A stretch of DNA of 64,000 bases from Escherichia coli (GTDB taxonomy: Bacteria; Pseudomonadota; Gammaproteobacteria; Enterobacterales; Enterobacteriaceae), in NCBI RefSeq assembly GCF_003018115.1, contig NZ_CP027457.1; one strand, given 5' to 3'. A model generated the notes under the pieces. That model was not told the DNA's origin, searched no databases, and was given only the letters and a program-made list of their open reading frames with translations. Every line of letters begins with the position of its first letter. Position 1 is the first letter of the stretch. Positions 1 to 64,000 of the stretch are shown in pieces. The position numbers and the translations under genes are program-made.

Positions 1-2
1 GC

Positions 3-1079
3 GCTGCCGCCGGGTATTATGCAACCCGCGCCGGTTTAAACGTGCTTATGACCGACGCCCATATGCCACCACATCAACACGGCAGCCACCACGGCGATAC
101 GCGATTAATTCGCCATGCTTATGGTGAAGGCGAAAAGTATGTCCCGCTGGTCCTCCGCGCGCAAACGCTGTGGGATGAGCTCTCCCGCCACAACGAAGAT
201 GATCCTATTTTTGTACGCTCTGGTGTCATTAACCTTGGCCCGGCTGACTCCGCATTTCTCGCCAACGTCGCCCACAGCGCCGAACAGTGGCAACTCAACG
301 TTGAAAAGCTCGATGCGCAAGGGATTATGGCCCGCTGGCCAGAAATACTCGTCCCGGACAACTACATCGGCTTATTTGAGACTGATTCCGGTTTTTTGCG
401 CAGCGAACTGGCGATTAAAACCTGGATCCAACTGGCGAAGGAAGCGGGCTGTGCGCAACTGTTCAACTGCCCGGTCACCGCAATTCGTCATGACGATGAT
501 GGCGTAACTATTGAAACGGCTGACGGTGAGTATCAGGCGAAAAAAGCGATTGTCTGCGCGGGAACATGGGTAAAAGACCTGCTCCCGGAGCTGCCTGTCC
601 AGCCCGTACGTAAAGTATTTGCCTGGTATCAGGCCGATGGCCGCTATAGCGTGAAGAATAAATTCCCGGCGTTTACCGGTGAACTGCCCAATGGCGATCA
701 ATATTATGGTTTTCCGGCAGAAAACGACGCGTTGAAGATTGGTAAACATAACGGAGGCCAGGTTATCCATTCAGCGGATGAACGTGTTCCGTTTGCGGAA
801 GTGGCCAGTGATGGGTCAGAAGCCTTCCCGTTCTTGCGCAATGTATTGCCGGGTATCGGTTGCTGCCTGTACGGCGCTGCCTGCACCTATGATAATTCGC
901 CTGACGAAGATTTTATTATCGATACCCTACCCGGCCACGATAATACACTGCTCATTACCGGCCTGAGTGGGCACGGTTTTAAATTTGCGTCAGTTTTAGG
1001 GGAAATAGCTGCCGATTTTGCGCAAGACAAAAAAAGCGATTTTGATTTGACGCCATTCAGGCTTTCCCGCTTCCAATAA
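3..1079 (+). CDS. solA: N-methyl-L-tryptophan oxidase, 5' end outside window
   Basis: Frame open from window start to stop at 1079; translation [27 protein letters not shown]... is FAD-oxidase-like; conserved neighbourhood yceO-yceJ-yceI. Confidence 0.88.
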
Positions 1080-1088
1080 TCATCATTA

Positions 1089-1114
1089 CGGCCTCCAGAA
1101 TGAGGCCGTTTTTA
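1089..1114 (+). terminator. Rho-independent terminator after solA
   Basis: Stem cggcctc / gaggccg with 6-nt loop followed by ttttt. Confidence 0.6.
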
Positions 1115-1126
1115 CAGGAGTATTTA

Positions 1127-1240
1127 ATGCGTCGGCTGTTGCACTATCTCATCAATAATATTCGCGAGCATCTGATGCTTTATCTTTTTCTCTGGGGATT
1201 GTTGGCAATTATGGATCTGATCTATGTGTTTTATTTTTAG
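1127..1240 (+). CDS. yceO: small membrane protein YceO (37 aa)
   Basis: ATG 1127 to TAG 1238-1240 encodes [37 protein letters not shown]; too short for the ORF track; expected position between solA and yceJ. Confidence 0.7.
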
Positions 1241-1500
1241 TTTTCCGCACTGACATAAACTGACAAATATTTAATCTCCCTTTCATTTAGCGTGAAAAAT
1301 TGAATGAGATTATTCCTGCTTCTACAGCACTCACCAGACATCTCTGATGCTGAACCCACTAAACTTATGAAGATTCTTTCATTATTAATTCAAAATTATT
1401 GAAATAAAAATAAATATCATTCAATTTGTTATTTTTGTGTTGCAATTCATTCTCCGACACGCCATTTTCTTTCTCTCGCAAATTCGTTTTGGATGCACTT

Positions 1501-2067
1501 ATGTCATTCACAAATACCCCTGAACGCTATGGTGTTATATCTGCGGCCTTCCATTGGCTAAGCGCAATTATTGTCTACGGCATGTTTGCTTTAGGTCTGT
1601 GGATGGTCACGCTCAGTTATTACGATGGCTGGTATCACAAAGCACCCGAACTGCATAAAAGCATCGGTATTTTGTTAATGATGGGGCTGGTTATTCGCGT
1701 TCTGTGGCGTGTCATATCTCCACCGCCGGGTCCGCTGCCGAGTTATTCGCCCATGACTCGTCTTGCCGCAAAAGCTGGACATCTCGCATTGTACCTATTG
1801 CTGTTCGCCATCGGCATCAGCGGCTATCTGATCTCAACTGCCGATGGTAAACCGATCAGCGTTTTTGGCTGGTTTGACGTCCCCGCGACCCTTGCCGACG
1901 CTGGCGCACAGGCAGACTTTGCCGGTGCCCTGCATTTTTGGCTCGCGTGGAGCGTCGTAGTACTGTCCGTTATGCACGGATTTATGGCCCTGAAGCATCA
2001 TTTCATCGATAAAGACGACACTCTGAAGCGCATGCTGGGAAAGTCGTCATCTGACTATGGAGTATAA
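1501..2067 (+). CDS. yceJ: cytochrome b561 family protein
   Basis: 188 aa from ATG 1501 (MSFTNTPERYGV...), multiple hydrophobic helices; track ORF 1426-2067 has a 25-aa upstream extension that I do not accept. Confidence 0.85.
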   Translation: MSFTNTPERYGVISAAFHWLSAIIVYGMFALGLWMVTLSYYDGWYHKAPELHKSIGILLMMGLVIRVLWRVISPPPGPLPSYSPMTRLAAKAGHLALYLLLFAIGISGYLISTADGKPISVFGWFDVPATLADAGAQADFAGALHFWLAWSVVVLSVMHGFMALKHHFIDKDDTLKRMLGKSSSDYGV

Positions 2068-2070
2068 AAA

Positions 2071-2646
2071 ATGAAAAAAAGCCTGCTTGGTTTAACCTTC
2101 GCGTCCCTGATGTTCTCTGCCGGTTCAGCGGTTGCCGCCGATTACAAAATTGACAAAGAAGGTCAGCACGCCTTTGTTAACTTCCGCATCCAGCATCTTG
2201 GCTATAGCTGGTTATATGGCACCTTTAAAGATTTCGACGGTACTTTTACCTTTGATGAAAAAAATCCAGCTGCCGATAAAGTGAATGTGACAATTAACAC
2301 CACCAGCGTCGATACTAATCACGCCGAACGTGATAAACATCTTCGCAGTGCAGATTTCCTCAATACCGCAAAATATCCACAGGCAACATTCACCTCCACC
2401 AGCGTGAAGAAAGACGGTGACGAACTGGATATTACCGGCGATCTGACGCTGAATGGCGTAACCAAACCCGTCACGCTGGAAGCGAAATTAATTGGTCAGG
2501 GCGACGACCCGTGGGGTGGTAAACGAGCAGGCTTTGAGGCCGAAGGCAAAATTAAGCTCAAGGACTTCAATATCAAGACAGATTTAGGTCCAGCTTCTCA
2601 GGAAGTGGATCTGATTATTTCAGTGGAAGGCGTACAGCAGAAGTAA
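2071..2646 (+). CDS. yceI: periplasmic YceI-family protein
   Basis: 191 aa with N-terminal signal peptide [22 protein letters not shown]; 3 nt after yceJ stop. Confidence 0.9.
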
Positions 2647-2657
2647 GAGTGAAATGT

Positions 2658-2680
2658 TGCCGGATGGCACGCATCCGGCA
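2658..2680. terminator. hairpin between convergent yceI and trhO, likely bidirectional terminator
   Basis: tgccggatg / catccggca inverted repeat with 5-nt loop. Confidence 0.45.
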
Positions 2681-2687
2681 ATGATAT

Positions 2688-3740
2688 TTATTCTGTTGGA
2701 TCAGGAATGCCCAGTGTTGTATTCAGACGTCCACGAGACTTATTAAAGATCTTATTGCCATTTTCACGTCCTGCCCGACGGCGTCGCTGTTCTTCTGGCG
2801 GTAACGCGCTTTCTTCGCAGCAAATCTCACTACAACAACCTTTGTATTTTTCCGCACATACTGGACACTGAATAAACAGCAGGTGGCAGCCATCATTTTT
2901 ACAGTTGGTATGGCTGTCGCACGGCGCACCGCACTGGTGGCAATGCGCAATAATCTCATCAGTTATACGTTCGCCCATCCGCTCGTCAAAAACAAAATTT
3001 TTGCCAATAAAACGCACCGGCAAGCCCTGCTCGCGCGCCCTACGGGCGTATTCAATAATTCCGCCCTCGATATGCCAGACTTTATTGAATCCGTTATGTT
3101 TCATCCAGGCACTGGCCTTTTCACAACGAATGCCGCCGGTGCAGTACATGACGATTTTTTTATCTTTATGTGCCTGCATCATCTCGACTGCTTTTGGCAG
3201 CTGCTCACGGAAGGTATCTGCTGGAATTTCCAGCGCGTTTTCAAAGTGCCCCACTTCATACTCATAGTGGTTACGCATGTCGATAAACAGTGCATCGGGA
3301 TCGTCAAGCATGGCGTTCACTTCCGCCGCTTGCAGATACTCACCAACATTGCTGGCATCAAAGTGAGGATCGTCAATACCGTCGGCAACGATACGATCGC
3401 GGACCTTCATGCGCAGTACCCAGAAGGATTTCCCGTCATCATCCAACGCGATATTCAGGCGTAAGCCATCTAAAGCCGAGTCGAAGGCATAGAGCTGCGC
3501 GCGAAATGTTTCAACATTGCTCGCAGGTACGCTGATTTGCGCGTTAATGCCCTCATGCGCCAGATACACTCGCCCAAAAACATTCAGCGCGGTAAACAGC
3601 TGATATAAAGCGTCACGGGTCGCCTTAGGATCGGCGATGTGGAAATACTTATAAAACGAAATGGTGGTTCGCGGTTCGCTCTCAGCCAACATTTTGGCTT
3701 TTAACGCGTCGTTGGAAATGCGGTTGTGTAACACTGGCAT
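2688..3740 (-). CDS. trhO: rhodanese-domain tRNA uridine(34) hydroxylase
   Basis: 350 aa from ATG at 3740 ([16 protein letters not shown]...), rhodanese motif [10 protein letters not shown] and C-terminal Cys-rich tail; track ORF extends 18 aa further upstream. Confidence 0.88.
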
Positions 3741-3964
3741 GGTGTACGATTCCTGCGAGATGGGAAAGTAAAAATCCGCGGCATGATATAGCAATTATCG
3801 ATAATTAACATCCACATATTTTACGCTACATTTGCGCATTAAAAATTATTTGTTATTTACAAGCGCGGCAATTTCGCCCAGTCTTCAGCCACAAATTTTG
3901 GTTGCGGGCGAAAAAATGCGACAATACATACAATTGCCCGAATAGGTTGAAAAACAGGATTGAT

Positions 3965-4885
3965 ATGACGAATCTACCCAAGTTCTCCACCGCACTGCTT
4001 CATCCGCGTTATTGGTTAACCTGGTTGGGTATTGGCGTACTTTGGTTAGTCGTGCAATTGCCCTACCCGGTTATCTACCGCCTCGGTTGTGGATTAGGAA
4101 AACTGGCGTTACGTTTTATGAAACGACGCGCAAAAATTGTGCATCGCAACCTGGAACTGTGCTTCCCGGAAATGAGCGAACAAGAACGCCGTAAAATGGC
4201 GGTGAAGAATTTCGAATCCGTTGGCATGGGACTGATGGAAACTGGCATGGCGTGGTTCTGGCCGGACCGCCGAATCGCCCGCTGGACGGAAGTGATCGGC
4301 ATGGAACACATTCGTGACGTGCAGGCGCAAAAACGCGGCATCCTGTTAGTTGGCATCCATTTTCTTACACTGGAGCTGGGTGCGCGGCAGTTTGGTATGC
4401 AGGAACCGGGGATTGGCGTTTACCGCCCGAACGATAATCCACTGATTGACTGGCTACAAACCTGGGGCCGTTTGCGCTCAAATAAATCGATGCTCGACCG
4501 CAAAGATTTAAAAGGCATGATTAAAGCCCTGAAAAAAGGCGAAGTGGTCTGGTACGCACCGGATCATGATTACGGCCCGCGCTCAAGCGTTTTCGTCCCG
4601 TTGTTTGCCGTTGAGCAGGCTGCGACCACGACCGGAACCTGGATGCTGGCACGGATGTCCGGCGCATGTCTGGTGCCCTTCGTTCCACGCCGTAAGCCAG
4701 ATGGCAAAGGGTATCAATTGATTATGCTGCCGCCAGAGTGTTCTCCGCCGCTGGATGATGCCGAAACTACCGCCGCGTGGATGAACAAAGTGGTCGAAAA
4801 ATGCATCATGATGGCACCAGAGCAGTATATGTGGTTACACCGTCGCTTTAAAACACGCCCGGAAGGCGTTCCTTCACGCTATTAA
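3965..4885 (+). CDS. lpxL: lipid A lauroyl acyltransferase
   Basis: 306 aa from ATG 3965 ([20 protein letters not shown]...); track ORF starts 21 codons upstream. Confidence 0.93.
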
Positions 4886-4892
4886 ATCTCCC

Positions 4893-4923
4893 ATGCCGGA
4901 TGCTTCAGAATGGCATCCGGCAT
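4893..4923 (+). terminator. hairpin after lpxL, terminator-like or REP-like
   Basis: atgccggatgc / gcatccggcat 11-bp inverted repeat; no clear U-run, so weak as an intrinsic terminator. Confidence 0.35.
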
Positions 4924-5056
4924 TACCACAGCAAATCCCCCTGATTTAGCGATAAAAGCTCTCTGGATTGCGCCCCCTGGAAGTCGGGCGCATAATTAGT
5001 GTGCTTATCTTTTCTTCTTATGTTCACCGCGCCTGGCGCACCAACAGCGGATTGCT

Positions 5057-6283
5057 ATGTCACCCTGTGAAAATGACACCCCTATAAACTGGAAACGAAA
5101 CCTGATCGTCGCCTGGCTAGGCTGTTTTCTTACCGGGGCCGCCTTCAGTCTGGTAATGCCCTTCTTACCCCTCTACGTTGAGCAGCTTGGCGTTACCGGC
5201 CACTCCGCCTTGAATATGTGGTCCGGTATTGTCTTCAGCATTACATTTTTATTTTCGGCCATCGCCTCACCGTTTTGGGGTGGACTCGCCGACCGTAAAG
5301 GCCGAAAACTCATGCTATTACGTTCTGCTCTCGGCATGGGCATCGTGATGGTGTTGATGGGACTGGCACAAAATATCTGGCAGTTTTTGATCCTGCGGGC
5401 GCTTCTTGGTTTACTTGGCGGATTTGTCCCCAACGCTAATGCTCTTATCGCCACACAAGTACCGCGTAATAAAAGCGGCTGGGCGCTGGGTACGCTCTCC
5501 ACAGGCGGCGTTAGTGGTGCGTTGCTCGGCCCAATGGCTGGCGGCCTGCTCGCCGATAGCTACGGCTTACGTCCGGTATTCTTTATTACCGCCAGTGTGC
5601 TCATACTCTGCTTTTCCGTCACCCTGTTCTGCATCAGAGAAAAATTCCAGCCGGTCAGCAAAAAAGAGATGCTGCACATGCGGGAAGTGGTGACATCACT
5701 TAAAAACCCGAAACTGGTACTCAGCCTGTTTGTCACCACGTTAATCATCCAGGTAGCGACGGGCTCAATTGCCCCCATTCTGACGCTGTATGTCCGCGAA
5801 CTGGCGGGTAACGTCAGTAACGTCGCCTTTATCAGTGGCATGATCGCCTCGGTGCCAGGCGTGGCGGCTCTGCTGAGTGCACCACGACTCGGCAAACTTG
5901 GCGATCGAATCGGCCCCGAAAAGATCCTGATTACGGCGCTGATCTTTTCTGTACTGCTGTTGATCCCAATGTCATACGTTCAGACGCCATTACAACTTGG
6001 GATTTTACGTTTTTTGCTCGGTGCCGCCGATGGTGCACTACTCCCCGCCGTACAGACCCTGTTGGTTTACAACTCGAGCAACCAAATCGCCGGACGTATC
6101 TTCAGCTATAACCAATCGTTTCGTGATATTGGCAACGTTACCGGACCATTGATGGGAGCAGCGATTTCAGCGAACTACGGTTTCAGAGCGGTATTTCTCG
6201 TCACCGCTGGCGTAGTGTTATTCAACGCAGTCTATTCATGGAACAGTCTACGTCGTCGTCGAATACCCCAGGTATCGAACTGA
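5057..6283 (+). CDS. mdtG: MFS multidrug efflux transporter
   Basis: 408 aa polytopic membrane protein in conserved position after lpxL. Confidence 0.9.
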
Positions 6284-6365
6284 TTTTTCGCCTTTCATAC
6301 TTGCAAAAGCGGAGAATCAGCTATCCTTTTCCCTGAAACCTCATCAACTCAAAGGGAGAATCGTG

Positions 6366-6740
6366 ATGACCATGTACGCAACGCTTGAAGAAGCCATTGA
6401 CGCTGCACGCGAAGAATTTCTTGCAGACAACCCCGGCATTGACGCCGAAGACGCGAATGTGCAACAGTTCAATGCCCAAAAATACGTTTTGCAGGACGGC
6501 GACATCATGTGGCAAGTTGAGTTTTTTGCCGACGAAGGGGAAGAAGGTGAATGTTTACCTATGCTTAGCGGTGAAGCCGCGCAAAGTGTTTTTGATGGCG
6601 ACTATGATGAGATAGAGATCCGCCAGGAGTGGCAGGAAGAGAATACATTACATGAATGGGACGAGGGGGAATTTCAGCTTGAGCCACCGCTGGATACCGA
6701 GGAAGGACGCGCAGCAGCTGATGAGTGGGATGAACGTTAA
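6366..6740 (+). CDS. msyB: acidic protein MsyB
   Basis: 124 aa, extremely acidic (MTMYATLEEAIDAAREEF...DEWDER); ATG at 6366 one codon inside track ORF. Confidence 0.9.
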   Translation: MTMYATLEEAIDAAREEFLADNPGIDAEDANVQQFNAQKYVLQDGDIMWQVEFFADEGEEGECLPMLSGEAAQSVFDGDYDEIEIRQEWQEENTLHEWDEGEFQLEPPLDTEEGRAAADEWDER

Positions 6741-6968
6741 TCACTCATACGGGCCATGATGAATGTCGATCGGCAGCAGTAAAGTATCAAAAACCAGGGA
6801 GAATGGCAGATCAAGGATTGTGACATAACGCCAGGCGGAGTCACGCACATCCCATTGCACACCGGGATAATATTGGTTGCCATGCCCCTGCCCCGGTATA
6901 GTGCGGCTAATGATGCTGCCACAGCCACTCAGCAAGGTCACCATGATGCTCACCACAATTAAACGCAT
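6741..6968 (-). CDS. yceK: lipoprotein YceK
   Basis: 75 aa with lipobox MRLIVVSIMVTLLSGC. Confidence 0.8.
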   Translation of the reverse strand: MRLIVVSIMVTLLSGCGSIISRTIPGQGHGNQYYPGVQWDVRDSAWRYVTILDLPFSLVFDTLLLPIDIHHGPYE

Positions 6969-7030
6969 TTGATACCTCTTCCGTAAAAAAATACCGGCAT
7001 AACGCCGGTATTTTTATTGGCTCGTTGTTT

Positions 7031-7131
7031 TTGCCAGATGCGACGTGAACGCCTTACCCAACCTACAAAATCTTGCAAAATCAATAAATTGCAGGAACGA
7101 TGTAGGCCTGATAAGCGTAGCGCATCAGGCA
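7031..7131. repeat. REP (repetitive extragenic palindromic) elements
   Basis: tgccagatgcgacgtgaacgccttacc and gtaggcctgataagcgtagcgcatcaggc resemble the E. coli REP consensus. Confidence 0.6.
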
Positions 7132-7140
7132 ACTACGTTT

Positions 7141-11323
<4,183 letters not shown>

Positions 11324-11604
11324 TCAGCACGCTGGCTCATGGATTAAGCACCTGATTGCAACCGTTTTCACTTTCCGTGCTTCTCCTAAAGACAGAAGCA
11401 TCGACTTCGTGTAGGGTTTGCCAGCAAATTTATTTATCAACCGTCTTACAGACGCTTCCATTCTGGTTAGTGGTAGCGGTGATGCTATGCATAAAAACTT
11501 GAAGCCTGCGCCTGGCGCGGTCAGGTCGGTGTCGCTATGGCAACAAGCCTAAAGGCATAACCCGACAGGGATAAGACGAAAAATCCGAGATTAGTTAACC
11601 ATAT

Positions 11605-12762
11605 ATGAATCCAGTACCCGCGCAACGTGAATATTTCCTCGACTCCATCCGCGCCTGGCTGATGTTGTTAGGGATCCCTTTTCATATTTCTTTAATCTAT
11701 TCGAGCCATACATGGCATGTGAATAGCGCCGAACCGTCATTGTGGCTGACCCTTTTTAATGACTTCATCCACTCGTTCCGCATGCAGGTATTTTTCGTTA
11801 TATCCGGCTACTTTTCCTACATGCTTTTTTTACGCTATCCCTTGAAAAAATGGTGGAAAGTACGTGTCGAACGTGTAGGTATCCCGATGTTAACAGCCAT
11901 CCCCCTACTGACATTGCCGCAATTTATTATGCTGCAATACGTCAAAGGGAAAGCGGAAAGTTGGCCTGGACTGTCATTGTATGACAAATATAATACGTTG
12001 GCCTGGGAATTAATATCGCACCTGTGGTTTTTATTGGTGTTAGTGGTCATGACGACGCTGTGCGTCTGGATATTCAAACGCATCAGAAATAATTTAGAAA
12101 ATTCTGATAAAACGAATAAAAAATTCTCGATGGTAAAACTATCGGTGATTTTTTTGTGCCTCGGCATCGGCTATGCGGTAATAAGAAGAACGATTTTTAT
12201 TGTGTATCCGCCCATTCTGAGTAACGGCATGTTCAATTTTATTGTCATGCAAACGCTATTTTATTTGCCGTTCTTTATCCTCGGCGCACTGGCTTTCATT
12301 TTCCCTCATCTTAAAGCCTTGTTTACCACGCCGTCTCGTGGCTGTACCCTCGCAGCAGCATTGGCATTTGTCGCTTACTTACTCAACCAGCGCTATGGCA
12401 GTGGCGATGCCTGGATGTACGAAACCGAGTCTGTGATCACCATGGTCCTCGGTCTGTGGATGGTGAATGTGGTCTTCTCCTTCGGCCACCGTTTGCTTAA
12501 CTTCCAGTCAGCGCGGGTGACTTACTTTGTTAACGCATCGCTATTTATCTATCTGGTTCACCACCCGTTAACGCTGTTTTTCGGCGCGTACATTACACCG
12601 CACATCACCTCCAACTGGCTTGGTTTTCTCTGTGGCCTGATATTCGTAGTAGGGATTGCGATAATTCTGTATGAAATTCATTTACGCATCCCATTACTGA
12701 AGTTTTTGTTCTCTGGTAAACCGGTTGTTAAGCGTGAGAACGATAAAGCACCAGCCCGTTAA
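11605..12762 (+). CDS. opgC: glucan succinyltransferase (acyltransferase family membrane protein)
   Basis: 385 aa multi-TM protein divergent from opgGH. Confidence 0.88.
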
Positions 12763-12769
12763 GCCGCGT

Positions 12770-14200
12770 TTACAATAACCATTCCACGGGCAATATCGAC
12801 GCCAGTCTGACCATAACCCGCTTCCAGAAACTGGTGGCGGGTTCTTTTTTGAGAACAATCTCTTTCTTTGCATGACGATCAACCCAGTTGATCCGTCCCC
12901 ACCTGTCCAGACGGAGCTGCCAGGCCGCATCATACTGGCTCTGAATAAAGCGTTTATCAATTAACTGTGCCAGCGTTTCGCTCTCTATCACGAAGCCCAT
13001 TTCAGTATTGAGCAATGTTGAACGCGGATCGAAATTGAAAGAGCCGATAAACACCGTTTTACCATCGATGCTAAAGGTTTTAGCATGCAGGCTGGCACCG
13101 GAATTACCTGTTATGCCGCGATCGTGTAACGTACTACTTTGTTCACACGTCGGCTTGAGTTCATATAATTCCACGCCATAACGGAGCAATTTTTTGCGCC
13201 AGCGCGCGTATCCGGCATGGACGACAGCAACATCGTTAGCGGCAAGAGAATTGGTTAGGATCGCAATCTTTACCCCTTTTCTCACCATCCGTAAGAGTTG
13301 CGCCACACCTGCGCGTGTCGGTACAAAATAGGAAGAGATAATATCGATGCGTTCACTGGGTGAGCCCATGATATCGAACAGGCGCTGCGGTAACAGTGAA
13401 TGCCGTTTTGCCTTGCCCTCCCCTTTCGCCGGATCATCACTTAATAAACGTGTCTTCGCCCAGATAAGCGGCAACGTTCCATCAACCAGATGATTTATAA
13501 ACGGACTGGATTCCATTTTGCGTAAATAACGATGCGTCATGGCATCGTTATGCCAGGAGGCGGGTAACTCGATGCGATCCGCCATTTCACCTTCCGGGAC
13601 ATCCAGCACCTGCTGTAAGGGTGAAACCGATTTGCAATACCAGTAGCGGGCGAAATCATCGGCAACGTCCTCTACTACGGGTCCTATTGCCATGACATCT
13701 AAATCCGAAAAAAGTGGCTCTTCCCCTGCCCCAAAATAGGCATCACCAATATTTCGCCCCCCTACCAGCGTCACCACGCCATCGACAGTGAAACTTTTAT
13801 TGTGCATACGGCGATTGAGGCGGGAAAAGTCGGTGATATAACCAAGCGGACGCAGCAAGCGAAACGAGAAAGGATTAAAAAGCCGGACTTCAATGCGGGG
13901 ATGGCTGTCAAGCAAGCGTAAAATGTCGTCAAGTCCGGGCGTATTGTTGTCGTCCAGCAACAAACGGACGCGAACGCCACGCTTTGCTGCGGCTAACAGG
14001 GCGGAAAACAGTAACCGACCCGACATATCGTCCTGCCAGATGTAATACTGAACATCCAGCGTATGCTCTGCCATTTCGGCCAGACGATACCGGGCGGCAA
14101 ACGCATCCAAACTTTTCTCCAGAGGGAAAAGACCACACTGACCGGGATGTTGCGAACACAGTGGCAGCACCGCGCTCGCCAGCCGGGGCAAATCATTCAT
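12770..14200 (-). CDS. clsC: cardiolipin synthase C (phospholipase D family)
   Basis: Start taken at ATG 14200 ([11 protein letters not shown]...) overlapping ymdB stop by 1 nt; two HxK PLD motifs ([23 protein letters not shown]); track ORF extends 50 codons upstream across ymdB. Confidence 0.85.
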
Positions 14201-14726
14201 CTCCTTGTTGGGTAAGGAGTCTTTCGTAGAGGTGGGCGTTTTCTTCATCATAACAGACAAAGTATACCTGTTCGGGTAAAGCGTGACGGGTAATAAATTC
14301 TGAAACGGTTTTAACTGCGATTTCAGCCGCTGCCGCACGAGGGTAACCATAAACCCCAGTACTGATTGCAGGAAAAGCCACTGACGTATAGCTGTTTGCC
14401 GCCACCAGTCGCAGGCTATTCAGATAGGCATCCTGCAAAAGCTGGTCTTCGTTTTGTTCACCACCACGCCAGACTGGCCCGACGGTGTGTACTACGGCTT
14501 TAGCGGGAAGATCGCCTGCAAGCGTAATAACGGCATGCCCCGTAGGGCAATCGCCCTGCTGTTGCCTGACTTTTAAACAGGCATCCAGCAGGGCCGGACC
14601 CGCTGCGCGATGAATGGCCCCATCGACGCCGCCGCCTCCCATTAATGACGGATTAGCCGCATTCACAATCACATCAACGGCCAGTTTGGTAATATCACCC
14701 TGCACAACATGAATACGCGTTTTCAT
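14193..14726 (-). CDS. ymdB: macrodomain O-acetyl-ADP-ribose deacetylase
   Basis: 177 aa macrodomain ([23 protein letters not shown]). Confidence 0.9.
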
Positions 14727-14820
14727 AACGCCTCCTTACACCTTCTTGTTTCTTAAGTGTACAGCAGGCTTTTTGGTTAAATCGCATTTTTCTGCTCAGC
14801 AACGTGCGTTGTTCAGAAAC

Positions 14821-15585
<765 letters not shown>

Positions 15586-15643
15586 ATTCTTCTCCCGAAA
15601 AAAAACAGGGCTTGCGCCCTGTTTCTGTAATACAAATGATGTA

Positions 15644-16099
15644 TTAGTACTGATGAGCGGTCGCGTTGTTACCAAAGCCAACCTGAGTCACGTTGACGGA
15701 GGAATTAGATGCAGTCTGGTCAACTGCAGCACCGTTGCCACCACCGAACTGTTTAACAGTCATTTCAGAATTTTTGCCGTTCCACTGATCAAGAGTGGCG
15801 CTGTTACCGAAGCCACGTTGGGTCAGATCGATTGAGCTGTCATCTGAGCCCTGACCAACATCTGCACCATTACCACCGCCATGCTGGGTAATAGTCAAGT
15901 CAGAGTTACGGGCATCAGTTTGCAGAGCAAGTGCAGAGTTACCGCCACCGTACTGGTAAATGTTCAGCTCTGAATTTGGGCCGCTATTATTACCGCCACC
16001 ACCGTGGTTACCGCCGCCGCCGTACTGAGGAACAACACCTGCCAGAGCGCTACCGGAGAATACGATTGCTGCAATTGCTGCTACTTTTAAAAGTTTCAT
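15644..16099 (-). CDS. csgA: major curlin subunit
   Basis: 151 aa with Gly/Asn/Gln-rich curlin repeats. Confidence 0.95.
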   Translation of the reverse strand: MKLLKVAAIAAIVFSGSALAGVVPQYGGGGNHGGGGNNSGPNSELNIYQYGGGNSALALQTDARNSDLTITQHGGGNGADVGQGSDDSSIDLTQRGFGNSATLDQWNGKNSEMTVKQFGGGNGAAVDQTASNSSVNVTQVGFGNNATAHQY

Positions 16100-16139
16100 G
16101 TAAAACCCCCATCGGATTGATTTAAAAGTCGAATGGAAA

Positions 16140-16595
16140 TTAACGTTGTGTCACGCGAATAGCCATTTGCGACTGTCTCTGCACTACAATTGCCGTTTTT
16201 TGAGTACCATACTGTGTAATATTTGCTTTATTACCAGAACCTTTCTGGATAATCATCGCAGTATTACCATAAGCACCTTGCGAAATACTGGCATCGTTGG
16301 CACTGCCCGCCTGATCAATATATGCAAGGTTATAATCTCCTGTCTGGTCAATCTTTGCCCGGTTGCTACTACCTTCTTGCGCAACAACCGCCAAAAGTTT
16401 TGAGCCTCCCTGCCGTAACTGAGCACTATTATTAGTCCCAGCTTGACCAATTATGGCTGCCTGATTAAATGAAGACTTACTCAATTCATTTACCGCGAAG
16501 TTATATTCTGAATTAGCTAAATCATAACCTGCTGCGGCTGCAATCCCAGGCGCACCCAGTATTGTTAACATCATAAATAACAATTTGTTTTTCAT
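16140..16595 (-). CDS. csgB: minor curlin nucleator subunit
   Basis: 151 aa from ATG 16595 (MKNKLLFMMLTILGAPGIAAA...). Confidence 0.92.
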   Translation of the reverse strand: MKNKLLFMMLTILGAPGIAAAAGYDLANSEYNFAVNELSKSSFNQAAIIGQAGTNNSAQLRQGGSKLLAVVAQEGSSNRAKIDQTGDYNLAYIDQAGSANDASISQGAYGNTAMIIQKGSGNKANITQYGTQKTAIVVQRQSQMAIRVTQR

Positions 16596-17348
16596 GTTGT
16601 CACCCTGGACCTGGTCGTACATTTAAGAAATTAAATCATTTCAACTTGGTTGTTAACGCAACCTGTATTTTGTTAACGCTGCGTTACGATGGAAAGTATG
16701 TCTGCGGAAATATTTTTAATAACTCACCCGCGCGTTGTATTTTTCTTTTTTTGTTCATACCAAAGTATTAAAACCCACGTAAATACGCTGTTATCTACGC
16801 AAAAAATATTTTGTTTTCTTTTAAATCTCCGTTTTCCGCTAGCAAAAAACACCAGACAGTCATTCTTCTTGCCCGTCGCTGATTGCTGCGATATGTCTTG
16901 CGCACAAGCCGTGACAAACCTCGTCTTTTTGCAGTAAAAAATTGTCCACGGAGGTGTGGAGAAAAAACAAGAACGTTTTACATGACGAAAGGACTACACC
17001 GAAATATTTTTTATATGCATTATTAGTAAGTTATCACCATTTGTATGATTTTTTAAAATTGTGCAATAAAAACCAAATGTACAACTTTTCTATCATTTCT
17101 AAACTTAATAAAACCTTAAGGTTAACATTTTAATATAACGAGTTACATTTAGTTACATGTTTAACACTTGATTTAAGATTTGTAATGGCTAGATTGAAAT
17201 CAGATGTAATCCATTAGTTTTATATTTTACCCATTTAGGGTTGATTTATTACTACACACAGCAGTGCAACATCTGTCAGTACTTCTGGTGCTTCTATTTT
17301 AGAGGCAGCTGTCAGGTGTGCGATCAATAAAAAAAGCGGGGTTTCATC
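16596..17348. promoter_or_regulatory. csgBAC / csgDEFG divergent intergenic control region
   Basis: 753-bp AT-rich non-coding region between divergent csgB and csgD starts; individual sites not mapped here. Confidence 0.7.
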
Positions 17349-17999
<651 letters not shown>

Positions 18000-18003
18000 A
18001 GCC

Positions 18004-18393
18004 ATGAAACGTTATTTACGCTGGATTGTGGCGGCAGAATTTCTGTTCGCCGCAGGGAATCTTCACGCCGTTGAGGTAGAAGTCCCGGGATTGTTAACTG
18101 ACCATACTGTTTCATCTATTGGCCATGATTTTTACCGAGCCTTTAGTGATAAATGGGAAAGTGACTATACGGGTAACTTAACGATTAATGAAAGGCCCAG
18201 TGCACGATGGGGAAGTTGGATCACTATAACGGTGAATCAGGACGTTATTTTCCAGACTTTTTTATTCCCGTTGAAAAGAGACTTCGAAAAAACTGTCGTC
18301 TTTGCACTGATTCAAACTGAAGAAGCACTAAATCGTCGCCAGATAAATCAGGCGTTATTAAGTACGGGCGATTTGGCGCATGATGAATTCTAA
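18004..18393 (+). CDS. csgE: curli secretion specificity factor
   Basis: 129 aa, 5 nt after csgD. Confidence 0.9.
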
Positions 18394-18417
18394 ATAAAAA
18401 ATTGTTCGGAGGCTGCA

Positions 18418-18834
18418 ATGCGTGTCAAACATGCAGTAGTTCTACTCATGCTTATTTCGCCATTAAGTTGGGCTGGAACCATGACTTTCCAGTTCCGTAA
18501 TCCAAACTTTGGTGGTAACCCAAATAATGGCGCTTTTTTATTAAATAGCGCTCAGGCCCAAAACTCTTATAAAGATCCGAGCTATAACGATGACTTTGGT
18601 ATTGAAACACCCTCAGCGTTAGATAACTTTACTCAGGCCATCCAGTCACAAATTTTAGGTGGGCTACTGTCGAATATTAATACCGGTAAACCGGGCCGCA
18701 TGGTGACCAACGATTATATTGTTGATATTGCTAACCGCGATGGTCAATTGCAGTTGAACGTGACAGATCGTAAAACCGGACAAACCTCGACCATCCAGGT
18801 TTCGGGTTTACAAAATAACTCAACCGATTTTTAA
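18418..18834 (+). CDS. csgF: curli assembly component
   Basis: 138 aa with signal peptide. Confidence 0.9.
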
Positions 18835-18860
18835 GCCCCAGCTTCATAAGGAAAATAATC

Positions 18861-19694
18861 ATGCAGCGCTTATTTCTTTTGGTTGCCGTCATGTTACTGA
18901 GCGGATGCTTAACCGCCCCGCCTAAAGAAGCCGCCAGACCGACATTAATGCCTCGTGCTCAGAGCTACAAAGATTTGACCCATCTGCCAGCGCCGACGGG
19001 TAAGATCTTTGTTTCGGTATACAACATTCAGGACGAAACCGGGCAATTTAAACCCTACCCGGCAAGTAACTTCTCCACTGCTGTTCCGCAAAGCGCCACG
19101 GCGATGCTGGTCACGGCATTGAAAGATTCTCGCTGGTTTATACCGCTGGAGCGCCAGGGCTTACAAAACCTGCTTAACGAGCGCAAGATTATTCGTGCTG
19201 CACAAGAAAACGGCACGGTTGCCATTAATAACCGAATCCCGCTGCAATCTTTAACGGCGGCAAATATCATGGTTGAAGGTTCGATTATCGGTTATGAAAG
19301 CAACGTCAAATCGGGCGGGGTTGGGGCAAGATATTTTGGGATCGGTGCCGACACGCAATACCAGCTCGATCAGATTGCCGTGAACCTGCGCGTCGTCAAT
19401 GTGAGTACCGGTGAGATCCTCTCCTCGGTGAACACCAGTAAGACGATACTTTCCTATGAAGTTCAGGCCGGGGTTTTCCGCTTTATTGACTACCAGCGCT
19501 TGCTGGAAGGGGAAGTGGGTTACACCTCGAACGAACCCGTTATGCTGTGCCTGATGTCGGCTATCGAAACAGGGGTCATTTTCCTGATTAATGATGGTAT
19601 TGACCGTGGTCTGTGGGATTTGCAGAACAAAGCAGAACGGCAGAATGACATTCTGGTGAAATACCGCCATATGTCGGTTCCACCGGAATCCTGA
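18861..19694 (+). CDS. csgG: curli secretion channel lipoprotein
   Basis: 277 aa, lipobox LLSGC. Confidence 0.95.
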   Translation: MQRLFLLVAVMLLSGCLTAPPKEAARPTLMPRAQSYKDLTHLPAPTGKIFVSVYNIQDETGQFKPYPASNFSTAVPQSATAMLVTALKDSRWFIPLERQGLQNLLNERKIIRAAQENGTVAINNRIPLQSLTAANIMVEGSIIGYESNVKSGGVGARYFGIGADTQYQLDQIAVNLRVVNVSTGEILSSVNTSKTILSYEVQAGVFRFIDYQRLLEGEVGYTSNEPVMLCLMSAIETGVIFLINDGIDRGLWDLQNKAERQNDILVKYRHMSVPPES

Positions 19695-19741
19695 CAGATA
19701 AAAATGCCAGAATTAATAATCCGGCATTTACTGTTTAAGCG

Positions 19742-19773
19742 AAAGCGTGAGTGCCCCTCACGCTTTATTTTTG
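19742..19773 (+). terminator. Rho-independent terminator after csgG
   Basis: aaagcgtgag / ctcacgcttt 10-bp stem followed by atttttg; overlaps ycdZ stop. Confidence 0.5.
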
Positions 19774-20249
19774 ATTTCCTGCTCACGGTGAGCCGTCTTT
19801 GCACTACGCGCCGCCAGCCACAGGCCGCTGTTTTTCATTGCGTAACCAAATACCAGCCCAAGCGCCAGCGAAGGTAACACCAGTTTCCAGTCACCCTGCC
19901 CGGCAAACGTCGCGCATGCGCCTATAAACGTCCCCGGAACAAATGAAAGCAGCAGCTGTTTGGCCTGAATACACATCAGAAACGCGACAATACCGGTTAT
20001 GACATAACCGAGAATTTCCAGATGTGGCGTCAGTGCACTACCGTAAATAATGACCATCGCCCACACCACGCCACTAAGCAGGGTTGCAGCGGAGATCGCC
20101 AGCCCTTTCAGCCCACCTTGCGGGCAAGCAAAGTAGGCCGTACAGCCCAGGAAGCCCGCCCAGCTTAGTAAGCCCAGGGAAACAGCCACCCATCCCCAGA
20201 TACCGGAGAGAATGCCTGTTGTGATTGCAATAGAGAGAAGTATGTTCAT
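19758..20249 (-). CDS. ycdZ: inner membrane protein YcdZ
   Basis: 163 aa from ATG 20249 (MNILLSIAITTGILSG...). Confidence 0.8.
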   Translation of the reverse strand: MNILLSIAITTGILSGIWGWVAVSLGLLSWAGFLGCTAYFACPQGGLKGLAISAATLLSGVVWAMVIIYGSALTPHLEILGYVITGIVAFLMCIQAKQLLLSFVPGTFIGACATFAGQGDWKLVLPSLALGLVFGYAMKNSGLWLAARSAKTAHREQEIKNKA

Positions 20250-20350
20250 GCCGCGCATGATAGCAGAAAACGCGGCCATGAATGAGATCGAGCACACATT
20301 TTATGCAACAACAAATTATCAGTTGCAGTTATGAGTGACGTAGATCACAT

Positions 20351-20905
20351 TTACTCTTCAGAATCCTCTTCCAGCTCGTCCCACATTGCACTAATGGCAT
20401 CACGGGTTAGCGGTGCCATGGTGCGCCAGAAAGGCGTGGTTGCATGGGCCTCCACTTTGCCAAGGAACGCGCCACACCAGGGTACCAGATACTCACTGAA
20501 CAGTGTTTCCAGTGCTTCGCTCTCATCTTCCGTTGACTGATCTTCCAGCCAGGAAGCCGCGAGCAGCAATGTGCCGATGTGATCGGCTGGCGTATCTGCT
20601 AATGGCATCCCTCGCTCAGAAAGAAAAGCGCGCACTTCCGCTTCCGTTGCGTCCTCAACCCATGCGCTACGATATGGCGGCACGGCACATTCATCGCCGA
20701 TAAACAACGCATTGTAATCGGCAGAGACTTGCGTCATATCACAGCTTTTCTGCAAACGTGTCAGCAACTCATCCTGCTCCAGTGGCCAGTTCGCAGCCAG
20801 TTTCCCCTCACGAATCAGGGTAAACAGCGGCACCAGTAAAGGATCTTGCGGTTGGCGGTAATAGAGCGAACCCAGCACACGACAGAGGATAGAAAACTCG
20901 TTCAT
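20351..20905 (-). CDS. ycdY: TorD-family redox enzyme maturation chaperone
   Basis: 184 aa. Confidence 0.85.
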   Translation of the reverse strand: MNEFSILCRVLGSLYYRQPQDPLLVPLFTLIREGKLAANWPLEQDELLTRLQKSCDMTQVSADYNALFIGDECAVPPYRSAWVEDATEAEVRAFLSERGMPLADTPADHIGTLLLAASWLEDQSTEDESEALETLFSEYLVPWCGAFLGKVEAHATTPFWRTMAPLTRDAISAMWDELEEDSEE

Positions 20906-20928
20906 TAATATATTTCCATTACTAGTAA

Positions 20929-21666
20929 TTAAAGGTCTGCAAATTCCGCAATCGGTGCCATACCGCGAGATTCAAGGAAGTTCAGTAAGCGGCGCGGAGA
21001 AACATTCAAAATGCGCTCTGGCGGAAAATCTACCGCGTCGAGGATTTTAAGACACTCTTCAAATTCCCCCAGGGTAAACGCGGTGTGAGAATCCGAGCCT
21101 AATGCAACCCAACCTCCAGCATCACGTACCGCTGCGGCTACCGCACGACAGTTGTCTTCACTGCCCTTACGTGAGTGTAAAAATGAGGAATTATTGATTT
21201 CCAGCGCCACCTGATGTTTCGCGGCTGCTTCAGCAACGGCTTTAACATCTATTTCATATTTCGGATTTCCGGGATGGCTTATTATATGCACATTGCCGCT
21301 GGCGATAGTGGCGATCATCGCTTGTGTATTGGTCGCTTTGTCATGTGGTGCAAAAACCGGCTCATGAAAACCGGCAATAATCAGATCCAGCGAGTCAAAC
21401 ATTTTACCGCTGCAATCAATTTCACCATCAACATTTTTAATGTTAGCTTCGATGCCGCGCAGGATCCCTACCCCATCAACCACTCGCGGCCAGATACGCA
21501 TGTTAATGAAGTGCCAGTGATGCGGCGCATCTTCCATATCCGGGCCATGATCGGTGATCGCAAAAAGTTTAATGCCCTTTTGTTTGGCCTGGGCAATGTA
21601 ATCACTCAATGTGCTATATGCATGTGTGCTGGCAACGGTATGCATATGAAGGTCGACGGGATACAT
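20929..21666 (-). CDS. ycdX: PHP-family zinc phosphatase
   Basis: 245 aa, PHP His motifs ([13 protein letters not shown]...). Confidence 0.9.
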
Positions 21667-21720
21667 AACTCTCTCCTGTATTCAATTCCCGCCAAGGATA
21701 GCAGGAATCCTGATGCTTTA

Positions 21721-22698
<978 letters not shown>

Positions 22699-22892
22699 TT
22701 ATCGTTATGATCTACAAAGGCCACCAGCATAACAAATCCGTGGTCGGTGGCAAAAAAAGCAGATTTCGCTTATTAAAACCACACATTGATTGAAGTTTGA
22801 ATAAACGCGCGATTTTTTAAAAAAGTTTGTTGACCTCAGGTCATGATTTCCCTAAATTAGCGCCCGTTCCAGCAAGACAGGAACGACAATTT

Positions 22893-22980
22893 GGTGAGGT
22901 GTCCGAGTGGCTGAAGGAGCACGCCTGGAAAGTGTGTATACGGCAACGTATCGGGGGTTCGAATCCCCCCCTCACCGCCA
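22893..22980 (+). tRNA. serX: tRNA-Ser (anticodon GGA)
   Basis: 88-nt sequence with 7-bp acceptor stem ggtgagg / cctcacc, long variable arm, anticodon loop ctGGAaa, TPsiC ggttcgaatcc and 3' CCA. Confidence 0.93.
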
Positions 22981-22986
22981 GATTAT

Positions 22987-23026
22987 AAGCGCATGTTATT
23001 GTTTAACATGCGCTTTTTTATTTTTC
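22987..23026 (+). terminator. Rho-independent terminator of serX
   Basis: aagcgcatgtta / taacatgcgctt 12-bp stem followed by ttttatttttcc. Confidence 0.7.
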
Positions 23027-23129
23027 CTTCCAGACAGTATGCCATCGGGTATGCCATCTGAAACCGGTTTATATGCCCCGCGATCATATCTTATCGGACA
23101 ATTTCCGATCTTTGAGCATACTGGCAAAG

Positions 23130-23971
23130 CTATACTGCCAGCATGTCAGGATAGTGTTTTGCGATAATATCATTCAGTCTGTCAACCAGTTCTGGTTTTC
23201 TGAACGTGATATGCGCGGAGCCCTTCTTAAAGTATCTGATGCTGAACATCTCATCTTCATAGTCCTCTTTTCCCTGAACAGATTGGATATGGTCATCCAG
23301 ATGAATGGTGATGTTTTCCCGGTTGTCGGGGATCGGTTTGCCGCTGAACAGGTGCAGCATTCTTTCCAGATCGGCAAGTCGATCGGCCTGTTGCCCGGTG
23401 ATAAGATGCCCCCCCACCGGTCCCACCTCACCAGATTGTTGACGATAATTTTACTGCCAAATTTGCAGGGTGAATTGGTTTTGTAATTCCAGCTCAGTCC
23501 CCTGAAAACGTTGATCACCCCTCGCTCAAACACTTCATCTTTGTTCTGGTGCAGTTGTTCAAACGTGCTCAGGATATTCGCTTCGCTGATTTCCGGAAAA
23601 TTATCGTACTCCAGTGACCGGTACCATGTATCACGGGCTTGTGCATCCATTAATGACAGCATCCCTGAACGTTGCATCAGGTCACGCCAGATTTCGCGGT
23701 CAAGGTTGTGGGTGATGGCTTTCATTGCGGTTTCCGGTTTCTCCATGAGCCAGCAGCCACAGCGAAAATCCTGTTTCATGGCCCAGTCCAGTGCGGTTTT
23801 ACCTCCGATGCTTTCCGCCAGCACCGAGATTTCTGCCAGTTGCCGGATAAGCGTGTCGATTTGCAGCAGTGTACTTTTTCGTACAGCCAGAATGTGGCGG
23901 ATACTGGTTGAGCAGATAACGTCCGTATGCCCGTTGACAACTTCCAGACGAGAGGCTGTGATATCAGACAT
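23130..23971 (-). pseudogene. hypothetical island protein (possibly DUF4942-like), frameshifted
   Basis: Two overlapping minus-strand ORFs (23174-23971 and 23130-23426) in different frames joined at a 7-C run (plus strand 23409-23415); tail of the first ORF is low-complexity while the second frame continues plausibly. Confidence 0.5.
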
Positions 23972-24179
23972 AATCGATTATATGAACGCATCCCGTTTGC
24001 AAAGGCATCCATTGTTCTGACATCGACGGTAGGTTGCAGCTTTATATCCGGCTTTATTGCAGCCCGGAAGCTGCGAGCCCCTATGTAATTCGCCGACTCA
24101 CGCCTCATTTCCTCAGCGGGCTTTAGGCCCAATCGATTATCCAGGTTTAGTGAGTCACGGTCTTACCTGTCTTTGTCAT

Positions 24180-25480
24180 CACGCTGGCTGCCAGAGCAAC
24201 CTTTCTGCATTCACCCTTTTGTAAAGAGTTTATGTTTATCGGTATCAGCGATTAATCAGGCCTGATACTGACATGATTTTTGTCGTATTTACGTCCGTGA
24301 GCGGCTATTGCCCACACCGTTCGCGCCAGCTTGTTTGCCATTGCGACGATTGCCACGCTGGCCGGACGACGCTTTTTCAGTTCGGTTATCCATGGACCAG
24401 GTTCTTTGGTCAGTAATGCTGCCGCCCTTGCACCATGAATAAACAGGGTTCGCAGATATTTATCACCACGTTTGCTTATTCCCAGCAGGCGGATTTTTCC
24501 TCCTGAGCCTGTCTGTCTGGGCACCAGACCGATAAACGCGGCGAATTCCCGTCCCGACTTAAAGGCGGAGGCGTCTCCCATCGTGGCAACGGCAGCGGTG
24601 GCGATTAACGGCCCCACGCCTGGGATGTTCAGTAACCGCTGACAGGTTTCATTCTGTCTGGCTACCGCCTGCAACTGCTTCTCAATGTGGTCAAGATGTT
24701 CATCAAGTTCAGTAATTCGCTGATATTGTTCATCCAGCATGTTTATCAGGTAGAGCGGTAGCCGCTCCTTCAGACGCTCCAGGGCTTCCGGCACCTCCTT
24801 CGCCAAAGCAGCACGCCCCTTGTGCGTCGTTTCACCAAATTCCAGCAAGAGACCGTGAAGCGCGTTTATTTGTGCTGTCCTGAACTTCACCAGTTGCTGG
24901 CGCATTCGGTGTAACCCCAGCGTAGCCTGTTGCTCCTCGCTTTTAACGGCGACGGATTTTACCGGCTGCTGAACCGCCAGCCAGATGGCTCGGGCGTCCA
25001 TCACATCGTTTTTATTTCCCATCACGAATGCTTTGACGAACCGGCCTTTGAGTAATCTGACCTTATGTCCCAGTTTCTGAAGCTCACGCGCCCAGTGATG
25101 AGAACCCCCACAGGCCTCCATGCCGATAAGGCAGGGTTCACGGTTGCTGAAATATTCAAGGAATTTCTCACGCTTAACCTGCTTATCGATAATCTCTCCG
25201 GTATGTTCATCAACGAAATGCACCTGCATAAGATGTTTTGCAATATCAACCCCGACAGGGATATATTTCATGGTGTGGATCCTCCAGTCTGTTGGGAGCG
25301 AAACGCATCCCGTTGGGCACGATGATGCCGGAAATCTGCGGGGATCCACACTCATCTACTTAATCCCCGAGCGGCTCATTTCATAATGTTGGGATGCGTT
25401 CATTACATTTCCTTTTTGCAGATAAATGAAAACGCCAGCCCTGTTCAGGCTGACGTCAGTGGAATAAAGTCTGGTGAGTG
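24180..25480 (-). mobile_element. IS110-family insertion sequence, boundaries approximate
   Basis: Single DEDD-type transposase gene with about 200 bp of structured upstream non-coding DNA; no terminal inverted repeats recognised, as is usual for IS110; ends not mapped. Confidence 0.55.
24252..25271 (-). CDS. IS110-family transposase/recombinase
   Basis: 339 aa from ATG 25271 (MKYIPVGVDIAKHLMQVHFVDEHTGEI...) with GGAGG RBS 6 nt upstream; track ORF is extended 28 codons. Confidence 0.85.
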   Translation of the reverse strand: MKYIPVGVDIAKHLMQVHFVDEHTGEIIDKQVKREKFLEYFSNREPCLIGMEACGGSHHWARELQKLGHKVRLLKGRFVKAFVMGNKNDVMDARAIWLAVQQPVKSVAVKSEEQQATLGLHRMRQQLVKFRTAQINALHGLLLEFGETTHKGRAALAKEVPEALERLKERLPLYLINMLDEQYQRITELDEHLDHIEKQLQAVARQNETCQRLLNIPGVGPLIATAAVATMGDASAFKSGREFAAFIGLVPRQTGSGGKIRLLGISKRGDKYLRTLFIHGARAAALLTKEPGPWITELKKRRPASVAIVAMANKLARTVWAIAAHGRKYDKNHVSIRPD

Positions 25481-25484
25481 AGAT

Positions 25485-25682
25485 TCACCGGTTCTGGTGC
25501 AGAAGCTGCAGTTGGCGCAGGGTACGGATATCCTCCCCGGCCTGTTCAATACAGGGCAACAGTGCTGCCGAATCCGTTTTATCTTCATCGTTGTCAAAGA
25601 TAATCCCCGATTCGCAGTCGATATTGTCCTGCAGCCACGCAATCAGAATATCCAGTGCTGTTTCCGTGGTTAATGATTTCAT
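25485..25682 (-). CDS. small CP4-like island protein (DUF957-like, tentative)
   Basis: 65 aa from MKSLTTETALDILIAWLQDNIDCESG...; family name from memory. Confidence 0.45.
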   Translation of the reverse strand: MKSLTTETALDILIAWLQDNIDCESGIIFDNDEDKTDSAALLPCIEQAGEDIRTLRQLQLLHQNR

Positions 25683-25693
25683 GTTGTTCCTGG

Positions 25694-26182
25694 TTACCAG
25701 TCGAAAGTGGGTAAATCCGGCAGACATTCGGCGCTGGCATCCAGATGAATGAGACTGACGCCATAACGTCGGGTAAGTGTGACAACCAGACGGCGGAACG
25801 TTTTTGACAGCCCCAGGCGTTTAAGCCGCAGAACCGGGTATGACCACGCACCGGTACGTAACAGATATCCGCTACCTGTGAAATGAATCCATTCTGATTC
25901 GCCAGTGTCATTCGTCTGATGTGACAGCGAATACAACCAGGCGTTGTCCTTTGCCGTGATATGCGCGGTACTGCAGCGTATGCCGGTCAGGGCAGCAAAT
26001 GGTGGCGTGCGCTCTGCTGATGTCCGGTCAGATTCATCAACAACACGAAGGGAGTAGCCATTGTCGCAGGCCACGTTAATCAGTTCAGCGAGATTAACAC
26101 CATCGACGTCAACGACAATTCGTCCCATGTTCAGCGCCTGCACGTTAACGCTGTCTGCTTCCAGCGTCAGGGCCAGTTTCAT
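25694..26182 (-). CDS. yeeW: YeeW-like protein
   Basis: 162 aa immediately downstream of the cbtA-like toxin gene with ATGA overlap. Confidence 0.55.
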   Translation of the reverse strand: MKLALTLEADSVNVQALNMGRIVVDVDGVNLAELINVACDNGYSLRVVDESDRTSAERTPPFAALTGIRCSTAHITAKDNAWLYSLSHQTNDTGESEWIHFTGSGYLLRTGAWSYPVLRLKRLGLSKTFRRLVVTLTRRYGVSLIHLDASAECLPDLPTFDW

Positions 26183-26556
26183 TGTTTCGCCCCCGGATGT
26201 TTACCCAGGGTAATGTTATTTACCGTTCTGTAATTGTCGCGGGTCATCAGGCCTGTCGCCCGGCGGGCCCGGAGGATATCGATGCTGTTTATTAACTGAG
26301 AGTGGGTACAGGTGCTGAATCCCGGCTGGTCGGTACGCACCAGTGCGTATTTTTCCACGAGAAAGTTCACCGCATCGCACAGTGAAATGCCGGCCTCAAT
26401 ATGCTGCTCAATCACACGTTCATCAGCGAACGGTGTGTCATTCAGCGTAAGGCCGTAGTGCTGGTCCAGTAGTCGGGAGAGCAGTGTCTGCCAGATGGTG
26501 ACGGGAGACGGGCTGCGCGATGCCTCCCGTACGTGTGTATCGGGTAATGTTTTCAT
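26179..26556 (-). CDS. cbtA: CbtA/YeeV-family type IV toxin
   Basis: 125 aa; WQTLLSRLLDQHYGLTLNDTPFADERVIEQHIEAGISLCDAVNFLVEKYALVRTD is near-identical to CbtA-family toxins. Confidence 0.8.
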   Translation of the reverse strand: MKTLPDTHVREASRSPSPVTIWQTLLSRLLDQHYGLTLNDTPFADERVIEQHIEAGISLCDAVNFLVEKYALVRTDQPGFSTCTHSQLINSIDILRARRATGLMTRDNYRTVNNITLGKHPGAKQ

Positions 26557-26645
26557 ACTGAAGATTTTCCTGATATGAGAGATTAAATTTTGAGGAGAGT
26601 GGTGCTGTAGCGCACCGGGCCGGAGCAGACGATTATTTCGGTGGT

Positions 26646-27014
26646 TTACTTTTTCGTTTCTGGCGTCGGATAAACAGCCATATAAACGTAACCACAGCTG
26701 CCGAGGGTGTCGGCTTCGCAGGTCAGCCCTCTGGCATACAGCGTGACGGTATGCTGATGGCTGGGGCTGAGTTCACCGCTGGTGAGCATGAGTTCCAGTT
26801 GTTTCATCAGCAGCGGAAAGGCCTGGTCCAGATGGTACGCATCCGCGTCGCTGAACCGGCCTCTGATACCGGCGCGGTCTGCAAGGTAATGCAACCGGTT
26901 ACCCTCCTGCACCAGACGTGCCCCAAAACAGGGCGTCACGGTGCAGGGTAGCCCCCACCAGGGGCGGTCGTTGTTATCGTCGGGATGCGTTGTCCCGGGG
27001 AGAGTGTCTGACAC
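26646..27014 (-). CDS. cbeA: CbeA/YeeU-family type IV antitoxin
   Basis: 122 aa; MSDTLPGTTHPDDNNDRPWWGLPCTVTPCFGARLVQEGNRLHYLADRAGIRG is CbeA-like. Confidence 0.8.
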   Translation of the reverse strand: MSDTLPGTTHPDDNNDRPWWGLPCTVTPCFGARLVQEGNRLHYLADRAGIRGRFSDADAYHLDQAFPLLMKQLELMLTSGELSPSHQHTVTLYARGLTCEADTLGSCGYVYMAVYPTPETKK

Positions 27015-27093
27015 GATAAAATCCTCACAGAAAATTGGTTAAGAATGGTCCGGTGGTGGCGATAATTCTGCTCTTCTGAATGCCCTTCCAGAC

Positions 27094-27315
27094 TCAGTTC
27101 AGGGTGACGCTCATCAGCCGGACATACGGACCGAAACTGTCCTTACGGCGTTCTGCAAACACAGCCAGCACACCGGGAATATCCTGCACTTCACGGCCGG
27201 TATATGTATCCGTGCTACCGTGCCAGCGGTATTTACCGGTACAGAACGGAAAAAGACGGGATGCAGGATGCTGACGGTGAATACGCATGGCTTCACCACG
27301 GGGGATGATTTTCAT
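27094..27315 (-). CDS. yeeT: YeeT-like small protein (DUF987-like)
   Basis: 73 aa between radC-like and cbeA genes. Confidence 0.55.
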   Translation of the reverse strand: MKIIPRGEAMRIHRQHPASRLFPFCTGKYRWHGSTDTYTGREVQDIPGVLAVFAERRKDSFGPYVRLMSVTLN

Positions 27316-27401
27316 GAGAATAGTCCTCCTGAATGTGAAAGTAAGAAACAGCTGAGAAAGAGAAACTGAAGTGATATGAAGGTGATTGTGACGGTGACGG
27401 G

Positions 27402-27893
27402 TTAAAGCAGTCCGTGTTCCGCAAAGGAGAAAACCTGGCTGCCACCGACTATCAGATGGTCCGGCACCCGGATATCCACCAGAGCCAGTGCCTGTACCAG
27501 ACGTTCCGTGATAAGGCGGTCTGCCTTGCTGGGTGTGACTTCACCGGACGGGTGATTGTGCGCCAGCACCACGGCAGCGGCATTGTGATACAGGGCGCGT
27601 TTAATCACTTCCCGGGGATGGACTTCCGTGCGGTTGATGGTGCCGGTGAAGAGGGTTTCACCGGCAATCAGCTGATTCTGGTTGTTCAGATACAGCACCC
27701 GGAATTCTTCACGCTCCAGTCCCGCCATGTTAAGAATCAGCCATTCCCGTGCCGCACGGGTGGAGGTGAAGGCCACGCCGGGTTCATGAAGATGGCGGTC
27801 CAGGGTTTTCAGGGCCCGCAGAATGAGACTGCGCTCGCCGGGCGTCATCTCTCCGGGCAGAAAGGAAAGCTGCTGCATTGTTCCTGCCTCCAT
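27402..27893 (-). CDS. yeeS: RadC-like JAB/MPN domain protein
   Basis: 163 aa with JAMM motif HNHPSGEVTPSKAD. Confidence 0.8.
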   Translation of the reverse strand: MEAGTMQQLSFLPGEMTPGERSLILRALKTLDRHLHEPGVAFTSTRAAREWLILNMAGLEREEFRVLYLNNQNQLIAGETLFTGTINRTEVHPREVIKRALYHNAAAVVLAHNHPSGEVTPSKADRLITERLVQALALVDIRVPDHLIVGGSQVFSFAEHGLL

Positions 27894-28379
27894 TCAGTCG
27901 ATGATGCGCATAATGGCGCTGCATTCCGGATGCTGCAGGGCGTAATCCCGCAGCCGGTAATAATGGACCGTCATGGCATAACACTCCGTACGACAGGCAT
28001 GATGACTGTACGTCATCAGACAGGCAGCAATGCCGGCGGCTTCCGGACTCATTTCAGCGCGGTTACCGTTCATGGCATTGAACAGTACCCATTTTTCGTC
28101 ATCATCGTCATCCGGTTCAGGTGCCATAAATGCCCCGCCGTTGTTCAGGGTGTACAGATTCCAGATACCACCGCAGTAGTCTTCGCACAGACGGTCCATC
28201 CAGCCGAAAACACGGGGCTCCAGGGTCACCCACTGTGGAATGAGGCCAAAATGCTGCGGCCAGAAGCTGATGCGCTGTTCATCAGGGACTATGGTGGCAA
28301 CCAGCTGAGGCTGGTCATTCCCTGATGCAGCGGTTACGGAAACAGAAGGAGTGGTGGAATTATGCAAGACGGTTGTCAT
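27894..28379 (-). CDS. antirestriction protein (ArdB/KlcA-like, YfjX family)
   Basis: 161 aa acidic protein; ATGA overlap with downstream radC-like gene. Confidence 0.65.
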   Translation of the reverse strand: MTTVLHNSTTPSVSVTAASGNDQPQLVATIVPDEQRISFWPQHFGLIPQWVTLEPRVFGWMDRLCEDYCGGIWNLYTLNNGGAFMAPEPDDDDDEKWVLFNAMNGNRAEMSPEAAGIAACLMTYSHHACRTECYAMTVHYYRLRDYALQHPECSAIMRIID

Positions 28380-28470
28380 GAGATGATTCCTTATAAAAAG
28401 TAAATGAATGGAAGAAACCCCGGGGGAAGGGACAGACGTGAGTCAGAACTGCGCTTTCAGGGAAAAGGCA

Positions 28471-29289
28471 TCAGCACATGCTCTCCAGCAGCGTTTCAGC
28501 CATCACCCACAATGCGCGGTTGAGCTTAATATCGGTGTCGATGCTGTGAATGGCCCGGGTATGGATACGTTTTCCTCTGGCACTGCGACCGGAAATCCCG
28601 CCTTTCAGCATATTCTCCTGGATGGTCTGATAAGCACTCCACAGGTCCTTACCGTAATCCTCCCGGCGTCGTGGCGTCAGAATGTCGGCGGTGGTGACGG
28701 GCTGATGTTCGTCACCATAACGGTAAGTCAGTGCCGCCTGTGCCAGCGCCTGGCGTGCCGGTGGCGGCAGAATCAGCGACTGCATGGCATCACGTTTCTC
28801 TTCAATCCGGTCAAAAACCCCCACCACCTCGTAAGCACCTTCAATCACCCTGTCCACCACGTTTCCCCGGTGTGGCACCCGGACTTCTCCCAGCGACTGA
28901 CCGCAGACCAGGCCATTGGTGCAGATGGCACGAAAATATCCGGGTAACATCTGGTAGCTGGATGAACCGTCATGGGAGTTGAGCAGAATAATTTCAGGCA
29001 CATGCTGACCGGTTATCTGTCCGGCCCGCCGCAGACGCAGCATATGTTTGGTATATTCCCGGCGGCTCTGGTCGCGCACACGGGTCTGGCAGGCGAAGAA
29101 CGGCTGAAAGCCTTCCCGCTGCAGATTTTCCAGGACGGTGATGGTGGGAATGTACGCATACCGTTCACTGCGGGAGGTGTGCCGGTCTTCTCCAAAAATA
29201 CTCGGGACGTGGTACATCAGTTCTTCGCGTGTCAGTGGGCGCTCCCGACGGATCTGATTTACATGACCAAAACGACTGGCTAATTGCAT
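28471..29289 (-). CDS. DUF932-like protein (YfjQ/YafZ family)
   Basis: 272 aa in the conserved CP4-like gene order. Confidence 0.6.
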   Translation of the reverse strand: MQLASRFGHVNQIRRERPLTREELMYHVPSIFGEDRHTSRSERYAYIPTITVLENLQREGFQPFFACQTRVRDQSRREYTKHMLRLRRAGQITGQHVPEIILLNSHDGSSSYQMLPGYFRAICTNGLVCGQSLGEVRVPHRGNVVDRVIEGAYEVVGVFDRIEEKRDAMQSLILPPPARQALAQAALTYRYGDEHQPVTTADILTPRRREDYGKDLWSAYQTIQENMLKGGISGRSARGKRIHTRAIHSIDTDIKLNRALWVMAETLLESMC

Positions 29290-29688
29290 ACTTTGCTCCT
29301 TATGAATGAGTTAGCGGTATAAACGAAAAGGCCGCGTCTCCCGGAGAAGACGCGGCCTGATGGATGAAATGAAGACGTTTATTGCCTGAGAATTCCCTCA
29401 CTGGCGAGATACGGATTTAGCTGTTTTCCGGCATCAGATTCAAAATTCCAGCACCGCCAGCGCAACTGACCTTCAGCGTTGCGGATCACCAGACGAAAAT
29501 GCGTACCCGGGTCATCCTTGATAAACACATTGCGGTAAGCGGTTATGACAGCAACCGCCTGCCCGTATGAGAAAGATCCTTCAGCCAGGACATACTCTGT
29601 GTGTAACCCGGCATATCTGGTTTCTCCTGATAAATAGCCTCTGCCACAACGTATGGCAGAGGCTGAAGCATGAAACTGACTTCAGGGA

Positions 29689-30144
29689 TCAGTTAACATT
29701 TTTTCCGGAAACGGTAATCAGCAGTGGATGGTAGTCCTGGGGATCGAAAACCGATAACGGCAGACTGACACGATGGCCGTTACTTTCTTCAGTTGCTTTA
29801 ATGATTTCGGTTGTGGCGACATTTTCCACGCACTCCGTTTCCAGAAATGCGTCTGTGGTTCGCGTGGCATTACTGTCACCAAAGGCTTCCGTTTCCATTT
29901 TTCTGGTCACCAGCGTCTGACCATATTTGTCTTTGAGTTGCAGAGTGATGGTGAGGGGGCCAAATCCTTCATAGTTTCCGCCATTATCCAGCCGGAACTG
30001 GTAGGCACAAATATTTCCCGGGAGCCATATCGTATCTGTATTGCGTATACTGATGTAACGTTGATCCTGTGCCCGGAGTGGGGCAGACCACGTTAACCCC
30101 AGAATGAAGGCGGTAATCATGCAGGTTTTGAACAGGTGAATCAT
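29689..30144 (-). CDS. hypothetical secreted protein (YfjT-like)
   Basis: 151 aa with signal peptide MIHLFKTCMITAFILGLTWSAPLRA. Confidence 0.5.
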   Translation of the reverse strand: MIHLFKTCMITAFILGLTWSAPLRAQDQRYISIRNTDTIWLPGNICAYQFRLDNGGNYEGFGPLTITLQLKDKYGQTLVTRKMETEAFGDSNATRTTDAFLETECVENVATTEIIKATEESNGHRVSLPLSVFDPQDYHPLLITVSGKNVN

Positions 30145-30219
30145 GGTATTTACCTCTCTGAGTCATGACGATGACACTGACAAATCAGGTGATAAAACGT
30201 AAAAGGCGCAGAATAGCCG

Positions 30220-32742
30220 TTATGCCGGTAACTCCGGGGGTAATGCTTCTTCCAGTCGGTTAACCATCTTGCCGAGATGGGATACATCATATTCCATGAC
30301 GGGGCGTTGCCTGATGATACTGACCACCAGTGGTTTGATTAACATATTGGTCGCGGCCCGTTGTTGTATACCGGCGGCGAAAATGATCTCCAGAGCATTC
30401 TGATCGATAACACGGGCCAGATTCGCGTTCAGATTTTCAATCTCATGTCCGGTCAGCAGGAAACTGCCGGCAAGCCATGTCACCTGCTCCTGAATCATTG
30501 CCAGAATTTTGACGCGATCTTCTTCAACCAGCGCTCCGGCAATTTTTCCTGATACAGCGGAGGCAATCATTCCCCCCAGAACACCGCCAACCACACGTCC
30601 TGTCAGTGCACCAAATGGTCCCAGTGGACTGAACAATATCCCGCCCGCCACTGACCCGACAGCACCACCTGCCACACCGGAAGATGCCACGGCAAGATTC
30701 CTGATGAACTGCGCACCGGAGATCCGTCCCCGCAACATTTTGATCATGTCAGGGCCGGTTGTGACAGCGACCAGTGCCAGAGATGTCACCAGCGTACCCT
30801 TCATCACTTTGTTCAGGGCACTGATATTTCCTGCACCGGTCCCCTTCTGAAGCGCCTGCCGGACAGTCGGGCTGGCCGTCGAAAAATCAATATGCTTCAG
30901 CATACCCTGAACAACACTGAGCCGGTGAAGTTGCTGGGTTGTGACGTAGACAGCCAGTGTGCGGGTGAAGGTTTTTCCTGCCTGGACAGCAGCTGTCTGC
31001 AGGGCAGCATCGCGATCGCCGGTGCTGAGCCAGAAGACCGATGCCGTCAGGGCAAAACTGATCCCTCCGGCCGCCAGACTGACAACCGCCCCCTCGGCAA
31101 TATCATAAGTGACCGATTCGATGGTCCCGAACCGGGTGATATTACGGGCCTGGGTATAAGTCAGATGTCCCCGACGAATCAGCCGGGACGCTTCTGCGGG
31201 ATCGGTTACACCGGGTACTTTACCTTCGCGGATCTTATTCTTCATGGTTTCCACAGCGCCGGCATACTGATCACGGGGGACTTCCAGTTGCATGGGACCA
31301 TGATTTCCCATGTAACGATACTGTCCGTTTTGTCCGTCGAATGCCGCACCGACGCTACGGGCTGCAGTTGAACAATATTTCGTCTGGATTTCTGTTCCGC
31401 TGACCAGTCTGTCTGCTCCATTTCTGGCATTATTATCACCGAGGATCCGTGCGTTTTTCAGACGGACTCTGTCGACAATATGGTTTCCCCGTTCAGCGGC
31501 AAACCCATGTCCCTGCCCTCCGGAAGCAAACATTTTCTCATTTGTACTCCAGGTTTCCGGCAGTTTCATGAGAATCAGACCATTCGCCGTTGCATCGGAA
31601 ATAAAACCGGTGTAAGAACGTTCATAAATGTCCTGACACAGTGTTTCTGTTTCGCGACAAAGAGAGGAGCAGTACCATTCCGGATCCGGCTTATGATTTT
31701 CCGGGGCATGATGTACTTCTGTCAGCCCGCAGGAGGCACAGATACGAAGCTCATCCACGTGGTGGAATGATACAAAACGGCGGCCTTCTGAAAAGGGGTA
31801 CCAGTCACCGCCGTCCAGGCAACGATCGAGAAAATCGTCATTCGCTTCCGGTGATAAATTCAGGCGGTTCCGGAAGAGGGTTTTCAGTTCATCAGGGGTA
31901 AATGACAGGCTCTCTCTCAGCTTTTCGTTGAAACCCGCCATGTTTCTTTCATACCAGGCATTGTCCAGTAGCCAGTTTCCGTCTGCCAGTTCAAATTCCC
32001 TCAGCTCTCCCCGGGAAATCCGTTGTGAAATGAGTGTCAGCCAGATGCGCTCCGTCAGCGTTTCAGGAAGGCTGTAATCGTTTTGCAAACTGCTCAGCCA
32101 CGATTTACTGTTGAGCACCGGTTGTTCTTCCAGTGTCTGGCGGATGGCACTGGTCAGTCTTTTCAGCGCCTGGATCTGGCTGGCCGCCCATAGCAGCGTC
32201 ACTAATGCAGCCAGCCAGTACAACAACCCGCCCCACCACATCAGTGAGGGTGAAATATCGAACTGCAATGCGATCAATGGTGCGTATGCAGAACACGCCA
32301 TAAGGAAAAAAGCAGTATAAAAACAGCAGTAATACCCGTTAATTTCCTTGCTGATATCTTCAGGTGTGAGCCCGTTCTGCTGAATGGTTCTTATCTGCAC
32401 GGGAAGAGCCAGCAGACCAGCAGCGAGAGCGGTGGTCAGAATAAATTTTACAGAGTCAAAAGTATGAGCCTCCAGTGCGATATGTTTACCATCAAGTCCC
32501 CACATGAAGCTGATGATCATTCCGGCAATCGTCAGAAATACGCCTGCCAGCCAGCGAATATGGAATAACCGGGTTATGCGTTCAGTGATATAGCCAGCCA
32601 GTAAAGCCGGGCCGAACAGACACAGCAATACGAATCCTGCCAGCGCAGACGCCGTGCTGGTTAATGCTCTGAACAAAAGGCGAAGAATGGCAAATCCTGC
32701 GATCAGCAGAATCAGCGCGCCGACTATCTGTAACATAGTCAC
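30220..32742 (-). CDS. yeeR: YeeR-like inner membrane protein, full length
   Basis: 840 aa, multiple N-terminal TM helices and Gly-rich C-terminal segments; directly downstream of flu. Confidence 0.7.
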   Translation of the reverse strand: MTMLQIVGALILLIAGFAILRLLFRALTSTASALAGFVLLCLFGPALLAGYITERITRLFHIRWLAGVFLTIAGMIISFMWGLDGKHIALEAHTFDSVKFILTTALAAGLLALPVQIRTIQQNGLTPEDISKEINGYYCCFYTAFFLMACSAYAPLIALQFDISPSLMWWGGLLYWLAALVTLLWAASQIQALKRLTSAIRQTLEEQPVLNSKSWLSSLQNDYSLPETLTERIWLTLISQRISRGELREFELADGNWLLDNAWYERNMAGFNEKLRESLSFTPDELKTLFRNRLNLSPEANDDFLDRCLDGGDWYPFSEGRRFVSFHHVDELRICASCGLTEVHHAPENHKPDPEWYCSSLCRETETLCQDIYERSYTGFISDATANGLILMKLPETWSTNEKMFASGGQGHGFAAERGNHIVDRVRLKNARILGDNNARNGADRLVSGTEIQTKYCSTAARSVGAAFDGQNGQYRYMGNHGPMQLEVPRDQYAGAVETMKNKIREGKVPGVTDPAEASRLIRRGHLTYTQARNITRFGTIESVTYDIAEGAVVSLAAGGISFALTASVFWLSTGDRDAALQTAAVQAGKTFTRTLAVYVTTQQLHRLSVVQGMLKHIDFSTASPTVRQALQKGTGAGNISALNKVMKGTLVTSLALVAVTTGPDMIKMLRGRISGAQFIRNLAVASSGVAGGAVGSVAGGILFSPLGPFGALTGRVVGGVLGGMIASAVSGKIAGALVEEDRVKILAMIQEQVTWLAGSFLLTGHEIENLNANLARVIDQNALEIIFAAGIQQRAATNMLIKPLVVSIIRQRPVMEYDVSHLGKMVNRLEEALPPELPA

Positions 32743-32856
32743 TCCGTGATGAATATCATGTTATTGTGAATGCCAGTGAATGTGGCACTGAAACGTTTTC
32801 CCCCGTCCGGGTCCCGGTCATGATGACCGGGACCACAGAGAGGCAATGCAGAATTA

Positions 32857-35800
32857 TCAGAAGGTCACATTCAGCGTGGCCTGACTGCTATAACCTTCAG
32901 CGCTGCTGCCGTTGATGCTGTGGGCATAACCGGCCTGAACGCCCAGGGTGATATTTTCCCGGACACGGGCTTCCAGTCCGGCCTGCAGATCCAGTGAAGT
33001 GCCATTCTGTGAGGGAGAGAACGTCATCCCGCTGCCTGCGGTGGAGGTCCCCACACGCATATCACCCCGGGAGCTGAAGGTGCGGATAACGGAAGGCTGT
33101 ACCCACCAGTTCACCGGCAGTTCACGCACACTGTGTTTTGCACTGTCACGCAGGGGGGCACGGGATGAGGTGCCTTCACCAAAGGTCATATCGTTGTGGC
33201 TGCCCAGACGGAAACCGGCACGCACATGCTGTGCACTGCCATGCCCGAACTTCACATAACCGGCGTTGTCCTTACCGTCATCCAGCGAAAGCCCCTGCCA
33301 GGTGTACTGCAGCCGTGGCTCCAGCATCAGGTTGTCAGTGATACTGAAGGGCAGACCGGTTTCCAGTGAGCCCAGCCAGCCCCAGCCCCGTGCGCGGAAG
33401 TCGTTATTGCCCGATGACGCTTTCATACTGTGGCGGGTTCCCTGTGCCACAATGTCAGCCCACAGGCCGGAGGAGGTGTGTGCCAGGTTCATATATCCGC
33501 CCAGGCTGCCGGCATCATCCCGGACCGTGCCGGCGCGGGAGCCGTCATCATCCTTAACATCAACGGAAGAATGGCCTGCAGCACCATACACTCCTGTCGT
33601 CAGTGACATACCGGCGACCTCTGTTCTGAGCAGGTCACCCTCCAGACGGACGAAGCCATAGCTGCCGCTGCTTTCCGGCGTGGCCCCACGGGCAATACCG
33701 CCGTTGTTATCGTGACCGAGATGGCCGCCCTGAATGCTGAGACGGACGCTGTTATTTTCACCGTTTACACCGGTCTGATGGCTGCGGGAGCCTGCCAGAA
33801 TCCGGTCATAGTCCATTGCCTGTGTCAGCATGGAGGCGTACAGGGGGACTTCAGCACGATAACGTTCTTCACTGCGCAGATACCAGCTCTCATCACTGTC
33901 CCGGTTGAGGGTGTAGTTAAAGGCCCCGGCCTGCAGCATATTCCCCTGGACAAAAGCCCCTTCCTCCGTGGTGGCACCGTTAATGGCCTCAACCACCTGA
34001 ATACCCTTACCGGTGGTCGCCAGCCCCGTACCACTGTTGCCGGCGTTCACCAGATTCAGGATGGTTTTTCCGGTTGCCCTGCCACCGTCAATGACCAGTC
34101 TGTCAGCATTGTTCTGCGCCATATCCGGACGTACACGCAGGCTGATGGTGCCATTCTGCCCGTTCAGGTTTTTCACCTGCAGAGTTGTCGGAACGAACTT
34201 CCCTGTGCGGGCGGAGGTGAAATGAATCTGTCCGGCATGGCTGAGGTCATCCACCACCGACTGAACCGTGGCGTTATCGGGAATATTCCAGGTGGCACCA
34301 GAGGCGAGAGTGACATTCGTGGGGTCAATGGCACCGTTCAGCACTGTGCTGCCGGTCAGCTTCAGGGCCGTGCCGCGCTGAGCAATGACATCCGTGGTGA
34401 CGGTACTGTCGTTCAGCGTCAGCGTGCCTTCATTCAGGTTGACGGCTTTCTGGGTGAGTGTGGTGTTGCTGACAGTGAGTGTTCCACTTCCTGATTTTTC
34501 CACCCTGCCGTTACCGGTGAGAGAGCCTCCCTGCAGGAGTGCATCGCCTTCACGGATGGTCAGGGTATCGTTGTTCACCGTCTTCCCGGAAAGGGTAAGT
34601 ATGGCGCCGTTATTCAGCGTGGTGGTGCCCGCCAGTGTGCCGCCCCTGGCGGTGAACAGTCCGCCATTTACCGTGGTATCCGTGGCCGTATCACCGGCGT
34701 TCAGCGTGAATGAACTGCCTTTTTCCAGCATCAGGGCATCCGCCTGACCGCCTCCGATACGGAATGCCTTTCCGTCGCTCCGGGTACCACTGACAGCGGC
34801 ACCGGAATCGGCCAGCAGTACACCGCCATTTCCCATGGATACGGTGGTGGCGGTGCCACCGTTGCGGACATCCAGCGTTCCGCCATCATCCACGCGGGTA
34901 TTAGTGGCTGTGTGTCCGGTCAGCACATCCAGGCGTCCGCCATTTTCCAGTACGACATTATCAGCTTTACCCTCCACAACAGAGAATGCTCCCAGGCGGT
35001 TTATGCCGGTAACGGTTGCAGCCGTACTGGTAACCAGTGCGCCGCCCTGCTTCAGGGTGACATTCGTGGCTGTACCACCGGCGTCCACCTGCAGTCTGCC
35101 CTTCTGATTAACGGTGGTATTCCCGGCCACACCCCCGTTTTTGACAATCTGCCAGCCGTCACTGTTCACAACAGTGTCAGACGCTGTACCGCCGTTGTGC
35201 ACATACTGGTATCCCCCATTCAGCGTGGTATCCAGTGCGTGACCATGTACAGTCTGGTCGCCGCCGGCATAAACCACAGTGGTATTTGCCGTTCCTTCAG
35301 TTCTCACAATCTGGCGACCGTTTTTATTGATGGTTGTGCGTACGGCATCCCCGCGAACAAACTGCCCGGTATCACCGTTTTCTGCATCCGGTCCCCCTTC
35401 CGCCCCGGTATTAACAACGGTATCCGTTGCCACTGTACCGGGCTTGACGACCTGCCAGCCCTTATCATTAATGACGGTTCCTGTGGCTATCGCCCCCTCA
35501 TGCATCCACTGTTCGCCACCATTCAGCGTGGTGTTCACTGCCCGTCCCTGAAGGCTCTGTCCGCCTCCGGCACTGATAACCGTGTCTGAGACACTTCCAC
35601 CGGGGTTCACTCTCTGAAGACCACCACTGGTGACAGTCGTTTTGTTGGCTGTTCCGCTATCCTGTACCCATTGCCCGCCGGTATTGGCCTCATTGTCCGG
35701 CCCGTACTCCAGACCGGTACTGATGGTCATTCCGTTGACCGTACCGAAGACAATCTGGTTGTCATGATTTGTCAGTGTTCCGCCGTTCACGGTTTCTCCC

Positions 35801-35976
35801 GCCTGTACAACCGTGTCAGCAGCCAGTGCCGGGACTGACGTGACAGCAGCAAGAGACAGCGCAACCGCCACACCAGCGCGTTTTCCCCGTGAGCGGGCCA
35901 GTTCGGAGGCCACCACCAGGGTGCCCGTAATGTGATTCCATACCAGCCTGTAGCTGGTGTTCAGATGTCGTTTCAT
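32857..35976 (-). CDS. flu: antigen 43 self-associating autotransporter adhesin
   Basis: 1039 aa from ATG 35976 (MKRHLNTSYRLVWNHITGTLVVASELARSRGKRAG...), repeat passenger domain, C-terminal beta-barrel ending ...ATLNVTF; track ORF extended 25 codons. Confidence 0.95.
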   Translation of the reverse strand: MKRHLNTSYRLVWNHITGTLVVASELARSRGKRAGVAVALSLAAVTSVPALAADTVVQAGETVNGGTLTNHDNQIVFGTVNGMTISTGLEYGPDNEANTGGQWVQDSGTANKTTVTSGGLQRVNPGGSVSDTVISAGGGQSLQGRAVNTTLNGGEQWMHEGAIATGTVINDKGWQVVKPGTVATDTVVNTGAEGGPDAENGDTGQFVRGDAVRTTINKNGRQIVRTEGTANTTVVYAGGDQTVHGHALDTTLNGGYQYVHNGGTASDTVVNSDGWQIVKNGGVAGNTTVNQKGRLQVDAGGTATNVTLKQGGALVTSTAATVTGINRLGAFSVVEGKADNVVLENGGRLDVLTGHTATNTRVDDGGTLDVRNGGTATTVSMGNGGVLLADSGAAVSGTRSDGKAFRIGGGQADALMLEKGSSFTLNAGDTATDTTVNGGLFTARGGTLAGTTTLNNGAILTLSGKTVNNDTLTIREGDALLQGGSLTGNGRVEKSGSGTLTVSNTTLTQKAVNLNEGTLTLNDSTVTTDVIAQRGTALKLTGSTVLNGAIDPTNVTLASGATWNIPDNATVQSVVDDLSHAGQIHFTSARTGKFVPTTLQVKNLNGQNGTISLRVRPDMAQNNADRLVIDGGRATGKTILNLVNAGNSGTGLATTGKGIQVVEAINGATTEEGAFVQGNMLQAGAFNYTLNRDSDESWYLRSEERYRAEVPLYASMLTQAMDYDRILAGSRSHQTGVNGENNSVRLSIQGGHLGHDNNGGIARGATPESSGSYGFVRLEGDLLRTEVAGMSLTTGVYGAAGHSSVDVKDDDGSRAGTVRDDAGSLGGYMNLAHTSSGLWADIVAQGTRHSMKASSGNNDFRARGWGWLGSLETGLPFSITDNLMLEPRLQYTWQGLSLDDGKDNAGYVKFGHGSAQHVRAGFRLGSHNDMTFGEGTSSRAPLRDSAKHSVRELPVNWWVQPSVIRTFSSRGDMRVGTSTAGSGMTFSPSQNGTSLDLQAGLEARVRENITLGVQAGYAHSINGSSAEGYSSQATLNVTF

Positions 35977-36189
35977 CAGCTTTTCCTTACAGAGGGTGAA
36001 TAAAAAAGCCGGTACCCACAAATGTGGATACCGGCAGGTACAAAACAGCATGGTCAGATAAAGTGGTTTTTCCCGGACATAAATGCTTCCCCTCTCTCAT
36101 CCGCCAGAGAAGTATCAGTCCGTTGTGTGCAATTCCGTTCTGCATGATGAAGAGATTCAGCTGCCTTTTCGCAGGCCATTAACCACCAT

Positions 36190-36232
36190 AAACGATCGAT
36201 AGTAACGATCGATACCTGTTTTATCGATCGTT
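36190..36232 (-). promoter_or_regulatory. flu phase-variation switch (three Dam GATC sites)
   Basis: GATC at 36194-36197, 36207-36210 and 36226-36229 in aacGATCgatagtaacGATCgatacctgttttatcGATCg, upstream of flu. Confidence 0.75.
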
Positions 36233-36348
36233 TTATTCTATTGATAGCAGAGCGGTCACGCAAGAGAAACAGGAGGGGCATGAGGTGTTTGTATCATGTT
36301 TTCAGTTGGTTAACGCAATGTAATCAGGCATTTCCCCTGGCAGACTGT

Positions 36349-37221
36349 TCAGAAGAAAATCCAGTTCCATACCGCGCGGGCAACAGAGACCACCGAGTCA
36401 CGGACGGCACGCAGAACCGTGCGTGCAACAGAGGCAATACAGACGCTCTCCGCCGTGTCAAATATCCGGTCCACCGCACCGGTAAACTGTTCACGGGCCT
36501 GAGACCGGACAGATTCCGTGCGCAGCTCGTCCTGCAGGCGGGTCATCAGGGGGCTGGCGGCATGGTCGGGAAGCGCTGTCATGAGCGCACTGACCAGCGT
36601 ATCCAGTTCCCAGCCGGTGCGGGCCGATACGGCAACAACCGGATGTACGGGCCGGAACAGACGGAATACCGCCTCCGTTTTTTCGCGAATGTTCTGTGCC
36701 TGTGCGGGAGAAGGCTGAATGCCGGCCATATCCCATTCATGGCAGGGCTCCGTTTTGTCGGCCTGCGTCACCACAAACAGCACCTGCTGATGCCCCCGGT
36801 GCAGAATGTGTCGCCAGAAATACTCATCCACAGACAGGGCCCGGTCATCGGCTTTAATCAGCCACAGTACCAGGTCCAGTTCAGACAGAATGTTACGGTA
36901 CAGGGCTTCATACTCTGCATCCCTGTCACGGCTCTCGCCCACCCCGGGCAGGTCAGTGATAACCATGCTGTGACCGTGACCACTCAGACGGAAGCGCTGC
37001 ACTTCCCGGGTGCCGGCGTGAACATCACTGACCGGGGTGACCTCCCCCTGAAACAGTGCATTACAGAGTGAGGATTTACCGGCCCCGCTTTTCCCCATAA
37101 TGCCAATCACGGGTTCGTGACTGGTGAGTTTGCGCAGATGTTCCAGGATGTGACGGGAAAGTGAGTAAGGCAGGGAAGAAAGTGGTTTTTCAATTGCCTC
37201 AATGGCATCAGACGGATTCAT
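36349..37221 (-). CDS. yeeP: YeeP/YfjP-family GTPase
   Basis: 290 aa from ATG 37221 (MNPSDAIEAIEKPL...), P-loop GKSGAGKSSL and G3 motif DLPG. Confidence 0.8.
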   Translation of the reverse strand: MNPSDAIEAIEKPLSSLPYSLSRHILEHLRKLTSHEPVIGIMGKSGAGKSSLCNALFQGEVTPVSDVHAGTREVQRFRLSGHGHSMVITDLPGVGESRDRDAEYEALYRNILSELDLVLWLIKADDRALSVDEYFWRHILHRGHQQVLFVVTQADKTEPCHEWDMAGIQPSPAQAQNIREKTEAVFRLFRPVHPVVAVSARTGWELDTLVSALMTALPDHAASPLMTRLQDELRTESVRSQAREQFTGAVDRIFDTAESVCIASVARTVLRAVRDSVVSVARAVWNWIFF

Positions 37222-37384
37222 ACATGTATTCCCGGTGAAAAAAGACAAAACCCCGCGCACCGGAAAGATGGCGGGGGATTCACGGAGATAATATCTGTCT
37301 GAAATTATTTGAAATGCAGGTATATGCAGCTAATTTGTATCAGCTTATTGGTACAGTACTAAACCTCATCTGACAGTCCGCTCT

Positions 37385-37399
37385 GTGCCAGGAGCGGAC
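37385..37399 (+). repeat. 15-bp direct repeat, copy 1 (gtgccaggagcggac)
   Basis: Identical 15-mer recurs at 38896-38910; this copy lies inside the hairpin gtccgct-N10-agcggac. Confidence 0.5.
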
Positions 37400-37502
37400 A
37401 TTCCGATATTGAAAAGTAAATTGTCTTGCTGTATTTTTTCAGTCATAAAAATGAATAAGGATTCTCAGATGAGTGAGATATTTGAACTATTCAGTTCTAC
37501 TG

Positions 37503-38228
37503 TCAGTCCTTAAGTTTATTCATAGAAAGCCGCTCTTGGCGTTTAAGCTCATTTAAAGTGAAAAAAGCACATTTATTAGATAAAATATAAATAGTTCCTA
37601 CTAACCGATGTAAGCGCCTCATTTTTTCGGGCATAGAGAATTCAGCATTTTTGACAAACATTAAAGAATCAACCCCAGCAGAGAACATATATTGTAAACT
37701 TTCCATATTAAAAGCCTCTAGTGGATTTACTTCGTTAATATCAATACTATTAACAGACCTCTCTATTTCGAGGTAATCTTCACTTGTCATTGAATAGTCT
37801 ATTTTATGAGCGAATTTATTGCGGATAGAATTCAGCTTAACTAAAGAATTTGCAATTGAGAGAGGTAAACCTAAAGCAACACAGATCTCCAGTTTTGGAG
37901 TAAAATATCGTGATGGTTTAACGAACTGCTCAGTACCAGGCTTCCTAACATTGTTGATGAATACTTCCAAGAAATTCTCAATCAATAGGCTAAGTCTTAG
38001 CAAGACTGATGCTTCGTCATTTATACTTAGTAAAGGTGCAAATTTTTCTGCGTCAAGAAAGAAACCGAGGTCATTATTAATCGCTACATATCCAGTTAGA
38101 TTGTTATTTGACTTCATATTCATAAAAACCTTATCTTGTATATTAGCGGCATATTGTACCATAAATTGAATCGTGGTTTGTTCTAAGAATGGACACAAGA
38201 ACTTCCTCTCCTCACTCATAAGAGACAA
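37503..38228 (-). CDS. AT-rich hypothetical protein with HEPN-like Rx4H motif
   Basis: Track ORF of 241 aa (TTG start); likelier start ATG 38123 (MNMKSNNN..., AAGG RBS); motif LNSIRNKFAHKIDY fits the HEPN Rx4-6H signature; AT-rich codon usage. Confidence 0.45.
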   Translation of the reverse strand: MSLMSEERKFLCPFLEQTTIQFMVQYAANIQDKVFMNMKSNNNLTGYVAINNDLGFFLDAEKFAPLLSINDEASVLLRLSLLIENFLEVFINNVRKPGTEQFVKPSRYFTPKLEICVALGLPLSIANSLVKLNSIRNKFAHKIDYSMTSEDYLEIERSVNSIDINEVNPLEAFNMESLQYMFSAGVDSLMFVKNAEFSMPEKMRRLHRLVGTIYILSNKCAFFTLNELKRQERLSMNKLKD

Positions 38229-38230
38229 CC

Positions 38231-38267
38231 ATACTCAAATCTCCCACATTGCAGGAGATTTGAGTAT
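38231..38267. promoter_or_regulatory. perfect 14-bp inverted repeat in the divergent control region
   Basis: atactcaaatctcc (38231-38244) and ggagatttgagtat (38254-38267) separated by 9 bp; right arm contains the recombinase RBS (aggag) and first two bases of its ATG. Confidence 0.5.
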
Positions 38268-38868
38268 GAACACGTCACCGTGGAACAAAGACCGTATCAT
38301 CGCCCAAAAAAGACCACTTCAGATATCTCATATCTGGGAGATCCGAATCCGGCTTGAACTGGAAGGTAAAACGCGCGATTTAGCTCTGTTCAATATGGCC
38401 CAGGACAGTAAGCTTCGAGGCTGTGATCTGGTCAAACTCAAAGTATCGAATGTGGCATATGGTAGCTCGGTTTCAAGCAGAGAAACGGTGTTGCAACAAA
38501 AAACCGGTAACCTTGTGCAATTCGAGATAACCAAAGGGACAAGAGAAGCTGTTGCTGCATTGATAAAGCTTGGCAATTTGCACAGTAAAGACTTCTTGTT
38601 TCGGTCTCGGGTCGGAACTAATCGGCACATATCAACCCAGCAATACAGCCGAATTTTTCATGGGTGGGTAGAAAAGCTTGGTCTCGAAGCTTCGCTGTAC
38701 AGCACACAATCCATGAGAAGAACAAAACCTTACCTAATCTACAAGAAAACCAAGAATCTCCGGATCATCCAACTTCTGTTGGGTCATAAGAAACTGGAAA
38801 GCACGATCCGTTATCTGGGCATTGAAGTCGATGATGCGTTAGAGACCTCTGAATCGATTGAAGTCTAA
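38266..38868 (+). CDS. short (200 aa) tyrosine recombinase, FimB/FimE-like catalytic-domain-only architecture
   Basis: ATG 38266 with AGGAG RBS; Arg-I in SKLRGCDL, C-terminal LLGHKKLESTIRYLG with candidate catalytic Tyr; no N-terminal core-binding domain. Confidence 0.65.
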   Translation: MNTSPWNKDRIIAQKRPLQISHIWEIRIRLELEGKTRDLALFNMAQDSKLRGCDLVKLKVSNVAYGSSVSSRETVLQQKTGNLVQFEITKGTREAVAALIKLGNLHSKDFLFRSRVGTNRHISTQQYSRIFHGWVEKLGLEASLYSTQSMRRTKPYLIYKKTKNLRIIQLLLGHKKLESTIRYLGIEVDDALETSESIEV

Positions 38869-38895
38869 GGTTGTCAGAGCTGCAATAGCAGCCCC

Positions 38896-38910
38896 GTGCC
38901 AGGAGCGGAC
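38896..38910 (+). repeat. 15-bp direct repeat, copy 2 (gtgccaggagcggac)
   Basis: Identical to 37385-37399; the two copies bracket the HEPN-like gene and the short recombinase. Confidence 0.5.
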
Positions 38911-39026
38911 CTAACTAAGTTCATACAACATTGATTATTGAAGATTAGGTCAGAAATAAATACTTTATTTTGATAATTTAGTTACGTTAGAACACCGCAA
39001 TGTACAACGTAAAAATGAGGAATAAT

Positions 39027-40388
39027 ATGACTCGGAGTGAAATAAACGTCTGGGATGAGAGAAGAGGTACCAATAGTCATCGAGTGGAGGAGATTCGATC
39101 TGAAGCTCAGCACGACCTTTCTCGATTGATTCACTCGTCTGCTTTCAGACGATTACAATCCAAAACACAGGTTCTTGGTCTGGGTGAAAGTGATTTCTAC
39201 CGCACACGACTGACTCATTCTATGGAAGTCGCACAAATCGGTTCAGGTCTTCTTGCTAAGTTGAAAATAAAATATAAAGGTAAAGAGCAAGAGCAATTTT
39301 TACCAGATAACGCTCTTATGCAGGCAGTATGTCTCGCACATGATATTGGACATCCTCCATTTGGTCACGGCGGTGAGGTAGCTCTTAACTACTGTATGCA
39401 GGATTACGGTGGTTTTGAAGGAAACGGTCAGACGCTTCGCATTCTCTCGAAACTAGATAAGTATACCTTAGAACACGGACTCGATCCTACACGCAGACTT
39501 CTGCTAGGCATACTGAAATATCCGGTTAAATACTCGGAGCTAGTGGTTACAAAAGACAGAATCCCGGTCACTATCGGATCACCAAACTGGCTCTTTAAGT
39601 CATCTGATTTTAAACCTCCAAAATGCTATCTAGATTCAGAATGCGATGTTGTAAAATTTGCTCTCTCACCATTTACTGAACAGGATCGGAGGCTTTTTAC
39701 TTCCGTTGAAGATGGTCAAACTAAATCCGATCATAAAAAAGCTTCTTATAAAGCTCTCGATACAACTATAATGGATCTTGCCGATGAAATTTCGTATTCG
39801 CTGCACGATTTGGAGGATGCTATTTCTCTCGGAATGGTGACACGAGAAATGTGGATGGAGCATTTCAGTGAACATGAAACCCTATTTACTAACTGCCATG
39901 GAAAAATATTTTCCGAAACATGCCAATCTGTAGCGGATAGCCTTTTTGGTGAAAGTTACAAGAGAAAAGAGTGCATCGGGATGCTGGTTCACCTGATGAT
40001 TACAAGCGTTGAGCTTATTACAAAGAATCCAGCATTCGAATGTGGCATGCTCAAATATAATGCGGTCCTTCCGGAAGCGGTCGAAGCACTACGGTTGAAA
40101 ATTTTCAAACTGGTCAAAAATAAAGTAATTAAGCATGAAAATGTACAGCAGCTTGAATTCAAGGGACAAAAGTTGATTGTTGAGCTCTTCGGTGTGTTGG
40201 CGAACGATCCGTGTCGGTTTCTACCTGCCTCAACGAGGGAAATTTACGAGCGGCAGACTAGCTTAGACAAGAAGGCTGGTATGCGAGTCATTTGCGACTA
40301 TGTTTCAGGGATGACTGATGACTATGCAACAAAGCTTTATGAGAAGATCCTTATTCCACGCAAAGGGTCTATTTTTGACCATCTCTAA
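39027..40388 (+). CDS. dGTPase-family HD-domain triphosphohydrolase (accessory paralog)
   Basis: 453 aa from ATG 39027 (GAGG RBS); motifs RTRLTHSMEVAQIG, LAHDIGHPPFGHGGE, C-terminal CDYVSGMTDDYA; AT-rich, not at the core dgt locus. Confidence 0.8.
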   Translation: MTRSEINVWDERRGTNSHRVEEIRSEAQHDLSRLIHSSAFRRLQSKTQVLGLGESDFYRTRLTHSMEVAQIGSGLLAKLKIKYKGKEQEQFLPDNALMQAVCLAHDIGHPPFGHGGEVALNYCMQDYGGFEGNGQTLRILSKLDKYTLEHGLDPTRRLLLGILKYPVKYSELVVTKDRIPVTIGSPNWLFKSSDFKPPKCYLDSECDVVKFALSPFTEQDRRLFTSVEDGQTKSDHKKASYKALDTTIMDLADEISYSLHDLEDAISLGMVTREMWMEHFSEHETLFTNCHGKIFSETCQSVADSLFGESYKRKECIGMLVHLMITSVELITKNPAFECGMLKYNAVLPEAVEALRLKIFKLVKNKVIKHENVQQLEFKGQKLIVELFGVLANDPCRFLPASTREIYERQTSLDKKAGMRVICDYVSGMTDDYATKLYEKILIPRKGSIFDHL

Positions 40389-41372
40389 CACGGTAAGAAT
40401 GATACTCTGAGTTCAATTGACCTATAAACATTAACCAAGGCATCTACCAGGGGGGATATCAAATCCCCCCATTCTGAATTTGTTCATGCAGAATCGGTGA
40501 ACGTTCTCATCTGAGCGTTAAACGCCAATAATCATTGATCTACACTGATCATTAATACACCTTAATACCATTAGCGTCTTACTCCGTTATGAGAACAAAC
40601 GCGAACTTCCGCTGTTCGCTCAAAGCAGACCATTCGCTCAGTTAACGCATCAGTGTCGTGCTAGAAGTAGAAGTGGTTAACAACAATGTGAGTTAATCAA
40701 CGGAGAGCAGGTCAACTCTAACCTGTATCAAAAAACAAATGTGTCATAAAGATGCCGCATGCCTTAATTTGAGTATAATTGAGACGGAAGTAGACGGTTT
40801 ATGACTAGATATTGTTGATATATAGCTATTTGAAGAGTTGTAGCGCAAGCGCATAGCCCAAACTAATAACGCTACGCCCCTTATCAAAGAGCGGCAACGA
40901 TGCACAGCTCGCACGAGACAATATTCGCACAAGAAATCAGGTTCGGAAATAACCAGCTCTGGCATGGCGGGGAGAGTATCAATGGTCAGGCTTTCGGTAA
41001 GATGCGGCGGGATGAGGTCGGCGTGGGTTACAGCAGTACAAGGTCGCCCACAGAGGGTAAGCCACAGCGTGGAATCCTCGGTTTCTATCAGGGATTCGGC
41101 GAAGCGGGCGCAGTTGTCGACCAAGACGATGAAATCCATTGTGGCATTATAAGGGAACGAACAATAGATCGAGTAAATCGCAGTCAGGGACAAGGATTGT
41201 AGTCATAGAGAAGTCTCCTGTAACGGTTTTCAGGAGGCTAATCCCGACGCCTGATTTCGCAGGCGCGGAAAGAGAGGATACTGCGACCATTAATCCGCCA
41301 CAAGTCATTTACGTACATAAATCGCGCAGTCAGATCCGACTCCCACTGTAGTTCTTGAACTTGATACCACAT

Positions 41373-41389
41373 TTAGCTAATTTAGCTAA
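41373..41389. promoter_or_regulatory. tandem 8-bp palindrome TTAGCTAA x2, operator-like
   Basis: ttagctaa at 41373-41380 and 41382-41389, each self-complementary, about 25 bp upstream of ATG 41415. Confidence 0.4.
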
Positions 41390-41414
41390 ATTATCCAGTA
41401 TACCAGTGGTTGCC

Positions 41415-41660
41415 ATGAATATGAATGAAGATGAGATTTATCGCCATATCCGGCAGGCACTTTCCAGTGCGCCGCGTAACCAGTACACCGTCGAGCTACA
41501 CCTGCAAATGATTAAATATGCCGACGAACTGGAACACATTACGGCAAAAGCCTTTTGCGAAGGCACCGGTCTGAGCCAGAGCCTCGGTACCGAATTCAGC
41601 AAAATGCGTAACTTAACCCGTCGGTTGAAGGCCGCCGGTCTGAATACCGATCTGCTGTAA
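41415..41660 (+). CDS. small hypothetical protein upstream of hsdM, possible DNA-binding regulator
   Basis: 81 aa from ATG 41415 (MNMNEDEIYRHIRQALSS...); track ORF starts at TTG 41355; ends 40 bp before hsdM; function not recognised. Confidence 0.4.
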   Translation: MNMNEDEIYRHIRQALSSAPRNQYTVELHLQMIKYADELEHITAKAFCEGTGLSQSLGTEFSKMRNLTRRLKAAGLNTDLL

Positions 41661-41699
41661 CCGACTTACGGCAGATTATCGCGCAAAACGAGATATTTA

Positions 41700-44138
41700 A
41701 TGGCTATCAAAAAAACCGAACTCTATTCTTCCCTGTGGGCAAGCTGCGACGAACTGCGTGGCGGGATGGACGCCAGCCAGTACAAAGACTATGTACTGAC
41801 CCTGCTGTTTATGAAGTACGTTTCCGATAAGTATAAAGGCGATCCTTACGGGATGATCGTGATACCCAAAGGAGCCAGCTTTGACGATATGGTTGCGCTG
41901 AAAAATGACAAAGAGATCGGCGACAAAATCAACAAAATCATCCACAAGCTGGCGGAAGAGAACGGCCTGAAGGGCGTCATCGACGAAGCCGACTTTAACG
42001 ACGAAGATAAGCTCGGCAAAGGCAAGGAAATGATTGACCGCCTGAGCAAGCTTGTCGGTATCTTTGAAGGGTTAGATCTCTCCAGCAACCGGGCCGAAGG
42101 CGACGATCTGTTGGGCGATGCCTATGAATATCTGATGCGTCACTTCGCAACCGAATCCGGCAAGAGTAAAGGGCAGTTTTACACTCCGGCGGAGGTGTCA
42201 CGTATTCTGGCGAAGGTGATTGGTATTACTCCCGATACGCCGCGAGATGCAACGGTTTATGACCCAACCTGTGGCTCTGGTTCGCTGCTGTTGAAAGTGA
42301 ATGATGAAGCCCGGCGCGGACTATCGATTTTCGGCCAGGAGATGGATAACGCTACCAGTGCACTGGCGCGGATGAACATGATTCTGCATAACAATGCCAC
42401 CGCGAAAATCTGGCAGGGTAATACGCTGAGCGATCCGCAGTGGAAAGAGGCGAACGGCAAACTGAAAGCCTTCGATTTTGCCGTGGCGAACCCGCCTTTT
42501 TCCAATAAAAACTGGACCAACGGGTTGACGCCGAAAAAAGATCCGTTTGAACGCTTCGGCTGGGGCATTCCGCCGGAGAAAAACGGCGATTATGCTTTTT
42601 TGCTGCATATCATTAAAAGCCTGAAAAGTACCGGCAAAGGCGCGGTGATCCTGCCCCATGGCGTACTGTTTCGCGGTAACGCCGAGGCAAATATCCGTGA
42701 AAATCTAATCAAGCAGGGCTATATCAAAGGCGTTATTGGTTTGCCGGCCAACCTGTTTTACGGCACCGGCATCCCGGCGTGCATTATTGTGATTGATAAA
42801 GAGCACGCCCACAGCCGCAAAGGCATTTTTATGATCGACGCCAGTCGGGGCTTTATCAAAGATGGCAACAAGAACCGCCTGCGTAGCCGAGATATTCACC
42901 GCATTGTGGACGTGTTCAACCATCAGCGAACGGTGCCGGGCTACAGCCGGATGGTGCCCTCCAGCGAGATCGCCGGAAATGATTACAACCTGAATATTCC
43001 TCGCTATATCGAGAGCGGCGAGCCGGAAGATTTGCACGATCTGACCGCGCACTTACAGGGCGGTATTCCAGCACGCGATGTGGATGCTTTGCAGGATTAC
43101 TGGCGGGTATTCCCTGCCCTGCGCAACGTGCTGTTTGCTGACGACCGTTCCGGTTACTGTCGGGCGCAGGTGAACGCGCAGCAGGTGAAACCAACCATTC
43201 TGGCACATCAGGAGTTTAAGGATTTTGCCACCCGCAGCCTGCTACCGTTTAAAGCGTGGGTGAAAGAGGCAAGTCTGGAAGAGATTCGCAAAGGTGATAA
43301 ACCCAAAGCGCTGATCCACGATATCAGCGAGATGTTGCTTGTGCAGTACGCCAACAGTGAGTTGCTGAACAAGTACAGCGTGTACCAGATCCTGATGGAT
43401 TACTGGGCTGATGTCATGCAGGACGATGTGTATGTGATTATGCAGGATGGCTGGCAAGCCGCCGCGCAAATCCGCGAGCTTCAACCGGTGAAAGGCAAAG
43501 ATGGCAAAAACATCTGGAAAGAAACGCACGATTTCGAGTTTACCAAACAGCGCTACAAGGCCGATGTGCTACCCCGTTCACTAGTGGAAATTCGCTGCTT
43601 CCCGGAACTGCTGGATACGTTGAACCGCGCGCAGGAGCGCAGTGAAGAAGCCAGTCGTCAGCTAGCGGAACTCATCGAGGAGCAGGCAGGGGAAGAGGAT
43701 CTGCTGGCTGAGGCGAAGAACGATAAAGATAAGGTGACGCAAAAGCTGGTGAATGCCCGTCTGGCACAGTTGAAGAAAACCCCTGCCGACCCAGATGAGC
43801 TGGCAGTGCTGAACCGCTGTCTGGCGCTGATTAAGGCCGAGGCCAGTGCGAAAAAAGCGCTGAAAGCCGCACAGGAAGCGTTGGATCGAGCGGTATTTAA
43901 ACATTATCCCACGCTGGATGAAACAGCGATTAAAACGCTGGTAGTGCAGGATAAGTGGCTGGCAACGTTGCAGGCAGGAATCAAGGCGGAGATTGAGCGT
44001 ATTACCCAGCAACTGGCGTCGCGCGTAAAGGAGCTGGAAGAGCGTTATGCTGAACCGTTGCCAGCGCTTGAAGCCTCCGTTGAGGCGTTGAGCGAGAAAG
44101 TGGCCGGGCATTTGCGGGCGATGGGGCTGGAGTGGTGA
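41700..44138 (+). CDS. hsdM: type I restriction-modification N6-adenine DNA methyltransferase subunit, long form
   Basis: 812 aa; HsdM N-terminal domain, SAM motif DPTCGSGSLL, catalytic NPPF (VANPPFS); about 300-aa C-terminal coiled-coil-like extension. Confidence 0.9.
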   Translation: MAIKKTELYSSLWASCDELRGGMDASQYKDYVLTLLFMKYVSDKYKGDPYGMIVIPKGASFDDMVALKNDKEIGDKINKIIHKLAEENGLKGVIDEADFNDEDKLGKGKEMIDRLSKLVGIFEGLDLSSNRAEGDDLLGDAYEYLMRHFATESGKSKGQFYTPAEVSRILAKVIGITPDTPRDATVYDPTCGSGSLLLKVNDEARRGLSIFGQEMDNATSALARMNMILHNNATAKIWQGNTLSDPQWKEANGKLKAFDFAVANPPFSNKNWTNGLTPKKDPFERFGWGIPPEKNGDYAFLLHIIKSLKSTGKGAVILPHGVLFRGNAEANIRENLIKQGYIKGVIGLPANLFYGTGIPACIIVIDKEHAHSRKGIFMIDASRGFIKDGNKNRLRSRDIHRIVDVFNHQRTVPGYSRMVPSSEIAGNDYNLNIPRYIESGEPEDLHDLTAHLQGGIPARDVDALQDYWRVFPALRNVLFADDRSGYCRAQVNAQQVKPTILAHQEFKDFATRSLLPFKAWVKEASLEEIRKGDKPKALIHDISEMLLVQYANSELLNKYSVYQILMDYWADVMQDDVYVIMQDGWQAAAQIRELQPVKGKDGKNIWKETHDFEFTKQRYKADVLPRSLVEIRCFPELLDTLNRAQERSEEASRQLAELIEEQAGEEDLLAEAKNDKDKVTQKLVNARLAQLKKTPADPDELAVLNRCLALIKAEASAKKALKAAQEALDRAVFKHYPTLDETAIKTLVVQDKWLATLQAGIKAEIERITQQLASRVKELEERYAEPLPALEASVEALSEKVAGHLRAMGLEW

Positions 44139-45445
44139 TGGTGGATTTAATGGTGAATGAGCAACGATCAGGTACGGCGGGGAAAGATGTGCCTGCGGGG
44201 TATAAGCTGACTGAGGTGGGGGTGATTCCTGAGGATTGGGTAGTAATCTCTATTGATGACTGTACAACCAAAGTTGGTAGTGGAAAAACACCAACTGGTG
44301 GAGCATCTGTTTATATTGATAGCGGACGCCCTTTTGTCCGTAGCCAAAATGTTGATTGGGGAAGATTAGATCTCGCCGATGTCGTACATATTACAGATGA
44401 AACCCATAACACATTCTCTGGTTCTGAAATTCAGCAAGATGATGTTTTACTCAACATAACGGGAGCATCTATCGGCCGATGCGCTAAAGCTGATTTTAGG
44501 GTTATAGGTGGTAATGTTAACCAACATGTTTGCATCATCAGAACAGAGGCAAAAAAACTCTCCCCATCCTTACTGGTTGAATTAATCAATTCAAATTATG
44601 GACAAAACCAGATTGATAGTTATCAAGCCGGAGGAAACAGAGAAGGACTGAATTTTTCTCAAGTTAAAAATCTTAAGTTTGCTATTACACCAAACTCCCT
44701 TGAACAAACGGAAATTGTCAGAACATTAAATGATATTAATGCATTCACTCTCGCTCTGGAAAACTTAATTGCTAAAAAACAGGCCATAAAAGCCGCTGCT
44801 ATGCAACAACTACTCACCGGTAAAACCCGTTTGCCGCAGTTTGCGTTGCGCAAAGATGGATCTGCTAAGAGATATAAAAAGAGCAAGTTGGGGGAGACTC
44901 CAGAAGATTGGGCAGTTAATAATATTGGAGATTTATTCTCCATTACCGCAGGAGGAGATTTAAGACAGTCTGAATTCTCTAATATTCAATCTGAAAAACA
45001 TCTTTACCCTATTTATTCCAATGCAATTAGTCATTATGGTTTATATGGCTATTGCCAGAGTTATGATTATGTTGGTGACTATCTAACAATCACTGCGAGG
45101 GGAGGAATCGGCCATGCCGTGGCAAGAAAAGGAAGATTCTGTGCAATTGGACGATTATTAGTTCTTAGTCCAAAAGGAGATTCAAACGTAAAATTTTATG
45201 AAGGGTATATAAACCAATACTTATCATTTGCAAATGAGAGCACTGGAGTCCCTCAACTTACAGCTCCTCAAGTTGCAAAATATCCGGTTGTTTCCCCATG
45301 CATTGAAGAACAAACCGCCATCGCCACCATCCTCTCCGATATGGACAAGGAAATTCAGACCCTGCAACAACGTCTGGACAAAACCCGTCAGCTTAAACAG
45401 GGGATGATGCAGGAGCTGTTAACCGGGAAAACACGCTTAATATAA
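44132..45445 (+). CDS. hsdS: type I R-M specificity subunit
   Basis: 437 aa from GTG overlapping hsdM stop by 7 nt; two target-recognition domains separated by conserved repeats (LLTGKTRL twice). Confidence 0.9.
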
Positions 45446-45456
45446 AAGGGAAACCT

Positions 45457-46103
45457 ATGACTACAGCGCCAGCCTCAATCCGCAAAAAGCCCTGATCTGG
45501 CGTATCGTCCATCGGGACAATATCCCGTGGATTCTGGACAATGGTCTGCACTGCGGCAACAGCCCGGTGCAGGCTGCTAACTGGATCAATATCGGCAACC
45601 CGGAGCTTATCGGCAAGCACGCCGGACATCCGGTACCTGTCGGGACGGGCGGGACACTGCGTGACTATGTGCCATTTTATTTTACCCCCTTCTCGCCAAT
45701 GCTGATGAACATCCACAGCGGACGTGGCGGCATTAAGCAACGCCCCAATGAAGAGATCGTTATTCTGGTCAGCAGCCTGCGGCACGTGGCAGCACACGAC
45801 GTGCCCTTCGTGTTTACCGACAGCCATGCTTACTATAACTGGACCAACTACTACACCAGTCTGGATAGTCTGGACCAGATCGACTGGCCCATTTTGCAGG
45901 CACGGGACTTTCGCCGCGATCCAGACGATCCGGCTAAATTTGAACGCTATCAGGCAGAGGCGCTAATCTGGCAACACTGCCCGATCTCGCTGCTGGATGG
46001 GATAATTTGTTACAGCGAAGAGGTCAGGTTACAATTAGAACAATGGTTGTTTCAGCGTAATCTAACAATGTCCGTTCACACACGGGCTGGATTGGTACTT
46101 CTC
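45457..46103 (+). pseudogene. darT: DarT-like (DUF4433) ssDNA ADP-ribosyltransferase, N-terminus disrupted by frameshift
   Basis: ATG 45457 with AAGGG RBS reads [12 protein letters not shown] then stop; one extra A in the A5 run 45484-45488 would give [34 protein letters not shown]... continuous with track ORF 45567; candidate catalytic Glu in [10 protein letters not shown]. Confidence 0.6.
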
Positions 46104-47171
46104 ATGATCACATATACACAAGGCAATTTACTGGACGCACCGGTGGAAGCTCTGGTGAATACGGTTAATACCGTCGGTGTCATGGGGAAAGGCATCGCGT
46201 TGATGTTTAAAGAGCGCTTCCACGAAAATATGAAAGCCTATGCCCTCGCCTGCAAACAAAAGCAGGTGATCACCGGCAAAATGTTCATTACCGAAACCGG
46301 GGAACTGATGGGACCGCGCTGGATTGTTAATTTTCCGACCAAACAGCACTGGCGCGCTGACTCCCGCATGGGGTGGATTGAAGATGGCTTACAAGACTTA
46401 CGTCGATTTTTGATTGAAGAGAACGTGCAATCCATCGCCATTCCACCGCTGGGCGCAGGCAACGGTGACTTGAACTGGCCGGACGTTCGGGCGCAGATTG
46501 AATCTGCCCTTGGCGACCTTCAGGACGTTGATATCCTGATTTACCAACCAACTGAAAAATACCAGAACGTTGCCAAAAGCACTGGCGTAAAAAAGCTCAC
46601 TCCCGCCAGAGCCGCCATCGCTGAACTGGTGCGTCGCTACTGGGTATTGGGGATGGAGTGCAGCCTACTGGAAATCCAGAAACTGGCCTGGCTGTTACAA
46701 CGCGCCCTTAAGCAGCATCAACAGGACGATATCCTCAAACTGCGGTTTGAAGCTCACTATTATGGCCCCTATGCGCCCAATCTGAACCATCTGCTTAATG
46801 CGCTGGACGGCACCTATCTTAAAGCCGAGAAACGCATCCCGGACAGCCAACCGCTGGATGTGATCTGGTTTAACGATCAGAAAAAAGAACACGTTAATGC
46901 GTATCTGAACAGCGAAGCCAGAGAGTGGCTACCGGCGCTGGAGCAGGTCAGCCAGTTAATTGACGGCTTTGAATCGCCGTTTGGTCTGGAGCTGCTGGCA
47001 ACCGTAGACTGGTTGCTGAGCCGTGGCGAATGTCAACCAACACTGGATTCCGTTAAGGAAGGGCTGCACCAGTGGCCTGCGGGCGAACACTGGGCCAGCC
47101 GTAAGTTGAGGCTGTTTGATAATAATAATCTGCAATTTGCCATTAACCGCGTAATGGAGTTCCATTGCTGA
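46104..47171 (+). CDS. darG: DarG-like macrodomain antitoxin
   Basis: Starts [39 protein letters not shown] with [10 protein letters not shown] macrodomain motifs plus a C-terminal domain; in this sequence in frame with the DarT-like region, no intervening stop. Confidence 0.7.
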
Positions 47172-47189
47172 GGGTTTAAGGAGCGCCTT

Positions 47190-50100
47190 TTGAGTACCGT
47201 GGGCCAGCGCGAACGCGCCACACAGCAGCGTCTGATTCAGTTTTTTGTTGAAGATTTAGGTTACCGCCATCTGAGTCACCGCACCGGGTACACCGGGAAC
47301 AGCAACATCGACACTAATATACTGAGCGCGTGGCTAAAACGGCGCGGCGTTAATGATACGTTGATCACCCGGGCGTTGCGGCAACTGGATTCCGCCGCCG
47401 CTCTGGGCGAAGGCAAAAAACTCTATTACGCCAATAAAGAGGTCTATCGCCTGCTACGTTACGGCGTGAAAGACAAAGAAGGCGCAGGCGAGCAGAACCA
47501 AACCGTGTGGCTGATTGACTGGGCCAACCCACAAGCCAATGATTTCGCCATCGCCGATGAGGTGACGGTCAAAGGCGAGTACTGCAAGCGCCCGGATCTG
47601 GTGCTGTACGTTAACGGCATTGCGCTGGGCGTGATTGAACTTAAGCGTTCGTCAGTGCACGTCAGCGAAGGCATCCGGCAGAATCTCGATAATCAAAAGA
47701 AAACCTTTATCCGCGATTTCTTCACCACTATGCAGTTAGTGATGGCGGGCAACGATACGCAGGGCCTGCGCTACGGCACCATCGAAACCCCGGAAAAATA
47801 CTATCTGGAGTGGAAAGAAGATAATCCAGGCGACTATACACATAAACTCGACTTTCATTTAAGTCGTCTGTGTAGCAAATCCAGGCTGTTGGATATCGTC
47901 CATAATTACATTGCCTTTGATGTCGGAGTGAAAAAACTCTGCCGCCATAATCAGTTCTTCGGCGTCGAGGCGGCTAAACAACATATTGCCCGTCGTGAAG
48001 GCGGTATTATCTGGCACACACAGGGATCGGGTAAAAGCCTGACGATGGTCTGGCTGGCGAAGTGGATCCGTGAAAATGTGCCAAACTCCCGCGTGTTGAT
48101 TGTGACTGACCGCACCGAACTGGATGAACAGATCGAAAGCGTGTTTATGGGCGTGAATGAAGATATTTATCGCACCTCCAGCGGCAACGATCTTATCGCA
48201 ACGCTCAATCATCCTAACCCGTGGCTCATTTGCTCGCTGGTGCATAAATTTGGTCGTCGCAGCGAAGCTGAAGACAATGCGGCTACCGACGCCTTTATCA
48301 CCGAATTACAGCAGTCCCTGACGAAAACATTCCGCGCCAAAGGCGATCTGTTTGTTTTTGTGGACGAGTGCCACCGCACACAATCCGGCAAGCTGCATAA
48401 CGCCATGACTGCCATTCTGCCGGACGCCCTGTTTATCGGTTTTACCGGCACACCGCTGATGAAGAAAGATAAGAAGAAGTCGGTTGAGGTGTTCGGCCCT
48501 TATATCCATACCTATAAATTTGATGAAGCGGTGGCCGACGGTGTGGTGCTGGATCTGCGCTACGAGGCACGCGATATTGACCAGTATCTGACATCAGAGA
48601 AAAAGGTCGATGACTGGTTTGAAGCCAAGACTCGCGGTTTGTCGAATTTAGCCAGGACCCAGCTTAAGCAAAAGTGGGGATCAATGCAGAAGCTGCTCTC
48701 CAGCAAGTCGAGGCTGGAGCAGATCGTTAACGACATTTTGCTGGATATGGATACCCGTCCACGCCTGATGGACGGGCGCGGCAACGCCATGCTGGTATGC
48801 AGCAGTATCTATCAAGCCTGCAAGGTTTACGAGATGTTCAGCCAGACCGAGCTGGCAGGAAAAGTAGCGATTGTGACCAGCTATCGCCCCGATGCCGCCA
48901 GCATCAAAGGCGAAGAAACGGGCGAAGGGTTAACGGAGAAACTCTCTAAACACGCCACCTATCGTAAAATGTTGGCTGACTATTTTGAACAAAGTGAAGA
49001 GAAGGCCGCCGCACGCATTACCGAGTTCGAGCGGGAAGTGAAACAGCGTTTTATTGAAGAGCCGGGGCAAATGCGCCTGCTTATCGTGGTGGATAAGCTG
49101 CTGACTGGCTTTGACGCGCCGTCCGCCACCTATCTCTACATTGATAAAACCATGACCGACCATACGCTGTTTCAGGCGATTTGTCGGGTGAACCGGCTGG
49201 ACGGTGAGGATAAAGAGTATGGCTATATTATCGATTATAAAGATCTGTTCCGTTCGCTGGATAAAGCGATTACCGATTACACCACGGGCGCGTTTGATGA
49301 TTACGATCGGGACGATGTGGCCGGGTTGCTGAAAGACAGGCTGGAGCAGGCGCAACTGGATCTCGACAGCGCGCTGGAGATGGTTCGCAGCTTATGTGAA
49401 CCCGTCAAAACCCCGCGCAGCCTGCAGGACTATCAGCACTATTTTTGCGGTGAATCAGGAGAGAATCAGACTTCGTTAAACGAAAAAGAGGCGCTGCGCC
49501 TGACATTTTACCAGTGCGTCGCCCGTCTGCTACGCGCTTATGCCAGCATCGCCAATGAAATGCCGGAAGCAGGCTACACTGCCGAAGAGGTAGAGAGCAT
49601 TCGCGCCGAAGTCGCTGAATTCGAAAAACTGCGCTATGAGATTAAGCTGACCAGCGGCGATCTTCTGGATATGAAGCGCTTTGAACCCGCTATGCGTCAT
49701 TTACTGGATATGTATGTTCGCGCCGATGATAGCGAAGTGCTGATGGATTTTGAAGAGTTAAGTCTGATTGAACTGATTGTCGAGAAAGGCTTGGCGGCGA
49801 CCGTCGCCCTGCCGGATGATATCCGTAATAATCAGGATGCGATGGCGGAAACCATCGAAAACAACGTGCGCAAAACCATCGTGGATGAAAACCCGGTTAA
49901 CCCAAAATACTATGGACGCATGTCGCAGCTGCTGGATGAACTGATTACCCTTCGCCGACAAAATGCGCTCAATTATCAGCAGTATCTGGAACGTATCCGC
50001 GATTTGTGTAAACAAGTCATCCGCCCGGAGCAAACCGCCGGAGCGTGCTACCCTGCCACCATGGATACACAAGCAAAGCGCGCCTTCTATGATAACTTCG

Positions 50101-50285
50101 GCCACGACGAGGTACTGGCGACCCGCATAGATACGACGATTCGCTATACCAAAAGGGCAGAGTGGATTGGCGATCGTTTTAAAGAACGGGAAATTGCCAA
50201 CGCATTACGTGAAGAGACCGCCAGCTATAATATTGATATTGATGAGGTGATAGCGCTTGCCCGTCAGCAGAAGGAATATCACTGA
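47190..50285 (+). CDS. hsdR: type I R-M restriction endonuclease/translocase subunit
   Basis: 1031 aa from TTG 47190 with AAGGAG RBS; PD-(D/E)xK region then SF2 helicase motifs (TQGSGKS, DECHRTQ). Confidence 0.9.
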   Translation: MSTVGQRERATQQRLIQFFVEDLGYRHLSHRTGYTGNSNIDTNILSAWLKRRGVNDTLITRALRQLDSAAALGEGKKLYYANKEVYRLLRYGVKDKEGAGEQNQTVWLIDWANPQANDFAIADEVTVKGEYCKRPDLVLYVNGIALGVIELKRSSVHVSEGIRQNLDNQKKTFIRDFFTTMQLVMAGNDTQGLRYGTIETPEKYYLEWKEDNPGDYTHKLDFHLSRLCSKSRLLDIVHNYIAFDVGVKKLCRHNQFFGVEAAKQHIARREGGIIWHTQGSGKSLTMVWLAKWIRENVPNSRVLIVTDRTELDEQIESVFMGVNEDIYRTSSGNDLIATLNHPNPWLICSLVHKFGRRSEAEDNAATDAFITELQQSLTKTFRAKGDLFVFVDECHRTQSGKLHNAMTAILPDALFIGFTGTPLMKKDKKKSVEVFGPYIHTYKFDEAVADGVVLDLRYEARDIDQYLTSEKKVDDWFEAKTRGLSNLARTQLKQKWGSMQKLLSSKSRLEQIVNDILLDMDTRPRLMDGRGNAMLVCSSIYQACKVYEMFSQTELAGKVAIVTSYRPDAASIKGEETGEGLTEKLSKHATYRKMLADYFEQSEEKAAARITEFEREVKQRFIEEPGQMRLLIVVDKLLTGFDAPSATYLYIDKTMTDHTLFQAICRVNRLDGEDKEYGYIIDYKDLFRSLDKAITDYTTGAFDDYDRDDVAGLLKDRLEQAQLDLDSALEMVRSLCEPVKTPRSLQDYQHYFCGESGENQTSLNEKEALRLTFYQCVARLLRAYASIANEMPEAGYTAEEVESIRAEVAEFEKLRYEIKLTSGDLLDMKRFEPAMRHLLDMYVRADDSEVLMDFEELSLIELIVEKGLAATVALPDDIRNNQDAMAETIENNVRKTIVDENPVNPKYYGRMSQLLDELITLRRQNALNYQQYLERIRDLCKQVIRPEQTAGACYPATMDTQAKRAFYDNFGHDEVLATRIDTTIRYTKRAEWIGDRFKEREIANALREETASYNIDIDEVIALARQQKEYH

Positions 50286-51001
50286 TGCCAATCATGCAAA
50301 TAGGCTCGTTACACTTGCTGGTCAACCGTAAGGCGATTAAGAATCTGCATATCAGCGTGCTGCCGCCTGATGGCAAAGTCCGCGTTTCAGCGCCGGAACA
50401 TATGACGGAGACGGCGATTCGTATGGCGGTTGCTTCACGCTTTCGCTGGATCAGAAAACAGCAGCAGGATTTCGCCAGACAGCCTCGTCAATCAGAGAGG
50501 GAAATGGTCAGCGGAGAGTGCCACTATCTTTGGGGCCGAAGATATCGCCTACTTGTGATTGAGCGTCACGGGCGTCACGAAGTAAAAGTTGCGGGAAATA
50601 ATAAGCTCCAGCTTTATGTTCAACCGGGAACCCGTGATGAAAATAAGGCATTGGCGTTAAGTGAATTTTATCGACATGAACTAAAACAGCAGGTGGCTAA
50701 GCTTCTACCTGAATGGCAGGACCGAATCGGTGTTCCCCTAACATTCTGGGGCATCAAAAAGATGAAAACCTTTTGGGGCACCTGTAACACTACAACAAAA
50801 CGAATCTGGCTCAATCTGGAGCTAATTAAGAAGCCGCCGGAGTGTCTGGAGTATATTCTGGTGCATGAACTGGTTCATCTTCTGGAACGTCACCATAATG
50901 CTCGCTTCCGGTTGCATATGGATCGGTTTATTCCTGACTGGCGTGAGCGTCGGGATTTGTTAAATAATATGCCGTTAGCGTTTGAGGCATGGGAGTATTG
51001 A
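50285..51001 (+). CDS. YgjP-like (DUF45/M48-type) zinc metallopeptidase
   Basis: 238 aa; HExxH in HELVHLLERHH; ATG overlaps hsdR stop (TGATG). Confidence 0.75.
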   Translation: MPIMQIGSLHLLVNRKAIKNLHISVLPPDGKVRVSAPEHMTETAIRMAVASRFRWIRKQQQDFARQPRQSEREMVSGECHYLWGRRYRLLVIERHGRHEVKVAGNNKLQLYVQPGTRDENKALALSEFYRHELKQQVAKLLPEWQDRIGVPLTFWGIKKMKTFWGTCNTTTKRIWLNLELIKKPPECLEYILVHELVHLLERHHNARFRLHMDRFIPDWRERRDLLNNMPLAFEAWEY

Positions 51002-51103
51002 TTGAGCCTGTAACTGTTTTTTGTCCATAAATTAACCTTCATTTGATGCTGGATTGAACATATCAAAATCAGACAATTACACAAATCTATGTACAGGCTC
51101 AAC

Positions 51104-51168
51104 TCCTGCCATGGAACGTAGTACTCACCAATAAGTAAGCATCAATACGGCGCTCCGTTAACGCTTAC
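51104..51168 (+). mobile_element. IS66-family right-end fragment
   Basis: About 65 bp near-identical to the last 65 bp of the complete IS66 copy (53833-53897), including end of tnpC coding sequence and terminal repeat, same orientation. Confidence 0.5.
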
Positions 51169-51452
51169 TAGCATGGTTATCTCCTTAAAAAATTGAGGCG
51201 ACAACTATGCTGACACAGGGGGTTACTCACCGATCTCCTTCACGGTAATACGCAGTTCTTCAGAACCCGCCTCCGATACCAGCCTGGCGGTCGCCCCGGC
51301 GCAACAGAATAAATCAACCATCGTCAGACTGCGATCATTCGTAATGTTCCGGGGACCTCATCTTCAGTAAGCGTAAACTGACCGCCGTATGTAGCCATTA
51401 AGCCAGTATTGGTAACGTAGGTGCCCACCTTTTCAACTAGTGGACACCTGTT

Positions 51453-51878
51453 ATGGAACAGAAAATATTATCCTCAGAACCCCGCAGATCATTTTCAAAT
51501 GAGTTTAAACTTCAAATGGTTAAACTGGCTTCACAACCAGGAGCCTCTGTTGCCCGTATTGCCCGGGAACACGATATCAATGATAACCTCCTGTTCAAAT
51601 GGCTCAGGCTCTGGCAGAACGAAGGGCGTATATCGCGGCGTCTTCCGGTAACAATCTCTTCTGGCGCTGGCGTTGAATTATTACCTGTTGAGATAACGCC
51701 TGATGAGCAGAAAGAGCCTATGGCGGCTCTTACTCCGCTTTTATCCACTCCTTCACAAAGCACAGTCAGTGCCAGTTCCTGTAAAGTTGAGTTCCGCCAC
51801 GGTAACATGACGCTGGAAAATCCTTCACCAGAGCTGCTCACGGTGTTGATCCGTGAACTGACCGGGAGGGGACGATGA
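51453..51878 (+). CDS. IS66 accessory protein TnpA (orf1)
   Basis: 141 aa (MEQKILSSEPRRSFSNEFKLQMVKLA...). Confidence 0.8.
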   Translation: MEQKILSSEPRRSFSNEFKLQMVKLASQPGASVARIAREHDINDNLLFKWLRLWQNEGRISRRLPVTISSGAGVELLPVEITPDEQKEPMAALTPLLSTPSQSTVSASSCKVEFRHGNMTLENPSPELLTVLIRELTGRGR

Positions 51879-52225
51879 TCTCGCTCCCATCAGGTACCCG
51901 TATCTGGCTCGTTGCCGGCGTTACCGATATGCGTAAATCCTTCAACGGACTGGGAGAACAGGTACAACATGTGCTGAATGATAATCCCTTCTCCGGTCAC
52001 CTGTTTATCTTCCGTGGCCGACGGGGTGACACCGTCAAAATTCTTTGGGCTGATGCTGATGGTCTGTGCCTGTTCACCAAACGCCTGGAGGAAGGCCAGT
52101 TTATCTGGCCTGCGGTACGTGACGGCAAGGTATCCATTACCCGCTCGCAACTGGCAATGCTCCTCGATAAGCTGGACTGGCGTCAGCCAAAAACATCCAG
52201 CCGTAACTCACTGACAATGTTGTAA
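51875..52225 (+). CDS. IS66 accessory protein TnpB (orf2)
   Basis: 116 aa, ATGA overlap with tnpA. Confidence 0.85.
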   Translation: MISLPSGTRIWLVAGVTDMRKSFNGLGEQVQHVLNDNPFSGHLFIFRGRRGDTVKILWADADGLCLFTKRLEEGQFIWPAVRDGKVSITRSQLAMLLDKLDWRQPKTSSRNSLTML

Positions 52226-52255
52226 AAAACTCCTGACCGCATTATAAAAACGGTC

Positions 52256-53869
52256 ATGAGTCAGAAATACCTCATTCGCATCGCAGAGCTGGAAAGATTG
52301 CTCTCTGAGCAGGCTGAAGCCCTCCGTCAGAAAGACCAGCAACTGAGTCTGGTTGAAGAGACGGAAGCCTTCCTGCGCTCTGCACTGACACGTGCCGAAG
52401 AAAAGATCGAAGAAGATGAACGGGAAATAGAACATCTGCGGGCTCAGATAGAAAAACTGCGCCGGATGCTGTTCGGTACCCGTTCTGAAAAACTGCGTCG
52501 TGAAGTTGAACTGGCTGAGGCTCTGCTGAAACAACGTGAACAGGACAGCGATCGTTACAGTGGGCGGGAAGACGATCCTCAGGTTCCCCGCCAGTTGCGA
52601 CAGTCGCGCCATCGTCGTCCGTTACCGGCACACCTTCCCCGTGAAATACACCGCCTGGAGCCAGAAGAAAGCTGTTGCCCGGAGTGTGGCGGTGAACTGG
52701 ATTATCTGGGGGAAGTCAGCGCTGAACAGCTGGAACTGGTGAGCAGTGCCCTGAAAGTGATCCGCACAGAACGGGTAAAAAAAGCCTGTACAAAATGTGA
52801 CTGTATTGTTGAAGCACCGGCGCCGTCCCGCCCGATAGAGCGTGGTATCGCGGGCCCCGGATTACTTGCCCGCGTGTTAACGGGAAAATACTGCGAACAT
52901 CTGCCACTGTATCGTCAGAGTGAAATCTTTGCCCGCCAGGGTGTCGAACTGAGCCGGGCCTTACTCTCCAACTGGGTTGACGCGTGCTGCCAGTTAATGA
53001 CACCGGTGAATGATACCCTGTACCGTTATGTAATGAACACCCGCAAGGTTCACACTGATGACACACCGGTAAAGGTACTGGCACCGGGTCAGAAAAAGGC
53101 GAAAACAGGGCGTATCTGGACGTATGTCCGGGATGATCGCAATGTGGGTTCGTCATCTCCTCCAGCGGTCTGGTTCGCGTACTCGCCGAACCGGCAGGGG
53201 AAACACCCGGAGCAACACCTCCGCCCCTTCCGGGGTATCCTGCAGGCGGATGCGTTCACAGGTTACGACAGGTTGTTCAGTGCAGAACGTGAAGGTGGTG
53301 CACTGACAGAAGTTGCGTGCTGGGCCCATGCCCGGCGAAAAATCCACGATGTATACATCAGCAGCAAAAGTGCGACGGCAGAAGAAGCCCTGAAGCGAAT
53401 CAGTGAACTGTACGCCATCGAGGATGAAATACGGGGATTACCGGAGTCAGAGCGTCTTGCCGTCAGGCAGCAGCGAAGCAAAGTGTTACTGACGTCGCTG
53501 CATGAATGGATGGTGGAGAAGAATGGTACGCTGTCGAAAAAATCCAGACTGGGCGAAGCGTTCAGCTATGTACTGAATCAGTGGGATGCCCTCTGTTATT
53601 ACAGTGATGACGGTCTGGCGGAGGCGGATAATAATGCTGCGGAAAGAGCGCTTCGTGCAGTCTGTCTCGGAAAGAAAAACTTTATGTTCTTTGGCAGCGA
53701 TCACGGCGGCGAGCGTGGAGCACTGTTGTACGGGCTGATCGGCACCTGCCGTCTGAACGGTATCGATCCGGAAGCGTATCTGCGCCATATCCTGAGCGTA
53801 CTGCCGGAATGGCCTTCCAACCGAGTTGATGAACTCCTGCCATGGAACGTAGTACTCACCAATAAATAA
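52256..53869 (+). CDS. IS66-family transposase TnpC
   Basis: 537 aa with N-terminal coiled coil, CxxC zinc motif (CPECGG) and DDE core. Confidence 0.9.
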   Translation: MSQKYLIRIAELERLLSEQAEALRQKDQQLSLVEETEAFLRSALTRAEEKIEEDEREIEHLRAQIEKLRRMLFGTRSEKLRREVELAEALLKQREQDSDRYSGREDDPQVPRQLRQSRHRRPLPAHLPREIHRLEPEESCCPECGGELDYLGEVSAEQLELVSSALKVIRTERVKKACTKCDCIVEAPAPSRPIERGIAGPGLLARVLTGKYCEHLPLYRQSEIFARQGVELSRALLSNWVDACCQLMTPVNDTLYRYVMNTRKVHTDDTPVKVLAPGQKKAKTGRIWTYVRDDRNVGSSSPPAVWFAYSPNRQGKHPEQHLRPFRGILQADAFTGYDRLFSAEREGGALTEVACWAHARRKIHDVYISSKSATAEEALKRISELYAIEDEIRGLPESERLAVRQQRSKVLLTSLHEWMVEKNGTLSKKSRLGEAFSYVLNQWDALCYYSDDGLAEADNNAAERALRAVCLGKKNFMFFGSDHGGERGALLYGLIGTCRLNGIDPEAYLRHILSVLPEWPSNRVDELLPWNVVLTNK

Positions 53870-53909
53870 GCGTCAATACGGTGCTCCGTTGACGCTTACA
53901 GCTTTCCCA

Positions 53910-54284
53910 CTATTTCTTGATTCCTAAACGGAACATATCAGTTGGGAATAAAGGTTGTATTATCACTTCATCATTAAAAATGAATAATTTGGGCGATAAA
54001 GCTGTTACGTCATAGATATTTTCAGCGATTAATCTTAGATTTGACCTAAAAACTGGAATACTTGCATCATCTGCAAAGACAAACATGTCATCGTTTTTTA
54101 CAGAGTTTGCACACAATAGCTCATCAAAACTCTCATAATCAGAATGCCAGATCTCTGACCAAGTAACACTTCCTTTCGCGAGAGGGTACTTATTTAAAAT
54201 GCCCAGAGCCTCCTGCTGAGCCAGCCCCTCTACTATATTAAAATCAGCACTCAGTGCTTCCCGACACTCATCAAATAAAGTCAT
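53910..54284 (-). CDS. putative immunity protein of orphan toxin module
   Basis: 124 aa acidic protein immediately downstream of the orphan CdiA-CT. Confidence 0.5.
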   Translation of the reverse strand: MTLFDECREALSADFNIVEGLAQQEALGILNKYPLAKGSVTWSEIWHSDYESFDELLCANSVKNDDMFVFADDASIPVFRSNLRLIAENIYDVTALSPKLFIFNDEVIIQPLFPTDMFRLGIKK

Positions 54285-54289
54285 TTGCT

Positions 54290-55700
54290 CTACCTGTTTA
54301 GCTGTTTCAATATTGTTTCAAAAGACTTTTCATTGCCTTCAAAAGGTATGACTTGCTTCACCGCTTTTCCAGGGCCTTTACCCTGCGAGTAATCCCATAT
54401 ATTGATGTGTGTGCCTTTTTCAGGATCATAATCAACACGCCAACCAACTTTTCCGTCGCTGGATTGCCGCCCTATGACTTTCCCATTACCAGCGCTGACT
54501 TCCAAACGTCCGATAACTGGCTTAGAGTCCGCTCCTAAATTACCTACAAGATCCAATGCCTTGTTTCGAGCAGTTTCCCAGTTTTTCTCTGGCTTGAGGA
54601 TTTGTTCAATTTTAGGCTGGGAATTCCCTTTAACCTTACTAATTCCCCCAAATGCTGACGCCGCAGCGCTCGCGACTATTCCCGCCTGAACTTCATCCAA
54701 ACCGTATTCTTCTTGGAGTGCTTCCGAGACTTTGTTGGTCGCGACAACCCCTTCAGCCTGCATTTGCTGCGCAAAAGTCGCCGTCAGATCGTAGACCATT
54801 TTGATCGGGATATCTTCACCCAGAGCACGATCTATTGCCTGCTTCACCGCCAGACTGTCAGTCAGTACATCACCGTATTTCTGCTGGCAGGTTGCCGGGC
54901 TGGCTGCACAGTCACTGATCAGTTGCTTTTGCTGTGCCGTACTCAACTCTTCGTACTTTTTGATAATACCGCCGCAGTCACCGCCTTTCGCCTGACAGGA
55001 CTTCATTTCAGCGGACCAAGCATCTATCTGCTTACTGCTCAGATAGTTATTCTCAACAGCATTCTTCCCGCTTTGTGCTCCCACTGCTGCTGATGCGGTG
55101 CTGTTTCCGGTAAGACCTCCGGCCAGCCCTGCTGACACGGTTGCCAGCGTACTTATCGTTTGCTTCTGCTCTTCACTGAGGTCTGACTGTTTCACGCCCG
55201 GATACAGCATGCCGGCAATCGCTCTGACTGCCAGCTCTCCCGTTGCTGCGCCTGCTGCACCGGCAGCAACATTATTACCCTGCATTGCCGCCACTGCGCC
55301 GCCCAAAATGGCGTGAGCAATGGCGTTTACTGCCGGGTCTTTTTCTGTTGATTTCAGCAGGTGCGCCAGTTCCGGAGCCGAAGTTCCGGCCAGAGCACCC
55401 GCTAAATTACCCCCCGCCAGCCCCTGAAGCGCGGCCTGGATACCCCGCTGAATTTCACTGCCGGTACCATACTTCGCCATTTCATCCCTGTAAGCCTGCG
55501 TGTCACGCAGTTTTGCCAGATATGCCTGCCGCTGCTCTTCCGTCGCATCCGCCGGAACAGGCCCATATTTATCCTGCGCAGCCTTCAACGCATTCAGTTC
55601 CCCCTGCGTCCGCGCAATATCAGCCACCTGACTGCCTATGTCACTGATAAGCCCCACTGTCTGCAGACGCTGCTGCTCTTTTTCCTTGTCAAAGATGGAA
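54290..55700 (-). other. orphan cdiA-CT fragment (pre-VENN region plus toxin domain), no start codon of its own
   Basis: VENN motif ([13 protein letters not shown]) about 200 aa into track ORF 54290-55657; frame open to about 55736; upstream part homologous to cdiA pre-VENN sequence. Confidence 0.65.
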
Positions 55701-55742
55701 AAGCAAAAAAACCAGCCAACTGAACTAGCTGGTAGTTAAAGT

Positions 55743-56006
55743 CTATTTGATTTTGCTTAAAATATTATTGACTATCGGTATTACAGAACTAACCAATTGC
55801 TCTTCCTCAACTGTATACAAAAGCAATTCGATCTCATTCTCCGCATTAAATAACATTGTATGGAGCCACTTTTCCTCAACAGCAACAATTTGGCTTTCCG
55901 CAGCATAAATTTCTGATTGAATACTTTGTACCGTTATTTTCCCTTCAAGAAAGTTTTTACAAGAGTGTTGTAACCTCTCGATCACCTCAGGATAAATCCA
56001 ACTCAT
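55743..56006 (-). CDS. putative immunity protein
   Basis: 87 aa; ATGA overlap with upstream toxin-like ORF. Confidence 0.45.
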   Translation of the reverse strand: MSWIYPEVIERLQHSCKNFLEGKITVQSIQSEIYAAESQIVAVEEKWLHTMLFNAENEIELLLYTVEEEQLVSSVIPIVNNILSKIK

Positions 56007-56719
56007 TGCCCACTCCTGCGAAGAATAGTAACAATAATATTACTGTTATTTTCAGTGACTACACCTACGTCACCACTCCAATAAGTCGTTCTAGTTACGC
56101 CATTAACGACACTATTTTGAGGAGTTCCTTCTTTGATAACACTTTCAACCATATTCGGCGTTATATTTCTCCCTGGGCCAACTGTGCCGGCTGGAGAACC
56201 AGATGGCTGCATTCTATCAACAGCATGTTGTGAATACAAACGATGACCTATTTGTGCATATTGTCGCCCATCTACTGTAACCTTTCGATAATTTTGCCAA
56301 GAGTCCCAAGGTAACTTTTCAGAACTATTAGGTACGTTTTCTGATGAGGTTTTCTCATTACGTTGCTCTATTGATTCATTATTCCTGGCGTTCTCCTCAT
56401 CCTGCGGCTCCCATCCCCCCGGTGTTCCAGCACCTGCGCCACCAAGCTCAGCTTTCTCCTTGTCCGTAGCGCTCGCTACGTCTTTGCCCAGATTCGGCTG
56501 TTTGTTTTCGTCTGTATTGTCGCCATTCAGCACATACCCCGGCCCCCGGGCACCATCGCGACTCGGATCACGTACAGCACACTGTTCCCGTGAGCCTTCA
56601 CAACCACCACCGGTATCCCAGCTATTATCATTCCCGGTATCCTTACTGGCATTACCTGTAGCACCAGCTATTGCTGCTGCCGTATTAGCTGCTGTTTCAG
56701 TGGCTATCACGTTCAGCAT
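56003..56719 (-). CDS. putative orphan polymorphic-toxin C-terminal module (no VENN recognised)
   Basis: 238 aa; low-complexity N-terminal half and compact C-terminal domain (VDGRQYAQIGHRLYSQHAVDRM...). Confidence 0.4.
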   Translation of the reverse strand: MLNVIATETAANTAAAIAGATGNASKDTGNDNSWDTGGGCEGSREQCAVRDPSRDGARGPGYVLNGDNTDENKQPNLGKDVASATDKEKAELGGAGAGTPGGWEPQDEENARNNESIEQRNEKTSSENVPNSSEKLPWDSWQNYRKVTVDGRQYAQIGHRLYSQHAVDRMQPSGSPAGTVGPGRNITPNMVESVIKEGTPQNSVVNGVTRTTYWSGDVGVVTENNSNIIVTILRRSGQ

Positions 56720-56736
56720 ATTGTTTTCAGCAACAA

Positions 56737-56955
56737 CTATTTACGATAGTATCTTCGCATTTGTAGATAGAGTTGTAACCAAATCCCAGCACCTCCCCAT
56801 AAGCCAACTACTGCGCCAATTATTCCGTATTTTACATACACCTCAGAAGGTATTGGTTCCCGAGCTATAAGCCAGATACTAACCACTATTCCAATAGAGC
56901 AAGTAGCTATAGATATAAGTAACAACTTAATAAGAAGTAGTAGATGTTTTTTCAT
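56737..56955 (-). CDS. small inner-membrane immunity protein
   Basis: 72 aa, two hydrophobic helices; start overlaps upstream toxin stop. Confidence 0.55.
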   Translation of the reverse strand: MKKHLLLLIKLLLISIATCSIGIVVSIWLIAREPIPSEVYVKYGIIGAVVGLWGGAGIWLQLYLQMRRYYRK

Positions 56956-57870
56956 TTTTTGTCTCCATCAACTTCTTTTTGCGTTGCGCTGCTTGCACCT
57001 TCTGATACGAATGAACCAACAAATCCACCAAATGTTCCTGGTATAGAGCTCATTTGGCCGCCTTGATACATACCGTATCCGATAGACTTTTCCGAATATT
57101 GCAGTGAATATTTACTGGCGTCCATTCCCAGTTGATTTTTGATGTATTGAGCTTCTAACTTATTAGTAATTGAAGCCCCAATGTTATAGCCAAGGCCTGT
57201 ACCAGCCATGCTACCCACTACTGATGCGGTACTGTCCTGGCCTTCAATCTGGCTGCTCATGTAAGCGCTACCGGCACCCAACAACTGATTAGCGTAATAT
57301 CCTTTCCCGGCTGTACCTACACCAGTCAAGCCTGACATCATGAAACTGAGATAATCGAACTTATCACCGATATTTCCCGTACCAATTTGTACCGCACCAT
57401 TAGCCCCATAGCTCAGCCCGGCACTGACAAATTTTTCAGTCAGCGTGGCTGATGATGTTAACAATGAACCCGCTCCGGCAACCGTACCCCAGTAATTTTC
57501 CGGTTCCCCGAAGAAAGCCAGAGCCTTATCACCTTTCGATGTGTTGTTGTTCAGATAGTTCAGGTCATAGCTGTTACTTTCAGTGACGTAGTTCTTCACG
57601 TCCTGGTTTTCCAGCGAACCATACAACCAGCCAGGCCGACCTGCCGCGCTGAGTCCGCCCTCAATATTCCATTTATCTTCCCCGGACAGAGCCGTCAGAG
57701 GATCTGTGGCCACATCAATGTGTAATTTCTGTCGGTGCTCTGCGCTTATTACAGCATATTTATTCTGAATATCGCCGCAGTCTCCACCCACTTTACGACA
57801 GGCCGTCATTTCTCTGTCAAAAGCATGCGCCTCGTCGTAGCTGAGGTAGTTATTCTCAACAACAACTCTT
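56952..57870 (-). other. orphan cdiA-CT, glycine-zipper membrane toxin (EC93-type ionophore-like)
   Basis: Frame upstream of track ORF 56952-57809 reads ...SERVVVENNYLSYDEAHAFDREMTACRK... (VENN at about 57850); C-terminal domain rich in GxxxG motifs. Confidence 0.6.
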
Positions 57871-57960
57871 TCCGACGTAAGTTGCTGCGATGAACCCTAT
57901 TTTCTCCTTGCCTTTCCGTGAATTACAACCGTTTTCCCCTGCTGTACTTCCTGCCTGCCA
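57840..57960. repeat. repeated linker (VENN-encoding segment plus upstream about 90 bp), copy A
   Basis: Near-identical to 59207-59325 (…gagttattctcaacaacaactctttccgac[g/a]taagttgctgcgatgaaccc…). Confidence 0.5.
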
Positions 57961-58173
57961 ACTTTTTGCCCCGACGCGCCTTTTTCGTCTGAACACGCTA
58001 CCGCCCCGGTGAAAAGTCCACCGAGTAAATAGCCTGCGGCTATTTAACATAACGCGCGGGAATTATGCGCAGTTCAGGAGGCCGAACCACGCATAATCAG
58101 CGTTATGTCTTGCGCCCTTCAGAAGCCTGCGATAGTGCAGGCTGACAGTCAGGAGACCCAGACGGTTAAGATA

Positions 58174-58467
58174 TTAACTGTCGGGCTCTCCTTTTTTATT
58201 ATTTTTATAATCAATCATCAAGTTATTCACCTCATTCCATAGTTGCTCATCGTTAAATTCGTATTCTTCACGATCATTATCTGGGTTGTACATATCAGCC
58301 ACACAGAAGACACTGGATAATAATTCACTTAGATTATCATTATCTTGCTTAAGTAGGTTACTATCACGCTCACCCTTCCACTTCGCCATATAAGTGTCGG
58401 TAAAATATTCAGCCGATATATTCTTAGCAAGAAAATCATCAATGTATTTTTTAAGAGACTGACTCAT
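58174..58467 (-). CDS. putative immunity protein
   Basis: 97 aa acidic protein; start overlaps upstream orphan toxin stop. Confidence 0.5.
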   Translation of the reverse strand: MSQSLKKYIDDFLAKNISAEYFTDTYMAKWKGERDSNLLKQDNDNLSELLSSVFCVADMYNPDNDREEYEFNDEQLWNEVNNLMIDYKNNKKGEPDS

Positions 58468-59237
58468 CTTAATGTCCCGTTATTTATGAAGTTTTCATAT
58501 TGCTTCGTTTGAGGATCAAGCTTCCACCCACTAACAAAATTACCAGATTTATCAATTACAACCACATTATTAGTTTGTGGATTGAAGAACACCTTTGATT
58601 CTGGAATTAATAGGTATGTCCCATGTTCATAAGTCGTCTTATTATCTAAATGTGATTTGATGGCAGCCTGATATTCTGCAATGGTATCACTATTTTTCTT
58701 AGTTGTTATTACGCCAAAATCAGAAGCATGTTTAAATTTCTTATCTAACTGTTTTGCGCTGAAAGCGACACTATCAGAGACGATTGTAGCTCCAGCATTT
58801 GGAATTTTCTTCCCTGGAAGTATAAGGCTAGCCAGTATTCCGCCAGTTGCTTCCAGCGCAGCCTGGTTCCCTCCATACGCTTGTTTCACATTCTCTGCTA
58901 CTGCTGACCAGGTTTCACTTTGCATCAGCGCTTTAACGCTGTCTGCCACTGCCTGATTTTTACCCGCCAAATCACTCAGTGCTTTATCACAATAGCTTTC
59001 GCCGGTTGCACATGAGGCGAGCGCCATTGCCGCATCACCCACATAATCGGCTGAGCCTATTGCCGTATCACCGGAGTCAGCGATGACATTAATAATGCCG
59101 TTGGCAATAGCCGATGAGGCTCCGTCTCCCAGCTTATCCCTGACCTGTGTTTTCCACCATTCAGCACTTTGTTTGACCGATTCCCTGGCCTTATCACCCG
59201 CCAGCGAGTTATTCTCAACAACAACTCTTTCCGACAT
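58464..59237 (-). CDS. orphan cdiA-CT with its own ATG just upstream of VENN
   Basis: 257 aa starting MSERVVVENNSLAG; compact C-terminal domain. Confidence 0.6.
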   Translation of the reverse strand: MSERVVVENNSLAGDKARESVKQSAEWWKTQVRDKLGDGASSAIANGIINVIADSGDTAIGSADYVGDAAMALASCATGESYCDKALSDLAGKNQAVADSVKALMQSETWSAVAENVKQAYGGNQAALEATGGILASLILPGKKIPNAGATIVSDSVAFSAKQLDKKFKHASDFGVITTKKNSDTIAEYQAAIKSHLDNKTTYEHGTYLLIPESKVFFNPQTNNVVVIDKSGNFVSGWKLDPQTKQYENFINNGTLR

Positions 59238-59325
59238 AAGTTGCTGCGATGAACCCGGATTCTCCCTGCATTTTCCGTTAGTTACAGCCGATTTTCCCTG
59301 TTGTACTTCCTGCCCGCCAACTTTT
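59207..59325. repeat. repeated linker, copy B
   Basis: See copy A at 57840-57960. Confidence 0.5.
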
Positions 59326-59438
59326 TGTGCTGTTAAGCGTTTCTGGCCCCGCAGACGCTACCGCCCCGCCGTGACGCGCCACCATCATATAAGCAAACTA
59401 CAGCACCACTTAGGATGGTGGTGTCTTGGATTTATATT

Positions 59439-59822
59439 TCAATTAAGAAGTTCCTTTGATACGTTACCAGTATCAAAAAACTCTTTTAAGATCTTTACAA
59501 TAAGTTCACAGTCTTTTGTAAGCTGAGATTCCGGCCAGTAATCACCAAGAATCACCATTTTTGTATCAGGTTTAGATGAGTCCCAGTACGTTCTTACTTG
59601 GTATTCATCTTCAAAAATTTCACCTAATGTTATCAAGTAATAACCATTCTCCGTTCTGATCTGAAGCATTTCAGCGCTATTATCGCCACTGTTCTGTATA
59701 TCAAGAGTAAGTGTTCCTTTTTTTCCCTGAATTAGTTTAAACTGATTTAATACCATGTCCCAATTTGAGATCTGTTTATTGCCACCTGTTTCGCCCAGTG
59801 TCCAACTCACTTTAAAATTCAT
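59439..59822 (-). CDS. cdiI: CdiI immunity protein cognate to the resident CdiA-CT
   Basis: 127 aa; ATG 1 nt after cdiA stop. Confidence 0.6.
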   Translation of the reverse strand: MNFKVSWTLGETGGNKQISNWDMVLNQFKLIQGKKGTLTLDIQNSGDNSAEMLQIRTENGYYLITLGEIFEDEYQVRTYWDSSKPDTKMVILGDYWPESQLTKDCELIVKILKEFFDTGNVSKELLN

Positions 59823-59823
59823 T

Positions 59824-62800
59824 TTAATCCCTAACCTTGAGAGATTTCATGCCAGGCTGCCAGTAGAGGACTGATCCTGTAGCCTCTTCATAAATTGTTA
59901 AAGATTTTAGCCCCGCTTTATCAGCCATGGCTGCTATATCACCGCGGCAATAACCACATACAGGCTCTTTAGATACACTCATTGTCATCTCACGCCCTTG
60001 AGACATACCCTTTTCAAAAGCTTGCTGTATAACACCTACTTCAGCATGAGCTGTAGCCATATTGCCGTTAGGAAGAGGCTTGTTTTGCTTATCTATTTTA
60101 GCTTGGATTCGTCCATCAATGAGTGTTGGCTTATTCACATCTGCTAAGTTGGAAGGCCTTGCACCCTGATTAGTATCAGTAAACTTAGCTCCATCAACAT
60201 TACCTTTCGCTACGACCTTAAGATTAGCATCAACGATTTTACTTAATTGTTTTGCCGCAGCAGAACCCAAAATTGGTGTCACCGAAGCCGCAATGCTCTC
60301 CAGACCCTGCTTTGTTTCGGTGTAGCTTTCTGCGGTCTGACGATCCACCCCTTTGGTGACCATGAAATAGTTAATCATGGCGTCTTTCACCTGTTGCTGA
60401 TTCTGTGCATCAACACTGGTGATATCGAGGAGATTGACCATCTGACCATACGCATCAGCGTATTGCTGGCTGTATTTCGAGTTATAAGGGCCATCTTCGT
60501 ACCCTTCTTTCGACGCAATAACTTTCAGTCTTGCGCTGGCACACGCTGAACTACCCGCATTACCATTACCGCAGGCAGCAATAACCTCCTTATCACTGGC
60601 AATATCTTTCTCACGCAGAGCATTATATTTCTGTTGCGCCTTTTCGCGCTCTGCCGGATCTTTACTATTTTTAAGCGTCTGTTTTGCTATCTCAAGCTCT
60701 GTCTTTTCAGACACGCTAAGATAGTTATTCTCAACCGCGTTCCTGCCTGCCTGTGCCCCCGTACCGGCAGACGCCGTACTGTTGCCTGCAAGCCCGCCCG
60801 CAATACCTGAGGCAATGGTGGCCAACATGCTGATTTGCTGACGTTCCTGTTCACTCAGGTTATCAGTACGACCACCATAGTAGTTATCAATGATATACCG
60901 GGCTGCAAGTTCACCGCTGAATGCCCCTGCAGCACCGGAAGCCGCATTGTTTCCGCCCAGTTGTGCGGCAAGCGCTCCCCAGACTGCGTGAGCCATCAGG
61001 TTTGCTTCCCGGTTATCGCCGGTGGCCTGTTTTATAAGCTGTGCCACTGCCGGATTCAGACCGCCAGCCAGTATCTGCCCCGGATTCCCTGCATTCAGTC
61101 CGCCCAGCACACCCGTGATGGCCTGTACCACCATCTGCGGCGTACTGCCCGTACCGTAGCCTTTCATGACCTCTCTGTATTCCGGGGTCTCCCGCAACTG
61201 TGCATCGCTCATGCCAGGATGCTCTTTCCTGGCTGCTTTCATCGCTTCAGTTTCGCCATACGTCATGACGATGTTACTCATCTGACCGCTAATCTGGCTG
61301 ATAACCTGCGCTTCCTGCAGACGCTTCTGCTCTTTCTCCCTGTCAAATATCGGTGCAATGCTGCCGTTGGCGTTTTCCGGGTCCCGGCTGAGCCCGGCAA
61401 TATCCTGCTTCTGACTCTCATTATCACGGATAATGAGATTTCCGCCGCTGATGGCGGATGACGTGGTACCTTCAGCATGTCCACTGCTGCCGGACATACC
61501 GGTAAGTGCGTTCGCCGCACCGGCTATTGCATTTGAGGCCACCATCTGGCTGGCTGACATCCCTGAGCCACCCGATAAACTGATTCCGGTATGGCTGGCT
61601 TTATAGTCTGCCTGGTTATGGATATCCGACCAGCCCAGCGTATTGGTATTGAGGCTGTTTTTGTCATCCGTTGCCGTGGACGCAATTACCGCACCATTGA
61701 GCTGAGTGTGATTCCCAACAGTGACATCAAACCCGTCTTTTCCGGCGTAGATACCACTCTGTTCCCGGACAGAATCGTAATTGCTTTTAATTTTGTCCTG
61801 ACTGATGCTGGCATAGCCGCTGCCGGACATTGAGCCAAACGTGAAGCTTCCACCTGCAGCCACGCTGTTCTGTCTGCTGTCGTAACGGTCACTGTCCTGA
61901 AGGCTCGAAATGGTCAGGTTGTTGCCGACATCTGCTGTGACTTTCTCGCCACTGACCTGAGCCCCCGACAGGGTGGTATCACGTCCGCTTGTGAGGGAGA
62001 CATTTTTACCCGCATCCAGCGTGGTTTCGGTCCAGGTCGTGCCGTTGCCTTTCTCCCTGCCCTCTGAACCATTGATACCGGCGAAGATACTGAGGCCTCC
62101 GCCATTGGTTCCACCACCAAAGCTGACGCCCACGCCGCCACCTTTGCTGCTGTTCTTCCCGGTTGTCTGTCGGGTGTCAGCGGCGGCAGCCAGCAGAATA
62201 TCGTTCTGTGCATTCAGGCTGGTGTCATTGCCGGACTTAATCTGGCTCCCGGTAATGAGAATATCGCCGCTGTTGTTATGGTCCTTATTTTTCCCCGTGG
62301 CAGTGACAGAGACATTGTTACCGGCGCTGAGGGTTGAGCCGGAGACGATATCGTGCTGATATTTCGTCTCAGACTTCGACTGCTGATGGTTGAGCGAAAT
62401 GCTCACGCCGATACCATTATTCGGGTCAGCACTCTGTTGCTGCAGTCCGTGGTTAACACCGGCCTGTACACCAGACAGAACCGCCTGTGTTCCTTTCAGT
62501 GCCGCCAGACGGCTGTCGCTGGTTTCTTTCGCCTCCCGGGCCATGGTGGCAGCATTATTGATGGCACTGCCCACTGTGCCGGAAAGGGCAACCGTCAGCC
62601 CGCTTTTCTTCTGCTCAAATTTTTCGTCCACAGTACGACGGTCATGCCCCGGGTCAACCACCACACTGTCACCGGTAATGCTGATATCCCGGTTCGCAAT
62701 CACATCCGAACCGCTGATATGAGCCTGTTTGCCCGCGGTAATACTGACATTACCAGCAGTGGAGCCGATGGTGCTGGCACTCTGACTCTGCGTTGTCCCG

Positions 62801-64000
62801 GCCTCGCGGCGGTCGTGCGTTGTCTTACTGCTGCCAGTGGTGAAACCAATACCGCCGGTACCCGTCAGACCGGATTTCTTCGTTTCCTTAAAGCGCCAGG
62901 ACGTATCTGTACTGGTGGCAGCAAGAACATCAACATGGTTATCCGCCGCCAGTGACACATCCCAGTCAGCCACCACATCCGAACCCTGTACCGTCAGGTT
63001 ATTACCGGCGTTAACGGTCACGCGGTTTCCCGACAGCAGGGAGCCCTTCTCACGGGTGACGCTGTCTTCCGTGATGGTCCGGGTGGTCTGATGGCTGAGG
63101 AGACGGTTACGGGTTTCCCCTGATTCACTGTAGTGATAATCACTTTCCGTGGCAGTACCCAGTACGATGTCATGACCGGCATTCACACGGATATCGCCCT
63201 TTGCCGTTACAGCGGTCGCAACTGAGGTGATATCCCGTCCGGCAGTAACCGTAATGTCACCGCCACTGGTCATGTCTGTTCCCTGCTGCCGGACCGAATC
63301 ATGAACCGTCTTCATGCTGAAAGTGCTGTCGTGGTCACCTGCGCCTGTGGACTCCGCAGCCATGTTCACATCCCGTCCGGCGCGGATAGCCATACTGTTT
63401 TCAGCCGTAATACCGGCAGCCTGGCTGTTCACATCACGACCGGCGGAAAGCATCAGACTGTTCCCGGCAGTGACCGTGGGGGCCACGGCATGAGTTTCAT
63501 ACCACCCGGACCCGCCATAGCGACGACGTTCTCCGGCCTGTATCGCGTTCATGTTCAGGTCATTACCGGCGGACAGTAACACGCTGTCACCGGCAGAAAC
63601 GGCGGCACCGGTGATACTGATATCCCCGGCTGCGCCCATAAACAGTGAGTCCGTTGCCCTGACAGCAGCCAGCGGACCGGTATCCGTTCCGCTGAAATGG
63701 TTATATCCGTTGTTCATCGCCCACTGTTCTGTCCGGGTGAGGTTACTGATGTTTCCGGTGGCGCTTTCCAGGGATACGGTTTTACCGCTGATGACTGAGC
63801 TGATATTGCCGATATCCCCGATGGCCTTCAGGTTCAGTGCACCACCGGCGTTTATCAGTCCGGCATTCAGGTTGTCGATACTACCTGTGCTGTCGAGCAG
63901 GAGGTCATTCTGTGCGTTGATGCTGCCGCCGCTGTTGGTGATATTGCCACCCGCAAGCTGCACGTTGTTCCCGCTGATAACGCTGCCATTATGAAGGGTG
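59824..64000 (-). CDS. cdiA: contact-dependent inhibition toxin CdiA, 3' portion (N-terminus outside window)
   Basis: Frame open from window end to stop at 59824; filamentous-haemagglutinin-type repeats, pre-VENN region, VENN ([12 protein letters not shown], plus strand 60724-60735) and about 300-aa C-terminal toxin domain. Confidence 0.88.

Follow-up and report, generated by a model that had tools for sequence, protein, structure and literature searches.

To our knowledge, the deaminase toxins characterized to date (DddA, SsdA and DddB) are all T6SS or Rhs toxins, and none delivered by contact-dependent growth inhibition (CDI) has been tested. DddA of Burkholderia cenocepacia (BaDTF1/SCP1.201), a dsDNA cytosine deaminase paired with the immunity protein DddI, is delivered by T6SS, whereas the toxin described here belongs to a CDI system; the two share an interbacterial-toxin role and a deaminase fold with a C-terminal hairpin. 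SsdA (BaDTF2) and DddB (BaDTF3), which are T6SS/Rhs toxins, differ from the present toxin in clade, motifs (SsdA has an SGW insertion), immunity families and delivery. A further clade, MafB19, was defined by Iyer et al. (2011). Its signature comprises an N ending strand 2, HxE in helix 2, a V ending strand 3, +xxCxxC in helix 3, a G opening strand 4 and a beta-hairpin at the C-terminus. In E. coli, the Hayes-lab catalogue of CDI toxins describes toxin type 17 as 'MafB19 deaminase, cytosine deaminase', terms it uncharacterized, and gives its entry domains as PtsG in STEC 2573 and SecY in 696_ECOL (PMC11630599 Table 2).

The toxin encoded in the window (the whole 64-kb stretch of E. coli DNA that was analysed) has in common with type 17 (WP_077879060.1) the species, CDI delivery, a build of PtsG-type entry domain plus MafB19-type deaminase, and a predicted cytosine deaminase activity; the comparison is with the catalogue's description, which is likewise a predicted one. 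The analysis below supports the deaminase reading, though this reading is not new, the toxin type having already been catalogued as predicted. We consider it probable that the C-terminal region of this CdiA (CdiA-CT) consists of two parts, a PtsG-type entry domain and a MafB19 zinc deaminase acting on DNA cytosine, with CdiI as the antidote. The bipartite build, the specificity of the HAE/CxxC arrangement for the MafB19 clade and the existence of a published prediction were all absent from the original prediction for this DNA.

Locus layout and the two parts of the CdiA-CT

Translation of the minus strand from 59824 to 63999 gave a single open frame ending in ...KVRD*. The cdiA frame stays open up to the window edge, and the window holds a 1391-aa CdiA fragment (Table 1). 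The CT comprises 299 residues past VENN, and positions 59824-60723 run from the first residue after VENN up to and including the stop codon. In the nearest complete genome, 2014C-4135, the CT and cdiI are 100% identical to those of the window, and a cdiB of the ShlB/FhaC/HecB type, which in our sequence would lie beyond the window, stands directly upstream of a 3225-aa cdiA. Three hallmarks of a CDI module are found: a haemagglutinin-repeat CdiA with PT-VENN, an upstream cdiB (in the nearest genome) and an adjoining small immunity gene. The best explanation is that the window holds that end of a complete cdiBAI locus which encodes the toxin and its immunity protein, and the initial assignment of the region beyond VENN as a CdiA-CT was borne out by PT-VENN, by Fil_haemagg_2 upstream of it and by the cdiB-cdiA pair of 2014C-4135. 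The cognate immunity gene had been placed 1 nt downstream, and the coordinates confirm a gap of exactly 1 nt (59823) between the cdiA stop codon and the cdiI ATG.

Table 1. Positions of features in the window.
Feature	Position	Strand	Basis or remark
cdiA body, C-terminal part (filamentous haemagglutinin repeats and pre-toxin region)	60736..64000	-	Translation; Pfam Fil_haemagg_2 E 9.3e-44
PT-VENN pre-toxin domain	60724..60864	-	PF04829 E 4.8e-17, residues 654-700 of query 60724-62823
VENN motif	60724-60735	-	Codons confirmed by script; closes PT-VENN and marks the start of the variable CT
Predicted cytoplasm-entry (inner-membrane translocation) domain, CT residues 1-162	60238..60723	-	phmmer against 6VEK chain A; DUF6862
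Predicted deaminase toxin domain, ~135-139 residues, MafB19 clade / Deam_C	59827..60243	-	
HAE motif	60040..60048	-	Codons checked by script; start of helix 2; CdiA residues ~3152 (H) and 3154 (E)
CGYC motif	59947..59958	-	Codons checked by script; start of helix 3
cdiA stop codon TAA	59824..59826	-	
cdiI, 127-aa acidic immunity protein (pI 4.6), DUF6911	59439..59822	-	ATG 59820-59822

The whole of 59824-60723 had been described as a deaminase CT. This description stands for the final ~135-139 residues only, the first ~160 residues forming a separate membrane-translocation domain. CT residues 1-162 matched CdiA-CT of EC3006 (PDB 6VEK chain A) with a phmmer E of 3.8e-67 and 114 identical residues (70%), and both cysteines of the disulphide pair align with those of the EC3006 entry domain. 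The same segment also matched Pfam DUF6862 (E 1.2e-10). The 6VEK structure has been described as a PtsG-dependent entry domain (PMC9424206); because the identity reaches 70% over 162 residues and the Cys pair is shared, the import route of the present toxin is probably also PtsG, as judged by homology. The likeness to the EC3006 toxin-immunity pair is confined to the entry domain. The EC3006 toxin domain is a BECR-fold tRNase (PMC9424206) unrelated to the deaminase found here, and the immunity proteins are unrelated too.

Searches with the CT, CdiI and the whole 1391-aa CdiA fragment returned no NCBIfam family, and PADLOC gave no match to the toxin and immunity proteins, which therefore do not represent a known anti-phage module. 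RefSeq names this CdiA 'tRNA nuclease', a product name that nothing in the CT backs.

Motifs, fold and clade of the toxin domain

A deaminase had originally been proposed from motifs, and profile searching upheld the proposal: the toxin domain matched Pfam Deam_C (PF24241) with E 2.2e-51, the alignment covering 131 of the model's 136 positions, and all 84 of its word-index matches carry PF24241. The motifs were given as HAE followed by PCxxC. HAE and CxxC are present as described, but the proline is misplaced, the actual order being P-V-C-G-Y-C with Pro two residues ahead of the first Cys; the spacing of 26 residues is correct when counted from E to P (H to the first C is 30). Among 38 homologues, H66, A67 and E68 (domain numbering) are each kept in at least 90%, C96 is at least 90% conserved and C99 is invariant; the Val directly before the first Cys is likewise at least 90% conserved within the family. 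The His of HAE is predicted, by analogy, to be a zinc ligand and the Glu the catalytic proton shuttle, and both cysteines of CGYC are predicted zinc ligands, suggesting that the domain binds zinc and is catalytic. A six-frame scan of the 64-kb window (127,996 codons) gave a single occurrence of the pattern H.E-x(20-35)-C..C, at this site, and a chance pairing of HAE with CxxC was ruled out on the grounds of this uniqueness.

Structure prediction, which had been set beforehand as a check, returned the three-layer alpha/beta/alpha deaminase fold. HAE lies near the N-terminus of a helix spanning residues 67-77, and CGYC (domain residues 96-99) near the N-terminus of a helix spanning 97-109. HxE in helix 2, CxxC at helix 3 and the three-layer fold are together the features of the CDA superfamily. 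The MafB19 signature is also present, with N59, H66/E68, V90 and C96/C99 each at least 90% conserved among homologues, the G of 'AGLKSL' ahead of strand 114-119, and a C-terminal hairpin made of that strand and strand 125-128. The basic residue three positions ahead of the first Cys is found in the family consensus (GKxVC) and is Glu in this protein. Pfam MafB19-deam (PF14437) gave a partial match only (E 2.1e-6, spanning positions 45-112 of a 142-position model), and the authors of the NEB deaminase screen use 'MafB19' for the Iyer profile, which they note is distinct from Pfam PF14437. From the clade signature and the Neisseria homologue, we infer that Deam_C corresponds to the Iyer MafB19 profile. 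The Deam_C family profile found no match among PDB sequences, so there is no solved structure of the clade.

Homologues outside E. coli include Neisseria MafB tips, whose toxin domain is 51% identical and has the same HAE and VCGYC motifs; the figure refers to 94% of the domain and to the N. gonorrhoeae tips P0058/P0059. P0059 also bears the MafB N-terminal Pfam domain. Delivery differs, Neisseria using the MafB N-terminal domain and secretion without a PtsG entry domain, in contrast to the CdiB/CdiA two-partner system here, and the Neisseria MafB19-type toxin is likewise uncharacterised. Filing the toxin as DddA-like was also considered. The DddA-like family PF14428 was not matched in a Pfam search of the CT at E values up to 10, and alignment of the family with verified DddAtox by hhalign (probability 14%, E 0.0019) aligned the motif region alone; because this marginal similarity is at motif level only, the assignment was rejected.

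A rival reading is an enzyme acting on free nucleotides or nucleosides or other small molecules (for example dCTP/CTP or cytidine) and toxic by distorting nucleotide pools. The domain does match Pfam dCMP_cyt_deam_1 (E 3.9e-4) and, weakly, the CMP/dCMP-type deaminase 2A8N (phmmer E 1), but both matches score below those to nucleic-acid deaminase toxins. The family is found at the C-terminus of polymorphic toxins and experiments on it show DNA activity, and the basic pI of the domain, 9.1 as against the acidic CdiI, suits the binding of a polyanion. We regard a small-molecule substrate as quite improbable.

The immunity protein

CdiI belongs to family DUF6911, and its fold matches that of DddI; the toxin is in this respect paired with a DddI-type partner. 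DUF6911 was found directly downstream of Deam_C in five of the seven loci examined (this window, E. coli M8, Neisseria, Pseudomonas and Acetobacter), an adjacency that spans Gamma-, Beta- and Alphaproteobacteria and accords with the pairing first proposed. The immunity gene co-varies with the toxin: relative to the present pair, the E. coli M8 variant has a toxin domain that is 73% identical but an immunity protein that is only 39% identical. Neisseria MafI (PDB 6ANZ) is, like CdiI, a DUF6911 protein encoded directly downstream of its toxin, but is just 24% identical. DUF6911 can accordingly be read as a DddI-like family of deaminase immunity proteins, and PDB 6ANZ as the MafI of a Neisseria MafB deaminase. 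CdiI presumably binds and occludes the active site of the toxin.

The retention of a dedicated immunity gene across three proteobacterial classes also bears on the idea that the motifs are relics, in a domain that is catalytically dead or toxic by a route that does not involve deamination (binding or sequestration, for instance). In favour of this idea, E. coli 89-3156 carries the module as a silent 'orphan'. The four residues for catalysis and zinc binding are nevertheless all intact and at least 90% conserved in homologues, and the CT continues the reading frame of a full-length CdiA, which in the nearest genome is preceded by cdiB. We consider a relic very improbable.

Substrate, consequences and distribution

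DNA cytosine appears to be the most likely substrate. In an in-vitro screen of 175 enzymes, MafB19 (Iyer profile) was among five families with DNA activity, acting on ssDNA and dsDNA (Vaisvila et al., bioRxiv 10.1101/2023.06.29.547047). MafB19-family enzymes in this NEB screen tended to prefer C then G, unlike DddA with its 5'-TC preference, and the screen took in an enzyme named EcDa01. The MafB19 Pfam clade has shown C-deamination of ssDNA in a base-editor reporter. A literature search on PF24241, DUF6911, 6ANZ and EcDa01 returned nothing apart from the NEB preprint, and no assay of this protein or of any CDI-delivered deaminase was found in the literature searched.

The main competing substrate is RNA, with C-to-U or A-to-I editing of a target tRNA, rRNA or mRNA poisoning translation. 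One source names the homologue P0019 'tRNA(Arg) A34 adenosine deaminase TadA', the characterised CDI toxins of E. coli are mostly nucleases, many of which act on tRNA (PMC11630599), and four of the five active families in the NEB screen had at least one member exceeding APOBEC3A in RNA activity. In the same screen, however, MafB19-family enzymes scored as DNA-active in vitro, and SsdA, which also has a DYW-like fold, acts on ssDNA with merely residual RNA activity (PMC7901873). The toxin domain is without an extra RNA-recognition module, and the fold of its immunity protein is that of the antidote to a dsDNA deaminase. We consider an RNA deaminase unlikely, though it is the most credible of the alternatives to DNA cytosine.

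In the probable course of events, CdiA would be exported by CdiB and would then bind a receptor on a neighbouring cell. The CT would reach the periplasm, be released at VENN and be carried through the inner membrane by the entry domain via PtsG. Once in the cytoplasm, the toxin would convert cytosine to uracil in single- and double-stranded DNA. By analogy with DddA, uracil build-up may lead to Ung-initiated chromosome fragmentation and replication arrest, and survivors may carry C:G-to-T:A mutations (PMC7901873). Producer cells would be guarded by CdiI, the acidic DUF6911 protein of DddI fold.

Should the toxin edit DNA, E. coli strains would have in CDI a means of mutagenising those neighbours that live through an attack, and such mutagenesis bears on the origin of resistance mutations, as with DddA. 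A broader reading, to which we give about an even chance, is that this is the first experimentally tractable CDI (type V) deaminase, a contact-dependent DNA mutagen that enters through PtsG and acts in a C-then-G context, and that the MafB19 and DddA pairs derive from one ancestral pair. If so, an ancestral toxin-immunity pair would have moved among T6SS, Maf and CDI delivery scaffolds, and the ~135-residue domain could be used as a compact enzyme for base editing or methylome mapping. A practical gain lies in annotation, where DUF6911, PDB 6ANZ and the RefSeq name 'tRNA nuclease' can be corrected.

A distant blastn search of E. coli genomes with the toxin domain recovered 11 genomes only, missing the CT locus of M8 and others, while megablast found the CT locus at 82.5% identity in strain M8 and others, and translation confirmed a deaminase CT in M8. 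Because the distant blastn undercounted, the frequency is given only between bounds, at roughly 13 to 21 genomes among 5,426 complete ones of E. coli.

Architecture of the cdiA-cdiI locus

The cdiA frame, which runs in from the window edge, encodes Fil_haemagg_2 haemagglutinin repeats (Pfam, E 9.3e-44), followed by a pre-toxin domain, PT-VENN (E 4.8e-17), whose C-terminal end is the VENN motif. The peptide quoted in the original prediction was recovered from the translated C-terminal region (CT), together with its HAE and C..C motifs, and cdiI was indeed located 1 nucleotide downstream of cdiA. The predicted PCxxC signature was correct in its CxxC part, but the exact form was not, the real sequence being P-V-C-x-x-C. 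Across the six frames of the 64-kb window, the pattern H.E...C..C occurs once, at the deaminase domain of the CT. G+C content falls stepwise along the gene, from 56% in the CdiA body to 47% in the first half of the CT (entry domain), 43% in the second half (deaminase) and 35% in cdiI, the usual appearance of a horizontally exchanged toxin/immunity cassette.

Features of the cdi locus and its flanking array
Feature	Position	Strand	Basis or context
cdiA open frame	64000 (window edge) to TAA stop 59824-59826	-	translation
VENN motif	60724-60735	-	codon positions
CT after VENN, 299 residues	59824-60723	-	translation
HAE motif	60040-60048	-	codon positions
CGYC motif	59947-59958	-	codon positions
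cdiI, 127-codon ORF	start 59822, end 59439	-	begins one nucleotide past cdiA stop
Orphan 1: colicin D-domain CT starting ...VVVENNS	58464-59237	-	immunity gene 58174-58467
Orphan 2: 285-aa Gly-rich CT	56952-57809	-	VVVENNYLS just upstream in frame; 72-aa hydrophobic ORF 56737-56955 follows
Orphan 3: DUF4258 CT	56003-56719	-	VAENN precedes; 87-aa ORF 55743-56006 follows
Orphan 4: 455-aa pre-toxin fragment, internal VENN	54290-55657	-	'CDI toxin immunity protein' 53910-54284 follows
IS66-family element (tnpA, tnpB, transposase)	51453-53869	+	between M48 metallopeptidase gene (50285-51001) and orphan array

The toxin domain and its clade

Profile searches and structure prediction both upheld the motif-based deaminase call. 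CT residues 167-297 matched Pfam Deam_C (PF24241, 'Putative cytidine deaminase, C-terminal domain') with E 2.2e-51, and weaker partial matches were obtained to MafB19-deam (2.1e-6) and dCMP_cyt_deam_1 (3.9e-4). When 1.84 billion representative proteins were searched exhaustively, 267 relatives were found, from about 100 to 4,902 residues long; in those that extend well beyond the domain, the match is C-terminal or nearly so, the pattern of a polymorphic-toxin tip. Among the names they carry are 'filamentous hemagglutinin', 'adhesin' and 'MafB family polymorphic toxin', the last from Neisseria gonorrhoeae with 51% identity to the toxin domain. Across 38 aligned homologues, H66, A67, E68, V90, C96 and C99 were at least 90% conserved, as was the PNGN stretch preceding HAE; the catalytic residues are intact, and the conserved set agrees with the signature of the MafB19 clade, in the C-terminal-hairpin division (Iyer et al., 2011). 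An AlphaFold model built on the homologue alignment (mean pLDDT 95.4) showed a deaminase-type arrangement, with HAE and CGYC each at the start of a helix and a closing beta-hairpin. Foldseek searches with this model gave weaker support (best E 0.025), the top matches being mostly cytidine deaminases. The toxin domain therefore belongs to the MafB19 clade of deaminases, and its motifs and modelled fold suggest zinc-dependent deamination. The family profile found no solved structure of the MafB19/Deam_C clade among PDB sequences. Membership of the DddA family was also considered and rejected: hhalign against a DddAtox sequence 100% identical to 6U08_A paired HAE with HVE and CGYC with CGFC, but at a probability of only 14%.

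The deaminase reading is right, but both this kind of toxin and the prediction itself were known before. The MafB19 clade was defined by Iyer et al. (2011), who also remarked on its ties to T5SS and to haemagglutinin repeats, and Jamet et al. mentioned a gonococcal MafB of the deaminase type. Pfam holds the dedicated Deam_C model, and fragments carry the NCBI name 'cytidine deaminase-like fold-containing protein'. In the Hayes laboratory's catalogue of 2024, which divides E. coli CdiA-CTs into 21 types (PMC11630599), type 17 is entered as 'MafB19 deaminase, cytosine deaminase'; its entry domain is given as PtsG or SecY, and the type is described as uncharacterised. No published test of a CDI-delivered deaminase was found in the searchable literature, and what remains of moderate interest is the predicted deaminase activity in a CDI setting. 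The product name that RefSeq/PGAP gives to the full-length CdiA (WP_072097551.1), and to other CdiAs that end in this CT, is 'contact-dependent inhibition effector tRNA nuclease'. NCBIfam models gave no match to the last 1391 CdiA residues, and the name was rejected for the window CdiA (59824-64000), whose CT lacks any nuclease; it appears to have been carried over from the conserved CdiA body and is misleading here.

Entry domain, immunity protein and predicted substrate

CT residues 1-162, part of which Pfam calls DUF6862, matched CdiA-CT(EC3006) (PDB 6VEK, solved by Bartelli et al., PMC9424206) with E 3.8e-67, 70% identity and both cysteines matched. This identity to a characterised domain, described there as a PtsG-dependent entry domain, suggests PtsG-dependent import. 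The entry domain of EC3006 carries a tRNase, that of the window CT a different cargo.

CdiI, which is acidic (pI 4.6) where the toxin is basic (pI 9.1), matched Pfam DUF6911 (E 1.9e-38). A profile of 32 CdiI homologues matched one PDB entry, 6ANZ (E 2.2e-10), deposited as 'Uncharacterized protein / hypothetical protein from Neisseria gonorrhoeae'. In N. gonorrhoeae CP097461.1 (L004 3543-3959) a gene for a 138-aa DUF6911 protein shares 4 nucleotides with the end of a MafB Deam_C cassette, and its product proved to be 6ANZ itself (E 1.2e-86 across the full length). The immunity family of the toxin therefore already has a solved structure, unannotated as such, and 6ANZ can be read as the Neisseria MafI for the MafB19-type deaminase family. 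Deam_C is likewise followed immediately by DUF6911 in E. coli M8, Pseudomonas fluorescens and one Acetobacter genome; at two other loci, in Hahella and at a 4,902-aa TPS protein, DUF6911 is not on record. The fold of both CdiI and 6ANZ matches DddI, the immunity protein of DddA. This DddI-like fold and the identity of 6ANZ are the additions of the present analysis, both modest. The locus almost certainly encodes a CDI toxin of deaminase fold with its cognate immunity protein.

By family analogy, the toxin is probably a DNA cytosine deaminase. Vaisvila et al., whose set included an enzyme named EcDa01, placed MafB19 (Iyer profile) among five families giving nearly all DNA activity in 175 enzymes; active members took ssDNA and dsDNA, with a tendency towards C followed by G. 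In the work of Huang et al. the MafB19 Pfam clade deaminated C in ssDNA, and the DddI-like immunity fold points likewise to DNA cytosine. RNA editing by the toxin seems unlikely, and deamination of the nucleotide pool more doubtful still. As a DNA cytosine deaminase, the toxin would, once imported, deaminate cytosine in a zinc-dependent reaction; by analogy with DddA, uracil in DNA could lead to Ung-dependent chromosome fragmentation, replication arrest could kill independently of Ung, and survivors might carry C:G-to-T:A mutations.

Spread of the cassette and the orphan array

The CT and cdiI stretch is 100% identical to that of E. coli 2014C-4135, where the CT ends a cdiA of 3225 codons and a ShlB/FhaC-type cdiB lies upstream. 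The window and 2014C-4135 share 99.2% identity over 12.6 kb, and the window carries one IS66-family copy where 2014C-4135 has three (L001 691-8431), indicating that the window derives from a close relative rather than that assembly. E. coli 89-3156 also has this module, there as an 'orphan' that lacks a promoter and follows a different cdiA. Three of 5,426 complete E. coli genomes contain the exact module, while variant CTs occur in about ten more at 82-85% DNA identity and in eight at about 74%. Toxin domains of the same 90%-identity cluster are found in Citrobacter (C. braakii, C. youngae), Erwinia billingiae and Raoultella; from these sequences, the cassette moves between genera of Enterobacterales.

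A sister allele in E. coli M8 (L003 2579-3900, against window 59439-60735) occurs in E. coli isolates from mice, bats and cattle. Its entry domain is the same as that of the window CT. The toxin domains are 73% identical, with changes clustered after the CxxC helix and before the PNGN loop, whereas the immunity proteins (DUF6911) share only 39% identity, the first ~90 residues diverging and the C-terminal helix being conserved. This is the pattern expected of separate immunity groups, which the two alleles probably represent.

Four orphan cdiA-CT/cdiI modules follow cdiI (53910-59237, minus strand), each keeping a remnant of the VENN junction. In the orphan 2 module (56737-57809), the C-terminal half of the CT is long, hydrophobic and Gly/Ala/Ser-rich, and its 72-aa partner looks like two transmembrane helices; by these sequence features the pair resembles the alpha-helical ionophore toxins of PMC11630599.
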